Below the pieces are notes generated by a model. The model was given only the letters and a program-made list of their open reading frames with translations. It searched no databases and had not been told where the DNA came from. A stretch of DNA of 31,240 bases from Desulfotomaculum sp. (GTDB lineage: Bacteria > Bacillota > Desulfotomaculia > Desulfotomaculales > Desulfohalotomaculaceae), in assembly GCA_021129815.1 (NCBI GenBank), contig JAJOKN010000115.1, positions 1-31,240 of the forward strand. The letters run 5' to 3'. Position numbers and translations under genes: made by a program. This document shows positions 1 through 31,240 of the stretch, piece after piece. How positions within the stretch are numbered: position 1 is the first letter of the stretch; every line of letters begins with the position of its first letter.

Positions 1-282
1 AGAACAATGGTTCCTATACGTCAATTAGGAGAGATTGTAGGAGGTAGTTTTGAATACGATGAAGAAAACAAAAAAATTGTTTTTATATCAAGAGATAAAG
101 AAATAGTTATTTATATTGACAAAGAAGAAGCTTTTATTAATGAAAAGCCAGTACCTTTAGATGTTCCAGCTATGATAATTGATGGTCGAACACTTATGCC
201 GTTACGTTTTGTGGGAGAGGCATTGGATTTTGATGTTGATTACCTTGAAGAAGAAGATATGGGACTAGTGATTCTTAACTAA
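1..282 (+). CDS. Copper amine oxidase N-terminal (stalk) domain protein, 3' part; frame open at the window edge
   Basis: MVPIRQLGE...LDVPAMIIDGRTLMPLRFVGEALDFDV matches the repeated GRTxVPLRFxxE motif of the stalk domain. Confidence 0.7.
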   Translation, partial: RTMVPIRQLGEIVGGSFEYDEENKKIVFISRDKEIVIYIDKEEAFINEKPVPLDVPAMIIDGRTLMPLRFVGEALDFDVDYLEEEDMGLVILN

Positions 283-300
283 TAAAACAGAGATGTTTTG

Positions 301-346
301 GTGTTAAAAGGTACTTGCTATACCTTTTAACACTTATTTGTTTTTT
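301..346 (+). terminator. Rho-independent terminator
   Basis: 13-bp stem GTGTTAAAAGGTA/TACCTTTTAACAC (301-313/321-333) followed by a T-rich tract. Confidence 0.8.
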
Positions 347-578
347 ATATAGATATTGTTTTTAATAAAGATAAATTTTGGGATAAGCTTTAAGATTTAT
401 TTGCAAGAGATAATATGGTTTAGAATTAATGCAGAAAAGTATATGAAAATGAAAGAGGATTGTGTATGGAAAAGATATAGTAAAAATAACAACATGCCCC
501 TGCAAAAGTTGTGTAAAAAATTTGTTGCTGGACTTGCGCAATAGTGCAAGTAATTTATTATTCATGTTAAATGTGTAA

Positions 579-607
579 TTGACAACTCAACATAGTTAAT
601 GTAAAAT
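579..607 (+). promoter_or_regulatory. SigA-type promoter for the tRNA-Arg/tadA/tRNA-Ser/ffs region
   Basis: TTGACA (579-584), 17-nt spacer, TAAAAT (602-607). Confidence 0.75.
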
Positions 608-645
608 ACATTAGGCATGGGGTGTCTATTAGGGTAGGCTTTTAT

Positions 646-721
646 GCCCCCGTAGCTCAGGGGATAGAGCAGCGGTTTCCTAAACCGCGTGTCGGAGGTT
701 CGAGTCCTTCCGGGGGCACCA
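646..721 (+). tRNA. tRNA-Arg(CCT)
   Basis: 76-nt cloverleaf; anticodon arm GCGGT-TTCCTAA-ACCGC; GTTCGAGTC T-loop; encoded CCA. Confidence 0.97.
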
Positions 722-756
722 TGAGTTTTTGATTTTTTGTTTTTAGGGAAGGAAAA

Positions 757-1203
757 GTGGAACATATACATTATATGCGTGTTGCACTTGAGGAGGCAAA
801 AAAAGCATATAGAATTGGAGAAGTGCCCGTGGGGGCGGTGGTTGTTCTTCGTGGAAATATAATAGCTACAGCACATGATTTGCGGGAGTCGCTGAATGAT
901 GCTTCTGCTCATGCAGAACTCTTAGCAATGAGAGAAGCAGCTCAAGTACTTGGTGATTGGCGTTTAAATGATACAACCCTATATGTTACCATTGAACCCT
1001 GTGCTATGTGTGCAGGAGCAATTGTTCAATATAGAGTAGGACGTTTGGTTTATGGTGCGAGAAATGACAAATCGGGTTGTGTAGACAGCGTGCTCAATAT
1101 ATTACAACAACCAAAATTTAACCATAGGGTTGAAGTTATATCAGGTATATTGGAAGAAGAGTGCAAAAGCATTATTAAAGATTTTTTTAGACAAATACGC
1201 TAG
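757..1203 (+). CDS. tadA: tRNA adenosine(34) deaminase
   Basis: EVPVGAV, HAE and EPCAMC zinc/catalytic motifs; 148 aa; GTG start after AGGGAAGG. Confidence 0.95.
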   Translation: MEHIHYMRVALEEAKKAYRIGEVPVGAVVVLRGNIIATAHDLRESLNDASAHAELLAMREAAQVLGDWRLNDTTLYVTIEPCAMCAGAIVQYRVGRLVYGARNDKSGCVDSVLNILQQPKFNHRVEVISGILEEECKSIIKDFFRQIR

Positions 1204-1296
1204 GAGAGATGGCCGAGTTGGTCGAAGGCGCTCGACTCGAAATCGAGTGGGCTGTAAAAAACAGCCTCCAGGGTTCGAATCCCTGTCTCTCCGCCA
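1203..1296 (+). tRNA. tRNA-Ser(CGA)
   Basis: Acceptor stem GGAGAGA/TCTCTCC, discriminator G plus CCA; anticodon arm CTCGA-CTCGAAA-TCGAG; long variable arm. Confidence 0.96.
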
Positions 1297-1339
1297 AGAA
1301 TCTGTGTTTTTATACTTTTTAACTCAAGCTTTGCTACTT

Positions 1340-1431
1340 GGAGAGGTGGCCGAGTGGTTTAAGGCGCACGCCTGGAAAGCGTGTAGGCAGTAAAGCCTGC
1401 CTCCAGGGTTCAAATCCCTGTCTCTCCGCCA
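1340..1431 (+). tRNA. tRNA-Ser(GGA)
   Basis: Acceptor stem GGAGAGG/TCTCTCC plus GCCA; anticodon arm CACGC-CTGGAAA-GCGTG; long variable arm. Confidence 0.96.
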
Positions 1432-1433
1432 TT

Positions 1434-1708
1434 GTGATCGTGCTAGATGGGGAGGTAGCGGTGCCCTGTACCCGCAATCCGCTATAGCGGGGTCGAATGC
1501 CTGCTCGCGGGGGCAGCTTGTAGTGTGGGCTGCTAAAGAGGGGATGTTGATAATCGGGTCTTGCGCGACGCAAGCTCTCGAACCGTGTCAGGTCCTGACG
1601 GAAGCAGCACTAAGGGAGTACTTGCGGGTGTTGCAAGGGTGCCTGATTGGAGTTTCCTCTGGCAGTACCAGCTAGGAGCTGTTTCTCAAAAGCAGGCTGC
1701 ACGATCAC
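1434..1708 (+). ncRNA. ffs: Large (Bacillus/Clostridium-type) SRP RNA with Alu domain
   Basis: Terminal helix GTGATCGTGC/GCACGATCAC; Alu-like GGGAGGTAGCGGTGCCCTGTAC; helix 8 motif GTCAGGTCCTGACGGAAGCAGCAC; usual position upstream of dnaX. Confidence 0.93.
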
Positions 1709-1740
1709 GTTACATATGCAACAATATGTAAAAGCATTTC

Positions 1741-1771
1741 AAAATAGTTCTTACAAGAAGAACTATTTTTT
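1741..1771 (+). terminator. Rho-independent terminator after ffs
   Basis: 12-bp stem AAAATAGTTCTT/AAGAACTATTTT, 5-nt loop, T tract. Confidence 0.8.
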
Positions 1772-1862
1772 ATTTTTCTTAAAAAGGGACAGGTTATTTT
1801 AGTGTAGAAGATGTATATGTTTATAAAATTGTAAAATATATTTTTATTAGGTTGTGATTTTC

Positions 1863-3584
1863 TTGAGTCATTATCAAGCACTGTATAGAAAGTATAGACC
1901 TAAAAAATTCAATGACATTGCAGGACAGCAGCATATTATACGTACGCTTAAGAATGCTGTTTTGAATAATCGGATAAGTCATGCATATATATTTTGCGGA
2001 CCAAGAGGTACTGGTAAAACAACTACGGCTAAAGTATTAGCAAAAGCTTTAAATTGTATAAATTTGCAAGATGCAGAACCGTGTAACTTGTGCAAGAATT
2101 GTGCAGCTGCAAATAGTGGTGCTAGCTTGGATATAATTGAAATAGATGCTGCATCAAATCGCGGTATTGAAGATATAAGAGAACTGCGTGAAGAAGTTAA
2201 ATATTCTCCTGTGGGAGGCAGGTACCGCATTTATATAATAGACGAAGTGCACATGTTGACTATTGAAGCATTTAACGCGCTGCTTAAGACGCTTGAAGAG
2301 CCTCCTGAGCATGTGATTTTTATACTAGCTACAACTGAACCGCAAAAAGTACCGCCGACCATCTTATCCAGATGCCAGAGGTTTGATTTCAGACGTATCA
2401 GTGTAGAAGACATGTTGAAGAGATTGAAATATGTAGCACAGGACATGGGAATTAATGCGAACGATGAAGTTCTTAGAGTTATCGTTGACTTTGCTGAAGG
2501 TGGGCTTAGGGATGCACTTAGCATTTTGGAGCAATGTTCTGTGTTTGGACAGGGCAACGTTACATTGGAAAACATATACACCATGTTAGGAGTAGTGGAT
2601 AAAAAGAACTTAAAAAATATGACAGCTTATTTGTTAAGAGGAGATGCAAAAGGAGCTTTAGAATTAATTGATGAGCTTTTTAAACAAGGTAAAGATTTGA
2701 GGTTGTTTGTAAAGGAGCTATGTGAATACTTAAGAAAGTTATTATTGTATTTAATTTCAAAAAATGCAGATTTAGATGGTTCAGCTATTTATGTAAAAGA
2801 GGATGTATTGGATTTAGGCTTAAATACAAATAGTGACTTAATAAATATTGTTAAAATTATTGAAAAATTAGCTCGTTTAGAATATGATATGAAATGGAGT
2901 TCACAGCCCAAATTATTCTTAGAATTAGCAGTTATCGATGTTATTATAGGTAATTCTGGTAAAGAAAATTCTACTAGCTTGCAAACTGAAGAAAATGCCA
3001 TGCTTTCTTGTGAAACTTTAAGTAAGCGTAGAACAAGTGAGTGCAGTATAATTGGTAGATCTGAAACAAAAGAAATAAGCACAAGTAAACCTAAAATACC
3101 TAACACTGCGATTGGAGGACCGTTGAAACAAAACTTGCAAGTTGATGCAGGTGAGGAAGACACACGTGCTATAAGCGATGAAAGCGAAGGGGTTGTGAAA
3201 AATAATAAAGATAATGAAGAAAACAAAGACTTTTCTGAAGAAGTTTTGAAAAATAAATGGGAGGAAATTTTAAACCAAGCAAAAAAAATTAAGCTGCCAG
3301 CTTATGGTTTCTTTAGAGAAGCAGAAGTAGTCAGTGTGTCTTTAAAAGATGCAAGTGCTATGCTTACAGTTGGATTTAAACCTAAGTATTCTAAATTTCA
3401 TAAGGTAATGGCTGAAAAAGAAGAAAACAAAAATGTTTTATCAAAAGCGCTTTCAAAAGTATTAGGTGGTGCTTGGAGTATAAATATAACTGATATTGAT
3501 GATAAACAGCTTTTAGAAAAGAATAATATACTTGTAAAAGAAGCAATAAAATTTTTTGGTAAAGATAAGGTAGAGATTGATTAA
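1863..3584 (+). CDS. dnaX: DNA polymerase III subunit gamma/tau
   Basis: ALYRKYRP, Walker A GPRGTGKT, zinc CxxCxxC, DEVHML, SRC motif. TTG 1863 preferred as start; GTG 1854 is the alternative. Confidence 0.96.
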   Translation: MSHYQALYRKYRPKKFNDIAGQQHIIRTLKNAVLNNRISHAYIFCGPRGTGKTTTAKVLAKALNCINLQDAEPCNLCKNCAAANSGASLDIIEIDAASNRGIEDIRELREEVKYSPVGGRYRIYIIDEVHMLTIEAFNALLKTLEEPPEHVIFILATTEPQKVPPTILSRCQRFDFRRISVEDMLKRLKYVAQDMGINANDEVLRVIVDFAEGGLRDALSILEQCSVFGQGNVTLENIYTMLGVVDKKNLKNMTAYLLRGDAKGALELIDELFKQGKDLRLFVKELCEYLRKLLLYLISKNADLDGSAIYVKEDVLDLGLNTNSDLINIVKIIEKLARLEYDMKWSSQPKLFLELAVIDVIIGNSGKENSTSLQTEENAMLSCETLSKRRTSECSIIGRSETKEISTSKPKIPNTAIGGPLKQNLQVDAGEEDTRAISDESEGVVKNNKDNEENKDFSEEVLKNKWEEILNQAKKIKLPAYGFFREAEVVSVSLKDASAMLTVGFKPKYSKFHKVMAEKEENKNVLSKALSKVLGGAWSINITDIDDKQLLEKNNILVKEAIKFFGKDKVEID

Positions 3585-3607
3585 ATTATTTTAGGAGGAG
3601 ATAAGTT

Positions 3608-3925
3608 ATGTTTGGTGGCAACATGAATAAGATGATGAAGCAGGTACAAAAAATACAACAGGATATAGCTAAAATGCAAGAAGAATTAGCTAATCGCACG
3701 GTGGAGAGCACTGCAGGTGGTGGAGCAGTGAAAGTGGTGGCTAATGGGCGCCAAGAACTCGTGAAAATAGAGATTAAGCCAGAAGCAGTGGATCCTGAAG
3801 ACATAGAAATGCTGCAAGATTTGGTGTTAGCAGCTGCAAATGAAGCACTGCGCAAGAGTCAAGAAATGGCAGCCAATGAAATGAGCAAAATAACAGGTGG
3901 AATAAAAATTCCTGGAATGTTTTAA
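3608..3925 (+). CDS. ybaB: YbaB/EbfC nucleoid-associated protein
   Basis: MMKQVQKIQ...AGGGAVKV...[12 protein letters not shown]; lies between dnaX and recR. Confidence 0.93.
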
Positions 3926-3931
3926 AGGTTT

Positions 3932-4537
3932 ATGAAGCATATTATATCGCCTGTTGATCGTCTGGCAGAAGAGTTATCAAAACTTCCTGGAATAGGTATA
4001 AAAACTGCACGGAGAATAGCTTTTTACTTGCTGAATGAACCATCTCAAGTGGCAAAGAACTTGGCAAGTGTAATATTGGAGGCGCGCAGTGCAATTAAAT
4101 ATTGCAGTATTTGTGGCAATCTCACAGAAAAAGATCCGTGCAGCGTCTGTAGCGATCCTGCTAGGGATAAGGGTGTGATCTGTGTAGTTGAGTATCCAAA
4201 GGACTTCATAGCAATTGAAAAAACAGGTCAGTTCAGTGGAGTATATCATGTGTTGCACGGGACGCTATCTCCTATGGAAGGCATAGGTGTAGATGATTTA
4301 AACATAAAGAATTTAATCAAAAGATTAAAGCAAGGAAAGGTAAAAGAAGTTATTTTAGCTATGAGTTCCACTGTTGAAGGAGATACTACAGCTATGTATT
4401 TGTCTCGCTTGCTAAAGGACTTTAAAGTAAAAGTTACTCGTTTAGCATATGGCATACCTGTAGGTGTGGATTTAGAATATACAGATGAGTACACCTTGAG
4501 CAAAGCGCTTATGGGCAGACATGAAGTAGATGAATAA
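3932..4537 (+). CDS. recR: Recombination mediator RecR
   Basis: LPGIGxKTAxR HhH motif, C4 zinc finger, YHVLHGTLSP Toprim, GxDLEY. Confidence 0.97.
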   Translation: MKHIISPVDRLAEELSKLPGIGIKTARRIAFYLLNEPSQVAKNLASVILEARSAIKYCSICGNLTEKDPCSVCSDPARDKGVICVVEYPKDFIAIEKTGQFSGVYHVLHGTLSPMEGIGVDDLNIKNLIKRLKQGKVKEVILAMSSTVEGDTTAMYLSRLLKDFKVKVTRLAYGIPVGVDLEYTDEYTLSKALMGRHEVDE

Positions 4538-4686
4538 AAGCCTTGATTTAGCTTAAGCATAAAAGTTTGCGGTTAGGGTTTGCAAGTGTTATTCCAAAAG
4601 TTATCTTAATATCAATTTTTTAGAATAAATGTGTAATTTTAGATATAAAATATAAGAAGCAATATTTTGATTTAAGGAGGGTGGGT

Positions 4687-4950
4687 ATGGAGTGGACAAC
4701 AGTTTTAATAATATTGGGAGCAATAATTGGGTTGTATTTTATAAAAATGGTGGTTTTTAAGCCGATTAAACTTATTTTTAAGTTATTTATTTGGTTTGTT
4801 ATTGGTGTTTTTCTCATTATGTTAGTCAATTTTGTGTTAGGAAGTTTTGGGATACATATACCGCTCAATCCACTCACTATATTTATTGCAGGCATACTGC
4901 AAATTCCAGGAATAATATTGATCTTATTGATGAATATTATGTTGGCATAA
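4687..4950 (+). CDS. bofA: Pro-sigmaK processing inhibitor BofA family membrane protein
   Basis: 87-aa hydrophobic protein with LNPLT...GILQIPG C-terminal motif; AAGGAGG SD; follows recR as in sporulating Bacillota. Confidence 0.75.
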   Translation: MEWTTVLIILGAIIGLYFIKMVVFKPIKLIFKLFIWFVIGVFLIMLVNFVLGSFGIHIPLNPLTIFIAGILQIPGIILILLMNIMLA

Positions 4951-4968
4951 TAAGGTTACATTTCTTTA

Positions 4969-4992
4969 GGCGCTTTTTAGGCGCCGTTTTTT
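4969..4992 (+). terminator. Probable Rho-independent terminator
   Basis: GGCGC/GCGCC stem followed by GTTTTTT. Confidence 0.55.
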
Positions 4993-5091
4993 ATTTTATG
5001 GCATATAGTATTTAGAGTATCGAAGTGATATTTAATGTTTTAAATTGTCTGATATTTGCTATAATACATTTAAAGCGAGGTAAGTAAAAAT

Positions 5092-5262
5092 ATGGAAGAA
5101 AATGAATATTTATATGAATGTTTAAAAAAGATGTGTATTAAATACAAAGGAATTTTAATTATGGGGAATTTTATATGTTTTGAGTGTGAGCGTGAGATTG
5201 TTAAAGTCAGTTGCGATGATACAAAATACAAACATTATAAAAAGATATGGAAAAGTTTATAA
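5092..5262 (+). CDS. csfB: Anti-sigma factor Gin/CsfB family (56 aa, not in the ORF track)
   Basis: MEENEYLYECLKKMCIKYKGILIMGNFICFECEREIVKVSCDDTKYKHYKKIWKSL; GIxIxGxFICxxCERxIV motif; GAGG SD; upstream of the yaaO-like gene and tmk. Confidence 0.8.
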   Translation: MEENEYLYECLKKMCIKYKGILIMGNFICFECEREIVKVSCDDTKYKHYKKIWKSL

Positions 5263-5291
5263 ATTTAAAATTTGTGTAAAGGTGATTTGCT

Positions 5292-6755
5292 TTGAACCAA
5301 TTAGATATGCCGCTTATAGATGCTTTAAAGGAATATTGTGATAAAAATAAAATAGCTTTTCACATACCTGCACACCGTCAAGGCAAAAGCATATCGAATG
5401 CAATGGTGGATTTGGGCAAAGAGATTTTTAAGTACGATTTGACAGAAGTTCATGGTTTGGATGACTTGCATTCTCCTAAAGGAGTTATAGCGCAGGCGCA
5501 AAAGCTTGCAGCAAGGGCTTTTGGGAGTAAAGAGAGTTATTTTTTAGTAAATGGCTCATCTTCTGGCATTGAAGCGATGATTTTATCTGTTTGCTCTAAA
5601 GAAGAAGATATTTTGCTGGTGCCGAGGCATGCACATCGTTCAGTGCTGTCTGGCATCATATTGAGCGGCGCATTTCCTGTATATATATACCCTGAAATTA
5701 TAGATGAGTTTAACATTGCAGGCTTTGTTTCAATAGAAGAGGTAAAGAAAGAGCTGGAGTATTACGAAAATGTTAAAGCTATATTTATGTTGACTCCTAC
5801 CTACTATGGGATAGCAACGTGCTTAGATGAGCTTTCTACAGTTGCTCACAAAAAAGAAATTCCGCTGCTTGTGGATGAAGCACACGGCGCTCATTTTTAT
5901 TTCAATGATTCTATGCCAAAAGGCGCTTTGAAGAGCGGGGCAGACTTAGTTGTTCAAAGCCTGCATAAAACGGCCAGCGCACTGACGCAGGCTTCTATAC
6001 TGCATTTGAACTCGAATAGAATAAATATAAATAAGCTTAAGTGGTGCTTGCAGATGCTTCAAACCACAAGCCCTTCGTATATTTTGATGGCTTCTTTAGA
6101 TGCAGCGCGCAATTATATGGTTGTAAAGGGAAGGGATTTGTTGGCAAAATCTCTTGAGGTTGCAAGAAAACTTAGAAAAAAGTTATCCAGCATAAAAGGA
6201 ATTGAAATTTTAAGTCATCATCACTTGAAAAACTATGATATACTTTCATTAGATGAAACCAGAATTGTGATAAAGGTAACGGGCATAGGAATTACAGGGT
6301 ATCAAACAGCAGAGCTGTTGTCGGAAGATTATAACATAGAGGTAGAAATGGCAGATAGTTGCAACATTGTTGTGCTGTTGGGACTCGATGCATCGTTTGA
6401 TGATGCAGATGCTCTGTATAGAGCTCTTTTGGATATAAAAGAGCGTTTTTCCACATTTAAAGCAAAAAGCATGCCAAAAATTATGAGGCTGCCAAAGCCT
6501 GTAGTTGTCATTACACCTCGAAAAGCTTTTATGTCATCTAGCAAAACAGTAGCTTTAGAAGAGTCTTTAGGAGAAGTGAGCGCTTGCAGCATAGCTGTAT
6601 ATCCGCCGGGCATCCCTGCGATATGCCCTGGAGAAATTATAACTGAAGAAGTGCTGGAATATTTGTTGGAAGTGCGAGAAAGAGGGCTTCACATACAGTG
6701 TTCGTGCGACAGTACGTTAAAAACAATAGATATAGTTGAAGAGGGAGAATTGTAA
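5292..6755 (+). CDS. Orn/Lys/Arg decarboxylase family PLP enzyme (YaaO-like)
   Basis: FHIPAH, DLTEVHGLDDLH, VDEAHGAH, PLP-lysine QSLHK, YPPGIP. Confidence 0.9.
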   Translation: MNQLDMPLIDALKEYCDKNKIAFHIPAHRQGKSISNAMVDLGKEIFKYDLTEVHGLDDLHSPKGVIAQAQKLAARAFGSKESYFLVNGSSSGIEAMILSVCSKEEDILLVPRHAHRSVLSGIILSGAFPVYIYPEIIDEFNIAGFVSIEEVKKELEYYENVKAIFMLTPTYYGIATCLDELSTVAHKKEIPLLVDEAHGAHFYFNDSMPKGALKSGADLVVQSLHKTASALTQASILHLNSNRININKLKWCLQMLQTTSPSYILMASLDAARNYMVVKGRDLLAKSLEVARKLRKKLSSIKGIEILSHHHLKNYDILSLDETRIVIKVTGIGITGYQTAELLSEDYNIEVEMADSCNIVVLLGLDASFDDADALYRALLDIKERFSTFKAKSMPKIMRLPKPVVVITPRKAFMSSSKTVALEESLGEVSACSIAVYPPGIPAICPGEIITEEVLEYLLEVRERGLHIQCSCDSTLKTIDIVEEGEL

Positions 6756-6757
6756 AC

Positions 6758-7378
6758 TTGAATGGAAAACTTATAGTTCTAGAAGGGATAGATGGATGCG
6801 GGAAAACAACGCAGTGCCATTTATTAAAAGATTATTTTATGAAAAAAGGTTATAAAACGGTGTATACTAGAGAACCGGGAGGCACTTTTATAGGCGAACA
6901 AATACGCAATATATTGCTTGATGCCAAGAATTCCAATATGTGTCGAGGTTGTGAAGTTTTTTTATACGCAGCTGCTCGAGCGCAGTTAGTAGCTGAGAAA
7001 ATAAAGCCTTCACTGCAAAAAGGAGAACTGGTTATTTGTGACCGCTTTGTTGATTCTACGCTGGCGTATCAAGGATATGGACGAGGCATTTCGCTTGAGC
7101 TCTTAAATCAAGTAAACTCCTTTGCCACAAACGGACTGATGCCTGATTTAGTTATAGTTTTGGATTTGAGCGTAGAAGAAAGTTTGAAAAGGCTTAAGAA
7201 AAGGTCTTGCGGCAGCGATCGTCTAGAAAGAGAAAACATGCTGTTTTATGAGAGCGTTCGCAAAGGCTATTTAGATATAGCAAGGTCGAAAAATACTCAT
7301 GTTGTGCTGGATGCTTCACTGTCGATAGCTGAGCTGCATGAACGCATTTTATCAGTAGTGGAGGAGAGGCTTTTTTGA
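6758..7378 (+). CDS. tmk: Thymidylate kinase
   Basis: EGIDGCGKTTQ P-loop, TREPGG, CDRF. Confidence 0.97.
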   Translation: MNGKLIVLEGIDGCGKTTQCHLLKDYFMKKGYKTVYTREPGGTFIGEQIRNILLDAKNSNMCRGCEVFLYAAARAQLVAEKIKPSLQKGELVICDRFVDSTLAYQGYGRGISLELLNQVNSFATNGLMPDLVIVLDLSVEESLKRLKKRSCGSDRLERENMLFYESVRKGYLDIARSKNTHVVLDASLSIAELHERILSVVEERLF

Positions 7379-8379
7379 ATCAAATCATCGGTCATAGCCA
7401 AAATATTCACATGCTTAAAAAAGCTTTTTTTAGCGAAAAACTTTCGCATGCGTATTTATTTTCAGGGATTGAAGGAATAGGTAAAAGAACAGTTGCCAAA
7501 GCTTTTACTAAGCTTTGCTTATGTGAAAGCATAGAATCAGGAAAGCCATGTAACAGATGTATGAGTTGTATTCAGGTAGAAAAAGAAACACATCCAGATT
7601 TTTTTGTTATACGCTCAACTGGTTCAACTATAAAAATTGAACAAATACATCAGCTGCAAAAAAACATACAGCGCACTCCCTATCGTGGGAAGCGAAAAAT
7701 TGTGATAATTGAAAACTGCGATGTCATGACTAATGAAGCAGCAAACGCTTTGCTAAAGACATTGGAAGAGCCTTTAGGGTGGACTGTTTTTATTTTAACA
7801 TCTTCAAGACTGCATGCTGTTAAACCTACCATAAAGTCGCGATGCCAAAATTTATGGTTTAGGCGTTTAAGCTACAAACAGGTGATAGAAGGGATAAAGC
7901 GCTATGCTAAAAAAGACATACCAAGCGAATATCAGCACGTTGTAGCGTGCATGTCTTACGGCAGCCTCGGCAGGGCGCTTAAACTCTTGAATAAAGATTT
8001 TGAAAAAATGAGGATTGAAAGTTTAAAATTTTTAAAGCATATAAAAGAAAATTTAAGCATTACAAAGCTAATTATGTATTCATCTGAATTAGCTGCAAAA
8101 AAAGAAACTGTTAGTGATAAAATAGAGATATTTTGGATGTGGTTTAGAGATCTGATGATATGGAAGCTTACTGGAAATGAAGGCTTAATAGTGAACATCG
8201 ATGTTTTAGAAGATGTAAAAGCTTGTGCGAATGAATATACAATAGAAAGTCTAAATGCTATTACAAAGAATGCTGTAGATGTTTTAAAAGGGTTAGAAAG
8301 TAAAGGAAATGTCAGGCTATTATTAGATGCTTTTTTTTTAAATTTGTATGAGGTGCTGTCTTTTGATGAAAGGGGGTAA
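7375..8379 (+). CDS. holB: DNA polymerase III subunit delta'
   Basis: HAYLF, zinc CxxCxxC, HPDF, ANALLKTLEEP, TIKSRCQ; follows tmk. Confidence 0.93.
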   Translation: MNQIIGHSQNIHMLKKAFFSEKLSHAYLFSGIEGIGKRTVAKAFTKLCLCESIESGKPCNRCMSCIQVEKETHPDFFVIRSTGSTIKIEQIHQLQKNIQRTPYRGKRKIVIIENCDVMTNEAANALLKTLEEPLGWTVFILTSSRLHAVKPTIKSRCQNLWFRRLSYKQVIEGIKRYAKKDIPSEYQHVVACMSYGSLGRALKLLNKDFEKMRIESLKFLKHIKENLSITKLIMYSSELAAKKETVSDKIEIFWMWFRDLMIWKLTGNEGLIVNIDVLEDVKACANEYTIESLNAITKNAVDVLKGLESKGNVRLLLDAFFLNLYEVLSFDERG

Positions 8380-8385
8380 GAAAAA

Positions 8386-9228
8386 ATGGTTTTTAGAGTA
8401 GTTGGGGTTCGATTCAAAAGGGCGTATAAAATATATTATTTTGACCCGGGTGATTTGGATTTAAAAGTTGGAGACAAAGTCATAGTAGAAACAGCTCGGG
8501 GCATAGAGTGCGGGTATGTTGTGCATGGAATTACTGAAAAAAAGGAAGAAGATTTAGTCATGCCTCTTAAGAAAGTATTGAGAAAAGCAAATGCTGAAGA
8601 TGAGGAAAAACTTAAGGATAATGAAAAGCATTTGAAATATGCTTATAATATAGCGCTAAAAAAGATCGCAAAGCATGGGCTGCCGATGAAGCTCATTGAT
8701 GTGGAAAAGACACTGGATGGCAGCAAGATAATTTTTTATTTTACGGCTGATGGACGTATTGATTTTAGAGAGCTGGTAAGAGATTTAGCAGCTGTCTTTA
8801 AAACGCGCATAGAGTTAAGACAGATAGGAGTCCGCGATGAGGCGAAGATGGTTGGTGGGATAGGATGCTGCGGTAGAGAACTCTGCTGCGCGTCATGGCT
8901 TACAGATTTTATACCTGTATCAATTCGCATGGCAAAGGAACAAAATTTATCTTTAAATCCTACTAAAATATCCGGAGTATGTGGGCGGCTCATGTGTTGC
9001 TTGAATTATGAGAACGAAATATATGAAGATGCTAAAAAACAATTTCCTGAAATAGGGACAAGGGTTGAAAGTTTAAATGGAAAAGGACAAGTTATAGATT
9101 TTAATATTTTTAAGAATACGGTTACTGTAGAATTAGATGACACCAAAAGCACGATAGAAGTACCTTTGAAAGAGATAAAGATATTAGAAGAAAGCGCTCC
9201 GCAAACGAGGGATGAGGAAGTGTTGTAA
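8386..9228 (+). CDS. ricT: PSP1-domain regulatory Fe-S protein RicT/YaaT
   Basis: DFRELVRDLA, RIELRQIGVRDEAK, GCCGRELCC, KISGVCGRLMCCL. Confidence 0.93.
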   Translation: MVFRVVGVRFKRAYKIYYFDPGDLDLKVGDKVIVETARGIECGYVVHGITEKKEEDLVMPLKKVLRKANAEDEEKLKDNEKHLKYAYNIALKKIAKHGLPMKLIDVEKTLDGSKIIFYFTADGRIDFRELVRDLAAVFKTRIELRQIGVRDEAKMVGGIGCCGRELCCASWLTDFIPVSIRMAKEQNLSLNPTKISGVCGRLMCCLNYENEIYEDAKKQFPEIGTRVESLNGKGQVIDFNIFKNTVTVELDDTKSTIEVPLKEIKILEESAPQTRDEEVL

Positions 9229-9332
9229 AATTATTGAAGAAAAAAATAGAAGACTTATCGGCGAAGTGGTCAAAATTTATAATTTAAAAGTATTCTTGCA
9301 AAAAAATTGAGCCGATAGAATAAAACCGTAGG

Positions 9333-9662
9333 ATGAAGGTGATGAACTTGCTTTCCGCCAGGATTGCTAGATTAGAATTCAAAATAAAAGAACTGTTGGA
9401 TGAGCTGGAAGAAATAAAAAAAACTGCACGACTAATAGAACAAGAAAATGAACATTTGCGAAAAGAGCTCGCTTTGAATATGCCTTGCAATGCAAACGAT
9501 ACAAAGGATTTTGGGCACAACCATTCGCTGATACGCTTGTATGATGAAGGATTTCATATATGCAATGTAAAGTTTGCTAAGAAGAGGGAAAAAGAGTGTT
9601 TGTTTTGTACAAGTTTGTTGATGCGAGTTAAGGGTGGGGATGAAAAAGGTGATAACGAGTGA
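9333..9662 (+). CDS. yabA: Replication initiation control protein YabA family (start uncertain: 9333, 9342 or 9348)
   Basis: N-terminal coiled coil (ENEHLRKEL) and C-terminal zinc motif [10 protein letters not shown]...CLFC; follows ricT. Confidence 0.85.
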
Positions 9663-10504
9663 GCAAGGACAGCGGCACCTTGTATATTTGTCCAACGCCT
9701 ATAGGAAATTTGGAGGACATAACGCTTAGAGCATTGAAAACGCTTAAAGAGTGCGATTTGATTGCTGCGGAGGATACACGGCATACTAAAAAGCTCATGA
9801 ATTATTATGACATTCATACGCCTATTACCAGTTATTATGCACATAATGAGCAAAAAAAAGGCATTAAATTGATTGAAAAATTAAAGCAAGGCATAAACAT
9901 AGCGCTTGTATCTGACGCGGGAATGCCGGGCATAAGCGATCCAGGTTCAGATCTCATTAAATTAGCAATAGAACATGATATCAACATCGTTGTATTGCCA
10001 GGTGCTAGCGCAGTTATAGCTGCTTTGATAGCTTCAGGTATGCCTACAGATAAATTTGTATTTGAAGGTTTTTTGCCATCTGGCAAAACAAAGCGAAGGA
10101 AGAGATTAAAGGAACTCACTTGCGAAGAACGGACGATGGTGTTTTATGAATCGCCGCATAGGTTGATTGAAATGTTAAAAGATATACATGATATATTGGG
10201 CAATCGCAGAGCAGCGGTTATAAGGGAACTTACTAAATTGCATGAAGAAATAAAGAGAGGGGCGCTGTTAGAAATCATAAAATACTTTGAACAACAAAAA
10301 CCAAGGGGCGAATTTACCATAGTGCTTTCTGGAGCACAAAGGGAAAAGCTCAACGTGCCGATAAGCAGTGAAGAAGTTATAACAAAAGTGAAGGAATTTA
10401 CAGATAAAGGAATGAGCACGAAAGATGCTGTTAGAAAAACAGCCGAACTATTTAAAATACCCAAGCGAGAGGTTTATGATATTGTGAATAAGGCTTTTAA
10501 TTGA
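9659..10504 (+). CDS. rsmI: 16S rRNA C1402 2'-O-methyltransferase
   Basis: [44 protein letters not shown]. Confidence 0.96.
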
Positions 10505-10505
10505 T

Positions 10506-10534
10506 TTGAATTTTTTCATAAACTGTGCTACAAT
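10506..10534 (+). promoter_or_regulatory. SigA-type promoter of rnpB
   Basis: TTGAAT, 17-nt spacer, TACAAT with extended TGn; ends just upstream of P1. Confidence 0.7.
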
Positions 10535-10541
10535 TAACTTC

Positions 10542-10916
10542 CCCAAGAGTACAGCGGGCAGTCGCTGCCTTTGCTGTTGGAGGCAAAGGTAGAGGAAAGT
10601 CGAGACGCACACAATTCCTTTTTAAGGAGTTGTAGTATGGAGCCCAGTGCAAGCTGGGGCAGGGCGACCTGACGACGGCGAAAAAAACTCCTAAAGACGG
10701 AGTTTTGAGTAGCCATAAAGTGCCACAGAAACCAGGTCATCGGGCGACCGATGAGTGCAAGGGTAAACTCCTCCAGTGCGCAACCCAAATAGGCGAAAGG
10801 CTTTTTAGCCGATCGCGGGTAGGGGCGCCCCTTAAAAAGGGGAAGGGAATTATGTTTGGTTCTCTTAGATAGATGACTGCCCTCGACAGAATCTCGCTTA
10901 CAGCTGTGCTCTTGGG
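10542..10916 (+). ncRNA. rnpB: RNase P RNA with B-type-like S-domain and extra A-like P16/P17 elements
   Basis: P1 CCCAAGAGTACAGC/GCTGTGCTCTTGGG; P2 GGGCAGTC/GACTGCCC; GAGGAAAGTC...ACAGAA...GCTTA P4 flanks; AGTGCCACAG, GGTAAAC, CAACCCAAAT and AGATAGATGACTG conserved blocks. Confidence 0.92.
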
Positions 10917-10981
10917 TGTTTATTGTAGTCGATATTTTCAGAAATCTTTAAATATTTTTATTTGTGGTGGGGTTTTTTTAG

Positions 10982-12223
10982 ATGAAAGCAGAGTTGATTT
11001 TTACGGGTACAGAGCTTTTAACAGGACAGATATTAAATACTCATGGTAAATATTTAGGGCAAAAATTATCAGCTCTTGGCATAGAAGTAATTTTAAACAC
11101 AACAGTAGGTGATGATTGGGAAAGGCTTACGGCAGTTTTTAAACAAGCATTAGAACGATCGGATATAGTAATTACAACAGGAGGACTGGGGCCTACTTCT
11201 GATGATTTGACGAAAGAAATAATCTGTGAGGTTTTAAAACTGCCTATGGTATTACATGAGGAGTCGCTTGATTCCATAAGGCAGTTTTTTATTACTCATA
11301 ATGATGAAATGCCTGAAAGCTACATGAAGTTAGCATACTTTCCTAAAGGGGCTGAAGTTATACCTAACCCTTGTGGCACAGCTCCTGGGGCTATTTTGAA
11401 AACAGATAATGGCAAAATAATAATAATACTGCCAGGTCCTCCCTGGGAGTTAAAGGCAATGTATGAGAGTACTGTGGAAGGATATCTGTCGTCGCTTCCT
11501 ATTGGTGGCGAGGTTATGCATTTTACTACGTTGAAAGTGACTGGAATAGGTGAAGATAAAGTTCAAGATTTTTTGAAGGATCTTGATGGAGTTGACAATC
11601 CTCAAATTTCTTACATTGCACAGCCAGGCGAAGTTCATGTGCACATAACTGCTCACGCAAAGACAATTGCTGATGCAAAAAATTTAATACAACCTCTTTT
11701 GAATGCAGCAAAAGAAAGGCTGGCATCATATATTTTTGCAGCAGATGACGAAGAAATAGAAGTAGTTGTAGCAAATCTTTTAAAAGAAAATGGAATGAAC
11801 ATTGCAGTGGCAGAATCATGCACAGCAGGTTTGATACAAGCGCGTTTGTGTGATATAGTAGGGTGTTCTCAGTATTTGCTAGGAGGAATTGTGTGTTACA
11901 ATAAAAGAATAAAGGAAGAAATAATAGGAATTGATCGCAAAGGCCTTGATGTACATGGTACAGTAAGCGAATGGACAGCAAGAGAAATGGCGCAGAACAT
12001 ACGCAAAATTTTTAAGTCAGATCTAGGGTTAGCAGTTACTGGAATAGCAGGGCCTGATACCATTGAAAGTAAATTTATAGGGCTGGTATATGTAGCGCTT
12101 GCAACTCCTGATGGTGTGAATTGTAGAGAGTACCACATGCCTGGAAGGAGGATGGCAATTCGCCAAGGAAGTGTCAACGCTGCGCTTAAGATGGTTCGAA
12201 ATTATTTGGAAAGAAATTGTTGA
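10982..12223 (+). CDS. cinA: Competence/damage-inducible protein CinA (MocF-like plus PncC domains)
   Basis: [45 protein letters not shown]; precedes recA. Confidence 0.92.
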
Positions 12224-12249
12224 AAGACGTTTGTGGGGGAGGGGTTTGT

Positions 12250-13281
12250 GTGTCGGATAAGCAAAAGATGTTAGAAACGGTCTTAGAGAAAATAGAGCGT
12301 GATTTTGGCAAAGGCTCTGTTATGAAATTGGGCGAGGCAAATTCTAAACTAAAAGTAGAGGTTATTCCTACAGGGTGTTTGTCTTTGGATTTAGCGCTTG
12401 GCATTGGGGGAGTGCCGCGCGGAAGGATTGTGGAAATATTTGGTGCAGAATCTTCTGGGAAAACTACTATTGCTCTTCATGTTATAGCACAGGCTCAGCA
12501 ACATGGTGGAATAGCAGCTGTAATAGATGCAGAGCATGCGTTAGATCCTACTTATGCTAAAGTGCTTGGGGTTAACATAGACGATTTGTTGATTTCACAG
12601 CCTGATACTGGTGAACAAGCGTTAGAAATTTGTGAAGCATTGGTGAGGAGCGGTGCTTTAGATGTAGTAGTGATAGATTCGGTAGCGGCACTGGTACCCA
12701 AAGCTGAAATAGAGGGTGAAATGGGGGATTTGCACGTAGGGCTACAAGCACGGCTTATGTCGCAAGCTTTAAGGAAGTTAACTAGTGTAGTTAGCAAGTC
12801 TAGAACGACGGCTATTTTTATAAATCAGCTTAGAGAAAAAATCGGTGTTATGTTTGGAAATCCAGAGACTACGCCGGGCGGAAGAGCGCTGAAATTCTAC
12901 GCTTCGGTGCGCATTGAAGTTAAAAAATCTGAACAGATAAAGCAGGGTTCAGAAGCAGTAGGGAATCGCATTAAAGCTAAAGTGGTTAAAAATAAAGTTG
13001 CTCCTCCTTTTAAACAAGCAGAGTTTGATATAATGTATGGAACTGGAATTTCACGAGAAGGCAGTGTGCTGGATACAGCTGTAGAATTCAAAATAGTTCA
13101 AAAAAGTGGGGCATGGTATGCATATCAGGGAGAACGGCTAGGACAGGGCCGTGAAAATGCTAAAGAATTTTTAAAGCAGCATCCTGAGTTGATGCAAGAA
13201 ATTGAAAGGAAAGTTTACGAAAAAGCAAACTTAAACATGCCAAGCGATGAAGAGAACAACAAACAAGCTTCTGAGAGTTGA
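12250..13281 (+). CDS. recA: Recombinase RecA
   Basis: [45 protein letters not shown]; GTG 12250 lies 7 nt after GGAGG; no intein-sized insertion. Confidence 0.98.
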
Positions 13282-13291
13282 AAAAATTAGC

Positions 13292-13320
13292 TTGACAATG
13301 CAATTACCATATATTAAAAT
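13292..13320 (+). promoter_or_regulatory. SigA-type promoter of rplM-rpsI
   Basis: TTGACA, 17-nt spacer, TAAAAT. Confidence 0.8.
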
Positions 13321-13342
13321 TCATTCGTGTGGCTTTAAGCAA

Positions 13343-13400
13343 AAGTGACTTTATTGCAAATGGCCCCGTTTTTGCAAGTTTAAGTCACTTGTTTTTATTT
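13343..13400 (+). promoter_or_regulatory. Structured rplM (L13) leader hairpin, possible autoregulatory or attenuator element
   Basis: AAGTGACTT/AAGTCACTT outer stem, TTGCAAA/TTTGCAA inner stem, GGCCCCG loop, then a T-rich tract before the SD. Confidence 0.55.
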
Positions 13401-13421
13401 AAGGGAGGGAAGGAGAAAGAG

Positions 13422-13850
13422 ATGAAAACGTTTATGGCTAAACCTCAAGAGGTGGAGCGCAAATGGTATGTGATAAATGCTGAAGGCAAAACTTTAGGAA
13501 GGTTAGCTGCTAAAGTAGCCCATATTTTAAGGGGTAAGCATAAGCCGGTATATACTCCTCATGTAGATACTGGAGATCATGTTATTGTTATTAATGCTGA
13601 AAAAGTGGTGCTGACAGGAAAAAAATTAAAGGACAAAATTTATTATCGCCATACAGGATATCCGGGCGGTTTAAAAGCTATAAGGTGTGAAGAGTTTTTA
13701 GCTAAACAGCCAGAAAAATTGGTGGAAAGAGCTATAGTGGGAATGCTTCCGCACAATCGGCTAGGAGCTAAAATGGCAAAGAAATTGAAAGTTTATCGAG
13801 GAGAAAAACACCCTCATCAAGCTCAAAAGCCTGAAACATTGGAGATATAA
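13422..13850 (+). CDS. rplM: 50S ribosomal protein L13
   Basis: MKTFMAKP...[15 protein letters not shown]...[10 protein letters not shown]; ATG 13422 after AAGGAG. Confidence 0.98.
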
Positions 13851-13903
13851 GTGGGTGCAGCATCTAACTATTTTATATTTTAAGCAAGGAGGTTGTAAGT
13901 TTA

Positions 13904-14299
13904 GTGGCTCAAGTAAAGTTCTACGGAACTGGTCGTAGAAAAAATGCTATAGCTAGGGTGTACTTGGTACCTGGTGAAGGCAAAATAATCGTGAATAATA
14001 GAAGTTTAGAAGACTACTTTTATGGACGGAAATTGTTAGAGACCACTGTTTGCCAGCCTTTAGAAATCACAGGAACTGCAGGCCGCTTTGATGTTATATG
14101 CAAAGTGCACGGTGGTGGGGTGAGTGGCCAGGCTGGTGCAGTTAGACTGGGAATTGCTAGAGCGCTCCTGCAGGCAGATCCGAATTTGAGGTCGGTGCTT
14201 AGAAAAGCAGGGTTGTTGACTCGTGATCCAAGAATGAAAGAACGTCGCAAGTACGGATTAAAGAAAGCAAGACGTGCACCTCAGTTTTCAAAGCGTTAA
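13904..14299 (+). CDS. rpsI: 30S ribosomal protein S9
   Basis: [23 protein letters not shown]-terminal [12 protein letters not shown]. Confidence 0.98.
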
Positions 14300-14329
14300 G
14301 TATATTCTTATTAGTATTTATGTTGTATT

Positions 14330-14365
14330 CCTTGTCATACATAAAATGTATGACAAGGTTTTTTT
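14330..14365 (+). terminator. Rho-independent terminator after rpsI
   Basis: 13-bp stem CCTTGTCATACAT/ATGTATGACAAGG plus T7. Confidence 0.88.
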
Positions 14366-14466
14366 ATTTATGTGCATAATTTTAAAATTAATTTAAAAGT
14401 TATTTTTATTTTTTTTGAGTAATATTATTTTATACGGCATGTAATTTTGTTGAAGAGGTATTGAAT

Positions 14467-14810
14467 ATGTTTATATGTCTTAACTTGGTTGGCTTTAAAA
14501 AATACTGTTTATTGTTGGCTATAATATTTATTTTAATATTGTTGAAGTTTATATGGATAATGAATAAAGCAGAAATAGAAATTGATAATTCTGATTGGTA
14601 AATACCAATCGTTTGGCAAAAGCGGCAGATTATTATATAACGCGAAATGCGAGAACTACAGCAGTGATAATAATAGAAGTTAGTTTTTTAAGCAATCCAA
14701 AAGAGGAAAAATTATTGAAGGATTCTGATTACAGAACTAAATTAGCTTTTAGTATTTATAAAGGGATAGTTAAATATTACAACAATTTATCAAAAGGAAC
14801 AAGCGCTTAG
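14467..14810 (+). pseudogene. cwlD: Internally deleted N-acetylmuramoyl-L-alanine amidase (CwlD-like)
   Basis: 44-codon N-terminal membrane anchor (14467-14601, ends SDW-stop) abuts, in another frame, an Amidase_3 C-terminus (14595-14810, AVIIIEVSFLSNPKEEKLL...IYKGI); the DPGHGG catalytic segment is absent; cwlD commonly follows rpsI. Confidence 0.75.
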
Positions 14811-15062
14811 GTTATGATTATGTGTATTTGGCAACTTATTTTTGCGTTTCAAAGATATAACATTGATTTTTATAAAAAAGGGTAATACAATTAAATGTTA
14901 TAACTAGCATTGCATTGCAAATAGACTAAGTTTGAAACTTTTAGAATATTTAAAATTAAATCTTGTTATAGGTATAGAAATGTGCTAGCATATTTAATAA
15001 CAATAATGTATAATATAAAAATTAAATGTATATTGTACAAGCGATACAAAGGGGTTGAAAAA

Positions 15063-15266
15063 ATGTACCTTGTTGCAGCGGTAGATGATACTAAATGCAT
15101 GGGCTGTATTGGCTGTAAAATATGTATAAAAACCTGTCCAGAAGCAAATGCAACTAAGTTTATGACACCTAAAAAAAAGGTGGCTATTAATCCTATGCGT
15201 TGTAAGGGATGTGGCTTGTGCGTGGATGTATGTCCTATGAAGTGTATTACTCTAAACAGCATTTAG
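15063..15266 (+). CDS. 2x[4Fe-4S] ferredoxin (67 aa)
   Basis: CIGCKICIKTCP and CKGCGLCVDVCP motifs; ATG 15063 after AGGGG. Confidence 0.9.
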   Translation: MYLVAAVDDTKCMGCIGCKICIKTCPEANATKFMTPKKKVAINPMRCKGCGLCVDVCPMKCITLNSI

Positions 15267-15324
15267 ATGCATTTTGTTACTTAATGTTGAATTAAATAAA
15301 TATACTTGGAAGGAGCGAGCAGCT

Positions 15325-16698
15325 TTGCTTAAAATAACTGACGATGAATTTATCGAAGTGATAGGAACGCGTGCTGAGCGTGCTAAAGCATTAAAGCCCT
15401 GTCCAATAGGCAGTGAAGGAGCGTGCTGTCGTACCTGTTATGTTGGGCCGTGTCGCTTTGTAGGCAAAAATGCTGAAGAGGAAGTACGGGGTGTATGTGC
15501 ATCTACTTTGGGAGTAGTAGCATCGCGTCAATTCTTAACTATGTGTGCCAGTGGCTCTGCTATTCATGCTGCTAGAGCTCGCGAGTCAATTGACAAGCTT
15601 TTAGAAGCAGCTGAAAATGAGCGGAGAATATATGATAAAGCAAAACTAAATGCTGTTGCAGATTTGATCGGAGTTGGTAGTGCCAAAAAAACAAAGACAA
15701 AACTTGCAAAGCAAATTGCAGATGAGTATTTAAGCTGGTTTTACAAATATCCTTCCACAGTTTTAAATCAGCTCCCTTCAAAACGTTTAAATATCTGGAA
15801 AGAATGTGATCTGTTGCCTAGAGGAATCGATAGAGAGATTGCGGAATCTACATACAATGCTAGTGTTGGCGTTAATTACGATGTTGAAGATATCATGATG
15901 CAGGCTGCAAGGGTTTCAATAGCTAATGGCTGGTTTTCAAGCGCTATTGTAGCAGATATAGAAGATATTACGGAAAACTCAACAACTCTATATGATTCAA
16001 AACTTTCGGGAATAGCTGAAAATTATTGGAACAAGATGGTAGGGGGCTATGGAAAAGCTCCATCTTTAAATATATTGGGTGAACTCATTTTTTCTGGGGA
16101 CATCAGAGGAATTGCATGTTTGATAGACTGTGATCATCCGAGATATGAGGAATCGAGCAGTCAGAGATTTATATCATTAGAACTCATAAAGAATGATATA
16201 CTGGTTGTAACTGGAGGCTGTAATAACACTCTGGAAAATGCAGGATTATTATCTCCGGATACTGTAATGCAGGTAGCGGGAAGAAAACTTAAGAAAGTTT
16301 ATGAAAACACTGGAATTCCTCCTGTAATTTCATTAGGTGGCTGTATAAGCCATTCACGTATCCTGAATGTATTATCCGCACTGGTTAAAGAAAATGCAAT
16401 AGATAATGTAGACGACATAAATGGTTTGCCGTGTGTTATTTTGGCACCTCATTGGTTTAGCGGAACAGCTATTTCTATTGGCTGTTTTTATGCTGTTTCT
16501 GGAGTGGAAACGATATTTGGAGGCAAGTCTCTTACGCATGCGAGCAAGGAAGTTACACAAATACTAGAAAGCACATGGAAACAGAAATTTGGGGCGAGTT
16601 TTAGGTTTGTGGATAATGCTATCGATATGGTAGAAGCAGTTTTAGATCATATGGATGCTGTAAGGAAAAATTCTGGACTTGTATCGTATTATCCTTAA
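15325..16698 (+). CDS. CooS (Ni-CODH)-like protein, shortened (about 457 aa), predicted not to oxidise CO
   Basis: PCPIGSEGACCRTCYVGPCR...GVC D/B-cluster motif; GDIRGIACLIDC, ELIKNDILVVTGGC, PPVISLGGC...SRIL C-terminal blocks; TTG 15325 lies 9 nt after AAGGAG (track start 15274). Confidence 0.85.
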   Translation: MLKITDDEFIEVIGTRAERAKALKPCPIGSEGACCRTCYVGPCRFVGKNAEEEVRGVCASTLGVVASRQFLTMCASGSAIHAARARESIDKLLEAAENERRIYDKAKLNAVADLIGVGSAKKTKTKLAKQIADEYLSWFYKYPSTVLNQLPSKRLNIWKECDLLPRGIDREIAESTYNASVGVNYDVEDIMMQAARVSIANGWFSSAIVADIEDITENSTTLYDSKLSGIAENYWNKMVGGYGKAPSLNILGELIFSGDIRGIACLIDCDHPRYEESSSQRFISLELIKNDILVVTGGCNNTLENAGLLSPDTVMQVAGRKLKKVYENTGIPPVISLGGCISHSRILNVLSALVKENAIDNVDDINGLPCVILAPHWFSGTAISIGCFYAVSGVETIFGGKSLTHASKEVTQILESTWKQKFGASFRFVDNAIDMVEAVLDHMDAVRKNSGLVSYYP

Positions 16699-16727
16699 AA
16701 GAGTAATAGAAAGATGAGGGATGCATT

Positions 16728-18677
16728 GTGACGAGGTTAACCAGTGTCAACGACTTGATAGAATTGAAAAAATCTTTAGTTGGTGAGCGAGTGGATCCAG
16801 ATGGTACAAAGAGACAGTCTTTGTGGGTTTGCTGTGGTACTGCTTGTCGTGCAGGCGGTTCAGTTGAACTAGCTGACAAACTTCAGGAAGAGGCAAAAAA
16901 TAATAACATTCCAGTAGATGTCATTAAAACTGGCTGTTTAGGGATGTGTCAAAAAGGTCCTCTTATTAAGACAATGCCTGATGGTTACTTGTATCAAAAA
17001 GTGAAAACCAAGCACACCGCAAAGATAATAGATTATACAGCTAAGTCGGGTTTTGCTGTTCGCGAGTTGTTTTATCGCATAGATGATCTGGATTATTACT
17101 ATAAAAGGGACATATTCAGCGGACCAAAGGAAAAAATAGAAGACCTGCCTTTTTATCAAAAACAGCTTCGTTTAATCCTTGAAGGAAATGAAAGAGTAGC
17201 ACCGGAAAATATACATTATTACATAGCACAGGGCGGATATGAAGCATTAGCAAAGATTTTATCTGAAAAATGGGAACCTGAAAAAGTGATAGACGAAATA
17301 ACGAAATCTGGCCTTAGAGGACGTGGTGGAGCAGGATTTCCCACAGGGATTAAATGGAAAGCCACCAGGCAGGCGAAAGGAGAAGTAAAGGTAATAGTAG
17401 CAAACGGGGATGAAGGCGACCCGGGAGCGTTCATGGACAGATCCATAATGGAGGGGAATCCTCACTGTTTGTTAGAGGGCATGCTCATTGCGGGGTATGC
17501 AGTAGGAGCAAATTATGGTTTTATATATGTAAGGCATGAGTATCCTTTAGCGCTTAAAAACATAAGTATAGCTATTCAGCAGGTAAAAGAGCTTGGGCTG
17601 ATAGGCAAGAATATTTTGGGTTCGGGTTTTGATTTTGATATTTCTATACGTGAAGGCGCAGGCGCGTTTGTGTGTGGAGAGGAAACTGCGCTTTTGGTTT
17701 CTATTGAAGGGAAAAGAGGATTTCCAAGTCCTAAGCCTCCGTTTCCGGCAGAAAGCGGTGTATGGGCATTTCCAACATGTATCAACAACATAGAAACGCT
17801 CGCTAACGTGCCTTATATAGTAAAGCACGGTGCTGAAAAATTTAGTTCTATTGGAACGGAAAATAGCAAAGGCACCAAGGTTTTTGCATTGGCAGGAAAG
17901 ATCAAGAATACCGGGCTTATAGAAGTGCCTATGGGCATAACGCTTAGAGAGATAATATATGACATTGGCGGAGGAATAAAAGATGGAAAACGCTTAAAAG
18001 CTGTACAGGTAGGCGGTCCATCTGGCGGCTGCATACCTGCAGATTTAATAGACGTAGAGGTGGACTTTGATTCTTTGTCTTCAGTAGGTGCGATAATGGG
18101 ATCAGGCGGCATAATCGTGCTCGATGAGGACGACTGTATGGTGAGCATAGCAAAGTACTTTTTGGAATTTATCAAGGAAGAATCCTGCGGCAAGTGTCCG
18201 CCTTGTAGGATAGGCAGCTATCAAATGCTTGAAATACTCACACGCATAACTGAAGGGAAAGGTGAAATGGAAGATATAGATAGGCTGGAAAACTTAGCTA
18301 AGAGCATGCAGGTGAGCGCTCTATGTGGATTGGGGAAAACTGCTCCAAATCCAGTATTATCCACTATGAGATACTTTAGAGATGAATATGAAGAACACAT
18401 TAAACACAAATACTGCAGGGCTAAGAGCTGTCGCATTAACACTTATAAAATTGATAACGATGAGTGCTTTTTGTGTGGTTTGTGTAAGAAAGTTTGTCCT
18501 GCAGATGCTGTTATAGATGCTGGGGACCAATACATTATAGATCAGGAAAAATGCATAAAGTGCAAAGCTTGTTATGATGCATGTCCGATAGATGTAATTA
18601 AATCTCTAGGCAGCGGTGAAGAGACTATAGATAAAAGTACAATAAATTTAAAAGGGGAACTGCGCGATGGAGCATAA
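16728..18677 (+). CDS. HydB/NuoF (BfuB)-like NADH/FMN-binding Fe-S subunit
   Basis: N-terminal thioredoxin-like [2Fe-2S] (CCGTAC...GCLGMC), RGRGGAGFPTG, NGDEGDPGAFMDR, GGPSGGC, ESCGKCPPCR...LCGLG, C-terminal 2x[4Fe-4S]. Confidence 0.92.
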   Translation: MTRLTSVNDLIELKKSLVGERVDPDGTKRQSLWVCCGTACRAGGSVELADKLQEEAKNNNIPVDVIKTGCLGMCQKGPLIKTMPDGYLYQKVKTKHTAKIIDYTAKSGFAVRELFYRIDDLDYYYKRDIFSGPKEKIEDLPFYQKQLRLILEGNERVAPENIHYYIAQGGYEALAKILSEKWEPEKVIDEITKSGLRGRGGAGFPTGIKWKATRQAKGEVKVIVANGDEGDPGAFMDRSIMEGNPHCLLEGMLIAGYAVGANYGFIYVRHEYPLALKNISIAIQQVKELGLIGKNILGSGFDFDISIREGAGAFVCGEETALLVSIEGKRGFPSPKPPFPAESGVWAFPTCINNIETLANVPYIVKHGAEKFSSIGTENSKGTKVFALAGKIKNTGLIEVPMGITLREIIYDIGGGIKDGKRLKAVQVGGPSGGCIPADLIDVEVDFDSLSSVGAIMGSGGIIVLDEDDCMVSIAKYFLEFIKEESCGKCPPCRIGSYQMLEILTRITEGKGEMEDIDRLENLAKSMQVSALCGLGKTAPNPVLSTMRYFRDEYEEHIKHKYCRAKSCRINTYKIDNDECFLCGLCKKVCPADAVIDAGDQYIIDQEKCIKCKACYDACPIDVIKSLGSGEETIDKSTINLKGELRDGA

Positions 18678-20598
18678 AGTTACGTTAACTATTGATGGAA
18701 AAGAAGTTTGTGTACCAGAAGGAACAAATGTGCTTGAAGCAGCGCGCACAGCAGGCATAGAGATACCGACTTTGTGTTACTTGAAGGATTTTTTAGGCTT
18801 TGGTGCGTGTAGGATTTGCTTGGTTGAAATAGAAGGGTTTCGTGCACCTGTTACTGCCTGTACCACTATAGCTAAAGATGGCATGAAGGTTACAACTAAT
18901 TCCCCTAGACTACAACAGGAGCGCAAGTTTGTGTTGGATTTGATATTTTCAATGCACCCTCCAGAATGCGGCAGGTGTCCAAAGCTCGGAGTGTGTGACT
19001 TGAGAAAGATAGCTAGTAAGAACAAAGTAGCCAAGTCGAGTTTTGGATATACTGAAATCGGTCATACAGTAGATGATCCTAATCCATTTATATATCGAGA
19101 TACCAGATACTGCATATTGTGTGGAAAATGCGTGAGGATATGTCAAGGACAGGGAACTAGCGTGCTTGCATTTTTAGGCCGTGGAGTTAAAATGACGGTT
19201 AGCACTCCTAACAATGCACTTCTTAAAGATAGCGGGTGTACATTTTGTGGCAGCTGTGTGGAAGTGTGTCCGGTAAATGCGCTTTCTGAAAAACCTAAGA
19301 TAGGCAAAGGACGTGAAAGCAAGTATAAAAGATTTGAGTGTGTGTGCTTAGAGTGCGGAAATGCTTGCGACACAATAGTTTCAGTTTATCAAAATGAAGT
19401 TGTAAAAGTAAATGCTAAAGTCAAAGACGATGTACACGGCTATTTGTGCGCGGTGGGACGCTTTGGCTTTACTTTAGATAGAGGAAAGCGCATAACTGCT
19501 CCAATGAAGCGCAAAGGCTTGGATTTTGAAGAAATAACATGGGACGAGGCTATAAGCACTATTGCTGAAAGAATAAAGGGCAGCAGCATGTTGTTATCTG
19601 CAAAGTTGTTAAATGAGGATATAATGACTGCAAAGGCTTTTGCAAAAGCTTTACAATTAGAGGATATTGCCTCAACGGTGGAGCTGTATTCAAGCTATAA
19701 TGCGATGAAGAGCAAGGCAGAAATCGATGATACTGATTTGATAATTGTGGTGGGCTTGAGTTTATCACAAAAGAAACGCTTATTCCCTGCGTTAGACTTT
19801 GATATAAGAAGAAAAGTGAGGTTGGGCTCAAAATTAATAGTGGTAAGTGGCGAAGATTTGGAGGTCAGTGCTGTAGCTGAATTTAAACTTATAGGAGATG
19901 TACGCAAACTTATAAATGAGCTTTTAGGCAAAGAAAGCAGCGAAGACAATAGCATTGCAGGTGCAAAAAAATTATATGAAAGTGCAAAGTCTCCTGTCAT
20001 AATATGCGAACCTTCGTATTATGATGAAATCGTTTGTGCAGCAGGCGAAAGTACAAAGTTAGTTGCAGTGCCATATGAATCAAATGCAAAAGGCGTTGCT
20101 GCTGTTATGAGCGATGTATTAGAAGATGGAAAGATAAAAGCAGTTGTTGAAAGCAGCAAAATGCTTTACGTAGTTGGTGAAGTATGGCCAAATATTGAGT
20201 TTAAATCAGATTTTATTGTGATGCAAAAGCCATACCTTGATGCACAAGCAGATAAAGCTGACTTGCTGCTCCCTGCACCTACAAGCTGGGAGATGGAAGG
20301 CAGCATAATTAATTTATTTGGAAGCTTGACAAAGCTGCAAAAGGCATTGGCTATGCCTGAAGGCGTAAAAACTTACAGTGAAGTGCTTCAAGAGATAGCA
20401 AAAGCTGTAAGTGTGGATATGGATCTTTCAAAGGATATAGAGGCAGCTATTGAAATAAAGGGTAAATATGAAAAGACTGACTTTAAAGGAATACTGCCGC
20501 TGTCAGAGCGAAAACTTCATATGGATGCGTTGAATGAACTGATAGATGATACAGTGGAAAAATTCAATGTTTTAGAAACTAAAAGCGAGGTGAGCTAA
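18667..20598 (+). CDS. HydA-N/NuoG/FdhF-like Fe-S subunit with a degenerate molybdopterin-oxidoreductase domain
   Basis: [2Fe-2S] PTLC...GACRIC...TAC; HxxxCxxCx5C; 2x[4Fe-4S]; CLECGNAC...LCAVGRFG; WDEA block; no H-cluster motifs. Confidence 0.88.
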   Translation: MEHKVTLTIDGKEVCVPEGTNVLEAARTAGIEIPTLCYLKDFLGFGACRICLVEIEGFRAPVTACTTIAKDGMKVTTNSPRLQQERKFVLDLIFSMHPPECGRCPKLGVCDLRKIASKNKVAKSSFGYTEIGHTVDDPNPFIYRDTRYCILCGKCVRICQGQGTSVLAFLGRGVKMTVSTPNNALLKDSGCTFCGSCVEVCPVNALSEKPKIGKGRESKYKRFECVCLECGNACDTIVSVYQNEVVKVNAKVKDDVHGYLCAVGRFGFTLDRGKRITAPMKRKGLDFEEITWDEAISTIAERIKGSSMLLSAKLLNEDIMTAKAFAKALQLEDIASTVELYSSYNAMKSKAEIDDTDLIIVVGLSLSQKKRLFPALDFDIRRKVRLGSKLIVVSGEDLEVSAVAEFKLIGDVRKLINELLGKESSEDNSIAGAKKLYESAKSPVIICEPSYYDEIVCAAGESTKLVAVPYESNAKGVAAVMSDVLEDGKIKAVVESSKMLYVVGEVWPNIEFKSDFIVMQKPYLDAQADKADLLLPAPTSWEMEGSIINLFGSLTKLQKALAMPEGVKTYSEVLQEIAKAVSVDMDLSKDIEAAIEIKGKYEKTDFKGILPLSERKLHMDALNELIDDTVEKFNVLETKSEVS

Positions 20599-20601
20599 AA
20601 A

Positions 20602-21072
20602 GTGGCAGATAAACTTACAGGAATTGATGAAGGAGTGCTCACAGAAGAACAGAAAAAAAGAGCGATGATCATACATTCACTCTTTGAAATACAAAAGGAG
20701 CACAACTATTTGCCTGAAGAAGAGCTGAAAAAACTGTCAGAAAAACTCAACATTCCTCTTGCTGACATATACAGCACAGCATCCTTTTATAAACAGTTCT
20801 ACTTACAGCCTCGTGGCAAAAATGTGGTATGCGTGTGTGTAGGGACTGCATGTCACGTAAATGGTGCGCCAGAAGTGTTGGAAGTGCTTGAAAATACATT
20901 TGGCATAAAAGCAGGTGAAACCGATAAAGACTTAAACGTCACTTTGGAAACTGTGGGCTGTGTGGGCTGCTGCGGCCTTGCGCCAGTTGTCACTTTAAAT
21001 GAAGAAGAAATCATAGGAGAAGTCACTAAGGAAAAAGCTCAAGAGCTAGCAGATAGAGTTTGGAATAAATAG
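20602..21072 (+). CDS. HydC/NuoE (BfuC)-like [2Fe-2S] subunit
   Basis: IQKEHNYLP, ASFYKQF, CVGTACH...GCVGCCGLAP; 156 aa. Confidence 0.92.
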   Translation: MADKLTGIDEGVLTEEQKKRAMIIHSLFEIQKEHNYLPEEELKKLSEKLNIPLADIYSTASFYKQFYLQPRGKNVVCVCVGTACHVNGAPEVLEVLENTFGIKAGETDKDLNVTLETVGCVGCCGLAPVVTLNEEEIIGEVTKEKAQELADRVWNK

Positions 21073-21587
21073 CTGGAAAACCAAAAGTTGTGCCTAATAC
21101 TGTTTTGGCTCGAGGTCATAGCAAGATTCTTAGCAAGGTTGATGCAATACCAGTTGTGTTAGATATAAAAAATGCCAAAGAGGATATAGATGTTGAGTTA
21201 CCTGTTTCAATAGGACATGAAAAAGTTGATCTGATACCTGATAGAGTGAGAGTTGTTTTATCTATAGACATAGGAGTGCCGTATAAGACTTTTGCAGTAG
21301 AGCCAAATGTCGCAGAGGAGCTTTTGGGTTATGAGCTGGAGATAAAAGTTGAGCCACCTGTTGTAAATGTGTATGCTCCGGAAAATGTGCTAAATGAACT
21401 GGAAAAGATATATACAGATTTAGACGATTTAATTAAAAATGTTGAAAATAAAGAGATTATAAAAACAGTGAGATTAAAAACACCATCAGGGACTTTGTTG
21501 TTAGAACCAGAAGAGGTGAGTGTTAGCATTAAGATTAAAAAATTAGAAAAGCTATCAGAAGTAGAAAATAAGGGGGAGGCGTTTTAA
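21069..21587 (+). pseudogene. cdaR: 5'-truncated YbbR/CdaR-domain gene (C-terminal repeats only)
   Basis: Two YbbR-like repeats (PKVVPNTVLARG...PDRVRV; EPPVVNVYAP...EPEEVSV); no membrane anchor; no SD before GTG 21090; frame bounded by TAA at 21066; directly upstream of glmM. Confidence 0.65.
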
Positions 21588-22928
21588 ATCGATAGGCTTT
21601 TTGGTACGGATGGTGTAAGAGGTGTAGCTAACAGAGACTTAACGGCGGAATTGGCTGTAAAGCTTGGAAGAGCAACAGCGATTTTTTTGGCTTCACAGAG
21701 TAAAAAGAAACACATAGTAATAGGACGGGATACCAGAATTTCAGGAGATATGTTGCAAGCAGCGGTATCTGCTGGGATTTGCTCTGCAGGTGTGGATGTA
21801 TATTTAGCGGGAGTTGTGCCTACTTCAGCTGTTGCTTTCTTGACTAAAAGTTTGGAAGCTGCTGGAGGAGTGGTTATATCTGCATCGCATAATCCTGTGG
21901 AGGATAACGGCATAAAGTTTTTTGATAACAGAGGATATAAACTGTCAGAGGCACAAGAACAGCGGATAGAAGCAATGTTAAGAGATGATTTTGTAGATTT
22001 ACCCATAGGAGATAAAGTGGGCAAAATCTACAAAATAGATAGCGCTGTCGATAAGTACGTTGATTACATTTGCAGTACAGTTGATGTGAGCTTAGATGGC
22101 TTAAAGGTTGTCGTTGACTGTGCAAATGGCGCTGCGCACAGCGCATCTCCTAAAGCGCTTGAGAAGCTTGGGGCGGAAGTTATGCCTATATTCAATGAAC
22201 CTGACGGTACGAATATAAACGTAAGATGCGGTTCAACGAATATCACGGCGCTGTGCAAAAAAGTAGTTGAACATTCAGCAGATATAGGCATTGCTCATGA
22301 TGGAGATGCTGACAGAGTACTTGCAGTTGATTCAAAGGGAAAGGTAGTCGATGGAGATAAAATAATGGCGATATGCGCAAAACATTTAAAGGACAAAGGA
22401 AAGCTGCCTTTAAATACTGTTGTGGCTACAGTGATGAGCAATCTTGGCTTTCATGAAGCGATGAAAAATTGTGAAATAAAAACTTTGACTACAAAGGTGG
22501 GGGATAGATACGTATTAGAAGAGATGATTAAGAGCGGTGCTAAGCTTGGTGGAGAACAGTCTGGGCACATTATATTTTTAGAACACAACACCACAGGAGA
22601 TGGGATATTGACTGCGGTGCAGCTTTTGTCGATTTTAAAAGAAACAGGGAGGACGATAGAAGAGCTTGCAGGTGAAATACCTGAATACCCACAAGTATTA
22701 AAAAATGTGCGTGTAAGCGATAAAAATAAAATTATGAACAGCGAAGAGTTAAAACTTGCAGTTGCCGAAATAAAGAGTTTTTTAAAAGGTGAAGGAAGGG
22801 TGCTGGTAAGGGCATCGGGAACAGAGCCGCTCATAAGAGTTATGGTAGAAGCAAAAGGTGCCGATAAATTAAAGTTTGCGATTGATGAGCTGGTAAGTGT
22901 AGTGGAAAGGATTGATAGAGAAAAATAA
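21588..22928 (+). CDS. glmM: Phosphoglucosamine mutase (446 aa if initiated at ATC 21588)
   Basis: In-frame RLFGTDGVRGVAN lies upstream of the track start; VISASHNP phosphoserine motif, DGDADR, GGEQSGH, VRASGTEP. Product certain, start unusual. Confidence 0.93.
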   Translation: MDRLFGTDGVRGVANRDLTAELAVKLGRATAIFLASQSKKKHIVIGRDTRISGDMLQAAVSAGICSAGVDVYLAGVVPTSAVAFLTKSLEAAGGVVISASHNPVEDNGIKFFDNRGYKLSEAQEQRIEAMLRDDFVDLPIGDKVGKIYKIDSAVDKYVDYICSTVDVSLDGLKVVVDCANGAAHSASPKALEKLGAEVMPIFNEPDGTNINVRCGSTNITALCKKVVEHSADIGIAHDGDADRVLAVDSKGKVVDGDKIMAICAKHLKDKGKLPLNTVVATVMSNLGFHEAMKNCEIKTLTTKVGDRYVLEEMIKSGAKLGGEQSGHIIFLEHNTTGDGILTAVQLLSILKETGRTIEELAGEIPEYPQVLKNVRVSDKNKIMNSEELKLAVAEIKSFLKGEGRVLVRASGTEPLIRVMVEAKGADKLKFAIDELVSVVERIDREK

Positions 22929-23242
22929 AAACCAATATTCTCTTTAGTTCTTAAAAAAAGTCTTTCATTTTTGTAATGGTTGTTGCTTTTGGGAATATAA
23001 TAAAACGTTCAAAACTTTTTTCAATAGATTTTTTAAAGCTTTGAACGAGCAATTTTCATTAAACGTTGGTTGAGATATTGTTGAAATGTGTATTTGTTTA
23101 ATCAAGACTTGTAAATGCTCGAAAGTAAAATATTGCTGTATAAGCGAGCACAAGCTACAATAATCCAACGCTGACAAGCGATAAACCAACTAAATTTTAA
23201 TTATTCATGTTGTTAATGTGGGGTTCATAAACTAGTATCTTC

Positions 23243-23466
23243 TCAAACCATGGGTATTACAGAAACCGCATCGATTTTCTTTAGAATAGCTGCTAAATAA
23301 TTTGCTAAACCTTCTTTGACGGGGATGATTATTCTTTTGGGCGATAGCATTAGTGGCAAGTTACAAGCTCTTGTAGATTTAAGAGGAGTTAAACTTAAAA
23401 TCACTACTGCAAATGATGCTAATACAAGAATTGCTAGCACTTTCTTAACTGACCTGTGGGCAACAT
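23243..23466 (-). pseudogene. Frameshifted remnant of a secreted or membrane protein gene
   Basis: AAGGAAGGTG SD 8 nt before ATG 23466; that frame stops after 10 codons, while the neighbouring frame encodes a signal-peptide-like KKVLAILVLASFAVVILSLTPLKSTRA. Confidence 0.4.
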
Positions 23467-23498
23467 CTTATTTGCACCTTCCTTTTATTAAACTATTA

Positions 23499-23527
23499 AT
23501 TAAATTAAGTTGATACTTAATTGTCAA
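23499..23527 (-). promoter_or_regulatory. SigA-type promoter with an overlapping palindromic operator
   Basis: Minus-strand TTGACA (23527-23522), 17 nt, TTTAAT (23504-23499); inverted repeat AATTAAGT-TGAT-ACTTAATT at 23503-23522. Confidence 0.6.
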
Positions 23528-23656
23528 ATACATTGTAAAAAAAACAGCTGTCAACTGATTTTGTGTTAAATTTTTGTCAAATTTTGGTTAAAATCTTGTC
23601 GGGTCGTGTGAGTACATTAAGGAGCTTTTTATTGATTAAAATTATCAATGTTGGAA

Positions 23657-23685
23657 TTGAAATATAGCAACAAACAAAGTATAAT
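23657..23685 (+). promoter_or_regulatory. SigA-type promoter of the rpn gene
   Basis: TTGAAA (23657-23662), 17 nt, TATAAT (23680-23685). Confidence 0.65.
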
Positions 23686-23717
23686 TGAGCAAAAATCAAA
23701 AAGAAGGTGCAGGGGCA

Positions 23718-24578
23718 ATCAAAAAACACATTGATCCTAAAAATGACTTTGCATTTTATTGGCTGTTTGGGAGAGCCAAAACAAAACACCTGCTTTTGGA
23801 TTTTATAAATTCAGTGCTCAATACAAATACTGATGACTTAAAACTAAAAAATCCAAACATAATAAGAGATATGCAAAAGGGCAAAGATGTAAAGCTGGAC
23901 ATAAGGTGTGTCTTATCAACAGGTGAACACGTAAATATAGAAATGCAGATGTTGAAATATCTTTATATGCCAAAGCGAAGCGCATACTACGGATCAAAGA
24001 TGCTTATAGATCAGCTAAAAGAAGGACAAAAATATGATAAACTACAGAAAGTTATAACAATAAATATATTGAACCACATATACTTTAAACAAACTTCAAA
24101 ATATCATAACAAATTTTATCTTACAGAAGAAGACACGGATATAAAGCTTGAAGACATAATAGAGATGCACTTTATAGAACTGCCTAAAATAAAGAAGACA
24201 TTTCCGAGCAAAAATGATAAATTAATGACATGGCTGTTGTTTTTTAAACACTATGACGATGAAAAAATAATGGAGGTGTTAAGAGTGGCAAATCCGAAAA
24301 TAAAAGAAGCTGAGGAAGAATTTGGAGAACTGACAGCAGATGAAGCAGCGAAGAGGATCTATGAAATGAGAGAAAAGGCTATAAGAGATAAAATATCATT
24401 TATTGATGCTGCAAGGGAAGAGGGATTACAAGAGGGATTACAAGAAGGATTGCAAAAAGGAGAACATAAAAAGGCAGTAGAGATAGCAAAAAATATGCTA
24501 AAGTTAAGAGCAAATATTAAATTTATAGTGCAAGCAACAGGTTTACCTGAGGATGAGATAAAGAAGCTTATGAAGTGA
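23718..24578 (+). CDS. Rpn family PD-(D/E)XK recombination-promoting nuclease/putative transposase (start uncertain; track start 23685)
   Basis: DPKNDFAF..LFG N-terminus, LDI...VNIEMQ catalytic motif, HFIELPK, W..F, EGLQEG repeats, IAKNMLK...IVQATGL C-terminus. Confidence 0.9.
   Translation: MKKHIDPKNDFAFYWLFGRAKTKHLLLDFINSVLNTNTDDLKLKNPNIIRDMQKGKDVKLDIRCVLSTGEHVNIEMQMLKYLYMPKRSAYYGSKMLIDQLKEGQKYDKLQKVITINILNHIYFKQTSKYHNKFYLTEEDTDIKLEDIIEMHFIELPKIKKTFPSKNDKLMTWLLFFKHYDDEKIMEVLRVANPKIKEAEEEFGELTADEAAKRIYEMREKAIRDKISFIDAAREEGLQEGLQEGLQKGEHKKAVEIAKNMLKLRANIKFIVQATGLPEDEIKKLMK
24420..24455 (+). repeat. 12-bp in-frame tandem repeat in rpn (3 copies, encoding EGLQ x3)
   Basis: GAGGGATTACAA GAGGGATTACAA GAAGGATTGCAA. 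Confidence 0.85.
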
Positions 24579-24735
24579 AAAACAGCAAACAAATAATCGT
24601 GTTGGGTTATTTACTTGGATTTAGCAATAACCAAGATTTTGATAGTCCATGTTAAAGCTATATTCGTAAGGAGGTGATGTCTTTTTATAGGCGAAAAGAT
24701 TTTAAACTTTGATTAACTAAATAATCATTTGAACT

Positions 24736-24888
24736 TCTTAAAGCGCCTGGACCTAGTTTTTTATAGAAAAACTAGGTTGACGAGGAGGAGGTTTATCGAA
24801 CGATCGGCGGATGCCTCCCGGTTGCTCACGACCGTTAACGATACCACAAAAACACAGGCAACTGTGCTACAAAAGGTATCAGGTGAGA
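24736..24888 (+). ncRNA. glmS ribozyme (GlcN6P-activated); predicted cleavage A24742/G24743
   Basis: AGCGCC, P1 ACCTAGTTTT/AAAACTAGGT, GACGAGG, TTTATCGA...TCGGCGGATGCC, P4 GATACC/GGTATC, P3.1 CTCAC/GTGAG; upstream of glmS. Confidence 0.95.
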
Positions 24889-25074
24889 TGAGTTGGTATT
24901 TGTGTTTTTAAGGAAGTAATAAGGGGTTTGTTTTTAAAGCATTTCACAATTTAAGGAAATACTGTAAAAGAATTAATAAAAACTGGTGTTAGTTTGTAAA
25001 AAAGTTATTTTAGTTTCAGAATTGATTGAAAAAAATTTTAATAGGTAAAAGAAAGGAGAGTTTAACTTTAAAAA

Positions 25075-26898
25075 ATGTGCGGGATAATTGGATATACAGG
25101 TAGGAGAGCTGCCGTTCCTATATTATTGGAAGGCTTGAGCCGTTTGGAATATCGTGGCTATGATTCAGCGGGGATTGTAGTGTACGAAGGTGATGAGCTA
25201 AAGCTTGTAAAGAAAGCAGGCAGAATATCTGTTTTAAAAGAGCTGTTGGAACATATAGATACAAATGCTAGTTTAGGCATAGGGCATACCAGGTGGGCTA
25301 CTCATGGCGCACCTTCAGATGTAAATGCTCATCCCCACACCGATGACAGCGGTTGCTTTGCAGTTGTTCACAATGGCATCATTGAAAACTACATGGAAAT
25401 CAAAGAATGGCTTTTAAAGAAAGGGCACAAATTTGTATCGGATACAGATACTGAAGTGCTGCCTCACTTAATCAAATATTATTACGATGGAGATTTGCTT
25501 GCTGCTGTAAAACGCGCAAAAAAGCAAATCGAAGGATCATATGCGATGGTGGTGCTTTCAAAGCATGAACCCAAGAGACTGGTTGCTGCAAGGCAGGACA
25601 GTCCATTGATACTGGGTGTGGGCGAGGGAGAGTATTTTGTAGCTTCAGATATACCTGCAATTTTAAAATACACCAGAAGCGCTGTGATAATAGATGATGG
25701 AGAAACCGTTGATATAACAGATGTGTATTTTAAAGTCTATAATGGAGCAGAGCTGGCAGTAAAAAAGCAGCTTTTTAATATCACATGGGAAGACAGCCGT
25801 GCAGAAAAAGCAGGTTACGATCACTTTATGTTGAAGGAGATTCATGAACAACCAAATGCTATCAAGGACACTGTTAGAGGACGCATAACCGATAATAGAG
25901 TTGTGCTAAAGGAACTTGAAGGTTTAGAAGATTTTATTAAAGGCTTACGCAGGATACACATAGTAGCATGCGGCACTGCTTATCATGCAGGTATGGTGGG
26001 CAAATACGCTATAGAATTGCTGGCAAGAATTCCTGTTGAGGTAGATATTGCATCTGAGTTCAGGTACAGAAATCCTATTGTAAGCAAAGGAGATCTTGTC
26101 ATTGTAATAAGCCAGTCGGGGGAAACTGCAGACACCTTGGCAGCGCTTAGGGAATCAAAGCGACTTGGAGCCAAGGTGCTGGCGGTAACCAATGTGGTGG
26201 GAAGTTCAGTCAGCCGTGAGGCAGATTATGTGATATACACATGGGCTGGACCTGAAATAGCAGTGGCTTCTACAAAGGCATTTACCACACAACTTGCAGT
26301 TATGTATATGATAGCGGTTTGGCTGTCGCAAAAGCTGGATACAATTGCTGAAGAACACAGGGCTGAAATTTTAAGAGAATTGAAGAGCATGCCGGAAAAA
26401 GCAGCTAAAGCGCTCAGAGCTGCTGATGATATAAAGAAAATAGCTGAAGCTTATGTGGATAAGAATAGCGTATTTTTTATAGGGCGCGGACAGGATAACG
26501 TCATTGCATCAGAAGGAGCACTTAAGCTCAAAGAAATATCTTATATTCATGCAGAAGCGTATGCTGCAGGAGAGCTAAAGCACGGAACTCTAGCGCTTAT
26601 CGAAGAAGGCGTTCCTGTGGTTGCGCTGGTTGCACAAAGGGATTTGGCTCAAAAGATGTACAGCAACATAAAAGAAGTAAAAGCAAGAGGGGCAAAAGTG
26701 CTGGCTGTAGCGCTTGAAGGAGATGAAATTGTGGAAAAGGAAGCAGATGAAGTGATATACATTCCTGACACACATTCCGTGCTTTCTTCCATCCTAACAG
26801 TTATACCGCTTCAACTGCTTGCATACTACGTGAGCGTGCTGAAAGGATGCGATGTGGATAAGCCTAGAAACTTAGCTAAAAGCGTGACGGTGGAGTGA
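25075..26898 (+). CDS. glmS: Glutamine-fructose-6-phosphate transaminase
   Basis: MCGIIG N-terminus, LEYRGYDSAG, GHTRWATHG, SQSGETADT, ELKHG, DKPRNLAKSVTVE. Confidence 0.98.
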   Translation: MCGIIGYTGRRAAVPILLEGLSRLEYRGYDSAGIVVYEGDELKLVKKAGRISVLKELLEHIDTNASLGIGHTRWATHGAPSDVNAHPHTDDSGCFAVVHNGIIENYMEIKEWLLKKGHKFVSDTDTEVLPHLIKYYYDGDLLAAVKRAKKQIEGSYAMVVLSKHEPKRLVAARQDSPLILGVGEGEYFVASDIPAILKYTRSAVIIDDGETVDITDVYFKVYNGAELAVKKQLFNITWEDSRAEKAGYDHFMLKEIHEQPNAIKDTVRGRITDNRVVLKELEGLEDFIKGLRRIHIVACGTAYHAGMVGKYAIELLARIPVEVDIASEFRYRNPIVSKGDLVIVISQSGETADTLAALRESKRLGAKVLAVTNVVGSSVSREADYVIYTWAGPEIAVASTKAFTTQLAVMYMIAVWLSQKLDTIAEEHRAEILRELKSMPEKAAKALRAADDIKKIAEAYVDKNSVFFIGRGQDNVIASEGALKLKEISYIHAEAYAAGELKHGTLALIEEGVPVVALVAQRDLAQKMYSNIKEVKARGAKVLAVALEGDEIVEKEADEVIYIPDTHSVLSSILTVIPLQLLAYYVSVLKGCDVDKPRNLAKSVTVE

Positions 26899-27068
26899 AA
26901 GGATCCTTCACTATTTTATTGTAAAAACTCTTAGTGTCAGCCATGGGGATATAAGGGCTGTTAGCAAGTAGGATATCGGCTCTCTGGTGTAGAAGCTGCG
27001 AGATTAATTGCAGGTCAGCTTTGATGATGCCAGAGGCTCCTGTCTAATACTATTACAAGCGTTTTTGC

Positions 27069-27097
27069 TTGACACAACCTACTTAAACCTATATACT
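27069..27097 (+). promoter_or_regulatory. SigA-type promoter of the pyr operon
   Basis: TTGACA, 17 nt, TATACT. Confidence 0.8.
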
Positions 27098-27116
27098 GTT
27101 ACTCGAATGTAAAGAA

Positions 27117-27148
27117 CCTTTAAATCCGGCACTGTGAGGTCGGGAAGG
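27117..27148 (+). promoter_or_regulatory. PyrR-binding hairpin (anti-antiterminator)
   Basis: CCTT-TAAA-TCCGGC-ACTGTGAG-GTCGGG-AAGG resembles the CUUUAA...GAGG...AAGG PyrR site; lies upstream of pyrR. Confidence 0.75.
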
Positions 27149-27226
27149 GAGAGTACTTGTGTTGATAAAACGTTTTTTGTGCTTAAAACAAGTTTTTGGT
27201 TGTTGCTTAATAAAAATCGCATTTTC

Positions 27227-27281
27227 AAGCCTACTATCAGTGGCAGTGGATGAGTTCATTGTCAATGGTAGTAGGCTTTTT
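27227..27281 (+). terminator. Attenuator terminator of the pyr leader
   Basis: AAGCCTACTATCA/TGGTAGTAGGCTT outer stem with inner TGGCAGTGGA/TCATTGTCA stem, then T tract. Confidence 0.75.
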
Positions 27282-27283
27282 AA

Positions 27284-27856
<573 letters not shown>

Positions 27857-27884
27857 ACAGTTTTTTAAAATTAAAACTGGTGGT

Positions 27885-28838
27885 GTGCTTAAAAAAATGA
27901 GTGGTTTTAATTGTAAACACATATTAGGGCTTAGAGATATTGCGCGTGAAGATATTTGCAAGATACTTAAAACTGCTAAAGCTATGAAGGAAATCATAAG
28001 CCGCCCTATTAAGAAAGTGCCGGCTTTGCGCGGCAAAACGGTAGTGACGTTGTTTTATGAGAACAGCACTCGAACAAAGTTGTCTTTTGACTTGGCTGCG
28101 AAATACTTGAGCGCTGATACAGTGAGTTTGAGTGTTTCAACGAGCAGCGTAAAAAAAGGTGAGAGCTTGATCGACACTGCGCGCACGGTTGAAGCAATGC
28201 GTACAGATATCTTGGTTATGCGTCATCCGGCATCAGGCGCACCAGCGACGTTGAAAAATTACTTAAATTGTGCAATAGTAAATGCAGGCGATGGAATGAA
28301 CGAACATCCTACACAAGCGCTTTTGGATTTGTTCACGATACAGGAGAAAAAAGGCAAAATTGAAGGGCTTAGGGTTGCTATCATAGGTGATATACTTCAC
28401 AGCAGAGTTGCGCGTTCTAATATTTGGGGGCTTAAAAAACTCGGTGCGGAAGTCGCCGTTGCAGCACCTTCTACGCTTATACCACCCGAAATAGAAAAAT
28501 TGGGCGTTGAAGTTTATACAAAAGTAGAAGAGGCGCTAAAAGGTGCGGATGTTGTAAATGTGCTGAGGCTTCAGCTTGAAAGACAGGAGAGCTCTTTGAT
28601 ACCAAGCCTTAGAGAATATGCCATGATGTACTGTATAAACGAGAAACGCTTGAATCACGCTAAAGATGATGTGCTTTTGATGCACCCCGGACCGATGAAC
28701 AGAGGTGTGGAAATTTCTGATGATGTTGCAGACAGCGCTAGGTCTGCAATAAATGAACAGGTTACAAATGGGGTAGCGGTGCGCATGGCAGTTTTGTACC
28801 TGCTTGCCGGAGGTGAAAAGGTTGAAAAAATTGATTAA
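27885..28838 (+). CDS. pyrB: Aspartate carbamoyltransferase catalytic subunit (alternative start ATG 27897)
   Basis: [41 protein letters not shown]. Confidence 0.97.
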
Positions 28839-30117
28839 AGATGGTTATGTCATAGATACGCAAAACATGACCATGGAGAGAAAAGATGTGCTTATAGAAG
28901 CCAAAACTGTGGTTGCAATAGATAAAAACATCTCGCCGGATGCAGATACACAGGTTATAAATGCAGAAGGAAAACTGGTGTGTCCTGGGCTTATAGATAT
29001 GCATGTGCACTTGCGTGAGCCGGGTTTTGAAGCAAAGGAAACGATTGCTACAGGTACTCTGGCAGCAGTGCATGGTGGATTTAGCGCTGTGGCTTGTATG
29101 CCTAATACAAATCCAGTTTGTGACAGCAAAGCGACGGTGAGATTTATACTGGACAAGGCAAGGATTTTTGCTAAGAGCAAAGTGTATCCGATAGCAGCTA
29201 TAACCAAAGGATCAGAAGGCAAGGAGATTACAGAAATGGCTGATTTGATGGATGCAGGAGCAGTGGCTTTTTCAGATGACGGACAGCCGGTGATGGATGC
29301 AGGCGTTATGTATAAAGCTATGCAGTATGCGAAGATGCTCGATGCTGTCATAATTTCTCATTGTGAGGACAAAGGATTGTCTTCCGATGGAGTTATGAAT
29401 GAGGGATATTACAGCACGATTTTGGGTCTAAAAGGCATACCAAAAGCAGCAGAGGAAATCATGGTGGCAAGGGATATAATACTGGCAAAAGCAACGAAGT
29501 GCAGGCTGCACATAGCGCATGTGAGCACTAAAGGTTCGGTGGAGCTTGTGAGAAGAGCTAAAGAAGATGGCATAAATGTTACATGTGAAGCAGCACCGCA
29601 CCATTTCACTTTAACTGATAGCGCGGTAGAAGGTTATGACACTTCAACCAAAGTGAACCCGCCTTTGAGAAGTGAAGAGGATGTAGAAGCTGTAAAACAA
29701 GGTTTAGCAGATGGTACAATTGACGCAATTGCTACTGATCATGCGCCGCATACTGCTGAAGAAAAGAAGGTAGAATATCAATATGCGCCATTTGGACTTA
29801 TAGGTTTGGAGACAGCAGTAGGGCTTGTGTTCACAGAGCTGGTGGACAAAGGTGTGCTTACACCTGTTCAAGCAGTTTGTAAGCTTACAAAAGCACCGGC
29901 AGACATTCTGAAAATTTCTGGAGGCTTTTTAACCAAAGGATGCACAGCGGATATCACCATAATCGATCCAGATGTTGAGTGCACAGTGAATCCAGAAGAT
30001 TTTAAGAGCAAAGCTAGAAACACTCCATTTGCAGGTAGAAGATTAAAAGGCGCTGCTGTGATGACTATTGTGAACGGGGAAGTAGTTTTTGATAGTCAAA
30101 TAGCATTTGAGAAGTGA
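28822..30117 (+). CDS. pyrC: Dihydroorotase
   Basis: [40 protein letters not shown]; TTG 28822 after GGAGGTG. Confidence 0.96.
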
Positions 30118-30153
30118 GAAATGGCACGCAGAAGTTAAAAAGGGGTTTTGTCT

Positions 30154-31221
30154 ATGAAAGCGTTATTAGTTTTAGAAGATGGTTCGGCTTTTGAAGGCAA
30201 GTCATTTGGCGCTAGCGGTGAGTGCTTTGGGGAAGTGGTATTCAATACCAGCATGACTGGTTATCAAGAGATATTGACCGATCCTTCTTACTGCGGGCAG
30301 ATAGTTGTAATGACATATCCGCTTATAGGGAATTATGGAATAAATGACGATGATTTTGAAGCGGAAAAGTCATTTATGCGTGGCTTTGTGGTGAGGGAAA
30401 ACTGTGAAGAGCCAAGCAACTGGCGTTCAAAAAAGAGTGTAAGCCAGTATTTAAAAGAACAAGGAATTGTTGGAATAAGCGGCGTGGATACGAGGGAAAT
30501 TACAAGGATAATAAGAAGTTATGGGGCTATGCGCGGTGTTATAAGCACAGTGGAAGAAGACAGAGAAAAGCTTTTAGAGAAAGTAAAAAAAGCGCCTTTT
30601 TTGACAGGGCAGAACTTAGTTGGCGAAGTATCCACAAAAGAAGTATATACTGTTGCTGGCGATGGCAAGCGCATAGTTCTTATGGATTTTGGCGCTAAAA
30701 AGAACATAATACGCTGCCTCAACAAGCGTGGGTTTGAAGTAGTGGTTGTGCCGCATGACATGGAAGCAGATGATATTATGTCGCTTAACCCAGATGGGCT
30801 CATGCTGTCAAATGGTCCCGGGGATCCGGTTGATGTGCCTAAGTCAATTGAGACGGTAAGAAAACTTATAAACAGACTTCCCATATTTGGAATATGCCTT
30901 GGGCATCAGGTTATTGCTCTGGCTTTGGGGGGTAAGACTTTCAAGTTGAAATTTGGTCACAGGGGAGCCAATCAGCCGGTAAAAGATTTAAAAACAGGCA
31001 GAGTGTATATCACTGCTCAAAATCATGGATTTGCTGTAGCAAAAGACTCGCTGCCATCATATGCACTGGTTTCTCATGTAAACTTAAATGACGGTACTGT
31101 TGAAGGAATAAGGCATAAAGATTTACCGGTATACTCTGTGCAGTATCACCCTGAGGCTGCTCCAGGGCCACAAGATTCAGAATATCTCTTTGATGAATTT
31201 GCGAATATTGTAAACAGTTAA
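30154..31221 (+). CDS. carA: Carbamoyl-phosphate synthase small subunit
   Basis: GEVVFNTSMTGYQE, SNGPGDP, GICLGHQ nucleophile, QYHPE. Confidence 0.97.
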   Translation: MKALLVLEDGSAFEGKSFGASGECFGEVVFNTSMTGYQEILTDPSYCGQIVVMTYPLIGNYGINDDDFEAEKSFMRGFVVRENCEEPSNWRSKKSVSQYLKEQGIVGISGVDTREITRIIRSYGAMRGVISTVEEDREKLLEKVKKAPFLTGQNLVGEVSTKEVYTVAGDGKRIVLMDFGAKKNIIRCLNKRGFEVVVVPHDMEADDIMSLNPDGLMLSNGPGDPVDVPKSIETVRKLINRLPIFGICLGHQVIALALGGKTFKLKFGHRGANQPVKDLKTGRVYITAQNHGFAVAKDSLPSYALVSHVNLNDGTVEGIRHKDLPVYSVQYHPEAAPGPQDSEYLFDEFANIVNS

Positions 31222-31240
31222 ACTTATTAAAAAGCTAAAG

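Follow-up and report, generated by a model that had tools for sequence, protein, structure and literature searches.

The RNase P RNA gene on the forward strand of the window, as we call the 31,240-nucleotide stretch of Desulfotomaculum sp. DNA analysed here, joins a type B body to a P15/L15/P16 module of the type A kind, as revealed by the alignment, the junction letters and covariation. In our best explanation, which we hold with a probability of roughly 80%, it is the sole RNase P RNA of its genome, has a type B body with a type A-style CCA site, and carries beyond L15 an arm that is a kept P16, possibly together with P17. The mosaic form is real, but an entire clade shares it, and sequences that show it have been publicly available for a long time. 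More surprising is that type A and type B genes reside together in single genomes, a finding that we judge to be real.

Bacterial RNase P RNAs are commonly divided into type A, marked by P6, P16 and P17, and type B, marked by P5.1, P10.1, P15.1 and P15.2. Type C, known from another phylum, sets some B-like helices in a type A frame and is regarded as convergent. To our knowledge no bridge between A and B has been described inside the Firmicutes. The type C RNA of Thermomicrobium roseum (Chloroflexi), described as an A/B intermediate, combines P6, P16 and P17 with P10.1 and P15.2 (PMC7191817, PMC4919922); set against that description, the window RNA is instead type B in its frame, with a single A-like module retained. 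In a paper of 2020, P16 counts among the hallmarks of type A and the lack of P6, P16 or P17 is a criterion of type B (PMC7191817), and the reviews of 2016, 2020 and 2024 present a plain A/B/C scheme in which a P16-bearing type B RNA goes unmentioned (PMC4919922, PMC7191817, PMC11143913). Our literature search, which did not extend to the comparative papers of 1996 and 1998, found neither a P16-bearing type B RNA nor a natural genome with both A and B genes; the former may have been described before.

Rfam searches and reading of the sequence identified the stretch 10542-10916 as a genuine rnpB gene. Using cmscan, the RNaseP_bact_b model (RF00011, gathering cut-off 97 bits) matched 10550-10905 on the forward strand along its whole length (model positions 1-365 of 365) with 143.1 bits (E 1.1e-39), and the RNaseP_bact_a model (RF00010, cut-off 100 bits) gave 86.3 bits on 10546-10916. 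This comparison, which the original prediction had proposed, places the RNA above the threshold for type B and below that for type A. For scale, the order's true type A RNAs score 292-334 bits on RF00010. Canonical type B RNAs of the same phylum reach 315-316 bits on RF00011 compared to 143 for the window RNA, and the P16-bearing type B RNAs of the clade just 100-160 bits. A consensus scan located a promoter-like site upstream of the gene (Table 1), from which a transcript start near 10541-10543 is predicted, fitting the first P1 pair at 10542.

Table 1. Helices and other features of the window RNA, in window coordinates, followed by the positions of RNase P RNA genes in genomes that hold two (contig:positions).
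Feature	Position	Strand	Basis or score
Promoter-like site TTGAAT, 17 nt, TG-n-TACAAT (extended -10)	10506-10534	+	consensus scan only
P1, 14 bp	10542-10555 with 10903-10916	+	alignment against sequence
P2	10556-10562 with 10876-10882	+	alignment against sequence
P3 hairpin	10565-10592	+	alignment against sequence
P4, conserved bulged U at 10600	10597-10604 with 10893-10899	+	alignment against sequence
P5	10606-10610 with 10776-10780	+	alignment against sequence
P5.1 hairpin, 8 bp, 7-nt loop UUUUUAA at 10619-10625	10611-10633	+	alignment and sequence
Specificity domain	10638-10775	+	alignment and sequence
P7	10638-10642 with 10771-10775	+	alignment and sequence
P8, GCAA loop	10643-10658	+	alignment and sequence
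P9, GCGA loop	10660-10671	+	alignment and sequence
P10	10674-10675 with 10769-10770	+	alignment and sequence
P10.1, stem AAAACUCC/GGAGUUUU, internal loop GAAA/GAGUA	10677-10714	+	alignment and sequence
P11	10720-10724 with 10762-10768	+	alignment and sequence
P12, GCGA loop	10737-10754	+	alignment and sequence
P15/L15/P16 module	10784-10824	+	alignment, sequence, folding
P15, CCC/GGG	10784-10786 with 10822-10824	+	alignment and sequence
J15/16, AAAUAG	10787-10792	+	alignment and sequence
P16-like arm	10793-10816	+	covariation of five basal pairs, folding
Arm, basal helix GCGA/UCGC	10793-10796 with 10813-10816	+	covariation and folding
Arm, internal loop AA/GA	between basal and distal helices	+	folding
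Arm, distal helix GGCU/AGCC, loop UUUU at 10803-10806	10799-10802 with 10807-10810	+	folding
J16/15, GGGUA, holding the GGU for the tRNA 3'-CCA	10817-10821	+	alignment and sequence
P15.1 hairpin CCCC/GGGG, loop UUAAAAA at 10832-10838	10828-10842	+	alignment and sequence
P15.2, third catalytic-domain hairpin, last before the P2 3' strand in the Rfam model	10843-10866	+	alignment and sequence
3-nt spacer UCG at the place of P19, between the P2 and P4 3' strands	10883-10885	+	P19 of the model deleted
RNase P RNA pair, G001	C2:6442-6799 and C9:81095-81383		
RNase P RNA pair, G003	C7:31196-31557 and C3:132139-132463		
RNase P RNA pair, G248	C47:131046-131446 and C167:34039-34379		
Type A gene, G154	C1:1485450-1485801		305 bits
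Type B gene, G154 (L113)	C1:448478-448824		190.8 bits

Reading the sequence against the Rfam alignment recovered P5.1, P10.1, P12, P15.1 and P15.2, all of which had been proposed from the letters and lie where they had been placed. The third hairpin of the catalytic domain is the one called P15.2 in the Massire/Hartmann naming (PMC5066622). P12 leads directly into GUGCAAGGGUAAAC, the 3' strand of P11, so that P13 and P14 are absent, and only UCG stands at the place of P19; both absences had been anticipated. The seven nucleotides of L5.1 are the exact complement of those of L15.1, giving seven Watson-Crick pairs in a loop-loop contact that is established for type B RNAs (PMC5066622).

Compared with the type B RNAs of Bacillus subtilis and Geobacillus stearothermophilus (RF00011), the window RNA is alike in P5.1, P10.1, P15.1, P15.2 and the L5.1-L15.1 contact, and is likewise without P6, P13, P14 and the P17/L17 pseudoknot. 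It departs from them in having no P19 and in its L15, which is internal and bears a P16-like arm where theirs is apical. The score on RF00011, the full-length match, P5.1, P10.1 in the place of P13/P14, P15.1/P15.2 and the complementary loops all assign the RNA to type B. The remaining mark of that type, an apical L15 with no P6, P16 or P17, is seen only in part, in that P6 and the L17 pseudoknot are absent but L15 is internal and the P16-like helix covaries. Judged on the sequences we read, it is a mark that fails across the whole clade and not in the window RNA alone. Against type A (RF00010, E. coli M1 RNA and the type A RNAs of the order), the window RNA shares the universal core P1-P5 and P7-P12 and the arrangement P15-AAUAG-P16...GGGUA-P15, with its internal L15 and GGU motif. 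It differs from type A in having P5.1, P10.1 and P15.1, in a third hairpin that has no GNRA loop, and in the absence, from both alignment and sequence, of the P6 pseudoknot, P13/P14 and P17/L17; its RF00010 score also lies under the cut-off.

The module at the centre of this mixture spans P15 and everything it encloses. L15 takes up 7 positions in the B model and 31 bases in the window RNA, and RNAfold, applied to 10784-10824, gives P15 and an internal loop topped by a stack of two helices (-15.7 kcal/mol), in keeping with the AAATAG/GGGTA internal loop and two-helix extension that had been predicted. Its junctions AAAUAG and GGGUA are letter for letter those of the type A RNAs in the same order, which read GACC-RAAUAG-GGGGAAC...(P17, loop GGCCCG)...GUUCCCC-GGGUA-GGUC. 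In canonical type B RNAs of the phylum L15 is, by contrast, an apical loop, AAAUAAUGGUA or AAAUUAUGGUA, and the L15 of B. subtilis has been described as apical (PMC1874595). In neither the alignment nor the sequence did we find a P6 partner for the arm. P17 may have left a remnant in the arm's distal helix, though this helix is without a GGCCCG-type loop.

All 16 type B RNAs found among 40 relatives hold a hairpin between AAAUAG and GGGUA. A pattern search with these loop flanks over 185,579 species genomes returned 56 loci, and 55 of them fold as hairpins; the other, in Moraxella oculi (L077), was rejected as a chance match whose sequence does not fold. The fixed flanks of the pattern hide variants but cannot generate covariation in the helix, and one carrier with slightly altered flanks, from a high-GC family outside the order (G128), was found by the model search only. 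We then measured covariation in an alignment (A1) limited to the 41 columns of the P15-P16 module, with 54 rows, 45 of them distinct. Among the 45 distinct homologues the five basal pairs of the arm are paired in 98.7% of cells, and four of the five show double-sided changes (C-G/U-A; A-U/G-C; G-C/A-U; C-G/G-C/U-A). None of 500 shuffles reached the observed covariation, and sliding the partner strand by 1-3 columns as a control lowered pairing to 33-47%. The original prediction had named homologue covariation as a check, and its outcome supports the arm. On this comparative evidence the P16-like helix is real and conserved.

The arm is also widespread. We found the L15 extension in all 55 named and all 26 other type B relatives that we read. 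Every type B RNA read from the Desulfotomaculales carries the arm, and so do those of four cultured heliobacteria (Heliobacterium chlorum, H. mobile, Heliophilum fasciatum and Heliorestis acidaminivorans) and of one further family. Named carriers include Desulfotomaculum, Desulforamulus, Desulfocucumis, Desulfoscipio, Desulfallas, Desulfotruncus, Desulfovirgula, Sporotomaculum and Pelotomaculum. Since all type B RNAs read in the clade share it, the arm is a clade-wide variant and not a one-off. The RNAs of the heliobacteria and the Desulfotomaculum group have the same architecture, the P16-like arm and identical L15 junctions, and the window RNA belongs with them. It is 86-91% identical to its family relatives; its nearest named relative, at 84% identity, is the record of G001, from its own family. 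The description as a structural intermediate, offered by the original prediction, is thus fair for the form, but not as something special to this genome. The alternative offered there, a new subtype, is not supported at the level of sequence: the B model covers the RNA over its whole length and, as far as public sequences go, its extension is already present in known type B RNAs, an outcome that the original prediction had itself listed as refuting. By sequence it is an ordinary member of its clade.

One contig labelled 'Actinomycetota bacterium' (JAMCVT010000031.1, locus L060) holds a P16-bearing type B RNA typical of the Desulfotomaculales, and is probably mis-binned or mislabelled.

Across the type B RNAs the length of the arm varies between 12 and 47 nt. 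Most lineages have one hairpin of 5-6 bp there; the window's family and the clade holding Desulforamulus aquiferis (f13) have a two-helix arm, that of the window's family with an internal loop. The longest, two-helix arms of 44-47 nt, occur in Pelotomaculaceae (loci L114, L115, L117 and L124 in G280, G282, G271 and G283) and look like P16 plus P17, nearer to a full P16/P17 than the arm of the window RNA. In a maximum-likelihood tree the type B RNAs cluster by the family of their genomes (window's family f1, 100/99; heliobacteria, 100/100; f13, 100/99), which points to old vertical inheritance within families, and the P16-bearing set separates from the other type B forms at 97/92. The tree, built on type B RNAs from outside the Bacilli and Clostridia and without a species tree, is unrooted as to the direction of change (a helix kept or regained).

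Two accounts of the arm can be weighed on these data. It may have entered an ordinary type B RNA as a secondary expansion hairpin in an apical L15 and come to resemble P16 by convergence, and the wide variation in arm length and sequence would fit such an origin, as would the missing P6 pairing and the occurrence of apical-loop and L15-less type B RNAs in the same phylum. The variable distal part and the lack of a P6 partner, both like an expansion hairpin, are points that speak against a kept remnant. One would not, however, expect an insertion to restore the two junction strings of type A; the apical-loop type B RNAs that we read have neither the AG of AAAUAG nor the initial G of GGGUA, and the arm occurs in every family of the clade that we read. 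We regard insertion as unlikely. From the type A identity of the two junction strings we infer that the arm survives from a type A P16, possibly with P17, and was not inserted later.

In 139 genomes of the order we found about 71 with a full type A RNA, about 66 with a type B RNA and 8 with both. Counting also genomes outside the order, both genes occur together in the window's family and in three other families. Our claim of co-residence rests on four genomes. The first, G154, comes from outside the order and is closed, with 3.3 Mb in a single contig. The second is G248, the isolate Desulfotomaculum copahuensis LMa1; its type B locus is identical to the record of that name. The other two (G001 and G003) belong to the window's family, are 99% complete with 0-1% contamination, hold the genes on contigs of 81-258 kb, and are supported by these contigs, by synteny and by a single rnpA. 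The two-gene loci of the four genomes are L089, L019, L090, L006, L118, L108 and L113, and G154 likewise has one rnpA.

Four Pelotomaculaceae bins (among them G280, G282 and G271) also hold both genes, with the type B genes on contigs of 2-14 kb, small enough that a binning error is possible; in G283, of the same family, the type B gene was found alone. A further genome with both (G221) was not counted, being 86% complete and 5% contaminated with its type A gene on a tiny contig. We also observed two full type A RNAs in one genome of the order (G195; C134:256-615 and C4:4266-4725, loci L126 and L125; 322.5 and 303.4 bits), where the second copy could be a strain mixture, one of the two lying on a 1.3-kb contig.

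In the window's family the two genes occupy separate, conserved sites. The type A gene follows trmK-NIF3-zinc ribbon, and the type B gene has rimO-pgsA on one side and, on the other, an FtsH-like gene and then cinA-recA. In the genus that has type A only (g6), the B site is intact with only 155-198 nt from pgsA to the next gene. In the type B-only G002 and in the window genome it is the A site that is intact, but it holds no gene in its gap of 134 and about 300 nt, respectively. Both genes are present in two members of the family, and one of the two is missing from each of the others. A comparison of G001 with G003 gives 88.2% identity for the type A genes and 89.8% for the type B genes, so the type B lineage evolves no faster than the type A lineage and neither copy is decaying. 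The rnpB locus of the window is itself rearranged, with rsmI upstream in place of rimO-pgsA, and it lacks the two genes that elsewhere separate rnpB from cinA.

Because type A and type B genes share genomes in these relatives, there was opportunity for the P15-P16 module to be copied from a co-resident type A gene by gene conversion or recombination, which would make the mosaic a chimera and would account for the identical junction strings. The stems argue against this. The P16 stems of the type B RNAs (GCGA, GCGG, GCAG, GUGA and others) are unlike the GGGGAAC/GUUCCCC of the type A RNAs in the same genomes and order, P17/L17 with its GGCCCG leaves no trace in the type B RNAs, and by eye we saw no A/B identity beyond the 6+5 junction letters. 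We consider such copying very improbable.

The window genome (G000) has a size of 1.19 Mb, where those of its family mates are 2.3-3.2 Mb, and a GC content of 37.3%. It is 92.6% complete in 141 contigs, and the window gene is the only RNase P RNA found in it. This degree of completeness, and the fact that relatives can hold two genes, would leave some room for the window RNA to be a decaying or non-catalytic paralogue, with the real RNase P encoded elsewhere, by a type A gene missing from the assembly or as a protein-only enzyme. We give this almost no credence, as the site where a type A gene would be expected is assembled and empty, every core helix is preserved, as are the GGU and P4 with its bulged U, the RNA is as close to its family relatives as noted above, and the type B genes of G001 and G003 are no less conserved than the type A genes. 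In the same window we observed three tRNAs (646-718, 1203-1293 and 1340-1428), a large SRP RNA of the Bacillus type (1438-1704) and a glmS ribozyme (24731-24891), all above the Rfam cut-offs.

Taken as the sole RNase P RNA with a kept type A-style module, the window RNA would be the catalytic subunit of RNase P and, together with the single RnpA (one rnpA gene in the genome, on contig C62), would remove the 5' leaders of pre-tRNAs. P5.1 and P15.1 are predicted to kiss through the pairing of their seven-nucleotide loops, P10.1 stands in for P13/P14, and the RNA does without a P6 pseudoknot. P15 opens into the AAAUAG/GGGUA internal loop, its far side closed by the P16-like arm. Pairing of GGU with CCA is found in both types A and B (PMC11143913), and in E. 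coli L15 is the site of CCA and metal-ion binding (PMC1874595). As all 27 tRNA genes detected in the window genome encode the 3'-CCA, the GGU of J16/15 may be expected to pair with the CCA of the pre-tRNA. The arm probably serves to close and stiffen the L15 loop at this CCA and metal-ion site.

A third form of type B RNA, found in two other families of the phylum (L113 in G154, L110 in G116, L112 in G075, L109 in G142 and L133 in G060; 175-194 bits), has a plain P15 hairpin, CCCUC-UGA-GAGGG, without an L15 loop or GGU. The closed genome G154 thus holds a GGU-less type B RNA beside a GGU-bearing type A RNA, and the pair of sequences hints at a division of labour. Three RNA-seq runs from pure cultures contain the type B locus of G154 (97-99% of sampled words), and words of the type A gene occur in two of the three (81-89%). 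Summed contig depth was 75,000-430,000 on the type B gene compared to 200-4,200 on its flanks, with a peak that matches the gene borders. By this measure type B dominates the RNA-seq of the species at its own locus; the depth is that of Logan contigs, a rough indicator of expression that may include DNA carry-over, and was profiled for the type B locus only, the type A gene being given as a share of words.

How a type B RNA came to replace type A is a 30-year-old question of ribozyme architecture. The two-gene state in the window's family means either that both genes were present in the family ancestor or that type B was acquired and type A then lost. We tentatively propose, at somewhat short of even odds, that the switch from A to B went through a two-gene stage and not through the remodelling of one essential gene, that the P16-bearing type B RNA is its least derived survivor, and that the 'abrupt' jump was a duplication or acquisition followed by reciprocal loss. 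Together, the two-gene route and a type B form that is closest to type A offer a concrete path for the change. A type A module across a whole clade of type B RNAs, alongside co-resident genes with reciprocal loss, makes the question testable, and cultured organisms are available for this in Desulfotomaculum copahuensis and the closed-genome species with RNA-seq data.

The findings also matter for annotation, where the P16-bearing RNAs score low on RF00011 and clan competition hides the second gene. In one family (f4), in which all classified RNAs are type B, three genomes (G214, G227 and G213) gave hits of 102-104 bits on RF00010 by score alone, just above the type A cut-off, and automatic annotation could mislabel them.

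Follow-up and report, generated by a model that had tools for sequence, protein, structure and literature searches.

The closest described relatives of the locus studied here are the Codh-Bfu (CodhABCSF) enzymes, a class known solely by genomic prediction (Schut et al. 2022, PMC9304861; Feng et al. 2025, PMC12318220). A solved member of the wider family is the Acetomicrobium mobile NiFe-HydABCSL (PDB 7T2R/7T30), in which electrons from an add-on module reach the bifurcating BC core through HydA (PMC8880783). In addition, a short CooS homolog, the 'mini-CooS' of Thermosinus carboxydivorans, has been reported (Techtmann et al. 2012, PMC3328121) and was assigned to clade G (PMC8776680). The mini-CooS is reported to retain every B-, C- and D-cluster ligand (11 Cys and the His) and to have been shortened via many small deletions (PMC3328121).

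In the window (the whole stretch of DNA that was analysed, 31,240 nucleotides), ORF calls gave five co-oriented genes in the order Fd-CooS-B-A-C, and their domains were assigned with Pfam and NCBIfam profiles (Table 1). The tight packing given in the preliminary description was confirmed by the ORFs, since BfuB and BfuA overlap by 11 nt and only 3 nt separate BfuA from BfuC. Also as described there, no cooC, cooT or cooJ gene, no maturase gene and no membrane subunit gene was found among the cassette genes. The cassette is flanked by rplM/rpsI upstream and by a ybbR remnant and glmM downstream. A strong hairpin resembling an intrinsic terminator closes rplM-rpsI, and no terminator was found inside the five-gene cassette. 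The 700-nt spacer 3′ of the rpsI terminator is AT-rich (GC 0.31) and contains only weak promoter-like sites, at 14533-14561 and 14863-14891. Judged from these signals, the cassette is a new transcription unit that begins after the terminator.

Table 1. Features of the cassette and its upstream boundary (window coordinates)
Feature	Position	Strand	Basis
Intrinsic-terminator-like hairpin closing rplM-rpsI	14330..14358	+	13-bp stem + T-run
Fd, 2x[4Fe-4S] ferredoxin	15063..15266	+	ORF, Pfam Fer4 families
CooS-like ORF (P0001)	open from 15274 to 16698, likely start 15325	+	ORF, TIGR01702
BfuB/HydB	16728..18677	+	ORF, Pfam domains
BfuA	18667..20598	+	ORF, Pfam domains
BfuC/HydC	20602..21072	+	ORF, PF01257

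BfuB comprises an N-terminal thioredoxin-like 2Fe-2S domain, a NuoF core and two C-terminal 4Fe-4S motifs. Its nearest solved relatives are the A. mobile NiFe-HydB (7t2r_B, 709 bits, full-length alignment) and the FeFe-HydB 7q4v_B. The Cys/His sets are C36/40/70/74, C487/490/493/533, C470+H557+C563+C568, C580-590 and C609-619. The B2 site of A. mobile has four Cys, of which one is Thr in BfuB (T508), leaving Cys3+His. The N-terminal 2Fe-2S, the two C-terminal 4Fe-4S motifs and the Cys/His site near the flavin are those of the bifurcating type, and these additional cluster sites are lacking in non-bifurcating homologs (Schut et al. 2022, PMC9304861). By its motifs, BfuB binds NADH and FMN and is of the bifurcating type; a HydB-type bifurcating B subunit had been claimed before, and the cofactor motifs bear this out.

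BfuA contains Fer2_4, a His-ligated 4Fe-4S domain, two 4Fe-4S motifs and a short MopB-like domain, and its nearest solved relative is the NiFe-HydA 7t2r_A. There are five Fe-S sites (C37/48/51/65; H97+C101/104/110; C149-159; C191-201; C227/230/234/261), and the motifs A1-A5 are all found and do not vary across an alignment of 54 sequences. Thus, like the HydA of A. mobile NiFe-HydABCSL, BfuA carries clusters A1-A5 without a catalytic cofactor. BfuA gave no match to the H-cluster domain (PF02906/Fe_hyd_lg_C) and none to Molydop_binding (PF01568); the hydrogenase model matched at its N-terminal 213 positions only. Furthermore, in an alignment with five related FdhA proteins, BfuA has a gap after residue 329 where these carry the Sec/Cys Mo(W)-ligand motif. 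The earlier claim that the A subunit has neither an H-cluster nor the Mo ligand was therefore correct. From its domains, BfuA is a NuoG/NiFe-HydA-like connector with a cofactor-less MopB-like C-terminal domain. Meanwhile, BfuC is a NuoE-like [2Fe-2S] subunit (PF01257, 146 bits).

The sequence features of the BfuABC/HydABC family were all found, namely the extra clusters of BfuB, the [2Fe-2S] of BfuC and the N-terminal Fe-S 'Y' clusters of BfuA. Several known enzymes were considered and rejected: an [FeFe]-hydrogenase HydABC by the missing PF02906, an NAD-linked or Bfu formate dehydrogenase by the gap at the Mo(W)-ligand motif and the missing PF01568, and a complex I N-module (NuoEFG) by the lack of any Complex1_49kDa match in the 92.6%-complete genome.

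The CooS-like protein has 457 aa when counted from TTG 15325, while the full ORF from 15274 (P0001) has 474 aa. TTG 15325 is likely to be the true start. A ribosome-binding site, GGAAGGAG, lies ahead of it at 15308-15315, and indels at 15297-15309 distinguish strains, which suggests that this stretch of the ORF is non-coding. Two separate matches to TIGR01702 were obtained, at model positions 10-252 and ~418-621, and the whole-protein score of 253.7 bits is about half of the curated cut-off of 478, which is not reached. Like the Ni,Fe-CODHs (C. hydrogenoformans CODH-II, 1SU8; D. vulgaris, 6B6V), the protein has an N-terminal helical B/D-cluster domain and a C-terminal Rossmann domain. However, the whole middle Rossmann domain, about 150 residues, is missing in one clean deletion. 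The AF2 model (pLDDT 88) has the CODH fold, with a TM score of 0.82 by query and 0.62 by target.

In P0001 numbering, the Cys of the D-cluster (C43 and C51, C-x7-C) and of the B-cluster (C52, C55, C60 and C75) are kept and align with those of full-length CooS. At the C-cluster, three of the six ligands are present (C286, C316 and C357, equivalent to ChCODH-II C446/C476/C526), whereas the equivalents of H261, C295 and C333 all lay within the deleted block. The K563 equivalent is T398, so that APEWMSEK becomes APHWFSGT. The ChCODH-II residue numbers (His261, Cys295, Cys333, Cys446, Cys476, Cys526) agree with PDB mutant titles. An exhaustive HMM search placed the short-CooS family in a single 50%-identity cluster. 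The B/D-cluster Cys and C286/C316/C357 are invariant throughout this family, and H288, H360 and H393 are invariant in this family only. At the position of H93, four sequences have His and P0005 has Tyr; this variability fits the loss of CODH chemistry but is no demonstration of new chemistry.

A Ni,Fe-CODH catalytic subunit was ruled out by the score, the ligand count and the loss of the Lys563 equivalent. Read from its ligands, the CooS homolog cannot build a canonical C-cluster, in agreement with the preliminary description. With the middle domain and the catalytic Lys gone and the C-cluster ligands halved, CO/CO2 cannot be the third substrate, and the redox partner of this enzyme family appears not to be CO.

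The ferredoxin is a basic protein of 67 aa with two 4Fe-4S motifs (C15/18/21/25P and C47/50/53/57P) and an additional conserved Cys12. It sits immediately 5′ of the short CooS in every case. In addition, it is conserved in 5 loci at 85-49% identity, and its divergence parallels that of CooS.

A search for the same five-gene set elsewhere found it, in unchanged order, at L004, L005 and L008; the set is present in three of four lineages and two genomic contexts. L008 is GenBank JAJOKO010000065 of 'Desulfotomaculum sp. MAG-1580', with flanks unrelated to those of the window. The Fd-CooS pair occurs in four of four lineages; however, in the most divergent one (L006/L007, contigs <3 kb) it is followed by a convergent methyltransferase gene and not by B-A-C. 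The overlapping or near-abutting Fd-CooS-B-A-C order is kept at 58-76% CooS identity with differing flanks. On this conservation, the five-gene arrangement is not due to chance.

The middle-domain deletion is common to all four lineages (50-98% identity), and the reading frames are intact in each. The short CooS has a dN/dS of 0.09-0.13 with saturated synonymous sites and evolves no faster than BfuA. In the tree, the family forms one clade (100/100) with a long stem (0.96), joined to Nitrospirota AcsA at 100/99. In other truncated CooS-like families, which arose independently, the same Cys were allowed to decay. By these measures, the truncation is old and conserved rather than a recent decay. 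The preliminary description had taken homologous clusters with a full-length CooS as a mark of recent decay; such clusters do exist, but the dN/dS of about 0.1 and the age of the truncation contradict the decay. We therefore give almost no credence to the idea that the relic is a non-functional leftover of a lost CODH/ACS pathway, heading for deletion in a shrinking genome. The small genome (1.19 Mb), the visibly eroded cdaA/ybbR region beside the cassette and the failure to find CODH/ACS in the genome would fit it. However, the intact frames, the low dN/dS at saturated synonymous sites and the invariant cluster ligands do not, and a reduced genome would be expected to purge a useless 1.4-kb gene.

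All four large proteins are closest to a contiguous Nitrospirota acsDCBA-bfuC-bfuB-X-bfuA block, with identities of 40-43% for CooS, 61% for BfuC, 58% for BfuB and 44% for BfuA. By sequence and tree, the cassette thus descends from the CODH/ACS-linked Bfu class, and the CODH-Bfu linkage is older than the truncation. The cassette shares with Codh-Bfu the BfuABC core, the catalytically empty BfuA and an adjoining CooS-family protein with a small Fe-S protein. It differs in that its CooS has neither the middle domain nor the catalytic Lys and retains only half of the C-cluster ligands, and in that CooC, CooF and ACS are missing from the cassette (relatives such as L046 have cooC). Furthermore, the 67-aa ferredoxin stands where Codh-Bfu has CooF or a 190-200-aa Fe-S subunit X, and the gene order is Fd-CooS-B-A-C versus acsA-C-B-X-A in Nitrospirota. 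Codh-Bfu is recognised by a complete Ni-Fe-S site and a CooF-type polyferredoxin, and the cassette has neither. The earlier label 'new complex' was too strong, since the class from which the cassette descends had already been predicted in the literature.

The mini-CooS (428-482 aa) is likewise a short CooS homolog, and its description sets it apart from the present protein with one clean domain deletion and three lost C-cluster ligands. Other domain-deleted CooS-like proteins, for example P0099 in an acsD-X-acsB-acsC cluster, have also lost the middle domain. However, they are of independent origin, and in most of them the B/D-cluster Cys are absent and the C-site Cys degraded; no Bfu core was found beside those examined.

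The analysis shows which genes are present, their motifs, conservation and ancestry, and what else the genome holds. Our leading reading, at a little under even confidence, is that all five gene products belong to one cytoplasmic enzyme of the flavin-based electron-bifurcating BfuABC (HydABC-like) family, in which a remodelled terminal Fe-S site of a CODH relic serves a non-CO partner. BfuB and BfuC would form the NAD(H)/FMN/ferredoxin bifurcating core. The third branch would be the relic, in which the truncated CooS probably forms a homodimer bridged by the D-cluster, with the small basic 2[4Fe-4S] ferredoxin serving it; this predicted add-on module would stand where A. mobile has a NiFe hydrogenase (S + L). 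The ancestor of the relic is the AcsA of a Bfu complex linked to CODH/ACS. The middle domain, the catalytic Lys and that half of the C-cluster which holds Ni and the pendant Fe have since been lost. The B and D clusters and three C-site Cys are kept, the latter flanked by three new invariant His, and this now exposed Cys3(+His) site may hold the Fe-S cluster that terminates the third branch. That cluster would exchange electrons with a non-CO partner, most likely a protein or a sulfur-metabolism intermediate. That the proteins assemble physically, what kind of metal site is present, which way the electrons flow and what the third partner is are what we infer. It is gene order alone that ties the CooS relic and the ferredoxin to BfuA, and one co-folding attempt gave no interface signal, which counts neither for nor against association.

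The host is a small-genome sulfite-reducing bacterium of hydrothermal vents, and its genome is a 141-contig MAG of 92.6% completeness, so that an absent partner could lie in the unassembled ~7%. DsrAB and a 2-oxoacid:Fd oxidoreductase are present. Within this 92.6%, no ACS, NiFe hydrogenase large subunit, Mo/W enzyme (PF01568) or Complex1_49kDa protein (NuoD/Ech large subunit) was found, and full-length CooS was found neither here nor in G004, the other cassette-bearing genome of the family. BfuB is the sole Complex1_51K (NuoF-type) protein found in it, and since RnfC shares this domain (rnfC models match BfuB weakly), Rnf was not detected. The proposed enzyme would interconvert NADH and low-potential ferredoxin in an H2- and sulfite-respiring cell without Rnf, Nuo and Ech.

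This inventory bears on the earlier suggestion that the pseudo-CODH pairs with an active CooS of full length as a heterodimer, or connects the Bfu core to some other module (hydrogenase, Fdh or Nuo) from another part of the genome. The retained D-cluster Cys, which bridge two CODH subunits, would suit it. However, the lack of a full-length CooS in both genomes argues against the heterodimer, neither a NiFe large subunit nor a Molydop_binding protein nor a NuoD/Ech large subunit was found in the 92.6%-complete host genome, and the two FeFe hydrogenases of group A are extracytoplasmic, as shown by their Tat signals and a lipobox. We consider this suggestion very improbable.

A cytoplasmic group-B FeFe hydrogenase is also encoded elsewhere in the genome. 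Together with the P0005 lineage, in which B-A-C does not follow Fd-CooS, it would fit two separate systems in one operon, that is, BfuABC acting as an NADH:ferredoxin oxidoreductase by itself or together with a partner encoded elsewhere, and an unrelated Fd-CooS relic serving, for example, as a redox sensor or Fe-S carrier. We think this unlikely. BfuA has no catalytic site, which would leave BfuABC alone without a third substrate, the four large proteins share ancestry with a block that already joins CODH and Bfu genes, and the tight gene order persists despite sequence divergence and differing flanks.

The single-enzyme reading with a terminal Fe-S site also has to be weighed against one in which the remodelled C-site is a new catalytic metal centre, giving a Bfu enzyme with a new small-molecule third substrate (e.g. 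a sulfur, nitrogen or oxygen species); the preliminary description had also proposed a new metal site. The invariance of the three former C-cluster Cys and the three adjoining new His across 50%-identical orthologs speaks for it, and a long stem leading to a conserved crown points to neofunctionalisation. In addition, a precedent for a CODH scaffold with a non-Ni cluster is CooS-V (PDB 7b7q), a detectable relative. However, half of the pocket went with the middle domain, the acid-base residues are lost (K563 equivalent) or variable (H93 equivalent), maturation and insertion genes are absent from the cassette, and the genome already has, at another locus, a bona fide hybrid-cluster protein for hydroxylamine/NO. 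The neighbours, ribosomal and cell-wall genes here and unrelated genes in the other context, give no substrate hint. A new metal centre is thus rather doubtful. Equally doubtful in our view is its specific form, in which a Cys3+His centre in the exposed half of the former C-cluster pocket of the truncated scaffold would couple NADH and ferredoxin to a sulfur-metabolism reaction (e.g. the reduction of a tri- or disulfide in a protein such as DsrC) or to another non-CO substrate. If true, such an enzyme would be the central hub between NADH and ferredoxin in sulfate reducers that have reduced genomes and live in H2-rich vent fluids.

Finally, the basic ferredoxin stands out by its charge, with a pI of 8.9 versus 4.9-5.8 in the other four cassette proteins.

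ORF calling recovered five co-oriented genes at 15063-21072, with the overlap and the gap between genes that the preliminary description had listed. For the CooS-like gene, the longest ORF begins at TTG 15274, and the start is most likely TTG 15325, as judged from sequence features. For instance, a ribosome-binding site (GGAAGGAG) lies at 15308-15315 ahead of this codon, and the CooS orthologs start at the equivalent 'MLKITDDEF'. In addition, small strain indels at 15297-15309 fit the stretch upstream of TTG 15325 as non-coding. Residues are numbered here on the stored ORF (P0001); 17 is subtracted for the 457-aa form. No site comparable to the hairpin that closes the upstream rplM-rpsI genes was found within the cassette.

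Coordinates of the cassette genes and other features in the window
Feature	Position	Strand	Remark
Large SRP RNA	1438-1704		Rfam match
RNase P class B	10550-10905		Rfam match
Terminator-like hairpin, strong	14330-14358		closes upstream rplM-rpsI
Ferredoxin, 67 aa	15063-15266	+	ORF call
CooS-like ORF	15274-16698	+	ORF call; likely real start TTG 15325
BfuB, NuoF/HydB-like, 649 aa	16728-18677	+	ORF call
BfuA, NuoG/HydA-like, 643 aa	18667-20598	+	11-nt overlap with BfuB gene
BfuC, NuoE/HydC-like	20602-21072	+	3-nt gap after BfuA gene
glmS ribozyme	24731-24891		Rfam match; upstream of 607-aa ORF
ORF, 607 aa	25075-26898		presumably glmS

CODH sequences match the CooS-like protein in two pieces, on either side of a deletion of about 150 residues. 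Alignment with full-length CooS showed that the D-cluster ligands (C43, C51) and the B-cluster ligands (C52, C55, C60, C75) are kept, and so are three C-cluster ligands from the C-terminal domain (C286, C316, C357). The equivalents of H261, C295 and C333 (reference residues are given in ChCODH-II numbering) are gone together with the middle domain. Three C-cluster ligand equivalents are thus deleted and three kept, which bears out the earlier claim that this homolog cannot build a normal C-cluster. In addition, the Lys563 equivalent is Thr, and the His93 equivalent varies within the short-CooS family. Furthermore, H288, H360 and H393 stand where Asn, Asn and Glu were, beside the old C-cluster ligands, and they are invariant in the short-CooS family only. 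A true new catalytic centre may have arisen at this remodelled site, and we consider this rather unlikely. The AlphaFold2 model is confident (pLDDT 88) and compares with CODH structures at a TM of 0.82 over the query and 0.62 over the targets; the predicted fold is that of a CODH minus one domain.

The Bfu core is well preserved in its motifs. BfuB can be aligned over its full length with HydB from the structurally solved bifurcating NiFe-HydABCSL (7t2r_B, 709 bits) and also with FeFe-HydB proteins. It carries an N-terminal thioredoxin-like [2Fe-2S] motif (C36/40/70/74), the NuoF [4Fe-4S] motif (C487/490/493/533), a Cys3-His site (C470, H557, C563, C568) and two C-terminal [4Fe-4S] motifs; such extra cluster sites separate bifurcating from non-bifurcating homologs (PMC9304861, PMC8880783). 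BfuC is a NuoE-type [2Fe-2S] protein by domain match. BfuA, whose best solved relative is NiFe-HydA (7t2r_A), has motifs for a [2Fe-2S], a His-ligated [4Fe-4S], two [4Fe-4S] and a MopB-type [4Fe-4S] cluster. The domain search found neither an H-cluster domain nor a pterin-binding C-terminal domain in BfuA, and where five related FdhA proteins have their Sec-containing Mo/W-ligand motif, the alignment shows a gap after BfuA residue 329. BfuA therefore is a connector and not a catalyst, and the preliminary description was right that it has neither an H-cluster nor the Mo ligand. The ferredoxin contains two canonical CxxCxxCxxxCP motifs and one more conserved cysteine, Cys12. With a pI of 8.9 it is basic, whereas the other four cassette proteins are acidic. 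Its derivation from subunit 'X' of acs-bfu blocks, an Fe-S protein of 190-204 aa, was considered and is not demonstrable, there being only generic Fer4 similarity.

Among full-length CooS proteins, the closest to the short form are AcsA subunits from Nitrospirota/Thermodesulfovibrionales, whose genes sit in blocks acsD-acsC-acsB-acsA-bfuC-bfuB-X-bfuA. All four large cassette proteins are nearer to this block than to the acs-linked block of the window's own order, with identities of 40-43% versus 32-35% for AcsA/CooS, 61% versus 44% for BfuC, 58% versus 48% for BfuB, and 44% versus 39% for BfuA. In the IQ-TREE phylogeny, the short-CooS family is monophyletic (100/100) on a long stem (0.96) and joins the Nitrospirota AcsA clade with a support of 100/99. 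Within the window's own family, ACS is absent from the genomes searched, and the cassette occurs only in two small genomes, the window's own (G000, 1.19 Mb) and G004 (about 1.6 Mb). Thus, closest kin, tree and distribution indicate that the cassette is a derived offshoot of the CODH/ACS-linked Bfu class, and it was probably acquired horizontally. The Codh-Bfu (CodhABCSF) class has been predicted and never purified (PMC9304861; PMC12318220).

Full bifurcating-type Bfu modules were also seen within CODH/ACS operons of the window's own order and of Nitrospirota (L046, G038:C23 5926-17547; L017; L054), in the order cooC-bfuC-bfuB-small FeS 'X'-bfuA-acsA-acsB-acsC or acsDCBA-bfuC-bfuB-X-bfuA. One Thermodesulfovibrionales contig has two BfuB paralogs with CBS domains. 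The remaining domain-deleted CooS-like proteins have independent origins in the phylogeny. Several such families were found (P0099, P0086, P0090, P0105, P0107, P0142, P0150, P0155 and P0163), and most of them also miss the B/D-cluster cysteines. P0099 (L051 2294-3553) occupies the acsA position, with acsD on one side and acsB on the other.

Searches by word index and by exhaustive profile comparison found only a handful of short-CooS orthologs, all in one 50%-identity cluster among 1.84 billion representatives. They represent four lineages: the window (with P0002); L004 and probably L053; L005/L008, of which L008 is GenBank 'Desulfotomaculum sp. MAG-1580'; and L006/L007, on contigs <3 kb. The search for the same five-gene set, as proposed in the preliminary description, recovered the order Fd-CooS-B-A-C in the first three lineages and across two unrelated genomic contexts; in the fourth, a convergent methyltransferase gene comes after Fd-CooS. 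Synonymous sites are saturated between lineages, and the dN/dS of short CooS (0.09-0.13) is comparable to that of BfuA. The short CooS gene is therefore old and under purifying selection, which makes a decaying relic very improbable. A literature search found no paper describing the truncated CooS family or the five-gene cassette. Contigs of run X12, labelled metatranscriptomic and flagged as probably DNA, cover the CooS-like gene, BfuB and BfuA without strand or operon information, and we do not take them to show co-transcription.

The window's genome (G000), a MAG with 141 contigs and a completeness of 92.6%, recurs in hydrothermal-vent metagenomes of several studies. It encodes DsrAB (dsrA, cut by a contig end, and dsrB at G000:C15 3-1978), a 2-oxoacid:ferredoxin oxidoreductase, and a hybrid-cluster protein (hydroxylamine reductase) adjoining an Fnr/Crp-type regulator (G000:C37 493-3175). 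At this completeness, full-length CooS, ACS (CdhC, CdhD), a NiFe hydrogenase large subunit, any Molydop_binding enzyme, NuoD/Ech and a Complex1_51K protein besides BfuB were not found in G000; the last result means that RnfC is also missing. By this inventory, the cell has no recognisable NuoF-type NADH-linked Fe-S flavoenzyme other than that of the cassette. The heterodimer of the pseudo-CODH with an active CooS, suggested earlier, finds no support, since neither G000 nor G004 yielded a full-length CooS. Fdh, NiFe or Nuo partners encoded elsewhere are ruled against by the same inventory, and we regard such a partner outside the cassette as highly unlikely. Three FeFe hydrogenases are encoded. 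The two of group A (G000:C34 5011-8595 and G000:C5 7083-8669), with a twin-arginine signal and a lipobox-like LTGC motif, were set aside as Tat-exported lipoproteins; after one of them come a Fer4_11 protein and an NrfD-like membrane protein (Fe-S/NrfD membrane module), and the other adjoins ferritin and a flavodiiron protein. The third, a 481-aa group-B enzyme unlinked to the cassette, is left as a possible partner.

Bfu/HydABC enzymes are modular: various catalytic heads are attached to the same bifurcating core. In this cassette a CO dehydrogenase, cut down and remodelled yet long under selection, takes the place of the head, and the main interest is that this shortened scaffold is conserved alongside a bifurcating core in an organism without CO metabolism or another NuoF-type NADH enzyme. 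The best-supported reading, which we hold tentatively at somewhat below even chances, is a Bfu enzyme of five subunits, in which the CODH relic and its ferredoxin would form the third branch. The earlier interpretation stands for the catalytically empty A subunit and the missing normal C-cluster, not for the heterodimer. The kept D-cluster ligands imply that the relic would be a dimer, and the conserved Cys3 site with its new histidines, which became exposed when the domain was lost, may be the terminal redox site that serves a partner other than CO. We infer the complex from the operon and the clusters from the conserved ligands. Co-folding of CooS (residues 40-474), Fd and BfuA (residues 89-586, shortened to fit a 1000-residue limit) gave a score of 0.00, a verdict that counts neither for nor against an assembly. 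Two independent systems sharing one operon would be a minority explanation, for which we see perhaps a modest chance.

The cassette is a novel version of the Bfu-CODH pairing, hitherto predicted and never purified, and adds evolutionary evidence that the two modules act jointly. Should all five proteins assemble into a single complex, nature would have carried out an experiment in re-using a dead catalytic scaffold, and the energy metabolism of sulfate reducers at vents would seem to involve a third redox partner that has so far gone unrecognised. Complex I likewise re-used hydrogenase and molybdopterin folds. The CooS-like protein is small and has no Ni site, so it should be tractable for expression, spectroscopy and cryo-EM.

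Downstream of the cassette lie a truncated ybbR and then glmM. In this part of the window (21061-21600), the YbbR remnant has only 165 aa and begins 18 nt past bfuC, and in the relatives L004 (15495-17296) and L053 (4369-5372) bfuC is directly followed by cdaA and by a ybbR of full length (315 aa). Contigs in three vent metagenomes break at about 21069 and then run into different sequence; the ybbR deletion junction is thus strain-variable, or possibly an assembly join.

Follow-up and report, generated by a model that had tools for sequence, protein, structure and literature searches.

In the window, a stretch of 31,240 nt from the genome of a Desulfotomaculum sp., we identified a gene encoding a homolog of CO dehydrogenase (CODH) of the CooS type that has lost its middle Rossmann domain and kept the ligands of the clusters that form the CODH electron wire (short CooS). 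Because only three of six C-cluster ligands remain, the catalytic lysine has been lost, and CooC was not found in the genome, short CooS cannot, as judged from its sequence, form a canonical C-cluster. The protein is conserved and under selection, retains its wire clusters, and is encoded next to a ferredoxin and a flavoprotein module; for these reasons we conclude that it is a repurposed scaffold and not a broken gene. The original prediction had read it as a non-CODH protein that either serves as a relay scaffold or carries a simpler Cys/His center, and the loss of half of the C-cluster ligands together with the catalytic lysine is in line with that reading. The features that carry the argument are listed in the table.

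Table. Features of the short CooS gene and its neighbors in the window
Feature	Position (nt)	Strand	Basis or remark
2x[4Fe-4S] ferredoxin, 67 aa	15063..15266	+	Pfam Fer4_7/Fer4_21; directly upstream of short CooS
Shine-Dalgarno sequence GGAAGGAG	15308..15315	+	9 nt before TTG start; read from sequence
Two-domain CooS homolog	15325..16698	+	457 aa: N-terminal helical and C-terminal Rossmann domain
D-/B-cluster cysteines C26, C34, C35, C38, C43, C58	15400..15498	+	Alignment
Deletion scar and new linker, residues 211-250	15955..16074	+	Alignment, dN/dS, pLDDT, independent contigs
C269-D-H271 (Cys446 equivalent; Asn>His two residues later)	16129..16137	+	Just after strand 262-267 of the model
C299-N300 (Cys476 equivalent)	16219..16224	+	Invariant in the family; just after strand 292-297
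C340-I-S-H343 (Cys526 equivalent; Asn>His)	16342..16353	+	Just after strand 334-338
P375-H376-W-F-S-G380-T381	16447..16467	+	Invariant in the family; just after strand 370-374
BfuB/HydB-like flavoprotein	16728..18677	+	Pfam and NCBIfam
BfuA/NuoG-like Fe-S subunit	18667..20598	+	Pfam Fer2_4, NADH-G_4Fe-4S_3, Fer4, Molybdopterin
BfuC/NuoE-like 2Fe-2S subunit	20602..21072	+	PF01257, 146 bits

The reading frame opens with a TTG codon at 15325 and runs uninterrupted to 16698; together with the Shine-Dalgarno sequence in front of it, this bears out the expectation of an open frame with a good ribosome-binding signal. An in-frame TTG farther upstream, at 15274, is an unlikely start, since the homologs of short CooS all begin at M(L/F)KITDD, which matches the start at 15325. 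By both homology and fold the protein belongs to the prismane/CODH group: Pfam Prismane (PF03063) scored 208 bits in two separate stretches, and Foldseek matched the model to CODH crystal structures with E = 3e-23 and TM scores of 0.80 to 0.82. At the level of equivalogs, the CooS model TIGR01702 gave 253.6 bits against a cut-off of 478, with the N-terminal part covering model positions 11-252 of 621, and the hybrid cluster protein (HCP) model TIGR01703 gave 19 bits against a cut-off of 360.8, so that the protein falls outside both thresholds. The AF2 model (pLDDT 83.9, pTM 0.85) superimposed on a full-length CODH model with a TM score of 0.86 and an rmsd of 2.9 A over 428 residues. In the model, therefore, both retained domains keep the two-domain geometry of CODH.

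The two domains are joined where the middle domain would be. D211-I-E-D-I215 (15955-15969) is followed by ~30 linker residues and then by ...AENYWNKMVGG...GDIRG, and in an alignment with full-length relatives the block that contains HGHEP, GMCCTANE, and VDVQCIMP is missing, confirming that the middle Rossmann domain was removed in frame after DIEDI. We take these three motifs to be those of His261, Cys295, and Cys333; the CODH-II numbering used here is presumed from the family motifs and not from an alignment to 1SU8. Against PDB 6t7j, the protein aligned as two blocks (query 24-258 to chain 44-284 and query 253-443 to chain 435-621), which places the internal loss at ~150-160 aa. Overall, short CooS is 179 aa shorter than the 636-aa reference, close to the ~180 aa first estimated. 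Confidence in the model was lower in the linker, with a pLDDT of 71 in blocks 221-230 and 241-250.

The cluster ligands outside the lost domain were retained. The D/B motif C26-x7-C34C35-x2-C38-x4-C43...C58 did not vary among 40 aligned sequences of short and full-length proteins, so all six cysteines that the original prediction had called intact are so. The three C-terminal cysteines it listed were likewise found at their codons (C269 at 16129, C299 at 16219, C340 at 16342), and the CDH, GCISH, and APH motifs are present, with APEWMSEKA replaced by APHWFSGTA (P375-A383). The C-cluster ligand set is thus incomplete: the equivalents of Cys446, Cys476, and Cys526 are kept, and His261, Cys295, and Cys333 lay in the deleted block. 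Around the kept cysteines, the short family departs from the full-length proteins in a uniform way. C269-D-H271 was invariant in seven family members where the full-length consensus is C-D-N; C340 and H343 were invariant where that consensus is C-V-D-N; and where it reads P-E-W-M-S-E-K, the family has a histidine for the first glutamate (H376) and Gly-Thr for the catalytic Glu-Lys pair, the equivalent of Lys563 being Thr381 in all members. Not every candidate residue is universal, because the Thermodesulfovibrionales branch has tyrosine in place of H81 (the His93 equivalent, kept in the three other lineages) and serine in place of C74.

These changes cluster. We counted 34 positions that are invariant in the short family yet unlike the full-length consensus, defined as 90% or stronger among 36 full-length relatives. 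Eleven of them lie within 5 residues on either side of C269, C299, C340, or T381, where 3.3 would be expected (11 of 34 in 44 of 457 positions; hypergeometric p = 1e-4). They include G>C265, G>D268, N>H271, V>Y274, T>G297, and G>N300, as well as N>H343, E>H376, E>G380, and K>T381. In the AF2 model, C269/H271, C299, C340/H343, and H376 each stand just after strands 1-4 of the Rossmann sheet, and the strand-end crevice that bears these Cys and His residues is, in model terms, the C-cluster crevice of CODH. The side chains would be expected to converge there given their strand-end positions, which speak to topology and not to distances.

Homologs of short CooS were found in independent material. 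Near-identical sequence was present in runs of five studies (aquatic, hydrothermal vent, and unlabeled metagenomes, 2015-2025); a 7,126-nt contig of one run covers the whole cassette, and contigs of two further runs from other studies cross the deletion junction. In a large protein collection, four short clusters were detected: that of the window itself; P0003, 76% identical to it; P0004, 60% identical and from "Desulfotomaculum sp." MAG-1580 (G004, locus L022); and P0005, 50% identical, with 16 members, of which the named ones come from Thermodesulfovibrionales MAGs. The homologs at 76, 60, and 50% identity have the same deletion boundaries and carry the same Asn>His (twice), Glu>His, and Glu-Lys>Gly-Thr changes. 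Since other genomes carry the deletion, it is not private to the window, and the original prediction withstands the refutation it had set for itself on this point. Of 185,579 species genomes scanned, two carried the short form, that of the window and MAG-1580, a count that could miss divergent members given that two peptide patterns were used. Among 60 relatives from the same order, the short form was likewise confined to G004, the other matches being two-block and of the full-length type. A pattern scan of JGI metagenome contigs returned zero short-family members, and feature and shape searches of the ESM Atlas returned only full-length CODH and ACS clusters and no short form.

Purifying selection on both retained domains is strong. 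Whole-gene dN/dS (Nei-Gojobori) was 0.11-0.13, with values of 0.09-0.11 in the helical N domain and 0.10 in the C-terminal Rossmann domain. In contrast, the 35-residue linker gave 0.76-0.79. With dS as high as 1.4 or more, these ratios are approximate; even so, the domains and the scar differ clearly. Taking dN/dS values of 0.09-0.13 together with the common boundaries and His changes in four lineages and the conserved ferredoxin partner, the view that this is a selected protein stands, and the original prediction's proposed check on homologs (shared boundaries and His substitutions, dN/dS below 1) came out in its favor.

The gene neighborhood separates a conserved core from a more variable surrounding. 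In all four lineages, a homologous gene for a 67-73-aa 2x[4Fe-4S] ferredoxin lies directly upstream of short CooS; the partner ferredoxins are 49-85% identical, and all eight cluster cysteines are conserved. Downstream, the HydABC-like Bfu genes are present in three of the four lineages, the window included. Their products have the domains of Bfu subunits by Pfam and NCBIfam: BfuB combines a thioredoxin-like 2Fe-2S domain, a NuoF FMN/NADH domain, a 4Fe-4S domain, and a C-terminal 2x[4Fe-4S] domain; BfuC is NuoE-like; and BfuA is NuoG-like, with no C-terminal Mo-binding domain recognized (no PF01568 match in Pfam). The five-gene order recurs in L001 with flanks as in the window and in L022/L002 with unrelated flanks. 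On three Thermodesulfovibrionales MAG contigs, only the ferredoxin and short CooS genes were found, with no Bfu genes within 9 kb. Given these units without Bfu, the conserved core is the ferredoxin-short CooS pair (Fd-CooS'), and the link to Bfu belongs to one branch; because the ferredoxin persists where Bfu genes are absent, Fd-CooS' would seem to be a self-contained redox unit. Complex prediction for two short CooS chains with the 67-aa ferredoxin scored 0.04 and gave no answer either way. From the gene neighborhoods, no candidate substrate emerged.

The genome of the window (1.19 Mb, 92.6% complete) provided further context. Of the prismane family it encodes, besides short CooS, only a true HCP (a 549-aa frame on contig C37), and no full-length CooS was found. 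ACS and CooC were not found in it; tblastn with two CooS-linked CbiA-family ATPases yielded only P-loop matches of 36-40 bits. Searches found no Rnf, and no NuoF- or stand-alone NuoE-type gene outside the short CooS cassette. One 2-oxoacid:ferredoxin oxidoreductase and three to four [FeFe]-hydrogenase-type genes are encoded. A split gene, with the middle domain supplied by a separate locus, was also considered and rejected, since the genome yielded no such locus besides the intact HCP gene.

Several readings of these data can be weighed against one another. That short CooS is a decaying CooS relic or an assembly error can be very nearly dismissed. NCBI labels all short-family members "hypothetical protein" and no function is assigned to them, as would suit a relic, but an open frame with identical boundaries occurs in at least four lineages, the most distant at 50% identity, dN/dS is ~0.1, the ferredoxin partner gene has been conserved, and contigs of three independent studies span the junction without an indel or joint anywhere in the gene. 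A library labeled metatranscriptomic also produced patchy contigs on cooS' (the short CooS gene), bfuB, and bfuA, a weak hint of expression because the run was flagged as probably DNA. It is highly improbable that the protein is still a CO dehydrogenase, with a C-cluster completed in trans or a reduced Ni-Fe-S cluster on Cys3His3. Descent from a CooS of the CODH/ACS type and the retention of the Ni-binding Cys526 equivalent with two cubane ligands would be consistent with such an activity; however, threonine replaces Lys563 and glycine the adjacent glutamate in every member, no separate middle-domain gene was found in the genome besides the intact HCP gene on C37, CooC and ACS were not found at 92.6% completeness, and the TIGR01702 score is about half of the cut-off.

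The reading that we favor, to which we give about an even chance, is that the pocket would bind a different redox-active center and form the working end of the wire, and thereby the third site of the Bfu complex here. Under this model, the two-domain CooS (a "pseudo-CODH") would not oxidize CO but would still dimerize as CODH does. Loss of the domain would open a Cys3His3 pocket on the side where the middle domain packed, and the pocket would hold a different, simpler redox-active metal or Fe-S center connected through B' and D with the small ferredoxin. Here the wire would run on into the sole NADH/ferredoxin flavoprotein module that the genome encodes, making short CooS the third redox site of the complex, for a non-CO substrate or partner. 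More tentatively, the center could be a novel metal cofactor with non-CO redox catalysis, Fd-CooS' a new enzyme, the cassette a new functional class of flavin-based bifurcating Bfu complex, and domain loss a recurrent route to repurposing, one that would also take in the ACS-adjacent remnant of a Dehalococcoidales MAG; we regard this extension as possible but rather unlikely. Comparably doubtful is the main rival, a pure relay or scaffold, in which short CooS would supply only a dimeric B-D-B wire and an assembly hub, for example joining two Bfu protomers or ferredoxin sites, with the pocket empty or filled by a plain [4Fe-4S] entry cluster that has no chemistry itself. In line with a relay, every B and D ligand is invariant. 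No catalytic domain is recognizable in BfuA, which would allow the cassette to act as a simple NADH:ferredoxin oxidoreductase, and with no Rnf found in the genome the cell would need an NADH:ferredoxin link. His-ligated surface [4Fe-4S] clusters are, moreover, common as electron entry points. Against a relay, the C-terminal domain (omega 0.10) is under constraint equal to that on the N domain with its clusters, and fixed substitutions, including three histidines, are concentrated around the pocket. In Thermodesulfovibrionales, moreover, the gene is accompanied only by the ferredoxin, and it is not obvious what purpose a wire would serve there if it had no terminus.

Compared with known systems, short CooS is closest to Ni,Fe-CODH of the CooS/AcsA type, to which its helical and Rossmann domains are homologous at ~40% identity. 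The two have in common the D-cluster (C-x7-C), the B ligands, and the equivalents of Cys446, Cys476, and Cys526, and short CooS, like cooF-cooS, has a ferredoxin gene upstream. The nearest type is the ACS- and NuoEFG-linked CooS of Nitrospirota/Thermodesulfovibrionales, and the best solved match is the CODH of Thermococcus sp. AM4 (6t7j). Unlike CooS/AcsA, short CooS has no middle domain, carries threonine for Lys563 and histidine for three Asn/Glu residues, comes from a genome in which CooC and ACS were not found, and falls short of the TIGR01702 cut-off. Schut et al. (2022, PMC9304861) predicted Codh-Bfu operons, and both these and the window have a CooS-family gene clustered with bfuB, bfuA, and bfuC in Bacillota. 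The published operons, however, place full CODH sets between bfuB and bfuA, with CO as the proposed third substrate (PMC9304861), whereas the order in the window is fd-cooS'-bfuB-bfuA-bfuC, its CooS is predicted to be unable to bind a C-cluster, and one short-family branch has no Bfu genes nearby. With C-cluster ligands and the catalytic lysine missing, short CooS does not qualify as the functional CODH that would serve as the third-substrate module of Codh-Bfu.

Short CooS-like proteins have been described before. The mini-CooS of Thermosinus carboxydivorans (428-482 aa, beside a cooF-type gene) is reported to have been shortened by many small deletions and to retain the full set of B-, C-, and D-cluster ligands, 11 Cys and the His (Techtmann et al. 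2012, PMC3328121); it has been assigned to clade G (PMC8776680). Both it and the window protein are short, but in the latter a single block deletion has taken away three C-cluster ligands, and we rejected the identification of the two on the basis of the published description, in which mini-CooS keeps all cluster ligands (PMC3328121). Precedent for repurposing of the CODH scaffold comes from the clade B RfCODH (PMC13592312). Like it, CooS-V (PDB 7b7q series) and the HCPs have the prismane fold with an altered active-site cluster and lost or attenuated CO oxidation; all of these keep the three-domain architecture, which the window protein does not. A literature search on truncated or C-cluster-less CooS found no description of the two-domain form, an absence that is not proof of novelty. 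Ni-CODH surveys set minimum lengths of 550 or 400 aa and excluded proteins with cluster-motif deletions (PMC6344411, PMC8776680), which explains why the two-domain class went unnoticed in the searchable literature. The short family is a natural experiment, with half of the C-cluster site kept, remodeled with histidines, and still wired to B/D, a ferredoxin, and, in the window's organism, the one NADH/ferredoxin flavoprotein of the cell, and it extends the theme of the repurposed CODH (PMC13592312) to a two-domain form. Identifying the content of the pocket would show the repurposing range of the CODH/HCP scaffold, and its chemistry could give the uncharacterized Bfu family a new third reaction. 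In metagenomic surveys, genes without the middle domain should not be counted as CO-oxidation potential.

Trees of 67-68 CooS-family proteins were used to trace the ancestry of short CooS. In them, the short family formed one clade with a long stem (SH-aLRT 100), nested in a clade (support 99-100) that also holds full-length CooS of Nitrospirota. The nearest full-length CooS adjoin ACS and NuoE/F/G-like genes, and the BfuB of the window is 56% identical to a NuoF-like protein encoded beside full-length CooS and ACS in L020, with the BfuA 40% identical to its counterpart there. Wood-Ljungdahl-type CODH has been reported in association with NuoEFG-like genes (PMC6344411). In the most parsimonious history, a CODH that fed into, or drew on, a NuoEFG/Bfu module lost ACS and its catalytic half and kept the wiring. 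In sister genera, BfuB homologs (51-56% identity) and CooS lie on different contigs, and no syntenic full-length CooS-Bfu locus was found. The original prediction had not touched on the ferredoxin and Bfu context, the ACS-linked Nitrospirota-type descent, or the recurrence of domain loss in CooS lineages.

An exhaustive profile search returned at least 12 further CooS-like cluster representatives in which a single match spans the junction. When aligned, these clusters also proved to be without the middle domain, most of them without the N-terminal Cys region as well, and none has the His triad. On a tree of 393 shared columns, the short/full label requires 10 changes, and a single clade of all 17 short proteins was rejected by the AU test (delta lnL 252, p = 1.6e-5), the group tested having been named after a first tree had been seen. 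On this phylogenetic evidence, at least 12 other CooS-like clusters appear to have lost the same domain independently of the short family. P0138, P0128, P0130, and P0150 lost it at about the same boundaries as the window protein; proteins of the P0138 type differ from it in that their losses are independent, most have no D/B Cys region, the His triad is absent, and their contexts are different. Dehalococcoidia are described as lacking CODH. In a Dehalococcoidales MAG, the P0138 gene is flanked by cdhD and the ACS gene; P0128 is an orphan gene, and P0130 lies near a CbiA-type ATPase.

In contigs from all three independent runs, the match to the window ends at the bfuC stop codon (21065-21072), beyond which these contigs carry other sequence, with loose ends at 21065/21069. 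A 165-aa YbbR fragment directly adjoins this stop codon in the window; at the locus of the 76% identical short-CooS relative, the genes after bfuC are cdaA, ybbR, and one more. The junction in the window may have arisen through a deletion specific to this strain or from a join made during assembly. In the window's own 1.19-Mb genome (G000), three genes clearly encode [FeFe]-hydrogenase catalytic domains, and no NuoF- or NuoE-type genes were found in this genome outside the cassette.

Genes encoding [FeFe]-hydrogenase catalytic domains in G000 and a CooS-like protein in a Dehalococcoidales MAG
Feature	Location	Genome
[FeFe]-hydrogenase catalytic-domain gene	C34:5446-6339	G000
[FeFe]-hydrogenase catalytic-domain gene	C5:7329-8231	G000
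[FeFe]-hydrogenase catalytic-domain gene	C82:2171-2875	G000
CooS-like protein, 419 aa	L025:2294-3553	GCA_028707015.1, Dehalococcoidales MAG

Several CooS-like proteins lacking the middle domain, including the cluster representatives P0128 and P0150 from outside the short-CooS family, carry the automatic JGI label "hydroxylamine reductase (hybrid-cluster protein)." Because both alignment and tree place these proteins with CooS rather than with HCP, this label is probably a misannotation. The Dehalococcoidales CooS-like protein is flanked by cdhD on one side and an ACS gene on the other, and lacks the N-terminal Fe-S cysteine region as well as the middle domain. This protein may be a CODH remnant retained as a partner of ACS. 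The Dehalococcoidia have been described as lacking CODH.

Within the short-CooS family, the genome labels span two phyla, namely, Nitrospirota (Thermodesulfovibrionales MAG contigs L028, L029, and L030) and Bacillota (a "Desulfotomaculum sp." MAG). This distribution would stem from a horizontally transferred fd-cooS' unit, comprising the ferredoxin and short CooS genes, or else from a doubtful MAG label. An outer-membrane efflux gene was also observed on L022, the locus from "Desulfotomaculum sp." MAG-1580.
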